Assembly: GCA_031425235.1 (NCBI GenBank)
Contig: JANPIZ010000003.1
Coordinates: forward strand, 1 to 62,445
Direction: 5' to 3'
DNA from: Candidatus Nomurabacteria bacterium
GTDB lineage: Bacteria; Patescibacteriota; Minisyncoccia; Phycocordibacterales; UBA9973
Length of the DNA: 62,445 bases
This document shows positions 1 through 62,445 of the stretch, one piece after another. Under the pieces are notes generated by a model. The model worked only from the letters and a program-made list of their open reading frames with translations, did no database searches and was not told the DNA's origin. Every line of letters starts with the position of its first letter. Within the stretch, counting starts at the first letter, position 1. The position numbers and the translations under genes were made by a program.

Positions 1-2
1 TC

Positions 3-137
3 AGAGATTTGCAAAAAGGATTAAAAAAGTGGAACATATATTACAACAACCTAGAGCATTGCGGTTTAAACGGCAAAACACCAAATGAATTTCTTGCCAA
101 TTACAAATTAATTAAACCGCCATATGTCCGTACCTAG
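3..137 (+). CDS. C-terminal fragment of an rve-type (IS3/IS481-like) DDE transposase/integrase, cut by the window edge
   Basis: Frame 3 reads RDLQKGLKKWNIYYNNLEHCGLNGKTPNEFLANYKLIKPPYVRT*, with TAG at 135-137. The W..YN......L.G.TP.EF tail is typical of integrase-core transposases. Too short for the ORF track. Confidence 0.5.
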   Translation, partial: RDLQKGLKKWNIYYNNLEHCGLNGKTPNEFLANYKLIKPPYVRT

Positions 138-160
138 AACAGTATTAATATAGACAAAAA

Positions 161-186
161 CACCTCGCATAAGCGAGGTGTTTTTT
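161..186. terminator. Rho-independent terminator hairpin
   Basis: cacctcgc-ataa-gcgaggtg stem-loop followed by tttttt and preceded by aaaaa. Lies just after the transposase stop. Confidence 0.7.
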
Positions 187-214
187 AGTGTCGTTAGGTC
201 TTGCCTAACGATTT

Positions 215-240
215 GCTGTTGTTTGTTTTGTTTCGTTCTT
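215..240. repeat. 3'-flank half of the 16S processing stem
   Basis: gctgttgtttgttttgtttcgttctt is the reverse complement, with 1 mismatch, of 1973-1998. Confidence 0.7.
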
Positions 241-395
241 TAACTTTGGGTCTTTGCCTCATGTCAAATAGTTTTTAAGATGTTCTATTATTATCTATTG
301 TGTAGTCAATTGAGCTACACAATACCGACTCAATAAATCCGATCGGAACGGGTCCGATACATAATTCTGATAAATCAAAATTAGGATAGTTTTCA

Positions 396-1950
<1,555 letters not shown>

Positions 1951-1972
1951 AGTTAGTTCACATTAAAGTGAT

Positions 1973-1998
1973 AAGAACGAAACAAAACAAAAAACAGC
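1973..1998. repeat. 5'-flank half of the 16S processing stem
   Basis: aagaacgaaacaaaacaaaaaacagc pairs with 215-240 (25 of 26). Confidence 0.7.
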
Positions 1999-2244
1999 AA
2001 CTTGCCCCGCCATGCGCGGGGTGAACTTTTTTTGTCAATTCGATCCTAGCTCTCAAAATTATTACTCAAAAAACTCTTGAGACTTGCTTCCCGGCTCCCG
2101 GCCGGGGTTCTCAATTTTATTCTATTATCAAAGAGTTTTTGCCAAGAAAGCCGAGATAAATCAAGGCCTTTTCAAACAAAAACGCCCTATCCCATCCAAG
2201 GAAAGACGCTTAGGCAAGTATATATGAACAGCCATGCCATGTCA

Positions 2245-2282
2245 AGCACTAAAATACCCCAGGAATGGGGTATTTTAGTGCT
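2245..2282. other. Perfect 16-bp stem hairpin between the DUF5679 gene and the rRNA leader
   Basis: agcactaaaatacccc-aggaat-ggggtattttagtgct. Probable terminator or insulator. Confidence 0.5.
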
Positions 2283-2378
2283 TGTATTATTTCTTGATTT
2301 TCTTTGGTTTCTTTTTCTCTTTTCTCATCCCGGTACCTTTTGCCATAAAATTTTTTTATTGTATGTGCTAATTGATAA

Positions 2379-2564
2379 TTACATCATTGGCTTTGCGTCT
2401 GCCTCTGACATGAATTTGAACATATTTCCTCCGCACACAGCACACTGACCCTTTGCAGAATACCGATTTTTCTCGTTCTTTGTGACAACTGGGTTAACCA
2501 TGTCTCTCATAGTAGGCTTATTGTTAGTCCTACATTTCATACACAATGCTTTTAGTTCTGCCAT
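2379..2564 (-). CDS. DUF5679-like small zinc-ribbon protein
   Basis: 61 aa with CMKC...CAVCG (two CxxC pairs) in the layout typical of DUF5679 mini-proteins. Confidence 0.6.
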   Translation of the reverse strand: MAELKALCMKCRTNNKPTMRDMVNPVVTKNEKNRYSAKGQCAVCGGNMFKFMSEADAKPMM

Positions 2565-2634
2565 ATAATTATTATATAGTTACTTAGTAATATGGTTATA
2601 AGTATAGCATATATATGCAAATGTATAGTAAACT

Positions 2635-3282
2635 ATGGTTATGTCAAAAAAACTCATCTATTTTGTAAGACACGGGGAAACGATATTAAATGCAAAGAAT
2701 ATCCGTCAAGGACCTGATGGATCTTTGAGTGATAAAGGTAGAATACAGGCACAAGCTACAGCAAAAAGGTTCCCAAGCCACAAAGGAAAACCAGAAGTCA
2801 TCATTGCAAGTCCTTATCAACGGACCAAAGAAACTGCAGAAATTATCTCGAAAGAACTCGGCATGGAAATCGAGTACTGTGACCTCTTAGTAGAGAGACG
2901 GAACCCATCGGAAATTATCGGACACGAAGGGAGTGAACGCGAAGTCCGTAGAATAGTCGATCAAATTGATAAAAGCTTTCACGACGACGACTTACGCTAC
3001 TCAGACGAAGAAAACTTCATTGACTTAAAAGAACGAGCCAAGAAATTATTAAATTATATCGCTTATAGAAAAGAAAAGAAGCTCATTATGGTAACTCATG
3101 GAATTTTTCTCAAAATGGTTATCGCGTATATGATCGAAGGTGAACAACTCACTGCTTCAGAATACAATAAGCTAAGCTATTTTAACCCACTTAATAACGC
3201 AAGCATGACGATCGTCTCATATGAAACTCATTGGCTCCGAGAAAATGAATGGAAAGTGTTGGTGTGGAATGATATAGCCTAA
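2635..3282 (+). CDS. Histidine phosphatase (phosphoglycerate-mutase-like) family protein
   Basis: N-terminal FVRHGET (RHG motif) and a downstream VTHG. Confidence 0.85.
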   Translation: MVMSKKLIYFVRHGETILNAKNIRQGPDGSLSDKGRIQAQATAKRFPSHKGKPEVIIASPYQRTKETAEIISKELGMEIEYCDLLVERRNPSEIIGHEGSEREVRRIVDQIDKSFHDDDLRYSDEENFIDLKERAKKLLNYIAYRKEKKLIMVTHGIFLKMVIAYMIEGEQLTASEYNKLSYFNPLNNASMTIVSYETHWLRENEWKVLVWNDIA

Positions 3283-3311
3283 ATATTTTCTTGAAATTAA
3301 CATAAAACGAA

Positions 3312-3364
3312 GTTAGCCTCGATATTAATGACCAGAATAAATCCTGACTTCAATCGAGGCTAAC
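3312..3364. other. 12-bp stem hairpin downstream of the phosphatase gene
   Basis: gttagcctcgat ... atcgaggctaac with a 29-nt loop. Confidence 0.4.
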
Positions 3365-3421
3365 ATATTATATTGACGACTGAATAAAACATTTATTACA
3401 ATCGTTTTTTGTTTTAGTATT

Positions 3422-3574
3422 TTATACTACGGGATGTCGGCCCTGAATTACTCGCACTAGAAATAGAATGATAGCTATAACTAGAAGAACGTGAATAAAT
3501 GACCCTAATGCGGGAAATCCAACAAGACCTAAAAGCCAAAGTACTACCAACACTGCTGCGATTGTTGTAAGCAT
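3422..3574 (-). CDS. lmo0937-family small membrane protein (50 aa), absent from the ORF track
   Basis: My own translation: MLTTIAAVLVVLWLLGLVGFPALGSFIHVLLVIAIILFLVRVIQGRHPVV*. Paralog at 11269-11421. Confidence 0.7.
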   Translation of the reverse strand: MLTTIAAVLVVLWLLGLVGFPALGSFIHVLLVIAIILFLVRVIQGRHPVV

Positions 3575-3620
3575 ATAAGTTTCAGTTAATACTAATAATA
3601 AATTTAAGTTCTATAAATTA

Positions 3621-3893
3621 TTAAGGTGCTGTAGGTATATTCTCTGGGACTGGAGTTGGATCGGTTACTGGGTTAGGATTTGAACCAGTATTATTGTTGT
3701 TTTCTGGTAATTTTACATCTACGTTTATATTACCTCGATCTGATGCTCCAGAGTTACGAATCATTGGAAGTCCGTACACAAAGAAAAGCACTATGATCAG
3801 TAACGCAATGATAGTACCCATGATAAGACCTGCGCCGCCCGAATCTTCTTGAGTTCCGCCGCCGCCCTTATAGTTGTTTATTACATCTGCCAT
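3621..3893 (-). CDS. Hypothetical single-pass membrane protein
   Basis: 90 aa: G-rich N-terminus, one hydrophobic helix, N/P-rich tail. Confidence 0.5.
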   Translation of the reverse strand: MADVINNYKGGGGTQEDSGGAGLIMGTIIALLIIVLFFVYGLPMIRNSGASDRGNINVDVKLPENNNNTGSNPNPVTDPTPVPENIPTAP

Positions 3894-4006
3894 ATATTTT
3901 TTGATTAATGAGTTTATAATAATTAATAATGACCTTTAATTTAAACACGCACATATGTTATGACGTATCCTCCTTAAAAAAATTACATTATACAATCTAG
4001 AAATTT

Positions 4007-4570
4007 CTAAATTCCCACTACGCCAAAAATTTTACCGACGAGAAATGTAATTACCATTGCAAGTATACCTCCGCATAATACGCGCATTGTCGCTTTTACT
4101 TTATTGGCACCCCCTGCGTGTGCGCTCAATATGCCGGTGATGATAAGCGCAATGACTACAGAAATAAAGGTAGTGATAATTTGGATGGATGGAGGAGAAA
4201 TTAATATAGCAAAAATTGGTATCATGGCTCCACATAAAAATGAGAGTCCAGATGCATATGCCGCATGAAAAGGATTTGTAAGTTCGGTGCCTTCTTTTTT
4301 AAAGAGAGCTTTTTCGGTATCTCGCTGTGTACTTACGGATACATACTCACCTACTGCCATCGATAGAGCTCCTGCTACCATCGCCGCGACTCCTGCTGTA
4401 ATGACAAAACTTCTAGCATTTGTCGCTCCAGCTACCCCGACAATAATAGACGCCACAGACACGATGCCGTCGTTAGCACCGAGCACTGCAGCTCGAAGCC
4501 AGTTTAATTTTGAGTGGATAGGAGGAGTTTGAACTTCAGTATGTGCTATTGGGTCTCGTAATAATGTCAT
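4007..4570 (-). CDS. VIT1/CCC1-family iron/manganese transporter
   Basis: LRAAVLGANDGIVSVASIIVGVAGA plus C-terminal TM helices. An extended -10 (tggtataat) lies 7 nt upstream of the ATG. Confidence 0.8.
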   Translation of the reverse strand: MTLLRDPIAHTEVQTPPIHSKLNWLRAAVLGANDGIVSVASIIVGVAGATNARSFVITAGVAAMVAGALSMAVGEYVSVSTQRDTEKALFKKEGTELTNPFHAAYASGLSFLCGAMIPIFAILISPPSIQIITTFISVVIALIITGILSAHAGGANKVKATMRVLCGGILAMVITFLVGKIFGVVGI

Positions 4571-4578
4571 TATTTATA

Positions 4579-4794
4579 TTATACCAGTTTTTTGAGTTCT
4601 ACTTCGTGTTTTTTCATGACTTCTATCCCCGCATCCATTTCACTCATACCCCCTTTGACTTTTTCTTGTATTTCGGTAGCGATAGTTTTAAAAAGCTCAG
4701 GATTCTTTTCCATCATGGTTACGAACATTTGTATTTGCGCCTCAGGCACACCTTTGGTGCGAAGCATTTTTTTAAGTAAAAAATTTTGAAACAT
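4579..4794 (-). CDS. Hypothetical small helical protein
   Basis: 71-aa ORF tightly spaced with its neighbours. No recognisable motif. Confidence 0.4.
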   Translation of the reverse strand: MFQNFLLKKMLRTKGVPEAQIQMFVTMMEKNPELFKTIATEIQEKVKGGMSEMDAGIEVMKKHEVELKKLV

Positions 4795-4797
4795 AGG

Positions 4798-5352
4798 CTA
4801 TATTTTAGACTTTATTTTTGAAAATGCAATCCTACTCCAAATTATGAGCAACAGTCCGTAATTTACGATCATATACCATTGATTACTCCACTGTATTCCG
4901 TACGGAAACTTATAATCAGATAACGGAAAAAGAAAAGGCGTCGGAAAAAATGTGAGTACATGAGAAGGTATGTCGATCAATATGTGAAGCGCCCAACCCA
5001 ATAACTCGTATCGAGGGCGTTTAAAAATTATCCAAACTAGTAAAAACACTATACACCATATGACCAAGGAGTGGCTATATTGATATAAATTATGGGCTAA
5101 ACCAAAACCTTGAGGAATTGCCCCTTCAACCATATCGGGGCGAACAAAGACAGTTGAAAATGTTTTACCATCAAAAAATACTGAATAAAAACGAACAATA
5201 AATGGAATACTGAAGGCAAAGAAGTCTGGGAAAACACCAAAAAAGGCTGTCCATCCAGGGCTTATATGTAATTTTTTATTTTTCTTTTCAGCGACAGCAT
5301 TTGCGGCTCGTGCGCCAGCGTTCGCCCAAAGTGTATGTGCAAGTATGTCCAT
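4798..5352 (-). CDS. Polytopic membrane protein, possibly a DUF457/YdjM-like metal-dependent hydrolase
   Basis: 184 aa with several TM segments and conserved-looking His residues. Weak call. Confidence 0.35.
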   Translation of the reverse strand: MDILAHTLWANAGARAANAVAEKKNKKLHISPGWTAFFGVFPDFFAFSIPFIVRFYSVFFDGKTFSTVFVRPDMVEGAIPQGFGLAHNLYQYSHSLVIWCIVFLLVWIIFKRPRYELLGWALHILIDIPSHVLTFFPTPFLFPLSDYKFPYGIQWSNQWYMIVNYGLLLIIWSRIAFSKIKSKI

Positions 5353-5378
5353 TTGATTATTGTAACATTATATATAAT

Positions 5379-5891
5379 TTACATGTTTCTGCTATCATAT
5401 GCCCAGTGAAGCAAAGCTTGTCGCTGACGTGGGCGACAAAATACATCTCCTTTGCGGCAATTCTTCACTAAGGCTCCAATGTGTCGACGAATCGCTTTCC
5501 ATCTTTTGATTTGCCTCTCGTCTTCTTTGCCAAGTCTGCGCCCAAGATAATACCGGCAATACCATTCAAACCACCCTCTTGGATCGTGTATGCTGATCCA
5601 ATTGTTATGACGCCACACGGCAAGTGGCTGGCTCGCATTAACTTGAAAAAAATTAAGCTCTCTGTGTCGCTTGCCGTCTTTGGAAACCTTTGCTCGCGTA
5701 AACCATGCGCGAGGATATTCTTTCGGTTTATCTCCAAAATAAAGTCCGCCAAAAATGCCAAGTTCAAGCATTTTTTTTGGAGTAAGATCTGGTTTAAAGT
5801 CAGGGTCAAAATTTTTCCCTACTTTTTCCGTAAGAACATACACATAATTCTTCTGCATTATATTATTTACAACTATCTTTTTGTTCATCAT
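5379..5891 (-). CDS. Conserved hypothetical protein
   Basis: 170 aa with a PRGWFEWYCRYYLGRR motif. 4-nt overlap with the upstream gene. Confidence 0.5.
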   Translation of the reverse strand: MMNKKIVVNNIMQKNYVYVLTEKVGKNFDPDFKPDLTPKKMLELGIFGGLYFGDKPKEYPRAWFTRAKVSKDGKRHRELNFFQVNASQPLAVWRHNNWISIHDPRGWFEWYCRYYLGRRLGKEDERQIKRWKAIRRHIGALVKNCRKGDVFCRPRQRQALLHWAYDSRNM

Positions 5892-6517
5892 CCAGAAATA
5901 ATTGGCAACTTGCCTATGTACGTTTTGTTATTAATTAAATCCACCAGGACGTGTGCTACTTTTTTTCGAGATGTATGCAACTCTGCAGGACCACCGTCAG
6001 TAAGTTTATAATTTTTACACTCTTTATCACTCTTACTTAATGTAAGTACTCGTACAACAGTAAAATCTAACCGAGAATTTTGTAAGACTTTTACATGTTC
6101 TACTCCATCATGCATACGATCTGGATCAACACGTGTAACGACAAAGTTTAGAAACATATCGATCAATGATGGTGTATCTCCTTCTGTGCGTGCTCCTGTG
6201 CCAGTCAAACTCAGCACTCTTTGTATACCCAAATTTTTCATCGCCTGTACTATGTTAGTTATACCTTTCGTTTGCATCAAAGGATCAGAGTTCTTAATAT
6301 GACCAAGTACACTTATGACAGCGTCGGTGGCTTTCAGGGCTTCCTCTACATTGCCATAATTCATTACATTACCTTGTTTGATACTCACATTTTTGGGAAA
6401 ATATATATTTGAATTATTCGTATATACAAAAGCCACGACATCAAAACTTTGCTCCACGGCATAGTTTACAACCTCTACTCCTGTCCTACCATCAGCTCCA
6501 AAGACGCAAATTTTCAT
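5888..6517 (-). CDS. NAD(P)H-binding (NmrA/atypical SDR-like) oxidoreductase
   Basis: N-terminal MKICVFGADGRTG Rossmann motif. 209 aa. Confidence 0.8.
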   Translation of the reverse strand: MKICVFGADGRTGVEVVNYAVEQSFDVVAFVYTNNSNIYFPKNVSIKQGNVMNYGNVEEALKATDAVISVLGHIKNSDPLMQTKGITNIVQAMKNLGIQRVLSLTGTGARTEGDTPSLIDMFLNFVVTRVDPDRMHDGVEHVKVLQNSRLDFTVVRVLTLSKSDKECKNYKLTDGGPAELHTSRKKVAHVLVDLINNKTYIGKLPIISG

Positions 6518-6534
6518 AAATTATTTTATTGATA

Positions 6535-7404
6535 TCAAAACGATATGACATAGTTTTCAAACTCGACCAATGATAAAATTCGCTTAACTGAATTTTTGTC
6601 TGCAATCGCAAGCTCAGCCCTACTCCAACCTCGACCAGACAAAATTAAATTAATTTTTCGCTTCTTTGTTAAAGTGATTAATTTTTTAAGATAGGTCATA
6701 TTATCAAGTGCACTATAGGTATTCGAAATAAATAATAACTTGATGTGTTTATCTTTCTGTATCACTTTTTGTAACTCCTTTAAAGAAATATTGATTCCGA
6801 GTACTTCTCTTTTAAAACCGTATTTTTTAAAAATGATGTCTCCCATAAACATAGGCAAAATATGATTATTGCCAGGGGCGCAGGCTAAAACTACTTCTCG
6901 AGATTTTAGCTTTTTTGTTTCTTGGATAAAATTTCCTAGTTCACTTAGATGTTGAGATACTTGAAAGCTCATACGATGCTCCATATGTATTTCTAACCTG
7001 TCTCTTTGCCATTCTCTTCCTATGTGCTCTAACGTAGGGTTAAGTATCGTATCGAAAATTTCACCCAAACTATACCCTTGTATATAAAGCAGTCTTAACA
7101 TTCCAATTGCTTTTATGTTGTCATTGTTATGTAAATGTTGATAATATTCTCGCCATCTCTCGGTTGTATGTTGCTTCTGTTCTAGTAAGCGCTTCAACAC
7201 GTACGACGACGATACGTGCTCATGGTACTTTGATAAAAATCCATTCATTTGAGTTTTAGAAACTCTGTAGTGACCTCCGACGGTTTGATCGGCAGGTAGC
7301 TTGCCAGATTGGATCCAGCGTTTAATAGTGCTTTCATGTACGGTGAAATATTTGGCTATTTGTGGTGGGGTAAAATGCATGGTTTGCATGATTTTATTAT
7401 ACAC
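6535..7404 (-). CDS. HTH plus B12-binding-domain regulator (CarH/LitR-like)
   Basis: N-terminal excisionase/MerR-type HTH (IAKYFTVHESTIKRWIQSGKLPA), then W-QRDRLEIHM-EH (Wx9EH) and a Rossmann-like part with NNHILP. The likely true start is the ATG at 7389, with TATAAT 6 nt upstream. Confidence 0.6.
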   Translation of the reverse strand: MYNKIMQTMHFTPPQIAKYFTVHESTIKRWIQSGKLPADQTVGGHYRVSKTQMNGFLSKYHEHVSSSYVLKRLLEQKQHTTERWREYYQHLHNNDNIKAIGMLRLLYIQGYSLGEIFDTILNPTLEHIGREWQRDRLEIHMEHRMSFQVSQHLSELGNFIQETKKLKSREVVLACAPGNNHILPMFMGDIIFKKYGFKREVLGINISLKELQKVIQKDKHIKLLFISNTYSALDNMTYLKKLITLTKKRKINLILSGRGWSRAELAIADKNSVKRILSLVEFENYVISF

Positions 7405-7472
7405 AGTATACTATACTGTATCAAGCTATAGGTCGAATTAATAATATTAATATATTAAATAAGAACAAAAAC

Positions 7473-7679
7473 ATGAACAAACTTAGCGCAGTAGATTTTG
7501 GAGCTCTCGTGTTGGTAATTGTAGGAGGACTCAACTGGGGCCTCGTAGGAATTTTGAATTTTAACCTCGTGTCAACTCTTTTTGGAGACATGTCTGCCCT
7601 TTCACGAATCGTGTTCGCATTAGTTGGAGTCTCAGCTATATACGTAGCGAGTCAACTCATGAACCTTACAAAGAAATAA
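7473..7679 (+). CDS. DUF378 small membrane protein
   Basis: GGLNWGLVGI...FNLV..LFG...LSRIVFALVGVSAIY pattern. Confidence 0.8.
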   Translation: MNKLSAVDFGALVLVIVGGLNWGLVGILNFNLVSTLFGDMSALSRIVFALVGVSAIYVASQLMNLTKK

Positions 7680-7700
7680 TTTTTTGTAAAAAATAAAATT

Positions 7701-7730
7701 AAAAAACTACTGGTTCACCAGTAGTTTTTT
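7701..7730. terminator. Bidirectional rho-independent terminator
   Basis: aaaaaa-ctactgg-ttca-ccagtag-tttttt between convergent genes. Confidence 0.8.
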
Positions 7731-7733
7731 AAT

Positions 7734-8141
7734 TTATCTATTTAAATAGGTGATAGTTAGCTGCAACATGGTGGCAAATGAAACCCACAGAAGATAAGGA
7801 ATATTTACATATACTACCCATCGCAAGCTTGGCGCTGCATACCACAAAGAAACAAGTGCCCAAATAAGGGTTCCTAACACAAAAACGATATCAATAGCTG
7901 CGAGTAAATTGTTTTTAAGTCCAAACTGTAGAGGTGTAAAAATAAAATTAAAAAAAAGATTGAGTACGAAAGGTAATGCCACTACCCATGATATTTGCTT
8001 GGTTATAGTTTTATAGAAAACTGTTCCAAAAGAAACAAATATGATGGCATAGAGAATAGTCCACACAGGGCCAAACAGCCATGAGGGCGGCGCCCAGCTC
8101 GGCCGGATAAGTGTTGAATACCAATTGTATGCTTGATTCAT
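7734..8141 (-). CDS. tspO: TspO/MBR family tryptophan-rich sensory protein
   Basis: WYSTLIRPSWAPPSWLFGPVWTILY and five hydrophobic helices. Confidence 0.85.
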   Translation of the reverse strand: MNQAYNWYSTLIRPSWAPPSWLFGPVWTILYAIIFVSFGTVFYKTITKQISWVVALPFVLNLFFNFIFTPLQFGLKNNLLAAIDIVFVLGTLIWALVSLWYAAPSLRWVVYVNIPYLLWVSFATMLQLTITYLNR

Positions 8142-8148
8142 AAAATTA

Positions 8149-8841
8149 TTAATTTATTTTTAAACTCACTACCTTTTGTGCACCATCCGTAGTATAGGTA
8201 AAGTTCCTCTTTTCTTGGATATGTCCGTCCTCATATACTACAACTCCAGAATTTTTACTTGTGTTAATCGAACTACCGATATAGTACCATGTGCCGCCAA
8301 GTACTGGTTTAACCGGTGAAAGCGTGGCTATATTTGTGCGTAGATAATTTTCTATATTGTCACGGAGCACTAAATCAGAACATGCGACGTCACTCAGTGA
8401 AAGTCCAAAACTATCAATATTTGCTGTACCCTCACCAAATGTAAACTGTAATTTTTCCTGAGCTTCAACACCTTCCCCGAAAGTATTCCATGTGGCGTCG
8501 ACCTTTCGAGCCATCATTATTTTATCTACTGGACTTACTGTACCCTCAAACTTTCCTACCTTGCTGTCTTTTTCAGCTGGCAAAAATTTCAATTCTCCGC
8601 TTACTTTTTCTTGTTCGAGAAGCATACGTAATGTGAATTTATCAGAAAAGCCACGTTCGTTTGGCGTACCAAAATGGGCAAAACAAAGTTCGATAGGGTT
8701 TTTATTTTCAGGTGCGATCACAACTCCGCTTTCTTCTGTAGTATCTTTTGGATTTATATTCTTATTTGAGTATATAAATAAGAGCACTGCAAGCGATAAT
8801 GCGAGTATAGATACACTTGCTATTAGTATTTTTTTGTTCAT
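8149..8841 (-). CDS. Hypothetical secreted or membrane-anchored protein
   Basis: Signal-anchor MNKKILIASVSILALSLAVLLF. The ORF-track start at 8877 is probably an upstream extension. Confidence 0.5.
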   Translation of the reverse strand: MNKKILIASVSILALSLAVLLFIYSNKNINPKDTTEESGVVIAPENKNPIELCFAHFGTPNERGFSDKFTLRMLLEQEKVSGELKFLPAEKDSKVGKFEGTVSPVDKIMMARKVDATWNTFGEGVEAQEKLQFTFGEGTANIDSFGLSLSDVACSDLVLRDNIENYLRTNIATLSPVKPVLGGTWYYIGSSINTSKNSGVVVYEDGHIQEKRNFTYTTDGAQKVVSLKIN

Positions 8842-8906
8842 ATGTCTATTATAGCAACAAGTAAGGAGTATGAACAATATTGTTTATTTAATTCCATGTA
8901 CATATT

Positions 8907-9299
8907 CTACCTATATAAATGCGAAGTCTTACGAAGCTCAGCTCGAATGTCTTTATGGTTTGGCGTCACCTTAGCTACTAGGTTCCAGAAATCGGCAGAA
9001 TGGTTGAATTCTTTCAAGTGACACAATTCATGCACTATTATGTAGTCAGCAATATGTGGTGGTAAAAATAAAATCTTGTAATTGAAATTTAAATTGCCTT
9101 GTTTGGAACAACTTCCCCATCGGGACTTCGTATTTCGGATAGCGACTTTGCGTATAGGGAAACCATAGTGCATATTCAGCTGTGTTATCTTTTCATGCAC
9201 CAATACACGAGCCTCTTCTTTATGCCTCTTATAATCCCACCTATTAAATTTTTTGCTTTGCTTCCTTTGTAGTAAATTTAAAATTTCATTCACGAGCAT
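8907..9299 (-). CDS. YgjP/DUF45-family zinc metallopeptidase, N-terminally truncated paralog of 43335-43904
   Basis: RWGSCSKQGNLNFNYKILFLPPHIADYIIVHELCHLKEFNH (HExxH). 130 aa versus 189 aa for the island copy. Confidence 0.7.
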   Translation of the reverse strand: MLVNEILNLLQRKQSKKFNRWDYKRHKEEARVLVHEKITQLNMHYGFPIRKVAIRNTKSRWGSCSKQGNLNFNYKILFLPPHIADYIIVHELCHLKEFNHSADFWNLVAKVTPNHKDIRAELRKTSHLYR

Positions 9300-9453
9300 T
9301 GGTGAATTTTAACACAAGATACATAGTGATGGGTTCTTTTTTATCTACAATAGGAAAAACTCCTTGCATCATTTCTTGGATATCATGAAGCATCGCTCCT
9401 TCTATATGCCCCATGTCATATTCTCCTTTTGTTCGCACGTCTATGATTTTCAT
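9286..9453 (-). pseudogene. Rhodanese-domain N-terminal fragment
   Basis: My own translation: MKIIDVRTKGEYDMGHIEGAMLHDIQEMMQGVFPIVDKKEPITMYLVLKFTNARE*. The IDVR..EY..GHI.GA start is present but the active-site Cys loop is missing. The ORF overlaps the start of 8907-9299. Confidence 0.4.
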
Positions 9454-9456
9454 AAA

Positions 9457-9687
9457 TTATTTCTTTAAATTTTCTATTTCTTTTTTTAATTCGTCAAATC
9501 TACTCATAACTTCTCTATCAAATATTATCTGCTTATTGGCAAAGAAAATTAATTTTATGGATACAAGTAAAACCCCTGCTTCAAGAAGTAAATCCTTAGT
9601 AAACCCCTTCAGAAAAATCGCTACTATGAATAGTATTATCGTCAAAACTACAACTATTAAATTCCCTGTATCTAATAATTTTTTCAT
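9457..9687 (-). CDS. Hypothetical small membrane protein
   Basis: 76 aa with one or two hydrophobic helices. 4-nt overlap with the GIY-YIG gene. Confidence 0.45.
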   Translation of the reverse strand: MKKLLDTGNLIVVVLTIILFIVAIFLKGFTKDLLLEAGVLLVSIKLIFFANKQIIFDREVMSRFDELKKEIENLKK

Positions 9688-9935
9688 TTCTCTATTATAG
9701 CTAATTTCTCAGCACGAGTCAGTTTTTTAATTCTCACTTCTTCTTTTGAGGCATCTGACCTATTTTTGAATTTCCGAGAATAAACCACTTTTACCGGCCG
9801 CCGAGCCGAAGTATACCGAGCACCAAGTTTTGTACCCGCGACCCCATTATGCTCCCCCACTCGCCGTCTCAAATCAGTAGTAATACCAGTATATAAAGTT
9901 TGATCCGAGCATTTTAGAATGTAGAGGTGATACAT
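9684..9935 (-). CDS. GIY-YIG nuclease family protein
   Basis: MYHLYILKCSDQTLYTGITTDLRRRVGEHN. Confidence 0.85.
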   Translation of the reverse strand: MYHLYILKCSDQTLYTGITTDLRRRVGEHNGVAGTKLGARYTSARRPVKVVYSRKFKNRSDASKEEVRIKKLTRAEKLAIIEK

Positions 9936-9952
9936 CGCTAAATTGTAGCAAA

Positions 9953-11212
9953 TTACTCAGAAATGCGAGAAATTTTATAAATCACTCCAGTTAGATCATC
10001 AGAGATATACATAGTTCCGCCTGGCATTATTTTTACGTCCGCTGGTCGGCCGTGTTTTTTTCCATCAGCTGTGAGCCAGCCCGTGATAAAATCTTCAGTA
10101 CCTAAATAGTTACCTTTGGCATCCATTTTAATCCGTACGAGTTTGTATCCTGTAGCAACTGACCTGTTCCATGAGCCATGATATGCCACAACTAAGTTGT
10201 ACCAATGATCTTCGGGCCAGCCTTCCTCAGGAATAAAATTAAGGCCAAGTGGAGCCGAGTGTGCTTGGAGGTCGACAAATGACGGAACAGTAGATGACTC
10301 AGTACATGGATTTCGAAGGTATTCACTTTTATCAAATTTATTGTCATGAACATTTTTCCCATAACAAAATGGCCAACCATAATTTTTACCTTTCTCTATG
10401 ATATTTATCTCGTCCGGAGGAATGTTGTCACCGAGACCATCACGTCCCATCTCAGTTGCGAAAACTTTGCCACTCACAGGATCAAGTGTCATAAAAGGAG
10501 CATTGCGGAGCCCTCGGGCATACACAGCCTTCTCTTTTGTTTTGATATTATAAGAAATCACAGACGCATAGTCGGGGGATTTTTCTTCGCATGCATCACA
10601 AGAAGAACCTACCGAGATAAGGAGTGTGTCTTCGTCGGGAGTTGGCAAGAACAAAAGCGAACGACTCGTATGTCTGTCGGTAAGTGATGAAGATATATCT
10701 ATAAGCTTTCTTTTATTCGTCAAACTCCATCCAGCCGAATCAGTACTTTCGTAATCATACACAGAGACTTGATGTACCTCAGCGACATAAAGCTCGCACT
10801 CACCTTTTGCACACTGCAACCCTCCACTATCATGATTGAGGCGTCTCGTGGCAATACCATGAGGCTTTTTTAAGCCGGATAAAACAGTGACAACCTTATC
10901 CGCTACGCCATTATTATCACGATCAGGAATTGCTACAATTTTACCTTCTGAGGGTAGGCTCACCAACATATCGCCCACTTCATCAAAAGCAATGACTCTG
11001 GCACCTGGTACATCTTTGGCAAATACTGTAGCTTTAAAACCTTCAGGAACTTTTAAATACGGTACCTCGACCCCACTCGTTTGTTCTGGCGAAGTGGCAG
11101 TCGACGGAACATTGATAACTCCTATGTTTTTCTTGAATAGAGTATAGCCGATCATAGCAAGGATAATCACTAGGCCAAGAATTCCAAAAATAATTTTAGT
11201 TTTTTTATTCAT
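9953..11212 (-). CDS. PQQ-dependent sugar (sorbosone/glucose) dehydrogenase-like beta-propeller
   Basis: Signal anchor plus GLRNAPFMTLDP...EMGRDGLGDNIPPDEINIIEKGKNYGWPFCYG. Confidence 0.75.
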   Translation of the reverse strand: MNKKTKIIFGILGLVIILAMIGYTLFKKNIGVINVPSTATSPEQTSGVEVPYLKVPEGFKATVFAKDVPGARVIAFDEVGDMLVSLPSEGKIVAIPDRDNNGVADKVVTVLSGLKKPHGIATRRLNHDSGGLQCAKGECELYVAEVHQVSVYDYESTDSAGWSLTNKRKLIDISSSLTDRHTSRSLLFLPTPDEDTLLISVGSSCDACEEKSPDYASVISYNIKTKEKAVYARGLRNAPFMTLDPVSGKVFATEMGRDGLGDNIPPDEINIIEKGKNYGWPFCYGKNVHDNKFDKSEYLRNPCTESSTVPSFVDLQAHSAPLGLNFIPEEGWPEDHWYNLVVAYHGSWNRSVATGYKLVRIKMDAKGNYLGTEDFITGWLTADGKKHGRPADVKIMPGGTMYISDDLTGVIYKISRISE

Positions 11213-11268
11213 AAAGTATGTGTTACGTATTAACTAGTGACGTACACTATGTTAGAAAAATTACACCT

Positions 11269-11421
11269 CTACTTGAAAGGGTTTTCGCCACGTATTACAC
11301 GGATAAGTATAAGTATAATAGCTACAATAAGTAGGAAATGTATAAAACTTCCAAGAATATTAAACCCAACAAAACCTAAAAGCCATAATACTATTAACAC
11401 TGCTGCAATTGTTGTAAGCAT
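11269..11421 (-). CDS. lmo0937-family small membrane protein (50 aa), absent from the ORF track
   Basis: My own translation: MLTTIAAVLIVLWLLGFVGFNILGSFIHFLLIVAIILILIRVIRGENPFK*. The first 8 codons are nearly identical to 3422-3574. Confidence 0.7.
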   Translation of the reverse strand: MLTTIAAVLIVLWLLGFVGFNILGSFIHFLLIVAIILILIRVIRGENPFK

Positions 11422-11539
11422 TGATTTTGTCAAAATCACATCGCGCAACTGTCCATTAAGGCGCGATGCACTTTGTAATTAAATATTAATACATTTATTA
11501 TAACTAAAAATCAAAGAAAAGCCACGCGTTTTTAAATAA

Positions 11540-12535
11540 TTATTGTGCTCCGCATTTTGATTTAAGGGCAGCAAGGTCAGCATCTGTCAACAAAAGGCTG
11601 TTGCCTTGGTTTAATTTATACATTATGGCCTTTGCGTCTTCCACATGGTCAAGGCCGAGCGCATGTCCGAGTTCGTGAGCAAGTACACGCACGAGCTTGT
11701 CGCGATCACTAAATTCATAAATATCTATTTCACTCGTCGAGCCATCACTTGTATACACACCCTCCTCGAAACTCTCGCCGCGAGATCCACTTGTCGTATT
11801 GTATGTATCAACGGAAAGATTGAGCGAGCCAATAAGCCGATTCACTGCGACCACAAGAGCGTTGATTTCATCTACTTTATTATTTAATTTATTTTGTGAA
11901 TTTTGTATTTGCTTTGATTCAGTTTTGAGCGCCGCTTGGCGAACCTGCAATTTATCAAATTCATCTTTAGGAGCACCGCCTCGAGCATTCCAATAATCTA
12001 CATCTTTTTCGTAGGTTTCCTGTTTTTGATTAAAAGCACTTACCCGGGTATTGAAAGCCTGCTTTTCTTGGTCATATTCCCTTTTTAGATTATCAAGTTT
12101 AAGCTTGAGTGCTTCGTATGAAGCTTTAGTATTATCTACAGCAATACCAAGGCTTTTTAATTTGGTGGTGGCTTGCTGGCGATAGTCGTACACTAAATTT
12201 ATTTTAAGTGTGTCACTACTTGAGTCAGACGCAGCATAATCAAATAAATTCTTGCCATATGGTTTTTCCCAAATAGCTTCAGCTTCAGAAAGTGCACTCA
12301 AAAAATATGTTTCTGAAATACCAAACTTAGTATCAAAATTACCGAGAGTATATGGGAGCGGTTCAATACACGGATTAATACCGAGAAGCCCCAGCTTATC
12401 CTTGATACTATGTATATATGGTTCGAATTTCTGATGAAGTTCAAATCGAAAATGAAACGCGATAGCAAACAGTCCCACAATAAAAATAATTTTTAAAATG
12501 TTTCTCATGACCCATATATTGTACAACATAAACAA
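11540..12535 (-). CDS. Matrixin-type zinc metalloprotease with a coiled-coil region
   Basis: C-terminal HELGHALGLDHVEDAKAIMY. N-terminal TM anchor. The true start may be the Met at about 12508. Confidence 0.8.
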   Translation of the reverse strand: MFMLYNIWVMRNILKIIFIVGLFAIAFHFRFELHQKFEPYIHSIKDKLGLLGINPCIEPLPYTLGNFDTKFGISETYFLSALSEAEAIWEKPYGKNLFDYAASDSSSDTLKINLVYDYRQQATTKLKSLGIAVDNTKASYEALKLKLDNLKREYDQEKQAFNTRVSAFNQKQETYEKDVDYWNARGGAPKDEFDKLQVRQAALKTESKQIQNSQNKLNNKVDEINALVVAVNRLIGSLNLSVDTYNTTSGSRGESFEEGVYTSDGSTSEIDIYEFSDRDKLVRVLAHELGHALGLDHVEDAKAIMYKLNQGNSLLLTDADLAALKSKCGAQ

Positions 12536-12610
12536 GAAAATCCGCCACTACGAATTCTCTCGTTGGTTGCGGATTGTTTTTTTATTCACTGCTAGTGGAC
12601 AATGAAATTT

Positions 12611-12835
12611 TTATTTAGTTTTAATTTCGATGATTTCCTTTTCGGCTAGATATACAATTTCTATCCAGAATTCTGCACTAGATTTCCCCCTATTACTAGG
12701 AGTATTAATAATCTTCCAGTCTTCTGGTCTCAATTCGCCACTATTAAGAAAATCACAAAGTTCGTTTGAATATAAGCCCTTCTTGAACCATTTTTTTGCG
12801 TACATAACTAATTGCCTCCATTCTCTATATAACAC
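12611..12835 (-). CDS. Hypothetical protein
   Basis: 74-aa ORF with no motif recognised. Confidence 0.35.
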   Translation of the reverse strand: MLYREWRQLVMYAKKWFKKGLYSNELCDFLNSGELRPEDWKIINTPSNRGKSSAEFWIEIVYLAEKEIIEIKTK

Positions 12836-12840
12836 ATATC

Positions 12841-12871
12841 AAAAAAACCTCAAGTAATCTTGAGTTTTTTT
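12841..12871. terminator. Rho-independent terminator
   Basis: aaaaaaac-ctcaag-taat-cttgag-ttttttt. Confidence 0.75.
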
Positions 12872-12880
12872 GATTACTAT

Positions 12881-13885
12881 TTATTTCTCGGTCAATGTAT
12901 ACCGATCAAGTATAGCTTCGAAAATAAGTGGAGCGACGATAGTCGCGTCGGATTCGATCACAAACATTGGAGTGTCTTTCGTAAGTTTATCCCAGGTAAT
13001 TTTTTCATTTGGAGTCGCACCTGAATATGAACCATACGAAGTCGTACTATCTGAAATTTGGCAGAAATATCCCCAAGGGCGAACAGGTTGTTTTAAATCG
13101 TACTTGATTGAAGGCACCACGCAGATAGGGAAATCGCCCGAAATACCTCCCCCGATCTGAAAGAATCCAAGTCCAGGACCATCCTTGGAAAGCTCTTGAT
13201 ATGAATCATACAATGACATCATGTATTCAATACCTGATTTCATGACAGTTGTTTTCACTTCCTCGCTTTTACAGTATCCAGTAAATATGTTTCCGAGCGT
13301 TGAGTCTTCCCAACCTGGGACAACCATTGGCAAATTCTTCTTTGCAGCTTCGAGAAGCCAGCAATGTTCTGGGTTACCCTCATACTTCCCTTTCAATTCA
13401 TCAGACAATAATATTTGATAAAAATATTCATGGGGGAAATATCTCTCACCTTTTGCTTCGGCATCTTTCCACCTTTTTAAAATAATAGGCTCTACGACAC
13501 GAAATGCTTCCTCTTCTGGGATAGATGTGTCAGTAACCCTGCGCTCACCTCTTTCAAGTATTTTTTCATCATCCTCTTTCGTGAAATATCTATAATCTGG
13601 GTAATCTTTGTAGCTATCGTGAGCGACCAACCGAAACACGGATTCTTCTAAATTCGCACCTGTGCAAGAAATAGCGTGAATTTTACCCTCTTTGATCATT
13701 GAAGCTAATGTTACTCCCATCTGTGCGGAAGACATAGCTCCGCCCATGGCAAGCATCATTTTGCCCCCTTCGTCTAAATGCTTCTTGAAGGCGATAGTGG
13801 CGTCCTTCATAGCCCGGGAGTTAAAATTGTGAAATAATTTTTGAAACAAACCTAGTATTGAAAGCTCTTTGTTGTCATTATTCAT
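12881..13885 (-). CDS. Deoxyhypusine synthase-like family protein
   Basis: 334 aa with GGAMSSAQMG, ISCTGANLEE and a C-terminal ...EKITWDK region resembling DHS-family proteins. Confidence 0.65.
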   Translation of the reverse strand: MNNDNKELSILGLFQKLFHNFNSRAMKDATIAFKKHLDEGGKMMLAMGGAMSSAQMGVTLASMIKEGKIHAISCTGANLEESVFRLVAHDSYKDYPDYRYFTKEDDEKILERGERRVTDTSIPEEEAFRVVEPIILKRWKDAEAKGERYFPHEYFYQILLSDELKGKYEGNPEHCWLLEAAKKNLPMVVPGWEDSTLGNIFTGYCKSEEVKTTVMKSGIEYMMSLYDSYQELSKDGPGLGFFQIGGGISGDFPICVVPSIKYDLKQPVRPWGYFCQISDSTTSYGSYSGATPNEKITWDKLTKDTPMFVIESDATIVAPLIFEAILDRYTLTEK

Positions 13886-14010
13886 ATATTATAGTATACC
13901 CCGTAGTGAAACTTTTTTCAAAGTTCTACTACAGGGTATACAAAATTATTTACAAAAAATATAGTAGACTTGGTTGCCTTTTTGGGTCCATTATGCAATA
14001 ATAAGCCTAT

Positions 14011-14250
14011 ATGAATCTAGTAGTGCAAATTCTGCCGTATGCGCAGATTATCCTTTCAGTAATATTGGTAACAGCGATCCTACTTCAGCAATCTGGAGCA
14101 GGGTTAGGAGGTGCTCTAGGCGGCGGCGATACAGGCAGTTTTCACAGTACTCGCCGTGGTTTTGAAAAGTTTCTTTTTTACTTGTCTATAGTGTGTAGTA
14201 TTCTTTTTGCTTTGTTAGCATTTTTATCTATACTTGTGAAAGCAGCATAG
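14011..14250 (+). CDS. secG: Preprotein translocase subunit SecG
   Basis: Two TM helices flanking LLQQSGAGLGGALGGG...RRG. Confidence 0.8.
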   Translation: MNLVVQILPYAQIILSVILVTAILLQQSGAGLGGALGGGDTGSFHSTRRGFEKFLFYLSIVCSILFALLAFLSILVKAA

Positions 14251-14302
14251 CGCTCCTTTGTATCTCGTATACTTCTAGATATCTTTTTAAATTTTAAGTT
14301 TT

Positions 14303-16108
14303 ATGGAAAACCCCTATACCCGTGTCCGCCAGTTGAAAACTGCGCTTGGATTACCAACAAAATCTAAAATAAACGCTGCGCTTTTCTCTTTTTCGAAACG
14401 AGAACGAGTTATCTTCTCTGCGCTCGTGCTCGTACTCCTTGTGAGCACGTTACTTATATTAAACAGTATTAACAGATACTTTATGGTCACTAAACCCACG
14501 TATGGTGGATCTATATCAGAAGGTGTAATAGGTACGCCCCGATTTATAAATCCCGTACTCGCCTTCACCGATGCTGACAAAGATTTGGTTTCGCTCATAT
14601 ACTCGGGACTTATGCGTAAAGACACAGCTGGCAACCTGATCCCTGATCTGGCAAAAACATATACTATATCAAACGATGGTCTGTCCTATACCTTTGTATT
14701 GAAAGACGAAATTTATTTCCATGATGGAAAACCTGTCACTGTCGACGACGTGATATTTACGATAGACACAGTACAGGATTCTATTATAAAAAGTCCACAT
14801 AAATCAAATTGGGATGGAGTGACTGTGTTAAAAATAGATGACAAGACTATCGAATTTAGGCTCAAGCAACCGTATGCATTGTTCTTAGAAAATGTAACTC
14901 TCGGTATTATGCCAGCGCACTTATGGAGTGATACTCCAGTAGAATTAAGCGCGGTAAATATCCATCCTATTGGATCAGGCCCTTACATGATTACCAAGGT
15001 AAACAAGTTGTCGTCAGGATCCATTGATTCTTATGATTTAACAACATTTAAAAAATTTGCTCTTGGTAAGCCGTACCTAAAAAACATTAGTATCCATTTT
15101 TATTCCAATGAAGATGCTATGATTAAAGCTCTTCAAAACAATGAAGTGAAACAAATCAGCTCAATCACTCCCTTAAACGCAGAACTTCTGAAGAAGGATG
15201 GATACCGAGTGGAATCAGCAACGCTCCCGAGAGTGTTCGGACTTTTCTTCAATCAAAACAACAATCGAATTTTTATTGATAAGACAATAGTCAAAGCAAT
15301 TAACGATGCGATCGATAAAGATAGATTAGTCAGCGAGGTGCTCGGTGGATATGGAGTGACTATAGATCAACCGATACCGCCAACTTTCGTACAGTATCAA
15401 AAATTAACAAATGATACTCCTCTCGGTCGCGTCGAAATATTACAAAAAGTACAAAAAAGTTTAAGCGACGCGGGGTGGACGAAAAATGTTGATGGGTTTT
15501 TAGAAAAAAGTACACAAGAGAAAAAAGTAGTAAAGCAAGGCACAAAAACTGTCACAGTAAGTGGCAAAACAACCACGACTCCCCTTGAATTTACTATTTC
15601 TACGAGCAATGCGCCAGAACTTGTAAAAGCTGCAGATATCATAAAACAAAATTTAGCCGATATTGGAATAAAGGTTGATGTACAAACTTTTGATGTGAAT
15701 AGTCTCAACCAAGACATCATCCGCCCAAGGCAATATGATGCGCTCTTATTCGGACAAATTATAAATAATGAATCTGACCTATTTGCCTTCTGGCATTCTT
15801 CGCAACGAAAAGACCCGGGACTCAATATAGCAATGTATACAAATTCGAATGTAGATAAAATTCTAGAAGATGCATTTATAACGGTAGATAAAGATGAACG
15901 AATTAAAAAGTATGTTAAGTTTGAGAGTGAAATAGAAAAAGATATGCCCGCAATCTTTCTCTACAGTCCAGATTATATATATATAGTGTCAAATGACATA
16001 CTCGGATTATCTATGAACCATATTACGTATCCCTCAAACCGCTTTGTGGATGTACATGCATGGTATACGGAAAAGTATGGGGTATGGAAAGTATTTACAA
16101 AATATTAA
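14303..16108 (+). CDS. ABC transporter substrate-binding protein, family 5 (peptide/nickel type)
   Basis: 601 aa with an N-terminal anchor. Family-5 SBP-like regions: DGLSYTFVLKDEIYFHDGKPVTVDDVIFT and GSGPY. Confidence 0.75.
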   Translation: MENPYTRVRQLKTALGLPTKSKINAALFSFSKRERVIFSALVLVLLVSTLLILNSINRYFMVTKPTYGGSISEGVIGTPRFINPVLAFTDADKDLVSLIYSGLMRKDTAGNLIPDLAKTYTISNDGLSYTFVLKDEIYFHDGKPVTVDDVIFTIDTVQDSIIKSPHKSNWDGVTVLKIDDKTIEFRLKQPYALFLENVTLGIMPAHLWSDTPVELSAVNIHPIGSGPYMITKVNKLSSGSIDSYDLTTFKKFALGKPYLKNISIHFYSNEDAMIKALQNNEVKQISSITPLNAELLKKDGYRVESATLPRVFGLFFNQNNNRIFIDKTIVKAINDAIDKDRLVSEVLGGYGVTIDQPIPPTFVQYQKLTNDTPLGRVEILQKVQKSLSDAGWTKNVDGFLEKSTQEKKVVKQGTKTVTVSGKTTTTPLEFTISTSNAPELVKAADIIKQNLADIGIKVDVQTFDVNSLNQDIIRPRQYDALLFGQIINNESDLFAFWHSSQRKDPGLNIAMYTNSNVDKILEDAFITVDKDERIKKYVKFESEIEKDMPAIFLYSPDYIYIVSNDILGLSMNHITYPSNRFVDVHAWYTEKYGVWKVFTKY

Positions 16109-16187
16109 TTACTAAAACATTAACAATTAACATCAATGTAGGGTTCGAACCCGACTATAAAGCATTGATATAAGAATAAATATAAGA

Positions 16188-18125
16188 ATGAAAAAAACAC
16201 GATTACCATTTAGTTCTCTCAGTATTGAGGAGGGAAAAAAATCAAAACCGACGGCACATACTCCCACACACTCAAGTGTAGAAGGAGGACATCGGCCAAC
16301 ACGCACAAATGACAAACCGAGGGGAGCGAATAAAACCAAGTCATCAAAAAGCTCAACCTATCAGTATTCCAAAGGTGGACGTGGTGGTGGACGACCCCCA
16401 GCAAAAAGGGATAACAAGCCCAATGAAAGCAAAATCCCAGCAGTAGAAAAAGGTACTATTCGGGTTATCGTGCTTGGTGGTGTCGAAGAAGTAGGTAGAA
16501 ATATGATGCTCATCGAGTCAGAGCACGATATTGTCGTGCTCGATGTCGGATTTCACTTTATAGACGAAGAAGCAACCATGGGTGCTGACTTCACGTTGCC
16601 AAACTTCAAATATCTTGAAGAGCGGAAAGAAAAAATTAGAGCTGTAGCTATCACCCACGGACACTTGGACCACATCGGCGGTATTCCTTTTATCATGGAA
16701 CGTATCGGCAACCCACCAATCTTTGCGCAGTATTTGACGACACTCATGATAAAAAAAAGACAAGAAGAATTTCCTACACAGAAACCACTCACGTTGAACG
16801 TCGTTGATCCAGATACAGTGGTAAGATTTAACGAACTCAGTCTCGGGTTTTTCCCTGTATTCCACTCCATCCCAGATTCTATGGGCATCAAAGTCATGAC
16901 TCCATTTGGTAATATTCTCGTTTCTGGTGATATGAAACTAGAACACGAAAATAACCGCCCTACACCAAAAGAAGAGAAAAAATGGACTACACTCGGGAAA
17001 GAAAAACCTTTACTTATGATCGCCGACTCTACAAGTGCGGAACTTCCTGGATTTTCAATTTCTGAAAAGGAAGTTCAGAAAAATATTGAAGAAATTATTC
17101 GGACAACAAGTGGACGACTCATCATCGGTACCTTTGCATCACAATTCGATCGCTTGATCAAAATCGTGGAAATTTGTGAACATTTTAATAAGAAAATAAT
17201 CCCAGAAGGACGAAGCATTAAAAATAACTTGGAGATAGCAAAACTCGCAGGGCTTTTGAAGCCAAAGGATGACACCTTCATAAATGCACAGGATGTAGAC
17301 AACTACCCACCAAATAAAATCGTAATCATTGCCACAGGTGCCCAAGGTGAAGAATTCGCCGCCCTCATGCGTATGGCTACAAATCAGCATAAATATTTGC
17401 GTCTCGGAACCACAGACACTGTAATGCTTTCATCTTCAGCAATCCCCGGAAATGAAGTAAATATACAAAAATTAAAAGATAAACTCTATAGACATGACCT
17501 CACGCTTATTCACTATGGAACAGCAGAAGTGCATTCAGGTGGACATGGGCGACAAGAAGATCTTGTACTCATCAACAAGATGGTAAGTCCAAAATTCTTT
17601 ATGCCAGGCTACGGTAGTCATTTCATGCTTCGCATTCATGCCCAGCTCATTCATGAACGAAACAATGTTCCAAAAGAAAATATAGTTGTACCAGATAATG
17701 GAATGATCATAGAACTTCGAGACGAAGGAACTAAACTAACTGTACGTAAAGAAAAAGCGCCAGCTAGCCTCATGGTGGTGGACGGACTCTCTATCGGCGA
17801 TGTACAGGAAGTAGTTATGCGCGATCGATCGATGCTTGCTCAAGATGGGATGTTCGTAATCATTGCCCTCCTCGATCAAAAAACGGGTAAACTCAAAAAG
17901 TCCCCCGACCTTATTTCACGTGGATTTGTATACCTCAAAGAAAATCAAGAGCTCTTGCGTCAGGTACGAATTGTTATTAAAAAATTAGTAGAAACTCAAA
18001 CAAGTAAATCAACTCTCGTAGACTTTGACAAAATCAAAATGGAACTCGGTGAAAACGTTTCTAAATTCTTATACCAAAAAACAGAGAAAAGGCCTTTGGT
18101 TATACCAGTAATATTAAGTGTATAA
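16188..18125 (+). CDS. rnj: Ribonuclease J with a ~90-aa basic Gly/Lys/Arg/Pro-rich N-terminal extension
   Basis: The metallo-beta-lactamase motif ITHGHLDHIGG and the beta-CASP and C-terminal domain lengths fit RNase J. Confidence 0.9.
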   Translation: MKKTRLPFSSLSIEEGKKSKPTAHTPTHSSVEGGHRPTRTNDKPRGANKTKSSKSSTYQYSKGGRGGGRPPAKRDNKPNESKIPAVEKGTIRVIVLGGVEEVGRNMMLIESEHDIVVLDVGFHFIDEEATMGADFTLPNFKYLEERKEKIRAVAITHGHLDHIGGIPFIMERIGNPPIFAQYLTTLMIKKRQEEFPTQKPLTLNVVDPDTVVRFNELSLGFFPVFHSIPDSMGIKVMTPFGNILVSGDMKLEHENNRPTPKEEKKWTTLGKEKPLLMIADSTSAELPGFSISEKEVQKNIEEIIRTTSGRLIIGTFASQFDRLIKIVEICEHFNKKIIPEGRSIKNNLEIAKLAGLLKPKDDTFINAQDVDNYPPNKIVIIATGAQGEEFAALMRMATNQHKYLRLGTTDTVMLSSSAIPGNEVNIQKLKDKLYRHDLTLIHYGTAEVHSGGHGRQEDLVLINKMVSPKFFMPGYGSHFMLRIHAQLIHERNNVPKENIVVPDNGMIIELRDEGTKLTVRKEKAPASLMVVDGLSIGDVQEVVMRDRSMLAQDGMFVIIALLDQKTGKLKKSPDLISRGFVYLKENQELLRQVRIVIKKLVETQTSKSTLVDFDKIKMELGENVSKFLYQKTEKRPLVIPVILSV

Positions 18126-18126
18126 A

Positions 18127-19287
18127 ATGTTCAAAGATAGCCCAAAACTTAAAAAAATCTTCCTGGCGGGATTTTTATTATCTTTTCACGTTGCTTTAAC
18201 AGCTTATATTAACTCGAGCTTTCTGTCTTCTTTTGTTGGTGAAAGTTGGGTTAGTGTAATTTATATATTTGGAGCGGCTTTTTCAATTTCTGCGTTACTA
18301 TTCATACCTAGAATATTGAGCATGGTAGGTAATCATAAATTTTTACTATGGTCAGTTGGGCTAGGAGCGGCGGCTCTTATATCTTTGTCTATGTTTTCGA
18401 GTCCTTGGATAATATTGCCTGTATTCGTTATATATCTTACATTAAATAGTATAACGTTCTTTCTACTTGATGAGCTCGTAGAAATATTTTCTAAAAACTC
18501 CGGAATTGGAAAAACTCGAGGATTTTATCTCGCTATTGTATCACTTGCCTGGGTGATAGCTCAGAGTATTTTTGGAAAGATACTTAACAGTTCTTCGTTT
18601 AATACTCTTTACTTTGCAGCTTTTTGCGTAATGGCTGCTTTATGGATGATTGTTTTTTTCTACTTAAAAGAAATACCTGACCCAAAATATGATAAAGAAA
18701 AAATTTTGCCAACACTGAAAAAATTCTTTAAAAATAAAAATTTATTCCGTGCTTATAAAATAAACTTTCTTTTGCAGTTTTTCTATACATGGATGGTTAT
18801 TTATACGCCAATATATCTACATGCCCACCTCGGCTTTTCTTGGGGTGAAATAGGAACGATATTTACCATAATGCTTACTCCTTTTGTTTTTATGCCATTA
18901 CCTCTAGGAAAATATTCCGACAAAATAGGTGAAAGAACCATATTGATACTTGGTTTTCTTTTAATATCATTTGCAACATTGTTTTTATTTTTTATACAAC
19001 AACATGAACTTTGGATTTGGGCACTCGCCTTATTCGCGACTAGAGTAGGTGCGGCAACAGTCGAAACCATGAGTGATGTTTATTTTTTTAAACATATAAA
19101 TCCAGAGAATGCTGAATTTATAGGGATTTATCGAAACACTGTTCCAGTCGCATATGCGATCGGGCCTCTCGTTGCATTTAGCGTTTTGTTGTTTGTTCCC
19201 TCTTTTAACTATTTGTATATTATATTGGGAACTTTTATGCTATTTGGTATCTACCTTGCTTCAACTATTGAAAAAAATGATATTTAA
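18127..19287 (+). CDS. MFS transporter
   Basis: About 12 hydrophobic segments and a GKYSDKIGER loop motif. ATG at 18127 preferred over the GTG at 18118. Confidence 0.75.
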   Translation: MFKDSPKLKKIFLAGFLLSFHVALTAYINSSFLSSFVGESWVSVIYIFGAAFSISALLFIPRILSMVGNHKFLLWSVGLGAAALISLSMFSSPWIILPVFVIYLTLNSITFFLLDELVEIFSKNSGIGKTRGFYLAIVSLAWVIAQSIFGKILNSSSFNTLYFAAFCVMAALWMIVFFYLKEIPDPKYDKEKILPTLKKFFKNKNLFRAYKINFLLQFFYTWMVIYTPIYLHAHLGFSWGEIGTIFTIMLTPFVFMPLPLGKYSDKIGERTILILGFLLISFATLFLFFIQQHELWIWALALFATRVGAATVETMSDVYFFKHINPENAEFIGIYRNTVPVAYAIGPLVAFSVLLFVPSFNYLYIILGTFMLFGIYLASTIEKNDI

Positions 19288-19773
19288 CTATTTCTTTAAT
19301 AAACTATTTTTATATATTTTTTCTTTATATGGTTTAAGTCGTACTACTTTCACGGTGAGGCCGTTATCCTTCAAATTTTGTTTTAAATTTTTTACATACT
19401 CTTTTTGGTCATAACCGAGTGCAATGATATCAGGGCGTTGCTTAAGAATATGAGGAACATGCTCAGAAACACCAGATAAAACGACTTTGTCGACCATGCC
19501 GCAATCTTTCACTAACTCCATACGTTCCTTTTCATTGAAAACGGGTAACTTCCCTTTTATTTTTAGAACATTTTTGTCTCGAGCTATAGAAACAATCAGA
19601 AAAGTTTTTGTTGCAAGCTTTTTCGCTTGTTCAAATAAATTCAAATGCCCCTTGTGGAGCCCATCAAAGGTTCCAAAAATCATTATTTTTAGCCGCTCAG
19701 ATGGCGGGTTCTTTTCCACAGGCTGTTTTGACATAATGTAGAGTAAGTATACCCGGTTAGTAGATTTTGGCAA
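19288..19773 (-). CDS. Cytidylyltransferase-like (HxGH) nucleotidyltransferase
   Basis: FGTFDGLHKGHLNLF motif. The true start is probably an internal Met (MSKQ... or MIFGTF...). Confidence 0.7.
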   Translation of the reverse strand: MPKSTNRVYLLYIMSKQPVEKNPPSERLKIMIFGTFDGLHKGHLNLFEQAKKLATKTFLIVSIARDKNVLKIKGKLPVFNEKERMELVKDCGMVDKVVLSGVSEHVPHILKQRPDIIALGYDQKEYVKNLKQNLKDNGLTVKVVRLKPYKEKIYKNSLLKK

Positions 19774-19802
19774 AGCTTATAAAACAAGCGTGCTTTTGCA
19801 CA

Positions 19803-19831
19803 TTGCCAAAATTCACTACCGGGTATATACT
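19803..19831 (+). promoter_or_regulatory. Sigma-70-type promoter for the riboswitch transcript
   Basis: TTGCCA, 17-nt spacer, TATACT. Confidence 0.5.
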
Positions 19832-19852
19832 ATATTAGTTCATTGGAAAATT

Positions 19853-19960
19853 TAGAGAATTGATTGGGGAAACTGGTTAGATTCCAGTACAGTGCCGCTA
19901 CGGTAAGTCCCGATACGCTCACAAGCATATCGAGGAACAAGTCCGAATACCAATCATTTG
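19853..19960 (+). promoter_or_regulatory. Cobalamin (B12) riboswitch aptamer
   Basis: GGGGAAACTGGTTAGATTCCAGTACAGTGCCGCTACGGTAAG core plus a B12-box-like AAGTCCGAATACC. The P1 stem pairs tgattgg with ccaatca. Confidence 0.8.
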
Positions 19961-20017
19961 ATGTGTTTATTTAGTCCCGAGCAGGATAGGTTCTCATTTT
20001 TTTGAGGCCCTTATAAA

Positions 20018-20042
20018 TTCTGCCCGAGCAGAATTTTTTTTG
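20018..20042 (+). terminator. Riboswitch expression-platform terminator
   Basis: ttctgc-ccga-gcagaa followed by a run of 9 T. Confidence 0.7.
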
Positions 20043-20059
20043 TGCCTAATTTATATATC

Positions 20060-20560
20060 ATGCCTAAAAGAGAAAAAATCAAACTTATATCAGCTATAGT
20101 CATAATTTTCCTAATATTATTGGGCGGGTATTTTTCATACTCATATAAATTAACTGAAGAAAAATCACCTCCAAAAAATCTAATTGAAGAATCAGGAACT
20201 ACTGCAGATAAAAGCTATAATCAAGAAAAGACACTAGAGACACCAAAGCCGCAGACTAAAGCACAAACTGACCAAGCAACCTTAGAAATAAACGGCGCAC
20301 CATTCACAGCCCAGATCGAAAAAAATATGAGCGTGTATGATTTTATGATAAAAGTAAAAGATCAAAAAAAAATAACTTTTACAGAGAAAACATATATCGG
20401 CCTTGGAAAATTCATTGATGAAATAAATGGGTTACGGGGTGATGGATCCAGGTTTTGGATTTATTATGTAAATGGACAAAAAGCAAAAATAGGTGTTTCA
20501 AATTATAAGATTAATCCAGGAGATGTCGTATCTTGGAAATATGAAAAAGATATAGATTAA
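20060..20560 (+). CDS. DUF4430 domain protein (transcobalamin beta-domain-like), membrane anchored
   Basis: GLGKFIDEINGLRGDGSRFWIYYVNGQKAKIGVSNYKINPGDVVSWKY. ATG at 20060 preferred over the GTG at 20042, which lies inside the terminator T-run. Confidence 0.75.
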   Translation: MPKREKIKLISAIVIIFLILLGGYFSYSYKLTEEKSPPKNLIEESGTTADKSYNQEKTLETPKPQTKAQTDQATLEINGAPFTAQIEKNMSVYDFMIKVKDQKKITFTEKTYIGLGKFIDEINGLRGDGSRFWIYYVNGQKAKIGVSNYKINPGDVVSWKYEKDID

Positions 20561-20579
20561 AAATTAACTAATTAAAAAT

Positions 20580-22421
20580 ATGCAACATATCAAAAAATTT
20601 ATTACAAATATAACCGGAACTTCTTTAATGCTAGTAATGCTCTTTGGAGCAAGCCATTTAGCTCGAGCGGAAGAACCAGAAAATCCTGAACCAGAGCCAA
20701 CAATAGTAGGGTTAACAGTACGAAGTGGTGAAACTATCATCTTTAACGATGAAGTTGCCTTGCAGGCTGCAGGAACTATCGATATCGATGGACATGATGT
20801 TGACGCCCATAGCGTGCTTTCTCTGCTACGTGACGCTGACACGAGCGATGATAGCTGGGACATAACAGATTTGCAATATTTTGATTCATTTGGTGCATTT
20901 TATTTAAAATGCCTAGAAAGCTCTGTCGGTGAAAATTGCGACAACTGGCAATACGCAGTCGATGGTTCATACTCTTTTTCGAGTATTGATCAATATATCT
21001 TACATGGTGGAGAAAATGTATATATTTACTTTGGACCACAAAATAAAATCACCTTGAGTTCAAATTCTATCACTACAAATGGTAGTGTCACCTTGACTAC
21101 CCAAAATTACGACTATAAAAACAATGATTGGGTAGTTCGTAGTGGGGTAACTGCGGGAGTAACCCAACCAGACCCAAATGACCCATTTACTCCTATAGAA
21201 ATAACAACAACTGAAGTGGACGGAAACGGACAAGCAGTATTTAGCAACCTAGCTACTGGATCTTACAATCTTGGAATTAAAGAAGATTTTTATTTTCCTA
21301 CCGAACCACTTACAGTAACTACAGCCTCAAATGGTGGTGGGGGTGGAAGTAGGACCACAACCACAAAAGACGCAAAAGTTCTTGGGGCCACAACAAAAGC
21401 CGAGTTTAACTTAGAAAAAGCTTTCGATTTCCTTATTTCACAACAAAAAGAGAATGGTTCATTTGGGGAAGAAATTTACACTGACTGGGCAGGCATAGCT
21501 TTAGCAACAGGCGCTCGCCAAGAACAAACTATAAAATTGGTTAAATACCTAGTAACTACAAAAACTGCAGGTACCCTTCTCACTGATTATGAGAGACACG
21601 CCATGACTCTCCTTTCTCTCGGACTCAATCCTTATAACACAAACGGTGAAAACTATATTGGAAAAATAGTAGCCAGGTTCGATGGAAAACAATTTGGAGA
21701 TGCAAACGAAGATAATGATGACATCTTTGCACTCATAGTATTACAAAATGCAGGATACAAAACAAATGAAAAAATACTTACCGACAGTGTTGAATTTGTT
21801 CTAGGAAGGCAAAAAGAAAATGGTTCCTGGGATGAAAGTGTGGACATGACTGGCGCAGGAATGGCGGCGCTGTCCCCTTTTAATCAAAATGAAAAAGTAA
21901 GCGTTGCGATAGGAAAAGCAAAAGAATTCTTGAAGCAAAGCCAGAAAGAAACTGGTGGCTGGGCTAATGTATCGGCTACCGCCTGGGCTATCCAAGGCAT
22001 ATTAGCACTCAAAGAAAATCCAGTTGATTGGAAAAAAGGTGACAATACACCATTTGATTATTTCGCTACAAATCAAGATACTGACGGAGGAATAAAAAAT
22101 GAGAACCTGCAAAGTAAACTTTGGGAAACCGCATACACCATAACAGCTTACTCAGGAAAAACATGGAACGAACTCATGCAAACATACGAAAAACCACAAA
22201 ATGCTTCGGTGCTCGGAGCGTCGACAGAAGTTAAAACACAAACCACTATTGTTCCAGTTAAAAAAATAGCGATAAAACCCAAAATAGCTATTGCGAAAGA
22301 TATAAATCTCGACGCACCAGTAGCCCCTATCCCAATGGAAACTCCCGAAGCTCCAGCCGTAGCGCCTCAAGAACAAAGTTGGATCAAGAAATTATTTAGG
22401 AGCATCTGGAGTGCTTTATAG
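20580..22421 (+). CDS. Secreted protein with prenyltransferase/terpene-cyclase-like alpha/alpha-toroid repeats
   Basis: Signal peptide plus repeated Q-x-x-x-G-(S/G)-(F/W) units (SQQKENGSFG, GRQKENGSWDE, QKETGGWA, NQDTDGGI). Confidence 0.6.
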   Translation: MQHIKKFITNITGTSLMLVMLFGASHLARAEEPENPEPEPTIVGLTVRSGETIIFNDEVALQAAGTIDIDGHDVDAHSVLSLLRDADTSDDSWDITDLQYFDSFGAFYLKCLESSVGENCDNWQYAVDGSYSFSSIDQYILHGGENVYIYFGPQNKITLSSNSITTNGSVTLTTQNYDYKNNDWVVRSGVTAGVTQPDPNDPFTPIEITTTEVDGNGQAVFSNLATGSYNLGIKEDFYFPTEPLTVTTASNGGGGGSRTTTTKDAKVLGATTKAEFNLEKAFDFLISQQKENGSFGEEIYTDWAGIALATGARQEQTIKLVKYLVTTKTAGTLLTDYERHAMTLLSLGLNPYNTNGENYIGKIVARFDGKQFGDANEDNDDIFALIVLQNAGYKTNEKILTDSVEFVLGRQKENGSWDESVDMTGAGMAALSPFNQNEKVSVAIGKAKEFLKQSQKETGGWANVSATAWAIQGILALKENPVDWKKGDNTPFDYFATNQDTDGGIKNENLQSKLWETAYTITAYSGKTWNELMQTYEKPQNASVLGASTEVKTQTTIVPVKKIAIKPKIAIAKDINLDAPVAPIPMETPEAPAVAPQEQSWIKKLFRSIWSAL

Positions 22422-22437
22422 AATATAATAACGTCTT

Positions 22438-22475
22438 GAAACTAAAAAACTCCCGATCGGGAGTTTTTTAGTTTC
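22438..22475. terminator. Bidirectional terminator
   Basis: gaaactaaaaaactcccg-at-cgggagttttttagtttc. Confidence 0.8.
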
Positions 22476-22492
22476 AAATTATCAAAATACAA

Positions 22493-22885
22493 TTACACCA
22501 TAAAAGATAGTATCCAAGGAGTCGGTATAGCAAGAAGCATAAGCACAGCACCGAGCAAAGCTAAATTCTTTTTAAAATTTATTTCTTCACCCATTCGTCC
22601 TGCATCACTATGAGGCATTTTCCAAAATTGATGCATTTGTAATGTAGTAACTGCTAAGAAAAGAGCGAGCAGGAACACAGAAAATTCTACGTAAATGCCT
22701 AAAAGGATTCCGAGACCACCAAGTATGAGCATAACACCAGTCAGCATAGTAGCCTCACGTGGCATTGGCACACCTTTTGATTTAGCGTAGCCAGTATACA
22801 TGGTAATATGCTTAAAATGGTTTGCACCACTCATAATAAAATAACCTCCTAGTAAAATCCTCCCTAGCACAAATAAGTATTCCAT
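22493..22885 (-). CDS. DoxX family membrane protein
   Basis: LGRILLGGYFIMSGANHF and four TM helices. Confidence 0.75.
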   Translation of the reverse strand: MEYLFVLGRILLGGYFIMSGANHFKHITMYTGYAKSKGVPMPREATMLTGVMLILGGLGILLGIYVEFSVFLLALFLAVTTLQMHQFWKMPHSDAGRMGEEINFKKNLALLGAVLMLLAIPTPWILSFMV

Positions 22886-22947
22886 AGGTTTATAATTAAA
22901 TAATAATGAATATATTATAACATAAATTGCAAAATTTCGAATCCAGT

Positions 22948-23562
22948 TTATTTTTTGTATTCTACTATCTTTCCTGCTTTTATTTCAATATTATCAGCCT
23001 TACGTAAATGCTTAATATACGACTGTGGCACTATGTCGTAATACTTTACATGGTCGAGCCGAGTATCTACATGCCATAAATCTTTTTCATCTATAACCCA
23101 ACCAGTTCCTAATCTATTCATATTTAATAATGATGAATATGAGCGGAGGGTTTTGTGTCCATTATTTAAAAAATATTCGTGAAAATATGACATACATAAT
23201 TCTCGAATATTTTTGTACACTGGTTCACGATACCGCAGAACTGCATGATTCGTTTTTGACAATGCTCCCCATAAGCCACCTATTTTAAATGGAGCGATTA
23301 CATGATGGTTGTCACCCTTTCCTTCCACCACCTTAAGGCACAGCACGTACGGTACCTGCCCCTGAAGCGACAATAAGTATGCCCCTAGTAATGCACCTTC
23401 CATGCAGTGTGCATTTTTTTTTCGTAATACCATAATAGGTGACTTCACCGTCTCACCATTTTTTTCAAAATTAAATGGGATAGCATTCAAAAAATCTTGC
23501 ACCTTCGTTGGAGTGTTTAACTTTTTAATTAGCATTTTTTCTTTTTTAGTAAATGCGAGCAC
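22948..23562 (-). CDS. Hypothetical protein, possibly a transglutaminase-like Cys/His fold
   Basis: NAHCMEGALLGAYLL ... DNHHVIAPF spacing. Weak call. Confidence 0.35.
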   Translation of the reverse strand: MLAFTKKEKMLIKKLNTPTKVQDFLNAIPFNFEKNGETVKSPIMVLRKKNAHCMEGALLGAYLLSLQGQVPYVLCLKVVEGKGDNHHVIAPFKIGGLWGALSKTNHAVLRYREPVYKNIRELCMSYFHEYFLNNGHKTLRSYSSLLNMNRLGTGWVIDEKDLWHVDTRLDHVKYYDIVPQSYIKHLRKADNIEIKAGKIVEYKK

Positions 23563-23582
23563 AGTTTATTGTTTTTAATTTA

Positions 23583-24062
23583 CTAGTTAAAAACTGTAAC
23601 TGTCACGGTTGTTTCAGTAGCTGCTTGCAAAGTGAGCCTGTAAGGAGCCCCATCTATCGTATTGTTTCTATTTGTTACAGTTCCTAAACGAACTTCTCGT
23701 TCAGAATTCAGTTTACCACCTGAAGCTATTAATACAGCTCCGAGCTCTCCCGCCCAAACACACTGTGCATCCTTTGGACACCTAGAATCATTTATTTGCT
23801 TTAGAGTTACGACGAGTCCGTCAGAAAAAGTAATTGATGAATTTATTCTTAATGTAAAAGAAGTGCCAAAATTATGGACATTTGGAGTTGGAGCAGTCTC
23901 TGTGGGTATAGGATTACTCTCCGTTTGGATAGTTGTTGCAGTTCCTTCAGGTGGCTTAGTCGATTGCTCTGTTATTTTATTATGTGAATAGGTAGCTAAA
24001 AAACCGAAGAAAAATACAAAGATAAGGACTATAACAAAGAAAAGTATTTTGTGCTTGTTCAT
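23583..24062 (-). CDS. Hypothetical secreted protein
   Basis: Signal anchor, T/P-rich linker, and a Cys pair (CPKDAQC). Confidence 0.45.
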   Translation of the reverse strand: MNKHKILFFVIVLIFVFFFGFLATYSHNKITEQSTKPPEGTATTIQTESNPIPTETAPTPNVHNFGTSFTLRINSSITFSDGLVVTLKQINDSRCPKDAQCVWAGELGAVLIASGGKLNSEREVRLGTVTNRNNTIDGAPYRLTLQAATETTVTVTVFN

Positions 24063-24071
24063 ATTTTGTAG

Positions 24072-24350
24072 TTATTCACTATCTCCCTTTTTTAAGTCTG
24101 CCATTTGGATGGGGCTTGAGATTGAAGGTGGTGTCATGTCTATCTCACCAAATGCTTTTTCGTAATTCTCAATTTGTTTACCCATCCACGTCGAAATGCT
24201 TTTCATTACTTGTGGAGTTGAAGCAAACGAGTCGAGGTTATTGCCTGACGTAAACGCAAAGAAAAAAGCTTCTTTTGCATAGGAACCGATGGCTCCGTCG
24301 CAAAACTTCTTTGGCAATTGATTCATGTCTATTTTTTTTGGGTCAATCAT
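24072..24350 (-). CDS. Hypothetical protein (DUF3467-like)
   Basis: 92 aa. The pattern ...EAFFFAF......STPQVMKSI...IENYEKAFGEI resembles DUF3467. Confidence 0.4.
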   Translation of the reverse strand: MIDPKKIDMNQLPKKFCDGAIGSYAKEAFFFAFTSGNNLDSFASTPQVMKSISTWMGKQIENYEKAFGEIDMTPPSISSPIQMADLKKGDSE

Positions 24351-24421
24351 TTGTTTCTTTTATGTATCTATTAACCTATCTATTATATCATATCTAGACA
24401 AGCGATTCAATAAACCTAAAT

Positions 24422-24447
24422 AAAAATCTCCATTTCTGGAGATTTTT
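24422..24447. terminator. Bidirectional terminator
   Basis: aaaa-atctcca-tttc-tggagat-tttt. Confidence 0.7.
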
Positions 24448-24449
24448 AT

Positions 24450-25148
24450 TTATTGTATTTTAATACTTTCGATCATAACAGGACTAAGAGGTTTGTCGCC
24501 TGGTCCAGTTTTAACAAGGGCTATCTTGTCTACCACGTCTTGCCCAATCACCACCTTACCAAAAATAGTATAAAGAGGCGGCAATGGATAATCTTCATGC
24601 ATTATGAAAAATTGACTCCCATTTGTATTTGGACCCGAATTCGCCATTGCGACGACCCCTTTCTTGTAACCTCCTTTCACGTATAGATCGCTCTCTGCAT
24701 TTATTTCATCATCAAACTTGTACCCTGGGCCACCTGTGCCCCACACAGCTGCCTTAGAATCATCTTTGGTGAGCGGATCACCACCTTGAATCATAAAACC
24801 TTTGATGACTCGATGAAACTTCACTTTGTCATAAAAATTACTCTCAGCAAGCTTTACAAAGTTTGCCACTGTTTTTGGCGCAGCTTCGTCGTAAAATTCA
24901 ATTTTGATGCTGCCCATATTTGTATTGATTGTTGCGTTCATGCTTTTTTTGTTATCGTTGGTAATATTTTCTGCATCTGTTTGAGTATTTGCCTCGTTGG
25001 CATTTTCTGGAGGAAGTGAAGTTTCTGTATTTTCAGCGATAGTACTCGAATACGTGTCTATGTTTTTATTCTTGTATGATGTAAATACTATAAAAGCAAT
25101 TACGGCTAATACGACTATTCCACATATGATACTGATATATTTTTTCAT
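24450..25148 (-). CDS. Cyclophilin-type peptidyl-prolyl isomerase, membrane anchored
   Basis: FHRVIKGFMIQGGDP and SGPNTNGSQFFI. Confidence 0.9.
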   Translation of the reverse strand: MKKYISIICGIVVLAVIAFIVFTSYKNKNIDTYSSTIAENTETSLPPENANEANTQTDAENITNDNKKSMNATINTNMGSIKIEFYDEAAPKTVANFVKLAESNFYDKVKFHRVIKGFMIQGGDPLTKDDSKAAVWGTGGPGYKFDDEINAESDLYVKGGYKKGVVAMANSGPNTNGSQFFIMHEDYPLPPLYTIFGKVVIGQDVVDKIALVKTGPGDKPLSPVMIESIKIQ

Positions 25149-25156
25149 AATATTAT

Positions 25157-25693
25157 TTAATCTTGTTTTTTATAAAAGTGAGCTACTAATGAGATGGTGA
25201 TAAGTGTAAAAAAAGCGGTGAGGGCGAGCATTGGTATAGAGATGTATCCACCGAACTCACTGACGTATTGTTTGACACAAGAAGCGCCAGAGGCATCACA
25301 GGGTGCATCAAAGTTGCTGAAATAGTAAAGATAGTTTAAATAAATTGCGTCTATAATTCCAAACACGAGTAGCGGCAATGAATAAAAAACAACATTCTTA
25401 TCTTTTCTCATATAGGCCACAGCAAACAGTAATGCTTGAGGAAACATAAATATTCTCTGCACCCAGCAGTGAAAACATGGAATAAATCCCATTATTTCTG
25501 AATACACAAGTGCGAGCAAAGGTAAAACTGAAAATAACAGTCCGAGAGAAAGAAAATGGTTTTTTATAAATCCTAAAAACTTATTTTCCTTTGTAAGCAA
25601 AAGCAAGAAAAGTGCCATCACAGAGAGGATCTGTAAAAGTATTGCTCCCGTTCCCAAGAACATATTTAGATAATGTACATTTTCTGGGTTCAT
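25157..25693 (-). CDS. DsbB/BdbC-like disulfide bond formation protein
   Basis: Polytopic membrane protein with CFHC in the first loop and a second Cys pair (C..ASGASC). Confidence 0.7.
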   Translation of the reverse strand: MNPENVHYLNMFLGTGAILLQILSVMALFLLLLTKENKFLGFIKNHFLSLGLLFSVLPLLALVYSEIMGFIPCFHCWVQRIFMFPQALLFAVAYMRKDKNVVFYSLPLLVFGIIDAIYLNYLYYFSNFDAPCDASGASCVKQYVSEFGGYISIPMLALTAFFTLITISLVAHFYKKQD

Positions 25694-25697
25694 ATAA

Positions 25698-26102
25698 TTA
25701 TTGTGGTAATACGCAAGAAGTTTTTTCGGCTAATTGAGTAAGGGGAATTTCTCCGGTAAGACGCGACATGTCAGCAAATTCCCATGTTGGATAACTTTTA
25801 ATGCCTTTGTCTATACATATCTGTGTTTGTGCATTTCCGTCTGGAGTAGAACATTCAACATATGGAAGTAATTTTTGAGATGTCCCAAAAAGTTTCTTTT
25901 CAGCCTGACAGTGAGGGCACCAAAATGCACCATAAAATACAGCACCTTTTTCTTTTAAGCACATAGCGAATTCGTCATATTTACCAGGGCCAGAAGGAGC
26001 TGCAGCGCCAGAACGTAGTACTATAGTAGCAATCAAACCCAACACCAAAACACCGATTACAATTAAGAATATTTTTACGTTATTTTTATTATCCATGCCC
26101 AA
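25698..26102 (-). CDS. Thioredoxin-fold protein (WCPHC), membrane anchored
   Basis: GAVFYGAFWCPHCQAEKKLFG. Confidence 0.75.
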   Translation of the reverse strand: MGMDNKNNVKIFLIVIGVLVLGLIATIVLRSGAAAPSGPGKYDEFAMCLKEKGAVFYGAFWCPHCQAEKKLFGTSQKLLPYVECSTPDGNAQTQICIDKGIKSYPTWEFADMSRLTGEIPLTQLAEKTSCVLPQ

Positions 26103-26113
26103 ATTTTAGCAAT

Positions 26114-26494
26114 TTATAGAATCTTTGGCAAGAAAATAATGAGGCCTATTATCGCAGCAGCGAAGGCAGCAATGAGTACTGCTCCGGCTGCTACGTCTTT
26201 TGTATCTCTTGCGTATGGATGATATTCGGGAGATGTTAAATCTATATCTATCTCGATAGCGGTATTCATGGCTTCGGTTACCACAACCAAGCCAATAGCG
26301 AGTACCACTAACACCCATTCAGTACTTGAAATATGTAAAATACATCCAAGGTATACAGCAAGTATCCCAAAAAATGCGAGGCCTAAACTGTTTGGGCTAT
26401 TTTTAAACAACACCAAAACTCCCCGCCATGCATGATTTGAATTTTTAATGCGTGGTAATATTGAAGAATTTTTTTTATCTTTTAATTCTTCCAT
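26114..26494 (-). CDS. dgkA: Diacylglycerol/undecaprenol kinase (DgkA family)
   Basis: VTEAMNTAIE motif and three TM helices. 126 aa. Confidence 0.8.
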   Translation of the reverse strand: MEELKDKKNSSILPRIKNSNHAWRGVLVLFKNSPNSLGLAFFGILAVYLGCILHISSTEWVLVVLAIGLVVVTEAMNTAIEIDIDLTSPEYHPYARDTKDVAAGAVLIAAFAAAIIGLIIFLPKIL

Positions 26495-26564
26495 CCCAGT
26501 ACTAAAATTTTAAACTGTTAAAATAATGGTCATGTGTTTTAATCAAAATTTAGTACGGGACACG

Positions 26565-27047
26565 TTACTCAACTTTTAAAGTTCCCTTCATTCCCATAGC
26601 TCTATGTGAGCCGACAGAGCAGTAATATTCAAAGCTACCGGTCTTTGTCGCAGTAAATTCTATAGTTTTCTGTTCCCCTGCTTTTATAATACCTGAGTCG
26701 ACTCCAAGCTCATCAATCTTTAAGTCATGATTCCCTTCTATGTTTTTGAAGGTAATTCTAACTTTGTCCCCTTTTTTAACCGTCATGGTACTTGGTGAAA
26801 ATGAAAAATTATCGCCAGACACTGTGAACTCTTTTACTAAACCTAGATTTATATTTGCATCTACCTGAGCGTTTGGGCTCACGGTCTCAACTGGAGCTGG
26901 TGTTTCTGAATCTCCTGTTGTAGGGTTTTGACTGTCTACGGTAATATCATAATTAGTAGGTGCTTCTGAGTTTCTACTACTTAATCCAAAAAACAATGCG
27001 ATCGCTGCTAAAACCAAAACTATTATTACTATATATGTATTTTTCAT
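26565..27047 (-). CDS. Cupredoxin (plastocyanin/azurin-like) copper protein, membrane anchored
   Basis: NHDLKID ... YYCSVGSHRAMGMKG (His, Cys, His, Met ligands). Start at the internal MKNTYIVIIV preferred. Confidence 0.75.
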   Translation of the reverse strand: MKNTYIVIIVLVLAAIALFFGLSSRNSEAPTNYDITVDSQNPTTGDSETPAPVETVSPNAQVDANINLGLVKEFTVSGDNFSFSPSTMTVKKGDKVRITFKNIEGNHDLKIDELGVDSGIIKAGEQKTIEFTATKTGSFEYYCSVGSHRAMGMKGTLKVE

Positions 27048-27131
27048 ATTATTTTTTATTGAATTTAATAAATAAACAGTCAAATGTTCACTCATATATT
27101 ATACCATGAAACAACCCTTAGAACATGTGGA

Positions 27132-28286
27132 TTATTGATATTGTATATAGATAGGCTGAGGGTTTAATTTTAATATTTCACCTGGAGTCAGCAAGGCTGT
27201 GCTCGGAGGCCAGAGATCGTTTTTATAAAAGAGTTTAAAACCTGTAAATTGAACTGGTTCGGCGTACACGAAGTTTCTATAGGTACCTATTTTTTTTGCT
27301 CCCCCACCCCATCCATCCATATGCATTATTATCTGTACTTCAGGTAATGCTTTTATTTGCTTGTAATTTGTCACCATCTTCCCTGTATAACGATGCACAA
27401 TGAGAATTTTTGGAGGAAGATTATTTTCTTTTACAATTTTTGCAAGATAATTCGCAGCGAAATTTATATCAGCTGCGTCTAGAGTGCCGACTACTTTTCC
27501 TGGCCGTATGCCATTTTTCATTGAAAATTCCGGATCTACACCCACATGTACATTTGGTAATTTTAAATATTTTTCAAAATAAGGAACCTCTGCTTCCAAG
27601 GTAGAAAATCCAACTTGGATATCCAAGAAAACAATTGCGTTTATTTTTTCTGCCATGACGAGCACTTTATCTATCTCGGAATCAGGCATACGAGCTCTGT
27701 ATTTTCCATCTTTACCAGCACTGCCTTGGGCGACGACAGCTATGTAATGAAGCGCAGGGATGACGGGAGTAGCCGGATCAGCTTCTTCCCACTTTTTTAC
27801 TTCCGTTTTTAATTTTGCAAACATTTGATCTTCTGGATACTGCCCTAGTACTCCCATTTTTGTTGAATATAAATTCCCATAGTAAGCTATGATGCGATTA
27901 AATGGCAAGAGCGCACCGTCATTCGGATACACAGATTTAACTGGCCATATAGTAGGCTTTGCTACTGGCGCTGGAATAGTAACAGTGGTGACTTTGCCTG
28001 TTTTTTTATCTGTAGTGGTTTTAGTAGTAGGACCTTTGGGTGCTGGGTTATTTGCGAGCTCAAGCATCTTTTTGTCGTATGCTGCCGGATCGAGCTTGGC
28101 TACCTCCCTTTCTGTAGTGTCAAAAAAGCTTCCAATTGAATCAGTGATGCTTGGTTTTTCATTTACCGCAAGTTCCGCCTGAGGAGGATACAACTCAGTG
28201 CTACTAAACAATCTTGGCACTATGAAAAATAGCACGGAAATAAGAGCGACTACAACTAAAAAAAGTAAAATAATATTTTTCTTCAT
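27132..28286 (-). CDS. Hypothetical secreted protein
   Basis: 384 aa with a signal anchor. No motif recognised. Confidence 0.45.
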   Translation of the reverse strand: MKKNIILLFLVVVALISVLFFIVPRLFSSTELYPPQAELAVNEKPSITDSIGSFFDTTEREVAKLDPAAYDKKMLELANNPAPKGPTTKTTTDKKTGKVTTVTIPAPVAKPTIWPVKSVYPNDGALLPFNRIIAYYGNLYSTKMGVLGQYPEDQMFAKLKTEVKKWEEADPATPVIPALHYIAVVAQGSAGKDGKYRARMPDSEIDKVLVMAEKINAIVFLDIQVGFSTLEAEVPYFEKYLKLPNVHVGVDPEFSMKNGIRPGKVVGTLDAADINFAANYLAKIVKENNLPPKILIVHRYTGKMVTNYKQIKALPEVQIIMHMDGWGGGAKKIGTYRNFVYAEPVQFTGFKLFYKNDLWPPSTALLTPGEILKLNPQPIYIQYQ

Positions 28287-28329
28287 TATAGTAATAGTAT
28301 ATCAAACCAAGCAAACAAAAGCTTGTACA

Positions 28330-30072
28330 CTACAACCTTTCACCTATCTGTTGTCGCCACATAGCTGAATATAATCCTTGGGTGGCAAGGAGCTCATCAT
28401 GAGAACCTGATTCAGTAATCACGCCTTTCTCAAGTACATATATTGTATCCGCATGCATAATAGTAGAGAGACGATGAGCAATAATAATAGTCACACGAGA
28501 TTCACTCATGGAAACATCCCGAATTGTTTTAGTGATTTCTTCTTCCGTTAAAGAATCAAGTGCCGATGTTGCTTCATCAAAAATTAAAATATGTGGATTG
28601 CGTAATAGTGCCCGAGCGATCGACAAGCGCTGACGTTCACCGCCTGAAACTTTCACTCCCCCTTCGCCTATTAGTGTATCAAGCCCCTTTCCACCTCGAG
28701 TAAGCAAGTTTTGACACTGAGCTTTGTTGAGAGCCTCTAAAGATTCTTCATCCGTTGCATGTGGTTGCACAAAAAGAAGATTCTCGCGTATAGTACCGGC
28801 AAAAAGCTGGGTATCCTGAGTTACAAATCCAGTTTGCCGGCGCACATCTTCTTTATTAATATTTTCAAATGAAACATGATTGTAGGAAATCACACCTCTC
28901 GTAGGCACATATAATCCAACGAGCAACTTAACCAGAGATGTTTTACCGGAGCCTGATGGACCCACGAAGGCAATGGTTTTACCACGAGAGGTGGCAAACG
29001 AAATATTAAAGAGGGCATCTTGTTCACTCGATTTATATTTAAATGACACGTCTTTAAATGACAATGTTTCGATACTCCCGAGCTGAGCTGGAGTTTCCAC
29101 TACTCGCTCGATTGGCGTCTGCATTAAACTTTCAAAGTTCGCAAGCGATGCTTCTGCTTCTCGATATGTACCTATTGTGGCACCTATTTCTTGAAGTGGA
29201 TTAAATATAAAGAATGAGTAAATAAATAGTGAGAAAAATTCACCAAAAGTAATCGTATGCGTAAATATCAAATACAACATAAAGAAGAGCAGGCTGGTGC
29301 GAATGAAATTAATCACTGTTCCTTGAATAAATGAAAGAGACCGTAAATGGCGAAGTTTTTTCAACTCAAGTTCAAGTATTTTATTCGTTGTTGTGTTTAA
29401 GCGTTCGACTTCTTGATCCGAAAGCCCAAGGGCTTTTACCAACTCAATATTACGAAGTGACTCAGTCGTCGAGCCAGCAAGTGCAGTCGTTTCGGCTACG
29501 ATAACGCTTTGAATGTCTTTTATTTTTCTTGATAACAATAAGCTCATCCCAACAATGATCGGGATCGTTCCAAAAAATGCAACAGCAACACCCCAATAGA
29601 TACTCGTCGCATAGACCGCTACGAAAATAAATCCGATCAAGGAAACAAAAAGCACATTCACAAGGGCAGCTATCAGCTTTTCTGTATCCCCGCGAACTTT
29701 TTGAAGTTTTCCGAGCGTTTCTCCGCTTCGTTCGTCTTCAAAAACACTATATGGTAAAGCAAGTGAATGCGCCACACCATCTCGATATAAATCAGCTCCG
29801 ACACGTTGACTGACACCATTTAAAAAATAATCTTGAAAATTCTTTGCTGTCCGCGACACAAACGCAGTACCGATAATAGCAAGGAGAAGGAGCCCGACTC
29901 CTTGGAAAAACTCTGCCCTCGTATATAAGTCTGGTTTAGTGGCATAGTTATCAATCACATGCCTGAAAATGTATGGATCAAGTAGAGAAAAAATCTGGTT
30001 GATACTTGCAAGCACGAGTGTCAGAGCACACAGCTTCCAATATTTTCGCAAGTAATGGTAAAAAGTTTTCAT
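28330..30072 (-). CDS. ABC exporter, fused permease/ATPase (MsbA-like)
   Basis: Six TM helices, then GPSGSGKTS (Walker A), VSGGERQRLSIARAL (signature) and ILIFDEATSALD (Walker B). Confidence 0.9.
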   Translation of the reverse strand: MKTFYHYLRKYWKLCALTLVLASINQIFSLLDPYIFRHVIDNYATKPDLYTRAEFFQGVGLLLLAIIGTAFVSRTAKNFQDYFLNGVSQRVGADLYRDGVAHSLALPYSVFEDERSGETLGKLQKVRGDTEKLIAALVNVLFVSLIGFIFVAVYATSIYWGVAVAFFGTIPIIVGMSLLLSRKIKDIQSVIVAETTALAGSTTESLRNIELVKALGLSDQEVERLNTTTNKILELELKKLRHLRSLSFIQGTVINFIRTSLLFFMLYLIFTHTITFGEFFSLFIYSFFIFNPLQEIGATIGTYREAEASLANFESLMQTPIERVVETPAQLGSIETLSFKDVSFKYKSSEQDALFNISFATSRGKTIAFVGPSGSGKTSLVKLLVGLYVPTRGVISYNHVSFENINKEDVRRQTGFVTQDTQLFAGTIRENLLFVQPHATDEESLEALNKAQCQNLLTRGGKGLDTLIGEGGVKVSGGERQRLSIARALLRNPHILIFDEATSALDSLTEEEITKTIRDVSMSESRVTIIIAHRLSTIMHADTIYVLEKGVITESGSHDELLATQGLYSAMWRQQIGERL

Positions 30073-30082
30073 TAAACCCTTT

Positions 30083-30286
30083 TTATTTCTTTTCTTCCGT
30101 AGTTATAGTGGGAGCACTAGTGAATATAAGAGGATTCTTGAATTTCACTCCTATGTAGTATGGCCAAATAACTATTGCAAGTACTCCCTTCCAAAAAGTG
30201 AGTTGCAGATACCCAATAGTAAAAAGCCAACCTATCATCCATAGCGCCCCAAAGAAATCTTGGTGATTAATTATTACATGTTTCAT
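30083..30286 (-). CDS. Hypothetical small membrane protein
   Basis: 67 aa with two hydrophobic helices. Confidence 0.4.
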   Translation of the reverse strand: MKHVIINHQDFFGALWMIGWLFTIGYLQLTFWKGVLAIVIWPYYIGVKFKNPLIFTSAPTITTEEKK

Positions 30287-30340
30287 ATGTTCATAATACT
30301 ACCATTACAAATTCCAATCAAGCGTTGGAATTTAAGCTGT

Positions 30341-31339
30341 CTATTTGTTTTTACCATCTAGACTTAGCCCAAGGTTTAAGAAAATACTTGCTGATTTTGC
30401 AGCACTTTCCGAATCCAATAACTTTTGATGTGCGTTTTGTGAGTTTCCCTTTTTATCTTCATCTTCTACTTCTTTTAGAAGTGCTCGAGCGTGGTCAAGT
30501 GTTTTGTGAGTATTTGTAATAATATTCTGTTTCTGCTTTGATGGGTTGGTACTTTGAGCTTCAATATCAAGGTTGGTCTTATCTATAAGTGCTTGAATAG
30601 CATCTTTAGTTTTTTTACTTTTTACATTATTTTTTTGATCCTCGTTTTTCAAATCATTTCTAACTTGAACTGCATTATCTCGGGCTGTTTGTGAAATTTT
30701 TATATTTTGTATTTTAAGAGGGTCATGTTGCTGTTCGTATATAACATCGAAAACTTGAGCATGAGCATTCATGTGGGCTTCAAAATTAATAATTATATCG
30801 TCCTCCGTATCAGCGTCTATGACATTCGTTTTACGAAGTGTTATTACCCCTTCTGTAAAAGCTTTTGTATGATTTTTAATTAAGGAAGTAATCTCTTGCT
30901 CCTTAGCTTCGTCGAGGCTATCGGTACTTGCAAGTGTCTCGGCTTCCACAAGTCGTTTTGTTATGAGATGGGTTTCGTATGCAACTTTATCTTCATGAGA
31001 GAAAATGAACGCTCCCTGTAACGGTTCTACCACTTTTACTTTGAGTGGATATAGTATATTTCCTGGTAAACTTTGATCAGAAGCAAATACCGCTCCCCCA
31101 CTCAACATAACCACAAGAGCTAGTACTGTACTACCATAGAATAAATTCCTTTTACTAAACATCGAAACAAACGAATATTTTACATATGGGCTTTCGATAG
31201 GGCACTCTACAAAAGTAGACCCTTTGAGAATATGTTCTAACATGTTTACTTTTTCTTCAGCGGTCAGAGAAATTTCTCGAATTTCTTCTACCCCCACTGT
31301 AAACTGTTTATTTAATTTTTTATTTTCTATATTATTCAT
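30341..31339 (-). CDS. Putative anti-sigma factor or DUF5667-like membrane protein
   Basis: 4-nt overlap with the ECF sigma gene, one central TM helix, and a helical extracytoplasmic part. Confidence 0.5.
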   Translation of the reverse strand: MNNIENKKLNKQFTVGVEEIREISLTAEEKVNMLEHILKGSTFVECPIESPYVKYSFVSMFSKRNLFYGSTVLALVVMLSGGAVFASDQSLPGNILYPLKVKVVEPLQGAFIFSHEDKVAYETHLITKRLVEAETLASTDSLDEAKEQEITSLIKNHTKAFTEGVITLRKTNVIDADTEDDIIINFEAHMNAHAQVFDVIYEQQHDPLKIQNIKISQTARDNAVQVRNDLKNEDQKNNVKSKKTKDAIQALIDKTNLDIEAQSTNPSKQKQNIITNTHKTLDHARALLKEVEDEDKKGNSQNAHQKLLDSESAAKSASIFLNLGLSLDGKNK

Positions 31340-31881
31340 ATTTTATTTTCATATCCTGTCTTTTTACGTAGCTCCATAAGACCCCTATTGATACGAACCG
31401 ATGTCGCGTTTGCTGATATACCTAAAATGTCACCGATCTCTTTTGGCGACAAACCTTCCACAAAAGACAAGTAAATAGGGTCCCGAGATGTCGCTGATAA
31501 ATCATGTATCTTGTCTAAGAGATACCTCCCTTCTGCTTTTAAGCTACTGCTGTGGATTGTTTTTTCATCCATTGGTTCGTAATCTAGCTCCCCATCTTTG
31601 TACATAATGCTCTCTAAAGAAATACTCTTCTTCTTTCGATACCAGTCGATCACCAGCCGATGAGTCACTGTAAAGAGAAAGGCTCTCGTATTCTTTATCT
31701 CGTCACCTTTTTGCAGTGTCTGCCATAGCCGTAAAAAGGCTTCCTGCGTTATATCACGGGCTTGCTCGCGATTGGAGACACGAATAAGACAGAATCGGAA
31801 GATACCGTCTGATTCCTCCCCATATATTTTTTCAAATTTACACGCAATATCAACTTTCATATTATTTTGACGCATCAGCAA
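31336..31881 (-). CDS. ECF-type RNA polymerase sigma-70 factor
   Basis: Region 2 (ITQEAFLRLWQ) and region 4 HTH (LSPKEIGDILGISANATSVRINRG). Confidence 0.85.
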   Translation of the reverse strand: MLMRQNNMKVDIACKFEKIYGEESDGIFRFCLIRVSNREQARDITQEAFLRLWQTLQKGDEIKNTRAFLFTVTHRLVIDWYRKKKSISLESIMYKDGELDYEPMDEKTIHSSSLKAEGRYLLDKIHDLSATSRDPIYLSFVEGLSPKEIGDILGISANATSVRINRGLMELRKKTGYENKI

Positions 31882-32052
31882 GTAATTTCTTACTTCGCTA
31901 ACGCCTGTACATAAAATACAACATTACGCCCTACATGTCTATCACGAAGAATAGATAATGCCTACTATGCCAGAATGAAATATCTCTAGCGATAGTTCAT
32001 TCTGGGTGATGTTTTTATTATCTTTTTTAGTATTATCGGTGTCGCTATAATA

Positions 32053-32538
32053 TTAGCTACAACTTTCTGATTTAATGAAAGTTAAATTTTGATCATACTC
32101 GACTGTGGAAACATCTTTAAATACTTCTTTGTCTCCTTCTACAGCAACTTCACCAAATCCTTGGATAAAGCTATTACCAACTTTTTTAAATATTACTTGT
32201 CGATTTGATTGCATACCCTCTGAATTAAACAGATAGTCCCCTAAAAGTATATCGTCCTTGAAGCTACCAGTAAGCGTACCTGAAGAACTATCTTTTTCAT
32301 AATTCTTATAGGCAAGTGTGCCCTTCACGACACCACCATCTTCGGAGTCTATCTTGATCGTATATACGTCTTTACTAAGCTTTGCTACGTAACATCCTTT
32401 AATGTTATTAGAATTCTGGGTGGAAGCTACTGGAGGAGTTATCGTGGTTGATTCATCTTTTTTATAAAGATACAACCCAACACACAACATGATACCGACA
32501 ATAACCAACCAAACTACTATTTTTGTGTTTTTATTCAT
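32053..32538 (-). CDS. Hypothetical membrane-anchored protein
   Basis: 161 aa with an N-terminal anchor. Confidence 0.45.
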   Translation of the reverse strand: MNKNTKIVVWLVIVGIMLCVGLYLYKKDESTTITPPVASTQNSNNIKGCYVAKLSKDVYTIKIDSEDGGVVKGTLAYKNYEKDSSSGTLTGSFKDDILLGDYLFNSEGMQSNRQVIFKKVGNSFIQGFGEVAVEGDKEVFKDVSTVEYDQNLTFIKSESCS

Positions 32539-32778
32539 AATTTCTTATATTAAATTTATAATATACACCTCAAAAGCCTATCATATGTGTGACGAAATAC
32601 GAAGACTTCTATTACTTCGATCTGCCAGTATTATTTTGCTTCATAAGCTAATATGAGGTTCACTACTTTTGGCACCCATGTTGCTCGGGTAACAAGTAAA
32701 TAGATACCGAGAATTATCAAGACGAGTAAAAATATGCGAACAAATTTCATTATCATGGATGTAGTATATCAAAAAATG

Positions 32779-33441
32779 TTAAATAAATCTTTCGAATTTT
32801 AAATTATTTTTATTGATACCGAGCTCAAGTACATGCTTTGTCATATCATCGATAAAATTGTCGGGCCCTGAGATATAACATACTGTGTTTTTATCAGAAG
32901 CCAAATTTCCTGTAGTTTTTTTTAGAAACTGAAGGTCAATTCTCCCCTCTATGTTTGTAAACCTGGTGATCAAAATTTCTTTCAGTGATTCAAAGTTCAT
33001 AATGCGAGACGCATCTTTAGCACTCATGATAAACACACACTTACCTTCCGGATATGTTTTCATATACGAATTGTATATCGATATAAGTGGAGTGATCCCT
33101 GCTCCGGCTCCGATCAATATAATGGAGTTCGCATTGGAAGGATCCCAATTAAAATAGGTACCGATAGGCCCGCGTACCTCAATCTCGTCACCGGGCTTGA
33201 GCTTCCATAGGTCGGGCGACAAAGCACCGCCTTCGATAAGCTGCACTCCTAATTCAAGTTCGTCCTTCGCATATATATCAGAAACTACCGAATATTTTCG
33301 AATAATATTCTTACCAGAAAAACAAAGTTCGTAATGTTGCCCTGCTTGAAACGGTGAAAAAAATTCTGGTTTAAGAACAAGAGACTTTATATCAGAAGTT
33401 GCGAGGGTATTTTTGATAACTTTTGCATTTTGCCAATTCAT
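32779..33441 (-). CDS. Ferredoxin-NADP reductase-like FAD/NAD(P)-binding oxidoreductase
   Basis: RKYSVVS (RxYS) and GAGAGITPL motifs. Confidence 0.75.
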   Translation of the reverse strand: MNWQNAKVIKNTLATSDIKSLVLKPEFFSPFQAGQHYELCFSGKNIIRKYSVVSDIYAKDELELGVQLIEGGALSPDLWKLKPGDEIEVRGPIGTYFNWDPSNANSIILIGAGAGITPLISIYNSYMKTYPEGKCVFIMSAKDASRIMNFESLKEILITRFTNIEGRIDLQFLKKTTGNLASDKNTVCYISGPDNFIDDMTKHVLELGINKNNLKFERFI

Positions 33442-33564
33442 ATACGCTGATTATAGCAATAAGTAAAGCCTCTGAACAAATCATTAGATGAACTATTTTA
33501 TGTTACAATTAAGAAAGAGGATAACGTTATCCGTAGTAAATTCAAATTTAAGGGAGTATTTAAG

Positions 33565-34026
33565 ATGAAAAAAATATTTTTATTTCTGGTAATACTATTA
33601 ATACCAGTTTTTGCGTTTGGGCAAAACAAAACCAAACAAATTACTGAATCTCAGCGAGAGATTCAAAGAAAAAGTGCAGCAATAGAGTTAGGTCTATCAA
33701 GAACAAGCTTGTGGCAAGAGATTGCCCAAGCCCGCATTGAAAAAACACGTCAGGCTATTATTGAAGATTTAAAACTTCCAAAAGATGCAAGTTGGGAAGA
33801 AATAAATTTCATACTGGAATCAAATAAGACGCTATACATCCCCATCGGAATGAAGGAAAGTAGTCGTCAAAAAGTTGCAGAGAATTTGCAACTTCCCAGC
33901 GATATTACGTGGGAAAAAATGTATTTTCTTGTGAGAGCAAACTTTTATTGCTCTTATCGAAAAGAATTAGTTTTAACCAAAAAACCTATAATCAAAAATT
34001 CAAAAAGAAAAACTAAAAAAAATTAA
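33565..34026 (+). CDS. Hypothetical secreted protein with three internal repeats
   Basis: Signal peptide plus three repeats of L-x-L-(S/P)-x-x-x-(S/T)-W-(Q/E)-(E/K)-(I/M). One of the few genes with an SD-like aagggag upstream. Confidence 0.5.
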   Translation: MKKIFLFLVILLIPVFAFGQNKTKQITESQREIQRKSAAIELGLSRTSLWQEIAQARIEKTRQAIIEDLKLPKDASWEEINFILESNKTLYIPIGMKESSRQKVAENLQLPSDITWEKMYFLVRANFYCSYRKELVLTKKPIIKNSKRKTKKN

Positions 34027-34109
34027 ACTTTTTGAACTAAAAATAGACTGCAAGGAAGACAACTCCTGCGGTCTTTCTTGTTTCTGGCCAATATGTAATT
34101 AATTAGACA

Positions 34110-35012
34110 CTATTCTTCATACGCTGCCTGTAATGCAGCGATATCAAATTTTTTCATTTTAAGAAATGCTTGAGTGACTTTATTTATTTTTTCCGCATCA
34201 CCATGTGCCATCATGTCGCCCATCACTGTCGGCACTATCTGCCAGGACAGGCCATACTTGTCTTTCAGCCAACCACATTGTTCAGCTTCTGGAACAGCTG
34301 AAAGCTTATCCCAGTAATAATCAATTTCTTCTTGAGTATCGCAATTCACAATAAACGATAATGCTTCAGTAAATGCAAAATCGTGCATGCGACCACTATC
34401 CATAGCTGCAAACCATTGCCCTAAGAGATTAAAATCGGTAAACATAACTGTACTCTCTTTATCGGGCTCCATGCCAGCCGGATAACGAGCGAGTGCGCCA
34501 CGCTTTGAGTCTTTAAAGACAGAAAGATAAAAATCAGTTGCTTCTTCGGCTTTGCCTGTAATATCTCCGGTAAACATTATTGATGGAATTATAGATGGTC
34601 TTTCTTCCCCTTCTGGATTTGTGAGTATGAGCTGCCAAGAAAGTCCGTACTTATCTTGAACCCAGCCATACCGTTCACTAAAAGGATACTTGTCGATAGG
34701 CATGAGAGCCTTGCCACCTTCCACAAGCTTCGCCCAAATTTCATCGATTTGTTTCTCGGCCTCTTGGTTTTTTGATGGATCAAAATTGACCATAAAAGAC
34801 ACAGAAGGATTAAATTTAAAATAGGGACCCGCACTGATAGCCTGAAATGATGTACCCATAATTTCGAACGACACAATGTCACAGTCGCCGGACGGTGTAC
34901 CTGTAATGCGCCTCACATTATTAACTTTGGAATCAGGGAAAACTGAAGCATAGAAAGCAATAGCTTCTACAGCTTCTTTGTCGAACCACAAATGGGGAGT
35001 TATTTTTTGCAT
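34110..35012 (-). CDS. Tandem VOC/PhnB-like (3-demethylubiquinone methyltransferase-domain) protein
   Basis: Two copies of the ITPHLWF...AEEA..FY..VF pattern. Start at MQKITPHLWF preferred over 35072. Confidence 0.7.
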   Translation of the reverse strand: MQKITPHLWFDKEAVEAIAFYASVFPDSKVNNVRRITGTPSGDCDIVSFEIMGTSFQAISAGPYFKFNPSVSFMVNFDPSKNQEAEKQIDEIWAKLVEGGKALMPIDKYPFSERYGWVQDKYGLSWQLILTNPEGEERPSIIPSIMFTGDITGKAEEATDFYLSVFKDSKRGALARYPAGMEPDKESTVMFTDFNLLGQWFAAMDSGRMHDFAFTEALSFIVNCDTQEEIDYYWDKLSAVPEAEQCGWLKDKYGLSWQIVPTVMGDMMAHGDAEKINKVTQAFLKMKKFDIAALQAAYEE

Positions 35013-35311
35013 ACTTATATTATACCACAGATTACGTAGAGATATTTTCAGCAATCCAGACGAAGAACGCAATTAATAAAAAGGAAAGATTGAGCGGCAT
35101 ACTACGACGAGTATGGGTGACCGTAAAATATACCGTCACCTTCCAGAAAAAAATAAAAAATTCTTTCATGGAAAATAATTATTATAACTACGCTATCTCA
35201 AGAATTGAATCAAAGCTAGAAATTATTTTATAAGGTTTCCCTTTTTGAGGAGTTCTCTTGAGTGAGTAAGGCACCGGAAAATTCATTTACTTTTTCATGG
35301 GTTTGTATTAA

Positions 35312-35809
35312 TTAATTCGAAACTTGAAAATATTTTGGTGATCCATTCCAGCCAGCTGTTGATGCTGAAAAAACTCCTGTTCCACCACCTGGGGTTGGAG
35401 ATGAAATACTTTGCAATGTTATTGCCTCATTTTCATTTTCCAAATTTGCATACAAAGCACACTTGCCGCTTGTGTTCACCGTATACATATATAACGAGTT
35501 AGGTGCAGAGGCTGGTAAAGAGGGGTCCTTTGGAATTTGAGACACGTAGCTTGCGTACTGAGGGTACGTTGCCGCAAGTTCTGTCACTAAGTCGGTGATA
35601 TCATATTCCCCAGCTCCAGTGCTTGGAAGATAACATGAACCCGTTATCAACCTGCCGATACTTGAAATTTCTGCTTTTCTTTTAACATCTCGTGCCTTCG
35701 TGCGTGCTGAATTCACTGCAGATAAAACAATCGAACTCAAAATGCCTATTATAGCTATCACCACTAAAAGTTCTATAAGCGAAAACCCTGATTGTTGCTT
35801 TCTGTACAT
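35312..35809 (-). CDS. Type IV pilin-like protein (prepilin N-terminal methylation domain)
   Basis: QSGFSLIELLVVIAIIGILSSIVL. Confidence 0.9.
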   Translation of the reverse strand: MYRKQQSGFSLIELLVVIAIIGILSSIVLSAVNSARTKARDVKRKAEISSIGRLITGSCYLPSTGAGEYDITDLVTELAATYPQYASYVSQIPKDPSLPASAPNSLYMYTVNTSGKCALYANLENENEAITLQSISSPTPGGGTGVFSASTAGWNGSPKYFQVSN

Positions 35810-36045
35810 AGGTAAATAATATCATTACTCATGTTTTTTATCTATAAAATTTAATTACTAGCCATATCGGGTGAAGTAGGAACCTATTTCTCTGCAGTAA
35901 AATGAAATACATGCCAATGTTTAAGTACGCCAGATGCTGTTTTTCTATCTGCTTCTTCCGCCCGTCTGCGAAGTGCTGAGCTCCTCGAGCTAGAACCGTG
36001 GTTCGGTCAAGCCCTGGTTGGCTTTTCTAAATGATTTTTATCATA

Positions 36046-36552
36046 TCAGATCGACGCGTCTCGAGCGGCGCTTGAGTTGGAATGGAATAGCTTTTGGCAC
36101 TCTTCTCTCATAAATCCTTCCACAAGGATAAGCTGAGGATTACCTTTTTCCAAAACTTGTGCTGCGGTAATATTAATAGTGCGCCAAGTCCATTCTCGAG
36201 TTCCATTTGATTCTCGAAAGTTGATCATGTCCTGAAGTGTAGCGCCGAACACAATGCCTTCCATACGAGCCCATATAGCAGCAGAAGCGCACATGGGGCA
36301 AGGTTCGTGAGTTGTATAAAGTATGCAACCTTGTAGAAATCGGGAACCCAATTTTTTTGATGCTTCTCGGATAACAACCATCTCTGCATGTTGAGTTGAA
36401 TCCTGATCAATCTTCGCATGATTTGAATCGCATACGATTATTGTTTCATCTTTAACCACGAGAGCACCAATTGCATAGTCTCCAGCAGATCTTCCACGCT
36501 TCGCCTCATTAATTGCCATTTGCATTAGCACTGTATCAGGAGTTATTTTCAT
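36046..36552 (-). CDS. CMP/dCMP-type zinc deaminase (TadA/guanine deaminase-like)
   Basis: HAEMVVI and PCPMCASA motifs. The last ~12 codons (SNSSAARDASI) run into GC-rich repeat-like DNA. Confidence 0.8.
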   Translation of the reverse strand: MKITPDTVLMQMAINEAKRGRSAGDYAIGALVVKDETIIVCDSNHAKIDQDSTQHAEMVVIREASKKLGSRFLQGCILYTTHEPCPMCASAAIWARMEGIVFGATLQDMINFRESNGTREWTWRTINITAAQVLEKGNPQLILVEGFMREECQKLFHSNSSAARDASI

Positions 36553-36625
36553 GTCTGAATTATATCACGATGGAAATTCTTTGCTAAGCTATGGACCTCG
36601 TGCGCCCGGGCCGCATACGCTCCTC

Positions 36626-36733
36626 GGGCTAGTCCGAGCTGGCTGAATGACTCAGTCTAGAACCTTACCCTGTGAGACCCCACAAGCGTTCTTTGACGAC
36701 TTTTAATATACCAAATTGAGGTGTCTCAGTCAT
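36626..36733. repeat. GC-rich ~108-bp repeat, copy A, carrying a 22-codon ORF on the minus strand at 36665-36733
   Basis: About 93% identical to 38747-38854. The ORF reads MTETPQFGILKVVKERLWGLTG*. Confidence 0.85.
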
Positions 36734-36849
36734 GCTGTCTATAAGCAAGAACCGTTCTTGCTTAAGGTTATATAGTGCTGTGAGTATAGCATTTATTGAT
36801 AAATTATGTGTGATAGATAAAAAATCTTGCTGGTCATTTGATCTAGAAA

Positions 36850-38073
36850 CTACGGCAACTTCCCGACAAAGAATTTATTCTTTGAGCTCACCACCCATAT
36901 TTTCTGTTCAATATTCAAAGATAGAGAATTGTATACATTGATTTCTAATTCTTTAAGTACTGACTCTGCACCGGTCTTGAAATTTAGTTTGATTAGCGCA
37001 GTATTATCTATCGTTTGAGTTGGGCTCAAATGTTTGCGTATGTAAATAACAGAGTCCTGATCTACTATATGTAAGTTTTCTCGAATATATTTTGAAGGAA
37101 TAATTGCTGAAGTAGTTTTATCAAGGCCTCTATAAACACTAGCAGTAATAGTGCTGTCTAAATCTCCGTATCCCCTGACAAGAGCAAAAAGGTCCATTCT
37201 AGGCTCGTCTTTCATCCCACCCATTAACGAGCTAGAAGTATCTCCTAGATCTACAATTTCTCCTGTTTTTATATTCAATAAATAATCGTGCGAACTATCG
37301 TCCCATCCAGTGTTTATCCGAGCGACAGTATCAGGAATTACCCATGTGACATTTCGAATCGTACCTACAGGAATCGTATTTGGCATAAGTGGAGAGAAGG
37401 TTTTGGAATTAATATCCCAAATACCCAATTCTCTCCCGTTTCCTGCATCAAATATTTTTTTACCATTATCTTTAAAGCCCAACACGCGGTTACTATCCTC
37501 AAGCCATGCAGTTGCTCCGTCGTACTGAGTGGTAGAAATCGCTACAGTTTTTTTAGTATTCCGATCATAGAGCATTACCCCCTCCAAAGTGTTAAAAACA
37601 TATTTAGTACCGTCAGGTGAGAGAGCGCCTGCAAAAATATTACCATCGGTCGCAATGTTGTCGCTTTCGCCCGTAGCTATGTTATATAACACTAAATCTT
37701 TAGCCTTAAATAAAACCACTAAGCGCGAATCCTCGAACCCACGCAGTAAAACCCCCGGCAACTTTACTACTTCCCCCGTAGAAAGTTTTACTAGATATGT
37801 TTTCGCGGGGATCAAATCAGAATCTTTTATGCCAGTGAAAACAAAATATTTGCCGTCTGGAGAAAATGAGTGATACCCAATCTCATCAAGTTCTATTCCT
37901 TGTGTAATTAATCCATTAGTAAAAATTGGAAGTGTTGAAATATCTTGAGATTTCACCGCCGTCTCGTCATTTAAAAGAGGGCTTATGTTGTTGTCTTTTA
38001 AAACTTGCACAAACAGCAAAATTGCCACACCCAAGAACACGACAATTATTAAAATTTTGATTGAAATTTTCAT
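36850..38073 (-). CDS. Secreted TolB-like beta-propeller repeat protein
   Basis: Signal anchor MKISIKILIIVVFLGVAILLF and repeated FSPDGKYFVF / LSPDGTKYVF units. The ORF-track N-terminus (to 38163) reads through the 23-bp repeat and is probably spurious. Confidence 0.65.
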   Translation of the reverse strand: MKISIKILIIVVFLGVAILLFVQVLKDNNISPLLNDETAVKSQDISTLPIFTNGLITQGIELDEIGYHSFSPDGKYFVFTGIKDSDLIPAKTYLVKLSTGEVVKLPGVLLRGFEDSRLVVLFKAKDLVLYNIATGESDNIATDGNIFAGALSPDGTKYVFNTLEGVMLYDRNTKKTVAISTTQYDGATAWLEDSNRVLGFKDNGKKIFDAGNGRELGIWDINSKTFSPLMPNTIPVGTIRNVTWVIPDTVARINTGWDDSSHDYLLNIKTGEIVDLGDTSSSLMGGMKDEPRMDLFALVRGYGDLDSTITASVYRGLDKTTSAIIPSKYIRENLHIVDQDSVIYIRKHLSPTQTIDNTALIKLNFKTGAESVLKELEINVYNSLSLNIEQKIWVVSSKNKFFVGKLP

Positions 38074-38119
38074 TAGGTTTATAGTATACATTGCTTTCAA
38101 TAAATCCAAGTATGACCTG

Positions 38120-38142
38120 TCAGTCACCTGACTTAGCATATG
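38120..38142. repeat. 23-bp exact direct repeat, left copy (candidate att site)
   Basis: tcagtcacctgacttagcatatg is identical to 51895-51917. It contains the imperfect palindrome TCAGTCA-CC-TGACTTA. Confidence 0.85.
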
Positions 38143-38356
38143 GCTGCTGGCGTCCTTGAGCAAGAACCGTCATCAGGATTGCCCTATAAGGCTTTCGTAG
38201 CTAGTTTTATAATAGCATTTCGACGGTACTTGAGCACTATAAAATGAGATAGTGCATTACTGAATTTTTCTAATCTTCGATCTGAGAAATAATTCTTGAT
38301 AAACACCTCCCATGTTGGAGAATTTAAATGATCAAGTTGTATAACCTTCCAAGTTG

Positions 38357-38680
38357 CTAAATATTAATCCCAGCTTCTTTGAGTTCTTTAGTAACTTTTT
38401 GGCGTATATGATTATCACGATCTGCAAAACCATTAGTGAACCACACTACAAGACCACCTTCATAGTCTCTTTCTACTCTTATCCCTTGCATCCCGTCTTC
38501 TACAATAGGACAAGCTTGATCATTTTTAAAACTATCTTCCCACATTTCATCGGTATATCTCTCTATAACATCAAGGCCATTTTTTTTAAGCACGTCTTTA
38601 ATTATTCCTAGTTCTGTAAATTCTCTACGATACTTCTCTTTATTTATATCATGATTGGAAAAATTTTGCTCAATTGACAT
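38357..38680 (-). CDS. Hypothetical protein (107 aa)
   Basis: ORF only. No motif recognised. Confidence 0.45.
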   Translation of the reverse strand: MSIEQNFSNHDINKEKYRREFTELGIIKDVLKKNGLDVIERYTDEMWEDSFKNDQACPIVEDGMQGIRVERDYEGGLVVWFTNGFADRDNHIRQKVTKELKEAGINI

Positions 38681-38746
38681 ATTGTTTTACTCTTAACGTT
38701 TTTGAATAATTATTTAGATGTTTTTTCTTCGAACTAGCTATCTTTG

Positions 38747-38854
38747 AGCTAGCCCGAGGTGGCTGACTGACTCAGTCTAGAACCTTACCCTGTGAGACCC
38801 CACAAGCGTTCTTTGACGACTTTCAGTATACCAAATTGAGGCGTCTCAGTCATA
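38747..38854. repeat. GC-rich ~108-bp repeat, copy B, with the same 22-codon ORF at 38785-38853 (minus)
   Basis: See copy A. All 3 nucleotide differences inside the ORF are synonymous. Confidence 0.85.
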
Positions 38855-38911
38855 CTCATTCCAACCCCCACAAGCCTTATTTCACGTCAAAATGAGACAA
38901 ATAAGACAGGT

Positions 38912-40186
38912 TTAGGGCTTTTCAGGTGGTGTCTCATTCTTGGGGACATCAACCCATTTAAGCTGATCCATGATCTTGTAATCTTTCACCTTTTCTCTAG
39001 CTCCAGCAAACCTATACCAAGGAAAGATGGAACGATTTTCTTTACCGTCTATTATTTCCACACCCTGTTGTGATTCGGTAAGTTTCTTAGGAGGCAAGAT
39101 ATCTTTGTTGTCTTCAAGCATAAAAATCTGACAATGTTCACCCTTACCGTAACGAGTAATAATTCTGGGTTTAATAATCCCTTTTCTTACCCACTTGTAA
39201 AAAGTAGGACCCTTAATATTAAATCTGCTTTCAATATCATATTTTGAATACCAGCTATCTTCGTCTTTTGCGACAGATGCAGGTATTTCTCCTTCATCAA
39301 TAGCTTTCTGGCAGACCAGACATTTGATGCCCCATTCGTCATACCAATTATCGCCTTCGGGAGTACCGTCGCCACATATAGCACAGCGATAACCCGCACC
39401 TTCAAGATGGAATCCTTTCGGATTTGCTTTTAGTTTTTCTGCACGAGCTTTATCCTTTTCTTTCATCTCGTCTACAAATTTTCCAAGTTGTTCCAATCTC
39501 CATTTTTCTTCCTGCCATTTTTTACCAGCTTCTTCTGTCAGACAAAAACGATCTCTATCTTCTGCAAATTTTTCATCAAACTCTTCCTCGTGTGCGGAAG
39601 TTTTTTCTATCTCACTCTTTTTAACATATCCGCATTCTGAATTTGTGCAGATATATTCTGTAATAAATTTTTCTTTAGTACTTGCATCCTTGCAATCAAG
39701 TTTTCCTTTGCAATTCGGACAAGGGTTCGGTTTCGATCTCCATTCTTCACCGTCTGAGAAAAATGCTCTTCTTGGTAGGCACTGATTAGGACAATCGTAC
39801 ATAAAAAACATTCTGTCTTCTTTTCCTTCTTCGGACCATAGATTTTTGAATGTTGGTTTTAGAAGATTGCGACAGGTTAGACAGCGTATATTTTCTGGTG
39901 CTTGTACTGTTTCATACAATTCGTCTTTTCTTTGGTCAGCATCCATCCATTTTTGGATTGTTTCCTCTTTATTTAAATATCTTTCGCCTGTTTGAAACAT
40001 CATACTCCAATCAAGAGCCATTTTTGACATAGCGTCAAGCATTTTCTGTGTTGGTTTTTTACCCTCAATCAATGGAGGATTTTTGATTGGCTCTGAATGA
40101 AGGCGTTCTAGGTCTCGGCATCGTTCAACGGTATGGCGGTCGTAGAGATCGATGTAATGTTGCTTGTCTTTAAGATGCTTTTCCAT
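38912..40186 (-). CDS. Hypothetical multi-zinc-ribbon protein with a C-terminal excisionase-like HTH
   Basis: CxxC pairs: CLTCRN, CPNQC, CPNCKGKLDC, CTNSECG, CAICGDG...CLVCQ. C-terminal FYKWVRKGIIKP. Confidence 0.5.
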   Translation of the reverse strand: MEKHLKDKQHYIDLYDRHTVERCRDLERLHSEPIKNPPLIEGKKPTQKMLDAMSKMALDWSMMFQTGERYLNKEETIQKWMDADQRKDELYETVQAPENIRCLTCRNLLKPTFKNLWSEEGKEDRMFFMYDCPNQCLPRRAFFSDGEEWRSKPNPCPNCKGKLDCKDASTKEKFITEYICTNSECGYVKKSEIEKTSAHEEEFDEKFAEDRDRFCLTEEAGKKWQEEKWRLEQLGKFVDEMKEKDKARAEKLKANPKGFHLEGAGYRCAICGDGTPEGDNWYDEWGIKCLVCQKAIDEGEIPASVAKDEDSWYSKYDIESRFNIKGPTFYKWVRKGIIKPRIITRYGKGEHCQIFMLEDNKDILPPKKLTESQQGVEIIDGKENRSIFPWYRFAGAREKVKDYKIMDQLKWVDVPKNETPPEKP

Positions 40187-40230
40187 AGGTTAATTATAGA
40201 AAATTTATTAAAGTTTTCCACCCCTCCACA

Positions 40231-40258
40231 TTGCACGCATATTGACGTTTGATATAAT
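40231..40258 (+). promoter_or_regulatory. Strong sigma-70 promoter with an extended -10
   Basis: TTGCAC, 16-nt spacer, TGaTATAAT. Confidence 0.55.
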
Positions 40259-40595
40259 GCGATTAGTTCTTTGAAGTTTTGTTGTTAACCTTTTGCGAAG
40301 GGACCCTTTATCATTAAAGAAGTCTGATTGTATTTGGTCCAACGAATGCTAATAAATCCTTGTTTTTGAAAGTAATGACTTAATACCGCCCTCAGAAGCG
40401 GGATGCCCTATAGTTCGGGCTTAAAACTGAATTAAAAGATCACCTACCCATTCAGGTATACGAATGTCACGCCCTATAGTTCTGGCAGATGAATTATCTA
40501 AAACCTAACCAAGGAGATTAGTGTGGAGTTGGTAAATCGGTAGTCGCTTTTTGCGTCTAGCTATTTGCCAATTCTACATTAGGTAACTAGAAAAG

Positions 40596-40616
40596 GCGGC
40601 TACCAAGCCGTTTTTT
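40596..40616 (+). terminator. Short intrinsic terminator/attenuator 36 nt upstream of the methyltransferase ATG
   Basis: cggct-acca-agccg followed by tttttt. An alternative 9-bp pairing is possible with ggtagtcgc at 40539-40547. Confidence 0.5.
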
Positions 40617-40651
40617 GTTTGCGCCTATTACTAGTTTAACTAAATAAAGTT

Positions 40652-41977
40652 ATGTCAGAAAAAATACAAATTGTGCATGTATCTGTTAGTGAGTTGCGAG
40701 CTTCTGAATATAATCCTCGTAAGTGGGATAAAGAAGCAGAGAGTCAGTTGAAAGAAAGTATTAAAAGGTTTGGGATAGTCGATCCGTTGCTTGTGAACTC
40801 AGCGGAAGAAAGAAAAAATATTGTTATCGGTGGGCATTTCAGATTGTCGGTGATAAAAGAGTTAGATATAGAAGAAGTTCCCGTTGTATATATTAACATT
40901 CCCGACATTGAAAAAGAAAAAGAGTTGAACATCAGACTTAATAAAAACACTGGAGAATTTGATTGGGACATCCTCAAAACATTCGACGAAACATTCTTGT
41001 CAGATATTGGTTTTACTTCCGAGGATATCGATAGCATCTTTGAAGAAGATAAAGTCGAGGAGCAATTCGATCTAAACAAAGAGCTAGCGAAATTAAACAT
41101 CGAAAAGATCACTGTCGAAAAGGGCGATGTGTATGATTTAGATGGTTCACGAATTATGTGTGGCGATAGTACAGTAGAAGCAGATATGTTGAAGCTATGC
41201 GGTGAACATAAAATAGACATGGTCATGACTGACCCGCCTTATATTTTGGACTATCTCCATGGAAAAAGTCGCCAAGGCAAAGCGACTGAGGGATTTGGTG
41301 CGAAGAAAAATCGTCGCTACCTTGAAACAGATATCTTGCCTGATAATTTTACAGAATTATGGATGGCAAATGTCCATAAAGTACAAGCCGATAACTTTTC
41401 CATTATTTGCTACGAGAACTGGAAGAACATCAGAATTATCTGGAACGAGATGGATAAATATTGGAAAGTGAAGAATATGCTCGTGTGGCATTTAGCCAAT
41501 CGAAACCAAGGATATGCGGGTAAGCATAAATTCTTTTCCAAATATGATATCGCCATGGTAGCAACCAGTAACCCACATGACGGTTTAAAGACTGAGCCAG
41601 AAGAAGAACTACTTGAGAATGAATACAACACCGCTTTGTTTGCTATCTCTGGTTCTCCGCAATGGGAAAGCTATGGCAAAGGCAAGAAGTACTGTCCCAC
41701 TGACCACATAGAGCATTTAGCGGCTGACGAAAAATCCTCAGGTCAAGCAATTATCTTCGGTACTAAACCACTTGAAATATTGATCCCATATATCAAAGTT
41801 CTAACTACTAGGGATCAACTCGTTCTTGAGCCATTTGGTGGGTCAGGTTCAACCTTGATTGCATCCATAAAGCTAAAACGTCGATGCTTTATTATGGAAA
41901 AATCTCCTGTTTATACAGAAGTTATTCTTAATCGTTGGGAGAAATTTACTGGTAAGAAAAGAGTTAAGTTATCTTAA
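40652..41977 (+). CDS. ParB-like nuclease domain fused to an N6/N4 DNA methyltransferase
   Basis: N-terminal ...YNPRKWDKEAESQLKESIKRFGIVDPLLVN...GGHFR (ParB/Srx fold), then MTDPPY and EPFGGSGSTLIA motifs. Confidence 0.85.
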   Translation: MSEKIQIVHVSVSELRASEYNPRKWDKEAESQLKESIKRFGIVDPLLVNSAEERKNIVIGGHFRLSVIKELDIEEVPVVYINIPDIEKEKELNIRLNKNTGEFDWDILKTFDETFLSDIGFTSEDIDSIFEEDKVEEQFDLNKELAKLNIEKITVEKGDVYDLDGSRIMCGDSTVEADMLKLCGEHKIDMVMTDPPYILDYLHGKSRQGKATEGFGAKKNRRYLETDILPDNFTELWMANVHKVQADNFSIICYENWKNIRIIWNEMDKYWKVKNMLVWHLANRNQGYAGKHKFFSKYDIAMVATSNPHDGLKTEPEEELLENEYNTALFAISGSPQWESYGKGKKYCPTDHIEHLAADEKSSGQAIIFGTKPLEILIPYIKVLTTRDQLVLEPFGGSGSTLIASIKLKRRCFIMEKSPVYTEVILNRWEKFTGKKRVKLS

Positions 41978-42523
41978 ATGAAGCATAATTATGAAAAATC
42001 AAAATTTCTTGAGGCTCTTCGTGAGTCTCCAGTTGTCGCGCGCGCCGCCAAAAAGGCAGGTATTTCCAAAGCCACCATTTACCGATGGATGAAGGATGTA
42101 CCTGACTTTAGGCGTGCAGTTAATTCGGCAATAAGAGAAGGCAATGCACATACTGGCGAAATGGTAGAGATGGTATTGGTAAAGAGAGCAATGGAGGGAA
42201 ATTTCAACGCAATGAAATTTTACTTAATTAACAACAATCCTAAATATGCCCCTAAGCGTACGATTGACCCCACTCCAATCTTCGTGCATAAACATGATGA
42301 TGAGTCAGAACCTTGCCAACTTTGTATTCGTGTAGAAGTTGAGCAACGATTTAAGAATAAAGTAATGCTACGAGAAATAAATCAAGAGATTGAAAGATTA
42401 GCAAATCCAAAAACAGAAGCGGATAGAAAGGAAGCCAAAGAATTTATGGACAAGGTTCTGGAAATGAGTAAAGAACAACGAAGGAGAGAGCAAGTAGATA
42501 AAGGGCTTGAAAGTATTATTTGA
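41978..42523 (+). CDS. HTH DNA-binding protein (phage terminase-small-subunit-like / homeodomain-like)
   Basis: VARAAKKAGISKATIYRWMKDVPDFRRAV. Its start abuts the methyltransferase stop. Confidence 0.55.
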   Translation: MKHNYEKSKFLEALRESPVVARAAKKAGISKATIYRWMKDVPDFRRAVNSAIREGNAHTGEMVEMVLVKRAMEGNFNAMKFYLINNNPKYAPKRTIDPTPIFVHKHDDESEPCQLCIRVEVEQRFKNKVMLREINQEIERLANPKTEADRKEAKEFMDKVLEMSKEQRRREQVDKGLESII

Positions 42524-43049
42524 TTTCAAAATCCCAATTGTCTTCGTATTCCTCAGCGAGGGGTGTCTTTATGTTATATTTTTCGCTCTTTAATCCTACA
42601 CGAAAGTTTCTCATAGTAACTGTCTTTACTTTTTTAGCTTCTTTCTTTTTTTCCTCGTGCCAGAATTTATTCTCTAGTGTTAGATAGTCTGCAACAACCC
42701 GTGCAGGGATTATGTAGAATTTGAATTGCTTGGTGTTTTGGCTTATGTTTACGAAACAATAAAATAAGTTAGCATCTTTTTTCTCGTCATACTTTTCATT
42801 CTTTTCATCTAATATCCAAGAGCTTAAGTAGTTTCCAAAAAGTTTTGATTTAACGATTTCTATGCGATTACTATAATTAGTTTTCACTTCCAACTTTAAC
42901 ATCCTGCCTGTATCTGGATCGGACACCAAGATATCGACTCCTTTTGTATTACCAAGAGTCATGTTTGCGTCTTTCCCACGCAAGGCTAGTTGTGATAGGA
43001 CTGCGAATTCTCCTGCGAGGGATACTCGTGATTTATTTATTTTTTCCAT
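42516..43049 (-). CDS. PD-(D/E)xK-type nuclease-fold protein (DUF4365-like)
   Basis: GEFAVLSQLALRG ... GVDILVSD ... LKLEVKT (D...ExK arrangement). Convergent with, and overlapping by 8 nt, the HTH gene. Confidence 0.5.
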   Translation of the reverse strand: MEKINKSRVSLAGEFAVLSQLALRGKDANMTLGNTKGVDILVSDPDTGRMLKLEVKTNYSNRIEIVKSKLFGNYLSSWILDEKNEKYDEKKDANLFYCFVNISQNTKQFKFYIIPARVVADYLTLENKFWHEEKKKEAKKVKTVTMRNFRVGLKSEKYNIKTPLAEEYEDNWDFEIK

Positions 43050-43145
43050 AGATTGTAGCGAGTTTTTAAAGTCTCAGTCAGATAGACAAAGAGCCCTCCG
43101 CCCGAGCGATGATCCGAAGACCATCCATACCAGTTTCCCGATATG

Positions 43146-43192
43146 ACTCGCTACAAGTACCCTGACGAAGGGTTCTTTATCTTGTAGCGAGT
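43146..43192. other. 12-bp stem hairpin; the arm sequence recurs at 43053-43066
   Basis: actcgctacaag ... cttgtagcgagt. ttgtagcgagtttt is also found directly upstream of the 42516-43049 start. Confidence 0.6.
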
Positions 43193-43334
43193 TTTATGAC
43201 CATATCCTTAGAGATTCTAAAGGGGTTAGGTCTCAACTTATTAATTTGTAATGAGATTATACCTCCTTTTTAGAGGCTTTGCCATACTACCTTAGATCAT
43301 GTGGGTTGTGTAGTCGAGTTACCAACAGGCGGTA

Positions 43335-43904
43335 TTAGTAAAAACTAACCCCGCTTTTCTTTAAACTGTTTCTAATCTCTAAGTAATCAGGCATTATTTT
43401 GGCAACTAAATTCCAAAATTTCCTTGAATGATTAAATTCTTTTAAATGGCATAGTTCGTGGACGATAATATAGTCAGCCAATCTTGGGGGCAATAAAGCT
43501 ATTTTATAATTAAAGTTTAAATTACCTTTTCTTGAACAACTACCCCAACGAGTTTTTTGATTCTTTATATTTATTTTATTAAATTTAAAACCACAAATTT
43601 GATTGTAATATTCAATACGTTGCTGGGCTAGGAACAATGCTCGATCTTTGTATTCCATGTATTCTTTTTTAGTGCTTTTCTTAAATACTTGTCCTGAAAT
43701 ACTTTTAAAGTATGCCATTTGATCAATAACCCATTGTGATTTTCGTATAATAAATTGCTCAATAATGTTATTAGTGATATTCCGTGGTGCTGTTACTATA
43801 AAATTTCCATCACAATAGATCGCAAGTCTCATTCGTTTTGCACGTTTGCTAATCTTAAGAGTGTAATCAATTTTCTGTTTATGAAGTTCTATATGTTTTT
43901 TCAT
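43335..43904 (-). CDS. YgjP/DUF45-family zinc metallopeptidase
   Basis: RWGSCSRKGNLNFNYKIALLPPRLADYIIVHELCHLKEFNH. Starts 2 nt after the hsdR stop. Confidence 0.8.
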   Translation of the reverse strand: MKKHIELHKQKIDYTLKISKRAKRMRLAIYCDGNFIVTAPRNITNNIIEQFIIRKSQWVIDQMAYFKSISGQVFKKSTKKEYMEYKDRALFLAQQRIEYYNQICGFKFNKINIKNQKTRWGSCSRKGNLNFNYKIALLPPRLADYIIVHELCHLKEFNHSRKFWNLVAKIMPDYLEIRNSLKKSGVSFY

Positions 43905-43906
43905 AC

Positions 43907-46819
43907 TTAGAATTTTTTAATTACCACATCAATAAGACGGTTGAGATATTTGTGGAAATCAGAAATCTTAATTTTATTCTTATAGTCTTTTAAAATAAGC
44001 TCTTGCAAGGTACGCTTTGCCTCCTTAATAAATTCTTCTCTTTTAGAAGAATCTTGCCATCCTTCGTCTAGGACATTTTCTAAACGTGAGGTCATTTCTT
44101 TAATGAATTCTTTTACAACATCTTTATCAGATTCGGTTAAAAATTCTTCTGAAATTACATAGAGGCCATATTCATGGAGTGTGTAGCCAAGTTCTTTTGC
44201 TTCTTCTGTCTTTGTCTTAATATCGTTAAGGAGTTCGTAATATCTTTTAATGCGTTCAGCAAGGTCAATTTGATGCTTCTCAAACTCTGCTCGGATAGCA
44301 ATCAATCGCTCCCCAAACCCCTTAAATGCTGGATGTGTATCAATGTTTATTGATATCTCACGCTTCAGCATTTTCTCAAGATTTAGTGCTTTTTCTTCTT
44401 CTGGAAGTTTATCTAGTTTATTTAGTGTCGCTAGATCATGAATATTTAACTCTCTGAAATTCTTGGTTATACCCTCATAGTCAATTTTGTCTTGAATAAG
44501 ACTTTTTATTTTTACACCATATTCAGCGAGTGAAAAAGCATCAATCCCTTCAGCTTGGAATTCCTTACTAAATGCAAGATAAAAACTAGTAACCCATTCA
44601 AACTTTCTAAGGTAATCAATCAAGAATGGATCAGGAGAAAGGATTTCAAATAACATCTTAAGGCGACCGTATTTATCTTTAAAGAATTGCTGTTTACTTT
44701 GATTATCAATAAATATTTTCAAGCATCTACGCAGATTATCGATTGAGGGATCTTCAATATTAACTCCCTCAAAAAGACTCATAACTTCGCTAAGTACTGT
44801 TATAAAGTCTTGTTTTAGTCGATCAATATTAATCATTGCACTATCGACAACACTTTCATCAAAATTGAGAGCATCGTACAGATTTTTAGTTACGCCATAG
44901 TAGTCGATAATCTTTCCACACCCTTTGTTCGGATATACTCGGTTTGTACGAGCAATAGCCTGAAGGAGATTGTGGTCTCTTAGTGGTTTGTCTAAATACA
45001 TAACTTGTTCAACTGGTGCATCAAAACCAGTTAAAAGCATATCGCAAACGAGCAGAAACTTTAGAGGGTGGTTGGGGTCTTTGAATTGTTCAATAACTTT
45101 CTCTCTTTTTTGTTTATTTGTATTATATTTTTTAAGGTCATCACTTTCACTATTAGGATCACCAGGAGAATAGACTACCTCTGACCATTCAGGCGGTACA
45201 AGTTTATCAAGTAAATCTTTATACTTTGCTGTTGCTTCTCGGTCATAGCAGACAATTTGTGCCTTGAAACCATTTGGAAGCACATAAAGCTTGTAATGTT
45301 CAACAATGTCTTGAATTACAGCTTCCATACGCTTGTCGAGTTTTACTAGTGCTTCTTTCTTTCCATATTTTTTAGTTAGAACTTCTTTTTGGGCAGTATT
45401 TAGATCATTTGTTAACTCATTAAATTGTTTGTCTACCTGTTCTTCGTCAATAAAAAACTTAGATAGTCGTGCCTCATAAGTTACTGGGAGAGTGGCACCG
45501 TCATCTATAGCTTGTTGAATAGAATAGTAATCTAAATATCTTTCACCATCTTCTCCGAAGTTTCTATGAGTATTAAGGGTTAACTTGTCGATCGGTGTTC
45601 CTGTGAATCCAAAGAAGAAAGCATCTCTGAATGCATTACGCATCTTGATAGCAGAAATTCCTTCATTATCTCGATGAGCTTCATCAGATAAAACTATGAC
45701 GTTACCTTCGATTTCTTCTATTTCTTCAAGCTCGCTGAATTTCTGAATAGTGGATATGAAGATACCTCTGTCTGCACCTTTAATCTTTTTCTCAAGGTCT
45801 TTGCGAGATTCAACACGAATCAAATTTTGTCCACCCCATGCGTCAAACTCTTCAAAAACTTGATCATCAAGATCAATGCGATCTATTAGAATAAATACTT
45901 TAGGATTTTTAAGTTCAGGATCGTAGCGAAGTTTCCACGCAGTAAAAAACATTGTAAGTGTTTTTCCAGATCCTTGTGTGTGCCAGATGAGTCCTTTTTT
46001 ATGATCACCACCCTTTACTCTATCAACCATCTTATTAGTAGCGTAAAATTGCTGATATCTAGTGATCTTTTTTGTGATACCGTCTTTTTTCTTTTCAAAT
46101 ACAATAAAGTTTTTGATGATATCAAGTAATTGTTCTTTACTTAATAGATAATGCAGAGTTGAATCTAGCTCATTTTCAAACAGTTTAGTTTCGATATGCG
46201 GATCTTCTCGCCAAGTAAGGAAATATTGTTTGGGAGCAAATGTAGTTCCATAAACAGTTTTAAGTCCATCGGTTGCAATATTGAAACAATTAGTCAGAAA
46301 CAACTTGGGTGCAACTCTTTCGTATCGCTTGATTTGATCGATAGCATTTTCAAAATTAACAGAACTAGAGGCAGTTGGGCTTTTTGCTTCAATATCGGAT
46401 ACAGGTAATCCATTAAGAAATACCAATACATCAGTTCTAATGTTTTCAGTAACTCCTTCAAAATAAAATTGATTAGTGATAACGAAGCGATTGTTCTCAT
46501 GATTATCAAAGTCCACTAGCTTATAATCACGACTTTTGCCAGTTTCTGGATCTTTTATATTTACTCCATTTCGTAATGCTAAAAGGAAAGCTTCATTGGT
46601 ATCAAGTTTCTTTACTTCTCGAACAATAGTCGAAGCGACATCTTCATTCACTTTGTTTATTGTTTGAACTGCCTCTAGTAAATGAGGGACAATGATATAT
46701 TCATTTTCAAATGAACGAAGTTTGGAAAATGCTTCAGCGGTAATATACTCATATCCAAGCTTTCCTTGCATGAATTTTATAATGTGATTTTCAATTGTGT
46801 ATTGTTCGTTGAATTTCAT
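43907..46819 (-). CDS. hsdR: Type I restriction enzyme R subunit
   Basis: 970 aa with helicase motif I (HTQGSGKTLTMFF), motif II (VLSDEAHR) and an HsdR-type N-terminal nuclease region. Confidence 0.9.
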   Translation of the reverse strand: MKFNEQYTIENHIIKFMQGKLGYEYITAEAFSKLRSFENEYIIVPHLLEAVQTINKVNEDVASTIVREVKKLDTNEAFLLALRNGVNIKDPETGKSRDYKLVDFDNHENNRFVITNQFYFEGVTENIRTDVLVFLNGLPVSDIEAKSPTASSSVNFENAIDQIKRYERVAPKLFLTNCFNIATDGLKTVYGTTFAPKQYFLTWREDPHIETKLFENELDSTLHYLLSKEQLLDIIKNFIVFEKKKDGITKKITRYQQFYATNKMVDRVKGGDHKKGLIWHTQGSGKTLTMFFTAWKLRYDPELKNPKVFILIDRIDLDDQVFEEFDAWGGQNLIRVESRKDLEKKIKGADRGIFISTIQKFSELEEIEEIEGNVIVLSDEAHRDNEGISAIKMRNAFRDAFFFGFTGTPIDKLTLNTHRNFGEDGERYLDYYSIQQAIDDGATLPVTYEARLSKFFIDEEQVDKQFNELTNDLNTAQKEVLTKKYGKKEALVKLDKRMEAVIQDIVEHYKLYVLPNGFKAQIVCYDREATAKYKDLLDKLVPPEWSEVVYSPGDPNSESDDLKKYNTNKQKREKVIEQFKDPNHPLKFLLVCDMLLTGFDAPVEQVMYLDKPLRDHNLLQAIARTNRVYPNKGCGKIIDYYGVTKNLYDALNFDESVVDSAMINIDRLKQDFITVLSEVMSLFEGVNIEDPSIDNLRRCLKIFIDNQSKQQFFKDKYGRLKMLFEILSPDPFLIDYLRKFEWVTSFYLAFSKEFQAEGIDAFSLAEYGVKIKSLIQDKIDYEGITKNFRELNIHDLATLNKLDKLPEEEKALNLEKMLKREISINIDTHPAFKGFGERLIAIRAEFEKHQIDLAERIKRYYELLNDIKTKTEEAKELGYTLHEYGLYVISEEFLTESDKDVVKEFIKEMTSRLENVLDEGWQDSSKREEFIKEAKRTLQELILKDYKNKIKISDFHKYLNRLIDVVIKKF

Positions 46820-46820
46820 A

Positions 46821-48095
46821 TTATTTCTTTGATGTCTTTTTCTTCTTGGCTTTATCCTTCTTTTTTGTAAACTGATTTAAAAGTATTTTTGCTTTTACTA
46901 GTACTTCGTCAAAACATATTATTTCTATATTTCTAAGATTCTGTCTAAATAAATCGAAATTTTTTCTTGAGTCCTTGGGGATATCACCAATCTTTCCAGC
47001 AACAATAATACATCTCGGTTCAAATACTTCGAAATCGCCCGTAGCCACATTTGAGTAATTTCTTAAAAGAGTATGTTTTTGATCAAGCACTTGGTTAATT
47101 GCACCAGAAATACCAGAAGAAATTGGATATATTTTCCCAGCTTTTCTGTATGCAGTTTTATGTAAAAGTGGTGCTTTATGAGTTTTAATCTCTATAATCG
47201 TGGCATTGTCAGTTAAATTATTTTTATAAATAAAGTCAGCATATCGTGCCCCCTTATCATTGCCTTTTTGACCACCAACATAGTATTCATCTTGAAATAA
47301 AAAATGAGGAGCGGCGAAAAGATAGGAGAATATCCAAGAGTTATCTTTAAAGAATTTATGCCATTCTCCCTCGAGATTTTTACCAGTCTTTTTTGATAGA
47401 ATTTTTTCAAATTGAGCAAGCACTTTATCAATATAGACTTGATCTATTTTTTCCTTGGTTCGAATTAATGCAACAGCATTCATGTCATAGTTTTGAATTT
47501 GATTTTGAGTAAAATCTAAAATTGAGGCAGAATCATTGTCTGATAGTTTTGCTCCAGAAGATTTAACTTCTTGTAAAATTCCCTTAATTGTCCCAGATAC
47601 ATACGGAATCTTTTGAGATTTAAGCTTAAGCTCTTTAGAATCAGCTAAAAGGTTATTAATTGTTATTTTTAGATCTTTAGAGTGTGTAAGATTCTTAGGT
47701 CTGAGAGTGCTATAGATTTTTTTATAATCATCATCATTCAAAATAAACTCTCCCTTTTTAAGCTTAAGACTTGTTAGTTTTTTAGAAATAACAATTTTTG
47801 TAACTTGAGGAAATTTATCGTTAACAACTGAAAGGAGAGAGGAGGTGTCATAGGTAAAACCGTAACCACGAGTCATTGCTCTTAGGCCTTTTAAGTCAGC
47901 ACGAGCGACTCCATCAAAATGAATTTCTGAAATGAGAGTATATTTTTGCTTACCAAATCGGTCAAATGGATAAACAATCTCATAAAGTTTTTTCTTAAAG
48001 ACTTCTCTCGATTTAACCTCGAAATCAGCCTCAGTGTTTTTTGCAAAGTAAATCTCTTTTGTTTTTAAGTTTTCTTTGATAATTTCAGTAGTCAT
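46821..48095 (-). CDS. DUF4263 (Shedu SduA-like) PD-(D/E)xK nuclease with an unrecognised ~240-aa N-terminal domain
   Basis: C-terminal half: WHKFFKDNSWIF...GARYADFIY...ATIIEIKTHKAPLL...GAINQVLDQ...PRCIIVAGK...NIEIICFDEVL. Sits 1 nt from the hsdR start and 7 nt from the hsdMS stop. Confidence 0.7.
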   Translation of the reverse strand: MTTEIIKENLKTKEIYFAKNTEADFEVKSREVFKKKLYEIVYPFDRFGKQKYTLISEIHFDGVARADLKGLRAMTRGYGFTYDTSSLLSVVNDKFPQVTKIVISKKLTSLKLKKGEFILNDDDYKKIYSTLRPKNLTHSKDLKITINNLLADSKELKLKSQKIPYVSGTIKGILQEVKSSGAKLSDNDSASILDFTQNQIQNYDMNAVALIRTKEKIDQVYIDKVLAQFEKILSKKTGKNLEGEWHKFFKDNSWIFSYLFAAPHFLFQDEYYVGGQKGNDKGARYADFIYKNNLTDNATIIEIKTHKAPLLHKTAYRKAGKIYPISSGISGAINQVLDQKHTLLRNYSNVATGDFEVFEPRCIIVAGKIGDIPKDSRKNFDLFRQNLRNIEIICFDEVLVKAKILLNQFTKKKDKAKKKKTSKK

Positions 48096-48102
48096 GTAAC
48101 TA

Positions 48103-50373
48103 TTATTTTTTAGTCATAATATCTTGCATCAGTGCTTTTTTCAGAGTCTCAGCCTTTTGAGTAATATCTTTAATATTTTTTAAATAAGAATCCATTGTAG
48201 AAAATAGCCTAGCTATATCTTTCTGTTCTTTTAGAGGCGGAATTGAGATGGGCATAGAGTATATGATAGGCAATCGAAGAGATTTTACAGTACTTCCAAC
48301 AGCATTATCTGCGAAGAAATTTCTGTTAGCAAAAATAAAATAAAAAAGATACAAAGGGTCTACATCTTTATTTTTTGTGGAAATTGCGTAAGCTCGTTGA
48401 TGTAAATCAAACTTACCACTGTAATAGCGAGGGATAAATTCTGCCCCTTCTCCAGGTAATATTATGGCTGTTTTATCAAACAAATATTTATTACTTCTTT
48501 TTATTATTATAGATCTATCAAAAAGAGGATATTCTCCATTATCCACAGCGTCTTGAGAATTAGTTTTTCCATTTTTTATGTCAGCAATTTCTCCAAGAGT
48601 TGTCTTTGTCCATCCCTTTCTATTAGTTAAATCTACCAATATGTCGTTAAATACTTCCCAATTATTTTTTAAGGCATTTGTATATAAATTTTCTGATTTA
48701 TTTAAGTCTTTCTTTGACTGTGAAATATCAAGAATTTGATCTTCAATGTCTGAACTAATATAAAGTTTTGTCTTTAGGATGTAGTCTTTGTCTTTAATTT
48801 CAGTAAGGTGAACTACTTTTGCATAATTTGCTTTGTCGGTATAAGTATCATACGTTTTAATAATTTTCTGTATGTCTTGGGTTCTTAATGAGTTTTGATT
48901 TTTTCCTTCAGAAAAATCTTTTTCTGCATCAATTATTAATATTTTTCCTTTATGATTTTCTGGTTTATTTGTATTTAAAATAAGAATAACCGCTGGAATT
49001 GTTGTTCCATAGAAAAGTTTTGATGGGAGTGCGATGACTGCATCAATTAAATCATTTTTTAGAATCTGTTCACGAATACGACCTTCGGCACCCCCACGAA
49101 ACAACACACCGTGCGGAAGTACTATTCCAGCTCTTCCATTCTGATTCATCGATTTAATAATATGAAGTACAAAAGCATAGTCTGCATTTTTATCTGGCGG
49201 AGCATCATATCCTTCAAGGCGACCAAACTTTGTTTTGAATGCTTCATATTCCCAGTCTTTTATTGAGTAAGGTGGGTTAGCTACTACTATGTCAAAAGTT
49301 TGTAAATTCCCTTGTTGATTAAGAAATTGAGGATTTGCGAGCGTGTCACCTCTACGGATATCAGCGCTATCGAGTCCATGAAGAAACATGTTAATTTTTG
49401 CAATCGCAAAAGTAGCAAGATTCTGTTCTTGTCCATAAAGATAAAGTGTCTTTGCAATTTTTTCTCCAGACTTTTGTTTAAGATAATCATAAGCTTCTAA
49501 AAGAAAACCGCCTGATCCAACAGTAGGGTCGTAGATATGATCTTTCTGATGGGGTTTAAGAATCCCCATGATAACTCTTTCAACTTCTCGAGGAGTATAA
49601 AACTCGCCACCTTTCTTACCCGCATCGGCTGCGAATTGTTTTATAAGATATTCATATGCATCACCCAATAAGTCTGAACTAATATAAGTATTACCGAAAT
49701 TGTATTGTGAAAAGTGGTTAATAAGACGTTGAAGTGTTTCGTTGGGAAAACGATCTTTATTGGCGAAATCAAGATCTTCAAAAATCTTATCGAGTTTGGG
49801 ACTATTTGCATTTGCTAACTTATCAAAAATATCATTTAGCTTCTGTCCGATGTTTTCAGCTTGTTCAGTAATCTTTTCCCATCGACAATCTTTTGGTATC
49901 TGAAAACGGTGATTGTAGTCAGCACGAGCAATCGTTACATCGTTATATTCTTTCATGACGGTATTGTATTCTTCATCCCACACGTCACTCATTCGTTTAT
50001 AGAACAAAAGACCAAAAATATATTTTTTATAATCAGAGCTGTCAATTTTCCCTCGGAGAATGTCAGCACTCTTCCAAAGGAATGATTCAAGTTGGGGTAG
50101 AGTGAGCTTACTACCCATTTTATCGACGATAGCTTCTATGTCTTGAGGGCGATATTTACGATCACCTCGCTTCCCAGCTCGAAGTGGCACAAGAGTACCG
50201 TCCTTTTCCCAGTTGCGGAGAGTGTCTGGGTGAATGGAGAAAATATCTGCTACTTGGCTGATAGAGAGTAGTTCTGGCATTCCTTTAAGTTTTGCTTGTA
50301 TATCTTTCCTCATTTGTATAAATAGGAGTCTATCAGACTCTAAATACAAAGTCAAGTGTTCATAGGTTTTCAT
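48103..50373 (-). CDS. hsdM: Fusion of an excisionase/MerR-type HTH, type I N6-adenine methyltransferase (HsdM) and a single-TRD half HsdS
   Basis: LSISQVADIFSIHPDTLRNWEKDG (HTH). FYTPREV, DPTVGSGGFL and VANPPYS (methylase). C-terminal TRD plus the conserved LPPLKEQKDIARLFSTMD helix (HsdS). Confidence 0.85.
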   Translation of the reverse strand: MKTYEHLTLYLESDRLLFIQMRKDIQAKLKGMPELLSISQVADIFSIHPDTLRNWEKDGTLVPLRAGKRGDRKYRPQDIEAIVDKMGSKLTLPQLESFLWKSADILRGKIDSSDYKKYIFGLLFYKRMSDVWDEEYNTVMKEYNDVTIARADYNHRFQIPKDCRWEKITEQAENIGQKLNDIFDKLANANSPKLDKIFEDLDFANKDRFPNETLQRLINHFSQYNFGNTYISSDLLGDAYEYLIKQFAADAGKKGGEFYTPREVERVIMGILKPHQKDHIYDPTVGSGGFLLEAYDYLKQKSGEKIAKTLYLYGQEQNLATFAIAKINMFLHGLDSADIRRGDTLANPQFLNQQGNLQTFDIVVANPPYSIKDWEYEAFKTKFGRLEGYDAPPDKNADYAFVLHIIKSMNQNGRAGIVLPHGVLFRGGAEGRIREQILKNDLIDAVIALPSKLFYGTTIPAVILILNTNKPENHKGKILIIDAEKDFSEGKNQNSLRTQDIQKIIKTYDTYTDKANYAKVVHLTEIKDKDYILKTKLYISSDIEDQILDISQSKKDLNKSENLYTNALKNNWEVFNDILVDLTNRKGWTKTTLGEIADIKNGKTNSQDAVDNGEYPLFDRSIIIKRSNKYLFDKTAIILPGEGAEFIPRYYSGKFDLHQRAYAISTKNKDVDPLYLFYFIFANRNFFADNAVGSTVKSLRLPIIYSMPISIPPLKEQKDIARLFSTMDSYLKNIKDITQKAETLKKALMQDIMTKK

Positions 50374-50503
50374 AGGTCTGCATACTAACTCACCTTGTAA
50401 AATAAGGGTAATTAGTTATCAACAAATGCATCCTAGACTCCTAAGAGCCGTTGCGTCATTCCTTAGGTGTAGGTCAATTATCAACCAAACACAAGGAATA
50501 TAT

Positions 50504-51799
50504 ATGAAACATAAGCAAGTAGAGCAAGCCCCCACGGCACCCCTTAAATACTGTCTGTATTCTAGGAAATCCACAGAGGCTGAGGATAAGCAGGCTCTCT
50601 CAATAGAATCTCAGGTAAAGGAGATGCAAGCTCTAGCAGAGCGAGACCATCTCCATATAGTAGAGATAAAGCGAGAGGCACACTCGTCGAAAGAAGTTGG
50701 GCAAAGACCTGTATACAATGAAATGCTAGCAGAGATCAAACAAGGCAAGTTCAACGCCATCCTTACTTGGGCACCTGACAGATTAAGTAGAAATGCAGGA
50801 GACTTAGGGTCAGTGGTGGATTTGATGGATCAGGGAAAGTTAATTGAGATAAAAACATATGGGCAGAAATTTACAAACAATCCAAACGAGAAGTTCCTCC
50901 TGATGATTCTAGGATCACAAGCGAAACTGGAGAATGATAATAAGGCAGTGAATGTACAGCGAGGTCTACGAACAAGGTGCGAGATGGGATGGAGACCAGG
51001 AGTTGCACCGACTGGCTACCTGAATGAAAAGCATGTAGATAAAAAGTGCCAATGCAGGATTGATCCAAAACGAGCACCAGTTATTAAGCAGATGTTTGAG
51101 AAAGTCGCATCTGAACAATGGAGTGGAAGAAAAGTATATCGATGGCTAAGAGAAATTAATTTCAAAACGCATAGAGGAAAGCCATTAGTGTTAGCAAATA
51201 TTTATATCATCTTAAGAAATCCATTTTATTATGGTGACTTTGAATATCCAAAAGGTGGCGGTCAATGGTATACAGGAAAGCAGACACCGATTATAGATAA
51301 AACACTTTACGATAGAGTGCAGATGACTCTTAATCAGAATTATATTCCCAAAACTGAGAGTAAAGAATTCGCATTTACTAAACTCATACACTGTGGCTAC
51401 TGCGGATCAGGCATATCGGCTGATGAGAAATTTAAGAAACTTAAAGATGGTGGAGTGAATCGCCATGTCTACTATTTCTGTACGAAAGCAAGGAACATAG
51501 ACTGCAAAAATCCAGCTATCAATGAGCCAAACTTAATAACAGAACTTATTGAATTGATGGATAAGGTAGACTTAGATGAGCTTGGAATTAAAACAAGAAT
51601 CGAGGATGAGATAAGTAGGTTTAATAAATTTAGAACTGGAGTATTAGGGCATAAGCAAGAAAAAGTATCACTGGATATAGATGTCCGAAACTACACGAAG
51701 TACTTACTCAAAGATGGAACACTAATGGAGAAAAGAGAACTACTATCTTGTATGAAAAGTAAACTAATTATAAAAGAAAAGAAAGTCTGTTTCGCATAA
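50504..51799 (+). CDS. Large serine recombinase
   Basis: YCLYSRKSTEAEDKQALSIESQ (catalytic Ser region), DRLSRN, a recombinase domain and a CGYCGSG...YYFC zinc ribbon. ATG at 50504 preferred over 50426. Confidence 0.85.
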   Translation: MKHKQVEQAPTAPLKYCLYSRKSTEAEDKQALSIESQVKEMQALAERDHLHIVEIKREAHSSKEVGQRPVYNEMLAEIKQGKFNAILTWAPDRLSRNAGDLGSVVDLMDQGKLIEIKTYGQKFTNNPNEKFLLMILGSQAKLENDNKAVNVQRGLRTRCEMGWRPGVAPTGYLNEKHVDKKCQCRIDPKRAPVIKQMFEKVASEQWSGRKVYRWLREINFKTHRGKPLVLANIYIILRNPFYYGDFEYPKGGGQWYTGKQTPIIDKTLYDRVQMTLNQNYIPKTESKEFAFTKLIHCGYCGSGISADEKFKKLKDGGVNRHVYYFCTKARNIDCKNPAINEPNLITELIELMDKVDLDELGIKTRIEDEISRFNKFRTGVLGHKQEKVSLDIDVRNYTKYLLKDGTLMEKRELLSCMKSKLIIKEKKVCFA

Positions 51800-51812
51800 A
51801 TAAAAGATAAAC

Positions 51813-51838
51813 AAAAAGCACCCAGTTGGGTGCTTTTT
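51813..51838. terminator. Bidirectional terminator
   Basis: aaaaa-gcaccc-agtt-gggtgc-ttttt. Confidence 0.8.
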
Positions 51839-51894
51839 GTTCTGAATACTGCGCTCAGCAGGTATGCAATGACGGGATAGTGCTCGTATGCGTA

Positions 51895-51917
51895 TCAGTC
51901 ACCTGACTTAGCATATG
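51895..51917. repeat. 23-bp exact direct repeat, right copy (candidate att site), 4 nt from the tRNA-Gln 3' end
   Basis: Identical to 38120-38142. Flanking similarity extends to about 38110-38150 and 51885-51927, with indels. Confidence 0.85.
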
Positions 51918-51921
51918 ACGG

Positions 51922-51992
51922 CTGGGAGACTAGGACTCGAACCTAGATAACGTCCTCCAGAGGGACGTGTCCTACCATTAGACGATCTCCCA
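51922..51992 (-). tRNA. tRNA-Gln (anticodon CUG)
   Basis: Folds by hand into a cloverleaf: acceptor tgggaga/tctccca, anticodon stem cgtcc/ggacg with loop ctCTGga, T arm ctagg-ttcgagt-cctag. No encoded CCA. Confidence 0.9.
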
Positions 51993-52035
51993 ATCCTCTT
52001 ACAATATTACAAATTTAGGTTTTAATCAAATGCGT

Positions 52036-52590
52036 TTAATATTCAACAGTAATGGGAAACGAAATAGATGCATCATTTTCAGGCAAGCCAGACGCATTAT
52101 CTTTTTTGAGAACAAGTGTCGCAGGGCCCATATATGATTCAGGGGCTTTTATAGTCCCTTTAAATGGTACAAACTCTTCAGTCATCCATTCTCCCTCTGC
52201 TTGGGCATACCCAGTAGCAATAACGTTACCTAATTGATCCAAGAGCTCTAAAGGAAATGAAGCTTCGAAAAACCATGTCCCTCTCGCCTTTCCGATAACA
52301 CTGAACTCTTTACCCGTAACTGCGCCAGGAAATGGCAATTCAACAACAATCAAATCTGTAGATGCCTTAGTATATGTTATCGTCTCAATTTTTTCTTCTG
52401 CAAACGTCCTCCCGTCTGGAGTCATACATTGACGAGGGTCACTTTCCATCACGAGCAAGCCAGCAGCAGCACAATCTTCAAATGATAAAATCTGAGGCAA
52501 GGCGACCTGTTTATTTTTTGAACTAACCCACGCCAAAGAACCGACTACGAGAATAAGCACAATAAGTATAATTATATTTTTTGTATTCAT
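52036..52590 (-). CDS. Gmad2 immunoglobulin-like domain protein, membrane anchored
   Basis: GKARGTWFFEASFPLELLDQLGNVIATGYAQAEGEWMTEEFVPFKGTI. Confidence 0.7.
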   Translation of the reverse strand: MNTKNIIILIVLILVVGSLAWVSSKNKQVALPQILSFEDCAAAGLLVMESDPRQCMTPDGRTFAEEKIETITYTKASTDLIVVELPFPGAVTGKEFSVIGKARGTWFFEASFPLELLDQLGNVIATGYAQAEGEWMTEEFVPFKGTIKAPESYMGPATLVLKKDNASGLPENDASISFPITVEY

Positions 52591-52895
52591 GTATTGTATT
52601 ATATCATTTATATGAAATACATAAAATATTTGTTACAATTAAAATAATAGCGACACATCCCTATTTATAAATTAACTCTACAGGAGAAAAAGAGTTTGAA
52701 TTAATAAAACAACAATATATTTGAGAAATGTATGATACGTTATTAGGAGCAACACCAAAAGCTCAATCGATCCCCGCTCATCACCATATCCATCTACTCG
52801 TCTGGAAAAAGGTTTAAATAATCTTTACCCTATTATATATGTTATAATAGGGTGGTATTAATATTAATTTAGAAGTCTCGGTTAATCAAAATTTT

Positions 52896-53441
52896 ATGCA
52901 AAAAACAATAATTTCTGTGGTGGTGTTGGTAGCTGTAGTGGTAGGAGCTTATTTTATTATCACAAAAAATAAACCGGAAGTATCTAATGAAGCCATTGTA
53001 AATACAGACGCGATGACACAAGAAACACAGACAGGAGAAACAAGTAGCAAGAAAATGGCTTTTAGTGAATTCGTAAAGCAAGACGATAGGCCATATAAAT
53101 GCGAAGTCAAACAAGCAATGAGCGACTTCGAAAATAGCGGCACCGTATACCTTGATAAGGGTAACGTTCGTGGGGAATTTACTACAATCGCTGAAGGCCG
53201 GACGCTCGACACTATGTTCATCGCACGAGATGGATATACATATATATGGTCATCGGCGCTTCCAAACACAGGATTCAAGACAAAGCTCGCAGCAAAAACC
53301 GATACAACTGGCACTGACGTATCAGGAACATACAGCTGGAATGCCGACCAAATTGGTGATTATGATTGTATGTTATGGACACCTGATCAATCAAAATTCA
53401 TTGTACCGACCAATATATCATTTAAAGTGATTGGTGAATAA
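52896..53441 (+). CDS. Hypothetical membrane-anchored protein
   Basis: 181 aa with an N-terminal anchor. Confidence 0.5.
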   Translation: MQKTIISVVVLVAVVVGAYFIITKNKPEVSNEAIVNTDAMTQETQTGETSSKKMAFSEFVKQDDRPYKCEVKQAMSDFENSGTVYLDKGNVRGEFTTIAEGRTLDTMFIARDGYTYIWSSALPNTGFKTKLAAKTDTTGTDVSGTYSWNADQIGDYDCMLWTPDQSKFIVPTNISFKVIGE

Positions 53442-53444
53442 AGA

Positions 53445-54200
53445 ATGAAAAAAAGTACTAAAAAAAATGCAGTTTTTTATGTAGTCATACTCCTTGTTTT
53501 AATAGCACTTGGATTATTTTTGAAATATAAAAAAACGATTATTCCAGTTGTGCCCGAAAACCCGAAGGAGCAAATACCGACCGAAATAGCACCAGACCCG
53601 ATAACTATAAAGACTACAAAAATACAGGAAGAAAATTTTAGCGGCACAAAACCAGTTATTTCTGGTGAGAGTAAACTTGCTCTCACTGCCCAAGCCTATG
53701 TCGACACATCGGTGGATGAATTTCGAAAACAAGCAAATATGGATGTGCCGGACATGCGCGCAAAATTTGGTGCGGATGCCCCGATGGCAAACTACACACT
53801 CGACATAGAAGCAAAAGAAGTAAAAGGCACTGAAACAAGTTCAATCGTAATAAGTGAATATGCCTACACTGGTGGTGCTAATGGAAACAATACGTACAAA
53901 GTCATAACTGCTGCGACAGATACGGGAGAAATTTTATCGTTGGCAGATATAATAAAAAAGGACAAGCAAACAGCTTTCACAGCTTTAATTAAAAAAGAAT
54001 TACTTGCATCGAAATCATTGGGCGTGTTTCCAGAAGAAGTTAAGAACCTCACCTTTGGTAGTTTTTCAAATTGGTCTCTTAGTAGTAAAAATGTAACCAT
54101 TTACTTCAGTAAATACGAAATTGCACCAGGGGCAGTGGGTCCAGTAGCATTCTCTCTACCTCTTACAAAAATCAAAGATTTCTTAAGTTCTACGTATTAG
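53445..54200 (+). CDS. DUF3298/DUF4163 (RsiV/PdaC-like) domain protein
   Basis: YAYTGGANGNNTYKVITAATDTGEILSLADI. Confidence 0.65.
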   Translation: MKKSTKKNAVFYVVILLVLIALGLFLKYKKTIIPVVPENPKEQIPTEIAPDPITIKTTKIQEENFSGTKPVISGESKLALTAQAYVDTSVDEFRKQANMDVPDMRAKFGADAPMANYTLDIEAKEVKGTETSSIVISEYAYTGGANGNNTYKVITAATDTGEILSLADIIKKDKQTAFTALIKKELLASKSLGVFPEEVKNLTFGSFSNWSLSSKNVTIYFSKYEIAPGAVGPVAFSLPLTKIKDFLSSTY

Positions 54201-54203
54201 AGA

Positions 54204-55895
54204 TTATTTTTTTCTCTGTTCTCCACAGGCTTTTATAAAGCTAGAGAAAAGCGGATGTGGGTTTAACGGATGAGCTAAAAATTCGGGATGGAATTGAGTA
54301 CCGAGGAAAAATGGATGTTCGGTTTTTGGCAATTCCGCAATCTCCATCAACAGTCCGTCAGGAGACTTACCTGAGAATACAAGTCCCGCCGCTTCTAACT
54401 TTTCAATAAATAATGGATTTACTTCGTAGCGATGCCTATGCCTTTCGATGACCTCCCCGCCTGCACCAGCTATGCTGGAAGCATTGCGGGCAGGTTTTTT
54501 GCCATAAGCTTCTGAAGCAACACTACCTTTCTTTAGCACTGCTTTGTACTCTCCGAGACGCATACTTCCCCCGTACGAATTATTTTTTAAAATTTCCTTT
54601 TGAGATTCCATAATATCAATCACGATATTATTAGATTTAGGGTTTACTTCGCGAGTATTAGCATCCTTCAGTCCGAGCACATTACGAGCGTATTCAATAA
54701 CCATCATCTGCATACCATAACACAGTCCGAGATATGGTATTTTATGTGTGCGAGCAAATTGAACGGCTGCGAGTTTGCCTTCCACGCCTCGGGTACCGAA
54801 ACCCCCTGGCACAATAATACCATCGTATTTTTTCAAATCTTTTAATTTCACTGGTTGTTTTTCAAAATCTACCGAGTTCAACCACGAAATAACTGGCTTT
54901 TTGCCTTGAGCATAAGAAGAATATTTGATCGACTCGATAACTGACAAATATGAATCTGATAAGATAAAGTCGCCTGTTTCAAAGTATTTACCAATCATGG
55001 CAATTTTAACCACATTTTTATCGTTGTGGGCTTGCTTTGCAAAATTCTTCCATGAATTCCAAGCTTTCGGGTCGGGTTTTTTGCAGACAACATCAATCAA
55101 TTCACATAATTTATCGGAAAGTTTTTCTTTTTCAAAATTAAGCGGTATATCATACACACTTTTGACGTCCGGGGCTGAAATAATACGATCAGTTGGGATA
55201 CTACAAAACATTGCGATCTTTTCCTTACGGAGACTATCGAGCGGAGTCGCACTACGAGCAATGATAAAATCTGCTTGAATGCCTGAATTGTTTAGTAGTC
55301 TCGCCGCATGCTGGGTTGGTTTGGTTTTCATTTCCCCAATAGTCGAAGGTGTCGGTAAATATGACACCATTACAAAAAAAACATCTTTTGGGGATTTTGT
55401 TTTCATCATGCGAGCCGCCTCAAGGAACAAAATATTTTCATATTCACCAATAGTCCCACCCACTTCGATAATCACCACGTCAGCACTCGCTTTAACACCT
55501 GCTTTTTCAATACGATCAATTACTTCGAGTGGTATCGCCGGCACAACCTGCACGCATTTGCCATTGTATTCGAGATTTCGCTCTTTTTCGATGACAGTCT
55601 TATATACTCGGCCGGTCGTCATGTAGTTGAGACGAGTTAATTTTAAATCAAGGAAGCGTTCGTAGTTACCCATGTCTTGGTCAGTTTCATCGCCGTCACC
55701 AAGCACAAAGACCTCTCCGTGCTCAATAGGATTCATCGTTCCTGCGTCAACGTTTACATAAGGGTCAATTTTTATTGCGGTAACATTCAGTCCTCGGTTC
55801 TTCAAAATAAGTCCTAGTGAGGAGGTAGTAATCCCTTTCCCTACTCCGGAAATTACCCCACCAACTACAAAGATATATTTTGTTGATTTTTTCAT
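54204..55895 (-). CDS. pyrG: CTP synthase
   Basis: KYIFVVGGVISGVGKGITTSSLG, a glutamine amidotransferase domain (GLCYGMQ) and HRHRYEVN. Confidence 0.95.
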   Translation of the reverse strand: MKKSTKYIFVVGGVISGVGKGITTSSLGLILKNRGLNVTAIKIDPYVNVDAGTMNPIEHGEVFVLGDGDETDQDMGNYERFLDLKLTRLNYMTTGRVYKTVIEKERNLEYNGKCVQVVPAIPLEVIDRIEKAGVKASADVVIIEVGGTIGEYENILFLEAARMMKTKSPKDVFFVMVSYLPTPSTIGEMKTKPTQHAARLLNNSGIQADFIIARSATPLDSLRKEKIAMFCSIPTDRIISAPDVKSVYDIPLNFEKEKLSDKLCELIDVVCKKPDPKAWNSWKNFAKQAHNDKNVVKIAMIGKYFETGDFILSDSYLSVIESIKYSSYAQGKKPVISWLNSVDFEKQPVKLKDLKKYDGIIVPGGFGTRGVEGKLAAVQFARTHKIPYLGLCYGMQMMVIEYARNVLGLKDANTREVNPKSNNIVIDIMESQKEILKNNSYGGSMRLGEYKAVLKKGSVASEAYGKKPARNASSIAGAGGEVIERHRHRYEVNPLFIEKLEAAGLVFSGKSPDGLLMEIAELPKTEHPFFLGTQFHPEFLAHPLNPHPLFSSFIKACGEQRKK

Positions 55896-55909
55896 GCGAG
55901 CAAACCTCC

Positions 55910-56827
55910 TTACTTGTTCAAATATTTTCTAACTGCTAAAGAAGCCGAAGCAATACCGAGGAATACGCCGAACAATAAATTGATAATAAAGATTTGCAAT
56001 ATATTGGAAGTATAATAATTAAATATATTAAATCCAAAAAAATCAGTCATATTATGCCCTAACCAGAAGGTTATTGGTAAAAATAACAGAATAGTAATAA
56101 TTGTAGCGATAATACCATATATTACCCCTTCTACCATAAATGGTCCCCGAACGTACATTTTTGATGCCCCTACAAGGCGCATAACGCTTATTTCCTCTTT
56201 GGAAATGTATATAGCGAGCCTTATGGTGTTGAAAGTAATAATAATAGACACAAGCACTAAAATAAGGGTAATAATCAGCCCAAGTTTGTGCGCACCAGAA
56301 ATAAGATAATTCAACCTATCGATGACTACTTTGTTTTGATGATAATTTATTTTGTCGATGACGGAAGCGTACGAGGTCATCTCAGGGTTGTCAGATTTGA
56401 GAAAATTTGAAATACCTTCGTATTGTGAAATATCTTTCGCTTTCACGTTTAAGTATCCGCCAAGTGGATTAGTACCTATTTCCTCGAGAGCAGCAAGCGT
56501 GGGATAATCATTTTCGTGGCGTGCACGGAATAATGCTAACGCTTCTTTGTCGCTTGTATATGTCACGTCAGCTACTTCTGGTAACTGCATAAGTGAATCT
56601 TTCAAAGAAAGAATCCGGTCTTCGGGTGCGCCAACGTTGAAGTAAATCGTTACATCTACTTTATCTTTTATATTATTTAATGAGAAATACAAAACTGATT
56701 GGAGCAAAATGATAGACGTGACAAAGGCAAGAGTGATAGTCACGACGAGCACCGCAGCAAAAGACACAAGTCCATTGCGTTTAAAACTTAAAAATCCAGC
56801 TTTTATAATTCTTTTTAATTCTGTCAT
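55910..56827 (-). CDS. ftsX: Cell-division ABC transporter permease-like protein FtsX
   Basis: 305 aa with four TM helices and a large first extracytoplasmic loop. Follows ftsE. Confidence 0.85.
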   Translation of the reverse strand: MTELKRIIKAGFLSFKRNGLVSFAAVLVVTITLAFVTSIILLQSVLYFSLNNIKDKVDVTIYFNVGAPEDRILSLKDSLMQLPEVADVTYTSDKEALALFRARHENDYPTLAALEEIGTNPLGGYLNVKAKDISQYEGISNFLKSDNPEMTSYASVIDKINYHQNKVVIDRLNYLISGAHKLGLIITLILVLVSIIITFNTIRLAIYISKEEISVMRLVGASKMYVRGPFMVEGVIYGIIATIITILLFLPITFWLGHNMTDFFGFNIFNYYTSNILQIFIINLLFGVFLGIASASLAVRKYLNK

Positions 56828-56849
56828 AAAATTTTTATTGTATCACAAA

Positions 56850-57518
56850 CTAAATCTTACCTTTAGTATCTTTGATAATTCGGCCATTCTCCATAGTTAT
56901 AACACGCTTGTTTACTGATTCCACAACCCCGTGATTGTGTGTGGTCATGATGATAGTAGTACCAAGGTCGTTGATTTTCTTCAAAATTTGGACTACTTCG
57001 TGGGTATTTACAGGGTCGAGGTTGCCTGTAGGCTCGTCGGCAATAATAAGCTCTGGCTGATTGATGATAGCGCGAGCGATAGCAAGCCGCTGCTGCTCAC
57101 CACCCGAGAGTTGATGTGGGAAGTGATGTATCTTGTCGAGCATATTCACCAGTTCGAGCACATGTGGAACGTCATTTTGTATTTCTTCGTCTGTTTTACC
57201 GAGAGCTTCCATAGCAAAGGCTATGTTTTCATATGTAGTTCTGTTTTGTAATAGTTTAAAGTCTTGAAAAACTACCCCGATTCGTTGACGCAGTTTTGTA
57301 AGGTCTTTACTATTTAATTGATGTAGGTCAGTTGATTCAAAAAAAACTGTGCCGAGGCTCGGCTTTTCGTCTACGAGAATTAATTTTGCTAATGTTGTTT
57401 TCCCAGCGCCAGAGTGTCCGACTACTGACACAAACTCACCTGGAGTAATTGTTAAAGTGACATCATCTAACGCCACTGAATCCTTATAAAGTTTTGAAAC
57501 ATTGTTGAAGTAAATCAC
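56850..57518 (-). CDS. ftsE: Cell-division ATP-binding protein FtsE
   Basis: GHSGAGKTT, LSGGEQQRLAIARA, IIADEPTGNLD. GTG start. Confidence 0.9.
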   Translation of the reverse strand: MIYFNNVSKLYKDSVALDDVTLTITPGEFVSVVGHSGAGKTTLAKLILVDEKPSLGTVFFESTDLHQLNSKDLTKLRQRIGVVFQDFKLLQNRTTYENIAFAMEALGKTDEEIQNDVPHVLELVNMLDKIHHFPHQLSGGEQQRLAIARAIINQPELIIADEPTGNLDPVNTHEVVQILKKINDLGTTIIMTTHNHGVVESVNKRVITMENGRIIKDTKGKI

Positions 57519-57540
57519 CTATGTATTCTAACATAATAGT

Positions 57541-57876
57541 TTATTGAAGCAAAACCAAACCCCTCGCCAAAATTTCATTTATCTCTGAATCCTTCAGTTT
57601 GCCGTCTTTCTTTTTTACTCTATCCTTATCTATAGACCTTATTTGGTCGCTCAAAACAAAAGACTTGCCTTTTGGACCTTGTATAGCAACTTCCATAAAA
57701 TAACCTTTACTTTTTGAGGTCATGGGGCAAGCAAGAATTAGCCCAGAAATAATATTGTATTTAGAAGGTGATAAAACGACTGCTGGGCGGAGACCCGACT
57801 GCTCGTGCCCCTTTGTCGGGCTGAAATCAATCCACACTACGTCACCTCTTTCTAAAATTAGAGATTTTTTTACCAT
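57541..57876 (-). CDS. mazF: MazF/PemK-family type II toxin endoribonuclease
   Basis: RGDVVWIDFSPTKGHEQSGLRPAVVLSP. Confidence 0.9.
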   Translation of the reverse strand: MVKKSLILERGDVVWIDFSPTKGHEQSGLRPAVVLSPSKYNIISGLILACPMTSKSKGYFMEVAIQGPKGKSFVLSDQIRSIDKDRVKKKDGKLKDSEINEILARGLVLLQ

Positions 57877-58112
57877 ATTTCTTTACCTCTTTTTTTATCA
57901 TCCGGCCAGACAAGTTTGTGTATATTTTTCTTTGTTATACCTTTGACCAACTTTTCTAAAGTATAAACAGGCTTACTTGAACTAATTATAATTTTATCTC
58001 CAGTTTGTTTGAAATTAACAAAAGAACCATCTTTTAAATCGAGGTTTTGCGCAAATTCATCTGGAATTCGCACCGCCAAACTATTGCCCCATTTTCGAAT
58101 TTTTGTAGTCAT
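57870..58112 (-). CDS. mazE: MazE/AbrB-SpoVT-family antitoxin
   Basis: KIRKWGNSLAVRIP. 7-nt overlap with mazF. Confidence 0.85.
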   Translation of the reverse strand: MTTKIRKWGNSLAVRIPDEFAQNLDLKDGSFVNFKQTGDKIIISSSKPVYTLEKLVKGITKKNIHKLVWPDDKKRGKEIW

Positions 58113-58157
58113 AATTTAAGTATATACAATGTATCTACATAAGTCAATTTGTAAAAA

Positions 58158-58583
58158 TTAATTTTCGTTAGTCATTTCTCCAGTTTGAAGCATTAATTCA
58201 ATAGATCGCAGTTGTTTTACCATAATATCTTTTTCATCTTTAAGATTTATTTTATCACTGTAAATTCTATCGATTAATTCCACGATTTCTGGAATCGTAA
58301 TGTTGCACTTAATTTCGTCAGTCAGCCCGCTTTCATTAGAAACAGCCGAAGGTCTGCCATTTTTTAGGAAACTTTGTATCATCGACAGCCTTGGTATTAA
58401 TTTTTCCAGGGTATCTTTTTTTATATTTCCATAAAAGCCCAGATTTATCCCGCTGACAAGTCCAGACAACATACCTATTGCAACACTGCGCCTCGTTGAA
58501 TAGCTTTTCTCTCGTTCTGATAAACTATGATGTCCGTCTTTACTAGCACCATTGTTTTCTAATTTAAGCATTCCATTTTCCAT
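58158..58583 (-). CDS. Hypothetical protein
   Basis: 141-aa ORF with no motif recognised. Confidence 0.4.
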   Translation of the reverse strand: MENGMLKLENNGASKDGHHSLSEREKSYSTRRSVAIGMLSGLVSGINLGFYGNIKKDTLEKLIPRLSMIQSFLKNGRPSAVSNESGLTDEIKCNITIPEIVELIDRIYSDKINLKDEKDIMVKQLRSIELMLQTGEMTNEN

Positions 58584-58627
58584 ATAATTTTATTATAAAC
58601 TATAATGCTATATAATCAATTATTTAA

Positions 58628-59521
58628 TTACGAATTCTTCTCTGTAATAATAAACATGTCTAAGTCTCCCTCTAAAACAGCATCGATATTTGACGTCTCC
58701 TGTCCTGTCCTATGATCTTTGACCATTTTATAAGGGTGCAAGACATACGAGCGGATCTGGCTCCCCCACTCTATTTCGGTATTCTTCATTTTCATGGCTT
58801 CTTCTACGCTTTTTTTATCTTCTTGGGATTTTTTGAATATTTTAGCTCGTAAAATACTGAGAGCTTGTTCTCTGTTTTGTTCTTGAGAGCGTTCATTTGA
58901 TGCTGACACAGCTATCCCGGTCGGGATGTGAACGATTCTTACGGCGGTTTCCCTTTTGTTCACATTTTGTCCGCCAGGGCCACCTGAGCGGGTAAACTCT
59001 ATTTTTAAATCTTCAGGCTTCAGTGTAATATCGCGCTCCTCAAGCTTGCCGAACTTTGGCAGCACTTCGACTAATGAAAATGAAGTATGTCTCAGCTTTT
59101 TTGCATTAAAAGGTGAAATGCGAACGAGGCGATGGACACCACTTTCATGTTTTAAATTTCCATAGGCATTTTTTCCACTAATTTCTATTGTTATATTGCG
59201 ATATCCTCCATGATCATTTTTGTGTTCGTGGATCAAAGAAATTTCGAATCCAGATTTTTTTGCATATTTTCCATACATTTCTAAAAGCATAGAAGAAAAA
59301 TCTTCAGCATCATCCCCGCCAGCACCTGAAATAATAGTAAGGATTGCATTCCCTTTGTTATACTTTTGCCCGCCGAGGAGTTCGTCTCGAAGTTCGCCGA
59401 GTTTTTTTAAGGTCGCCTGGGCCTTCACTTTGTCAGTCCAAAAATCTGCCTCTGTCATTTCCTCTTCCAGAATAGCTATTTCTTTTTTAATTTCATTGGT
59501 ATCTTTACCCATGTAGTTCAC
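58628..59521 (-). CDS. prfB: Peptide chain release factor 2 with a shortened domain 1
   Basis: The SPF tripeptide (RISPFNA) and GGQ (SGGPGGQNVNK). Only 297 aa. GTG at 59521 or ATG three codons later. Confidence 0.9.
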   Translation of the reverse strand: MNYMGKDTNEIKKEIAILEEEMTEADFWTDKVKAQATLKKLGELRDELLGGQKYNKGNAILTIISGAGGDDAEDFSSMLLEMYGKYAKKSGFEISLIHEHKNDHGGYRNITIEISGKNAYGNLKHESGVHRLVRISPFNAKKLRHTSFSLVEVLPKFGKLEERDITLKPEDLKIEFTRSGGPGGQNVNKRETAVRIVHIPTGIAVSASNERSQEQNREQALSILRAKIFKKSQEDKKSVEEAMKMKNTEIEWGSQIRSYVLHPYKMVKDHRTGQETSNIDAVLEGDLDMFIITEKNS

Positions 59522-59530
59522 TGTAACAAA

Positions 59531-60817
59531 TTAAACGCCTACCTTCAAACTTTCGCGGAGTTCTTGCATATAAGCACTGTGGTCATGAGTAAAAGCACTT
59601 TTAGCAAAACCAATGCAATTCATTTTGTATTTTTCATACAGATATATATCGTTTACGAGTTTCTTTATTGCCACAGCAAAGCTGTTGCTATGTCTACCGA
59701 CATGAGTAAACTCTTCAAAGCCAGAATTAAATAGAATTATTTTACTATACTCATCTCCCGACGAAATAACTGGGCAGCCAGAAATAAGGGAATAAAACAC
59801 AGGGTCATAGGCAATATGGGGAGCATCAAAATACAGCATAAGTCGAGCGGTGTGAAATAAAGAGATAGATTCCTTATCTTCTTTGACTATAGTACCTGGA
59901 AGCATACATAAAAACCGAAGTATTTTTGCATATATATAGTGTCCTCTTTTGACCACGATTGTGAACTCAAATTTTTTAATAGAGTGCGACAGTTCTCGGC
60001 CGATATTTTTAAGTTTGAAAAAAGAAACCAGGTTTGCTTGTCGTGGAAATACGATCATGTTAAATGTATTGTTTCGCGAATTTGCTTCTTCTACAATACG
60101 TTTTTCGTCAAAAATAACTTCGAGTTCTGGTATCTCAACATATTCATTTAATATTTTTATGTTTGTGTATTTTGCCTTATAACCATAGTTATTTTCAATA
60201 GCTTTTTTAACGTATTCATTTGGTACAATTATTTTTTGCGGGTAAAGTCTCGTGAGCGTCGTCATTGAAATACTTCCTTTGCCGAGCACTTTCATGTATG
60301 AATAAAAGACGTACAACGGCCGACTGTATTTTCTCGCAAACAATTTCGCGAGGACAACCTGATCACCAATGCTAAGTACTACAGTCGGCACAAAACGTCG
60401 TTTCCATACCACTTCTGATAAAATAACTTTGTACACCGTCAAAAAACTGAGGAACGGAATATACGGAGCAATGTATATAAATGTATTATCTCCAAACGTA
60501 TTTGATATTTCCTTTTTTCTACCAATATAAATAATATGGAGCTCGGGAACTATAGATGATATGTCGCCGATAAGTTTCCCCGCGGGTCGAGTGGAATTAA
60601 AGATACTTGAGTCTCGAGTAATGACGAGAAAAATATCTTTTTTTGGAAGTACAGACTTTTCATTTTCTTCCTGTGCTTTTTTTTCTTTTAATTCATGAAG
60701 TTCTTTGAGAACATCTTGCGCATACGGAGAAACCAAAAAGTCAGGTGCTTGGGTTTCCTTTTCAAGTGCGTCGATCTTTTGCGATATATCCTTTTGTTCG
60801 TCTATCTCATCAGCCAT
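59531..60817 (-). CDS. Putative GT-B (GT4-like) glycosyltransferase with an RF2-N-terminus-like first ~50 aa
   Basis: 428 aa. The C-terminal half has a GT-B-like pattern (...GCPVISSGDE...). The N-terminus ALEKETQAPDFLVSPYAQDVLKELHELKEK resembles the prfB N-terminus. Confidence 0.45.
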   Translation of the reverse strand: MADEIDEQKDISQKIDALEKETQAPDFLVSPYAQDVLKELHELKEKKAQEENEKSVLPKKDIFLVITRDSSIFNSTRPAGKLIGDISSIVPELHIIYIGRKKEISNTFGDNTFIYIAPYIPFLSFLTVYKVILSEVVWKRRFVPTVVLSIGDQVVLAKLFARKYSRPLYVFYSYMKVLGKGSISMTTLTRLYPQKIIVPNEYVKKAIENNYGYKAKYTNIKILNEYVEIPELEVIFDEKRIVEEANSRNNTFNMIVFPRQANLVSFFKLKNIGRELSHSIKKFEFTIVVKRGHYIYAKILRFLCMLPGTIVKEDKESISLFHTARLMLYFDAPHIAYDPVFYSLISGCPVISSGDEYSKIILFNSGFEEFTHVGRHSNSFAVAIKKLVNDIYLYEKYKMNCIGFAKSAFTHDHSAYMQELRESLKVGV

Positions 60818-60870
60818 CTGTTAAGTATAACAAATTTAAAGCCGGTTCCAATTAACATTGGTTTACCGGC

Positions 60871-61065
60871 TTATTTAAGGAATATAATATCTATAGAACT
60901 CTCGCTTCTTTTAAGGTGAAAATAATTATAATCACATAACCACTCTAAAGTTTTAAGAAACCATGGGTTATTTTTATTCACTAGAACCTTGAAGCGGCGA
61001 GCGATCATTTCAAATTGTTCTTGAGTTAATTCAGGCAACAACTCAAGACCTTTTTCTTCTTCCAT
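60871..61065 (-). CDS. Hypothetical small protein
   Basis: 64-aa ORF. Confidence 0.35.
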   Translation of the reverse strand: MEEEKGLELLPELTQEQFEMIARRFKVLVNKNNPWFLKTLEWLCDYNYFHLKRSESSIDIIFLK

Positions 61066-61162
61066 AATTTTTCTCCAAAGGCAGCAATTTTAAAACCGGC
61101 AAGCATCACATCCACAAGGACGACACTTACCGGTTTTGTTTTGAGAGCGAACTCTCGATTTT

Positions 61163-61411
61163 TTAATGACCACGGAAGACTCCTTCTGTAGTCAGTTTTT
61201 TTGCCATCGGAGAATTTTCCGACAATTTAATTCTCTGGAGGATGACCTTATCACCATCCAAAAAAATACAAGGAACAAACCAGCTGCCATCTTCCCACTT
61301 GGCGGCAGACCAAGCTTTCAAAAGACCGCCTAAACCTGTTTTTTTCAAAAAAACCTCTTTCCCGCCAGTTAAAACTTCTCTAAGTTCTTTTCCTGTAATA
61401 TTTTCCGCCAT
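61163..61411 (-). CDS. Hypothetical small protein
   Basis: 82-aa ORF. A hairpin plus T-run downstream at about 61095-61140. Confidence 0.4.
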   Translation of the reverse strand: MAENITGKELREVLTGGKEVFLKKTGLGGLLKAWSAAKWEDGSWFVPCIFLDGDKVILQRIKLSENSPMAKKLTTEGVFRGH

Positions 61412-61569
61412 AATTTCTCCCTCTTAAGCTAATTAAAGCCTAAAATAATTTTTAAATAACAAAATTTTAGTAGCTAAATAAAGAATACCTGGATTAGCAA
61501 TTAAAGTTAAATTTTTTAACATTGATCTTGTATTTTACACAATTTGTTAAATCTGTTAGAATTCTAAAT

Positions 61570-62228
61570 ATGATCAAAATTCAACCTATCGTGCGAGATA
61601 TTGTGCTGAGCGAGGTAGAAGCCTGCTTCGCGCTAACAAATGGCTACATGAATATGAGCTCTTACGCTCACAGAATACGACCGAAAGTGAAAGAACTCAC
61701 CAAAAAAGATGTGACGATCGCAAGCCTTGTCGTTTCCCTATCTCGTCTCCGCAAAGAACTCAAAAAAGAAAAGCCTCTTGTGCATGATGTGGTCATTAAA
61801 AACATAACTACCAAGCTTCCTATATCAGAAATAATTTATGAAAATAATGCAGAATTTATAAAAGACCTAGAATCACTCCATAAAAAAATAAAGGTTTCAC
61901 AGGATGATTTATTTACCACTACCATTGGTACCGCCGAGCTCGACATTATTTGCTCATCAAACATAGAAAAGAAAATCCTAGAACATTTTAGATCAAAGCC
62001 GATTGTTGTGAGTCGCAACCTGGCAGCTATTGGTGTTTCTTTTGGAAAAGAGGTTTTTAATACACCGAATGTATTCTTCTCGTTGCTTGCTGTCACCGCA
62101 AGAGCTCGAATAAACTTAGAAGAGCTTATATCTACTCCGACTGAGCTTATATTCATCGTGGCTGAAAAAGATTTCGGTAAAACAGTAGCGTTGTTTTCTG
62201 AACTACATAGAAAAGGAAATAAAGATTG

Positions 62229-62229
<1 letters not shown>
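61570..62229 (+). CDS. Hypothetical protein with an ACT-domain-like C-terminus
   Basis: ATG at 61570 preferred over the TTG at 61522. The C-terminal ...INLEELISTPTELIFIVAEKDFGKTVALF resembles ACT folds. Weak call. Confidence 0.35.
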
Positions 62230-62301
<72 letters not shown>

Positions 62302-62445
62302 TTTGGAGTACCTTTTAAACAAGACTCGAACCTACTTTAGTAAAAATTCGTAAACGGTGCGAGCCAACTGAACTAATGCTCACGCTCCACGTTCTTACTG
62401 ATTTTTAACTAATTTCTACGCCCCACAAAAAGTGTTCCTTCAATG

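Follow-up and report, generated by a model that had tools for sequence, protein, structure and literature searches.

Several defences are known to be embedded in other defence systems, among them PrrC in EcoprrI, TgvAB in the V. cholerae VPI-2 type I R-M system, BrxU in BREX and Shedu within R-M systems (Gu et al., bioRxiv 10.1101/2023.08.10.552793). "Guilt-by-embedding" has been described by Payne et al. (bioRxiv 10.1101/2024.01.29.577857). Embedded genes are co-oriented with their host system in 96.7% of cases, and many are known defences. PrrC occurs almost exclusively embedded. TgvAB, from inside the V. cholerae type I operon, is protective by itself when the R-M genes are absent, although its protection against several phages is then 10- to 100-fold lower than that of the full cluster. 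Characterised Shedu proteins act as single genes, and a homotetrameric state and anti-phage activity are further traits of the class. Gu et al. placed 602 of 5,499 Shedu genes within R-M systems, among them type I systems. A sequence-only reading of the locus described here had taken Shedu to be normally stand-alone; this holds for its genetics, but these embedded copies were already on record. Shedu embedded in R-M operons is an already published phenomenon, and a single locus adds little, because the literature covers both this case and the wider one of type I operons with embedded defence genes.

We analysed a Shedu gene and its surroundings in a Candidatus Nomurabacteria bacterium, a member of the Patescibacteria, an under-studied, uncultured phylum. 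The window is the whole stretch of DNA analysed, 62,445 nt of contig JANPIZ010000003.1. The operon consists of four genes:

48103 to 50373, minus strand: gene 1, HTH-HsdM-half-HsdS fusion, 756 aa as listed, 736 aa from the probable start at 50313
46821 to 48095, minus strand: gene 2, Shedu nuclease SduA, 424 aa (profile, motif and fold evidence)
43907 to 46819, minus strand: gene 3, HsdR, 970 aa (profile and motif evidence)
43335 to 43904, minus strand: gene 4, YgjP-like (DUF45) HExxH metallopeptidase, 189 aa (profile evidence)

These coordinates, and intergenic gaps of 7, 1 and 2 nt (TAA-tagttac-ATG, TAA-t-ATG and TAA-gt-ATG), exactly reproduced those given in the sequence-only reading, and profile searches showed its domain assignments for all four genes to be correct. 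Co-orientation and tight packing imply one shared transcript, as had been claimed. All four ORFs are uninterrupted, and catalytic motifs are intact throughout the operon. As in the known embedded defences, the gene found between modification/specificity and restriction in the type I operon has the same orientation as its neighbours.

Gene 2 encodes a C-terminal SduA_C domain (PF14082, residues 241-399; Pfam E=5.7e-22) and matches PADLOC SduA over residues 72-421 (E=1.1e-65), confirming the DUF4263 call for 46821-48095. It is close to B. cereus SduA (PDB 8TI8; E=8e-63, profile positions 214-415), compared with which E. coli SduA is distant (E=7e-9). An AF2 model of the protein (mean pLDDT 82) matched 8TI9 in Foldseek with E=4e-12 and a TM score of 0.81 normalised to the target. 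Motifs I-IV of B. cereus SduA are E204, D249, E264/K266 and Q295 (Gu et al.); in the HMM alignment they pair with E242, D287, E302/K304 and Q335 of gene 2, and E242, D287, E302, K304, Q335 and Q339 do not vary among 33 homologs. Gene 2 combines the C-terminal DUF4263/SduA_C domain, the PD-(D/E)xK motifs I-IV and the nuclease fold that define membership of Shedu.

An N-terminal alpha/beta domain (residues 1-135, nt 47691-48095) is followed in SduA by a helical linker (residues ~136-235) and the PD-(D/E)xK DUF4263 nuclease (~236-415). B. cereus-type Shedu (8TI8/8TI9) likewise has an N-terminal regulatory domain, a helical linker and a DUF4263 nuclease with motifs I-IV. Unlike in that type, the window protein's N-terminal domain has no sequence or fold match in solved structures or BFVD. 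A sequence search with it against PDB chains gave no match, and the best Foldseek values for residues 1-138, modelled on their own with AF2 (pLDDT 85), were E=0.44 in PDB and E=0.26 in BFVD; the E. coli end-clamp is among the solved structures to which no similarity was detectable. The comparison made did not let us assign the domain to any of the sPC4/Whirly, NRF1 and NRF2 classes of Gu et al.; its match to a phage T5 PC4-like protein (4bg7) was non-significant (E=1.2), and we did not assign it to sPC4/Whirly. It was found in Shedu proteins only, and the subfamily that carries it is small (168 representative clusters).

The flanking genes 1 and 3 encode the type I enzyme. The score of gene 1 exceeded the NCBIfam cut-off of TIGR00497, the hsdM equivalog. 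By Pfam it comprises a MerR_1/HTH_17 helix-turn-helix (HTH; residues 35-85), HsdM_N (residues 95-221), a gamma-class N6-adenine methyltransferase (N6_Mtase, residues 232-542, E=1.4e-106) and one Methylase_S domain (residues 586-742, E=1.7e-21), which corresponds to one target-recognition domain (TRD) and one conserved HsdS helix. It thereby has the HsdM_N domain and the methyltransferase with motifs I (DPTVGSGGFL, for DPxxGxGGFL) and IV (NPPYS, for NPPY) that are expected of a type I HsdM. A standard HsdS has two TRDs and two conserved regions; here the sole Methylase_S domain is fused to HsdM, and no second hsdS-like sequence was found anywhere in the window, as the claim of no separate hsdS had it. 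Gene 3 belongs to the HsdR family TIGR00348 (E=2.8e-166), with the Pfam domains HSDR_N, SWI2_SNF2/ResIII, T1R_D3-like and T1RH-like_C. Its N-terminal PD-(D/E)xK nuclease (D...EAK), SF2 motor (GSGKT, DEAH) and C-terminal helical domain give the N-terminal nuclease plus SF2 translocase of a type I HsdR. As a class, type I systems methylate a bipartite site and restrict DNA in an ATP-dependent manner. Type IIG and IIB enzymes have a nuclease domain fused to the methyltransferase-TRD polypeptide; gene 1 lacks such a domain, and the 970-aa HsdR is encoded on its own.

We surveyed the neighbours of Shedu relatives by homology to the window's proteins and clustering, a method that very divergent R-M genes, or ones past short contig ends, may escape. 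The closest SduA homolog (74% identity) lies on a recombinase-plus-Rep mobile element with no R-M genes. Type I neighbours were present in only 15-16 of 68 subfamily loci (~23%), and at least 52 of the 68 had no type I genes; the subfamily also occurs outside R-M operons. At least five separate clades of the subfamily include members embedded in type I operons, beside HsdR proteins with identity to the window HsdR as low as 26-34%. The embedded fraction of ~23% compares with ~11% reported for Shedu across all R-M types, which leaves room for some specific affinity of Shedu for type I operons. Within the window's own clade, Shedu is kept in the hsdS-hsdR slot across cassettes diverged to 63-74% identity, and a selected partnership would look the same.

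The sequence-only reading had gene 2 sitting exactly where nothing is expected. In fact, the slot between hsdM and hsdR is filled in 42 of 43 loci of a Patescibacteria cassette family, whose passengers occupy two fixed slots. Shedu was the occupant at only one of 46 species-level loci. Taken together, the passengers form about 47 unrelated families, mostly of defence type, including ThsB-TIR, a CBASS cyclase plus SLATT, AbiEii, an OLD/AriA-like ATPase, AAA_13, PIN, NYN, KAP NTPase, RhuM and DUF4145. Cargo families have matches in those PADLOC PDC families for which embedding was the defining criterion. Near-universal occupancy within one family, two slots, a host range in Patescibacteria and a serine-recombinase island all set this cassette apart from the known embedded defences. 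The cassette family is very abundant, with passengers nearly always in the two slots, and it offers a small, well-defined place to look for new defence genes because several passenger families, for example those of 450, 282, 279 and 217 aa, have no Pfam or PADLOC match.

We conclude, with a probability of about 0.72, that this is a mobile type I R-M cassette of Patescibacteria that carries swappable defence passengers, here Shedu as an independent layer. Most likely, Shedu is a second layer of defence that is co-transcribed but autonomous, because about 47 cargo families share its slot, it fills that slot in 1 of 46 loci, its nearest homolog is free of R-M genes, at least 52 of 68 relatives lack type I genes, and its N-terminal domain is specific to Shedu. 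It looks like one of many swappable passengers rather than a dedicated partner of the restriction enzyme. For autonomy, the genomic proxy is the position of the nearest homolog and of about three quarters of the subfamily outside R-M operons. In the mechanism that we propose, one promoter upstream of hsdM would drive all four genes, and the N-terminal HTH of HsdM would probably autoregulate this promoter via an invariant tandem repeat. Two copies of the HsdM-half-HsdS fusion would dimerise through the HsdS helix to give an M2(half-S)2 methyltransferase acting on a symmetric bipartite site, and M2(half-S)2 together with HsdR would restrict unmethylated DNA. SduA would form its own homo-oligomer, as B. 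cereus Shedu does, and the Shedu-specific N-terminal domain would hold it latent until an infection-associated nucleic-acid cue, upon which it would cut DNA. SduA would thus add a second layer, independent of the first, for phages that get past restriction, and would be linked to the R-M enzyme by shared transcription and shared mobility and not by a shared complex.

A functional relay through DNA ends is the rival that fares best, and we consider it unlikely. Here, HsdR would cut unmethylated phage DNA and Shedu would sense and process the free ends, so that the pair would protect more than the sum of its parts with no complex between them. The position of Shedu immediately upstream of hsdR in four of the clades that were independently embedded is as this relay would have it, and so is the 10- to 100-fold advantage of the full V. 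cholerae type I cluster over its embedded genes alone. However, the nuclease domain is near B. cereus SduA and far from E. coli SduA, the N-terminal domain has no detectable similarity to the E. coli end-clamp or to any solved structure, and most Shedu relatives have no R-M neighbour. The slot also holds RNases, TIR proteins and cyclases, to which DNA ends are irrelevant.

The sequence-only reading had suggested a composite system in which the nuclease is coupled to the R-M complex. Against this stand the R-M-free nearest homolog and the at least 52 of 68 relatives without type I neighbours, the at least five embedded clades beside HsdR proteins of 26-34% identity, the Shedu-only N-terminal domain and the about 47 cargo families that share the slot. 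A more far-reaching reading, in which Shedu is wired functionally to the type I enzyme, with HsdR DNA ends as its trigger or as a guard against anti-restriction proteins, and the M-half-S core is a natural type I/type IIG intermediate, is in our estimate unlikely. If it were true, the operon would be a true two-stage composite defence and its M-half-S core a living example of the proposed type I-type IIG intermediate. The cassette, with its constant scaffold and swappable passengers, offers a clean natural experiment on embedding synergy versus mere co-regulation or co-transfer.

The fusion in gene 1 could also be read as a deletion scar that killed specificity, which would make the R-M system a relic and Shedu the sole working defence. 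Residues 1-557 of gene 1 are ~80% identical to the stand-alone HsdM of relatives, and residues 586-756 align with residues 206-377 of a 381-aa HsdS. In favour of decay, hsdM stands alone in the six Shedu-bearing relatives and their hsdS is complete, with two TRDs, and the window has one TRD only; the same six relatives show that the fusion is not conserved among Shedu-bearing cassettes. Nevertheless, we consider decay very unlikely. The four ORFs are intact, as are DPTVGSGGFL and NPPYS in HsdM and GSGKT, DEAH and D...EAK in HsdR. Eight further loci, from different species, encode a long HsdM with its full C-terminal helix, followed by a single, differing TRD and a conserved HsdS helix, with no separate hsdS. 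We therefore rejected a one-off deletion in the window genome, because these eight loci share the architecture and have different TRDs.

Engineered enzymes of this kind are active. A laboratory M-half-S fusion, "M1/2Sfus", both restricts (eop 0.10) and modifies in the presence of HsdR (Bower et al. 2018, PMC6158711), and half-S subunits that function as dimers are already known (PMC3320862, PMC6158711). We compared gene 1 with M1/2Sfus, the half-HsdS enzyme EcoR124I_NT (PMC3320862) and the EcoKI M-S fusion (PMC3510504) as a set. In common with these, the C terminus of HsdM is joined to one TRD and one conserved helix, HsdR is separate, and the expected target is a symmetric bipartite site read by a dimer. 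By analogy with the half-HsdS and M-half-S enzymes (PMC3320862, PMC6158711), the proposal that a half-HsdS on HsdM implies a symmetric bipartite site gains support. Unlike the engineered fusions, gene 1 is a natural fusion of putative activity, has an extra N-terminal HTH and belongs to a group of at least nine loci, the window included, with different TRDs. Together, the eight further loci and the active engineered enzyme suggest that the natural HsdM-half-HsdS fusion is plausibly functional. The recurrent natural fusions with a separate HsdR have the architecture of a laboratory construct that had been made to represent a hypothetical evolutionary intermediate.

Least probable of all, and only slightly below decay, is the earlier composite idea in the form of a guard like PrrC, in which SduA would be held latent on the HsdM-S/HsdR complex and freed when a phage anti-restriction protein inhibits it: SduA does lie inside a type I hsd operon at the position of prrC in EcoprrI, holds this position stably within the window's clade and shares its slot with AAA_13 ATPases of weak PrrC similarity in sister cassettes, but PrrC is almost exclusively embedded whereas about three quarters of the Shedu subfamily is not (with 15-16 embedded loci among 68), the nearest homolog lies on an element without R-M genes, the N-terminal domain is confined to Shedu proteins and still homologous beside very different type I families (HsdR 26-34% identical), characterised Shedu proteins function as single genes, and gene 2 has no ATPase or PrrC match in Pfam or PADLOC corresponding to PrrC's ABC-ATPase N-domain and anticodon-nuclease C-domain.

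Returning to the cassette with an autonomous Shedu passenger, we identified the following features upstream of hsdM:

50327 to 50355, minus strand: probable operon promoter, with -35 TTGACT at 50355-50350, a 17-nt spacer and -10 TAGACT at 50332-50327
50359 to 50377, minus strand: tandem repeat ACCTATGAA-A-ACCTATGAA, invariant columns in an alignment of six hsdM upstream regions

In six related loci the two hexamers are conserved and stay 17 nt apart, with variation in the sequence of the spacer. The ACCTATGAA repeat adjoins the -35 hexamer on its upstream side and is a candidate operator, to which HsdM's HTH would bind. As listed, gene 1 begins with 20 codons that are probably promoter and not coding. 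Its true start is likely the ATG at 50313, giving 736 aa, because the promoter spacing is invariant, one of these six loci (L123) has a stop codon in the upstream frame that overlaps the promoter, and M21 is the first invariant residue. The -10 hexamer is just 13 nt from this ATG, and a nearly leaderless mRNA is therefore implied. The basis for promoter, operator and M21 start is conservation; a consensus scan of the operon for promoters and terminators matched shuffle expectation (25 found versus 28.9 expected and 4 versus 3.6, respectively) and is informative only in combination with the cross-locus alignment. The regulatory methyltransferases SsoII, Ecl18kI and EcoRII (reviewed in PMC12707154) also have an N-terminal HTH and a conserved repeat at their own promoter. 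They are type II C5-cytosine methyltransferases, whereas gene 1 would place a MerR/excisionase-type HTH on a type I HsdM, with a predicted operator and presumed repression.

Signs of mobility surround the operon:

38120 to 38142, no strand: left copy of a 23-bp direct repeat, and after it a stretch similar to the 3' end of a tRNA
50426 to 51799, plus strand: large serine recombinase, divergent from the operon (profile searches)
51895 to 51917, no strand: right copy of the 23-bp direct repeat, which is exact (TCAGTCACCTGACTTAGCATATG), with the 3' end of tRNA-Gln 2 nt away
51920 to 51992: tRNA-Gln, adjoining the right repeat

The right repeat is a candidate att site, and the left copy is a candidate for the other end of an island of ~13.8 kb. 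The tRNA-Gln, the serine recombinase, the 23-bp repeats and the lower G+C content of the region suggest that the cassette lies on a mobile integrative island beside the tRNA gene. In most related cassettes a serine recombinase likewise adjoins hsdM. We did not call the region a prophage: a PHROGs search with the genes left of the island returned almost nothing, and the island has a small-terminase-like gene without large terminase or capsid genes. A sister cassette was found on only one IMG/VR contig.

The operon ends with gene 4, for which a YgjP-like Pfam match (E=2.7e-47) and an HELCH motif in the translation uphold the assignment as a YgjP/DUF45 HExxH peptidase. As a conserved tail gene of the cassette, it comes immediately after hsdR at about 33 of 40 related loci. 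One further feature lies beyond it:

43108 to 43232, minus strand: LOOT RNA (Rfam RF03000), 77 bits, E=8.7e-13

LOOT RNA recurs downstream of the cassette in related loci. We rejected the view that it belongs integrally to the cassette, because 27 loci with ygjP and enough downstream sequence lack it and because it is present near two CPR Shedu genes outside type I operons. A search of the literature on LOOT RNA found nothing informative. In the window it is on the same strand as the operon, about 100 nt past the ygjP stop codon, where it could possibly form the 3' end of the transcription unit or be a separate small RNA.

The four minus-strand genes of the operon lie exactly at the coordinates claimed for them in the sequence-only reading, with intergenic gaps of 7, 1, and 2 nt (TAA-tagttac-ATG, TAA-t-ATG, and TAA-gt-ATG). 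They and their domain matches are as follows.

48103-50373, minus strand: gene 1, a fusion of MerR_1/HTH_17 (residues 35-85), HsdM_N (95-221), N6_Mtase (232-542; E=1.4e-106), and Methylase_S (586-742; E=1.7e-21)
46821-48095, minus strand: gene 2, Shedu nuclease SduA, 424 aa (SduA_C, E=5.7e-22; PADLOC SduA model, E=1.1e-65, residues 72-421)
43907-46819, minus strand: gene 3, full HsdR, 970 aa (TIGR00348, E=2.8e-166)
43335-43904, minus strand: gene 4, YgjP-like metallopeptidase, 189 aa (E=2.7e-47)

These matches are not due to chance, and the SduA_C match bears out the earlier assignment of gene 2 to DUF4263. Gene 1 scores above the NCBIfam hsdM equivalog cutoff and has a single Methylase_S domain; no further hsdS-like sequence was found across the 62-kb window. 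The initial description of the sequence was accurate throughout, with the probable exception of the start codon of gene 1.

The HTH-HsdM family is very abundant in Patescibacteria, with more than 8,000 database matches, many at 82-89% identity. We compared the layout of the type I restriction-modification (R-M) cassette in 46 species-level loci and 5 metagenomic loci. The conserved order is a divergent serine recombinase gene, HTH-hsdM, slot 1, hsdS, slot 2, hsdR, and ygjP. Gene 2 had been said to sit "exactly where nothing is expected," but 42 of the 43 loci with both hsdM and hsdR have at least one co-oriented slot gene. Shedu is the occupant in only 1 of the 46 species-level loci. The cargo comprises 96 genes in about 47 families. 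Pfam and PADLOC matches of family representatives identified ThsB-TIR with PDC-M50A/B partners, a CBASS-type cyclase with a SLATT effector, AbiEii, an OLD/AriA/AbiL-like ATPase, an AAA_13 ATPase (PDC-S06) with weak PrrC similarity, a GajB-like helicase, PIN, NYN, and KAP NTPase proteins, RhuM, a Bro-N protein (PDC-S13), and DUF4145. Several families had no Pfam match (examples from loci L069 to L119 are L093:4710-6062, L109:13644-14492, L096:13808-14647, L091:6375-7028, and L094:3974-4804). Of ten slot proteins also scanned with PADLOC, two had no match (L093, 450 aa; L094, 276 aa, with a SEC-C motif only). Unmatched slot cargo are candidates for undescribed defense genes.

The slot cargo fits the "guilt-by-embedding" pattern of Payne et al., in which embedded genes are co-oriented in 96.7%. 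Shedu inside R-M operons was already known: Gu et al. counted 602 of 5,499 Shedu genes within R-M systems, type I included. Vibrio cholerae TgvAB, embedded like the window Shedu in a type I operon, confers protection when expressed by itself, with no R-M genes present, and the full type I cluster protects 10- to 100-fold better than TgvAB alone against several phages. We favor, with a confidence of about 0.72, the reading that this Shedu is an autonomous second-layer nuclease and that the mobile Patescibacteria type I cassette houses it in one of its two hypervariable passenger slots. The composite system proposed earlier, with physical or regulatory coupling, is supported only weakly, as shared transcription and joint mobility.

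We surveyed the neighbors of gene 2 relatives in 68 loci from species-representative genomes. The only strongly recurrent neighbors were type I genes (HsdR, 15; HsdS, 14; HsdM, 13; YgjP, 6); the other ~52 loci had heterogeneous surroundings. In a neighbor-joining tree, embedded Shedu genes form at least five separate clades, mixed among nonembedded ones. Six relatives in the window's clade (L001 to L004, L120, and L123) have the order hsdS-sduA-hsdR(-ygjP). Such adjacency would suit a relay of DNA ends from HsdR to Shedu, which we consider unlikely. The adjoining HsdR is 66-72% identical to that of the window within this clade and only 26-34% identical in other clades. The nearest homolog of gene 2 (P0002; 74% identity; L121 5755-7017 and L122 3924-5186) occurs on six contigs in a small element without R-M genes that carries a serine recombinase, Rep (REP_ORF2-G2P/RepSA), and many small ORFs and adjoins ribosomal protein L33 and trmD genes. 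Here the same nuclease has a different mobile setting.

The stand-alone HsdM of relatives shares ~80% identity with residues 1-557 of gene 1, and residues 586-756 correspond to the second half of a relative's HsdS (206-377 of 381). Because all Shedu-bearing relatives have separate hsdM (560-607 aa) and full hsdS (368-428 aa), the fusion has no linkage to Shedu. Eight other loci encode an HsdM of 754-802 aa without a separate hsdS, each joining a complete HsdM, including its C-terminal helix, to one target-recognition domain and the conserved HsdS helix. The target-recognition domains differ among them, and this recurrence of the architecture rules out a one-off lesion as the origin of the fusion. 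The half-length HsdS would fit a decayed R-M system, which we consider improbable alongside a full HsdR and published working enzymes of this kind: an EcoKI M-S fusion is functional (PMC3510504), a half-HsdS enzyme recognizes a symmetric site (PMC3320862), and an engineered HsdM-half-HsdS fusion with HsdR both restricts (eop, 0.10) and modifies (PMC6158711). Gene 1 resembles the last of these but is natural. Since such laboratory enzymes work, the earlier suggestion that gene 1 would act as a dimer on a symmetric bipartite site is reasonable. The parts most deserving of specialist attention are the M-half-S fusions that occur in nature and the almost universal filling of the slots.

A database search yielded 155 full-length homologs of gene 2 (about 410-440 aa), all with PF14082. 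Six residues invariant in 33 aligned homologs (E242, D287, E302, K304, Q335, and Q339) match Bacillus cereus Shedu motifs I-IV (E204, D249, E264/K266, and Q295) in an HMM alignment. The family profile matches B. cereus SduA (8TI8; E=8e-63) far more strongly than Escherichia coli SduA (8PS4; just E=7e-9). The AlphaFold model has a mean pLDDT of 82 (>90 over the N-terminal 130 residues), and its nuclease domain aligns to 8TI9 with a TM score of 0.81. For the N-terminal alpha/beta domain (residues 1-135), modeled separately (pLDDT, 85), no fold in PDB (best E=0.44) or BFVD (best E=0.26) matched significantly. When 1.84 billion representative proteins were searched exhaustively by profile, just 168 contained it, mostly of about 410-440 aa or fragments; all 10 longer, weaker matches checked had SduA_C at the C terminus. 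Because the domain was found solely in Shedu proteins among those checked, we infer that it is a Shedu-restricted sensor or regulatory module and not one common to R-M proteins. A PrrC-like guard role for Shedu is the least probable of the alternatives.

In an alignment of six hsdM upstream regions, a tandem ACCTATGAA-A-ACCTATGAA and, after it, a -35 TTGAC(T) are both invariant; a 17-nt spacer of variable sequence, a -10 TAGAnT, and the M21 ATG follow in that order. Given the conserved hexamers and spacing, kept in L123 despite an in-frame stop upstream of M21, the frequent 560-aa calls for family members, and M21 being the first invariant residue, we place the start of gene 1 at 50313 with moderate confidence, giving 736 aa. 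On that reading, 50327-50355, also found by a promoter scan, would be the operon promoter, and the mRNA is probably nearly leaderless. Within 50313-50377, the listed first 20 codons of gene 1 overlap the conserved promoter and the invariant tandem ACCTATGAA. The tandem is a candidate operator of the HTH fused to HsdM, an arrangement that would be akin to that of regulatory methyltransferases with a fused HTH (review, PMC12707154). A scan found no minus-strand terminator-like sites within the operon; the sole such match in the listed span of gene 1 (50340-50326) lies on the proposed promoter, upstream of M21.

The surroundings of the operon contain the following features.

38120-38142: left copy of the 23-bp exact direct repeat TCAGTCACCTGACTTAGCATATG (E=2e-7), followed by a tRNA-3'-like stretch
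38912-40186, minus strand: 424-aa ORF with many CxxC pairs; no match in Pfam, NCBIfam, PADLOC, or PHROG
40652-42523, plus strand: ParB_N-N6_N4 DNA methyltransferase fusion, then a small-terminase-like HTH protein (PHROG, E=5e-11), converging on the operon
42516-43049, minus strand: 177-aa ORF between the small-terminase-like gene and the LOOT RNA, where sister elements have a large terminase; no Pfam match, only PHROG 26985, which carries no functional annotation
43108-43232, minus strand: LOOT RNA (Rfam RF03000; 77 bits, E=8.7e-13), on the operon strand about 100 nt downstream of ygjP
51895-51917: right copy of TCAGTCACCTGACTTAGCATATG, 2 nt from the tRNA-Gln 3' end
51920-51992: tRNA-Gln, abutted by the serine recombinase gene

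The TCAGTCACCTGACTTAGCATATG copies are candidate att sites of a serine-recombinase island of ~13.8 kb carrying the operon together with the 424-aa and 177-aa ORFs, the methyltransferase fusion, and the small-terminase-like gene. The G+C content of the operon is 0.29-0.36, against about 0.38 nearby. The methyltransferase/small-terminase pair and a large terminase flank sister cassettes L071, L120, L123, and L174, and one sister cassette was found on an IMG/VR contig. By eye, a D...E-V-K pattern in the 177-aa ORF (DILVSD...LKLEVKT) is suggestive of a small PD-(D/E)xK nuclease. LOOT RNA occurs in about ten related CPR loci (L079 9722-9852, L120 13400-13516, L003 13890-14009, L020, L083, L089, L095, L082, L006, and L010). 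In several sister cassettes it follows ygjP at a distance of 0.1-3.5 kb, and it also occurs close to two CPR Shedu genes outside type I operons. Most related loci, including 27 others with ygjP, had none. The RNA appears to be associated with these mobile elements of Patescibacteria.

Many contigs with this typically Patescibacteria cassette (L004, L076, L077, L080, L081, L085, and others) come from records titled "uncultured Gammaproteobacteria/Pseudomonadales bacterium"; either such titles cannot be trusted or the cassette moves between phyla. The host of the window is a member of the Patescibacteria close to Candidatus Nomurabacteria/Paceibacterota: a chromosomal gene (20580-22421) shares 50-65% identity with genes of MAGs from those groups. 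Unrelated to the operon, Rfam and ARAGORN also identified a complete 16S rRNA gene (396-1950, minus strand), a cobalamin riboswitch (19818-19972, plus strand), and tRNA-Thr (62229-62301, minus strand).
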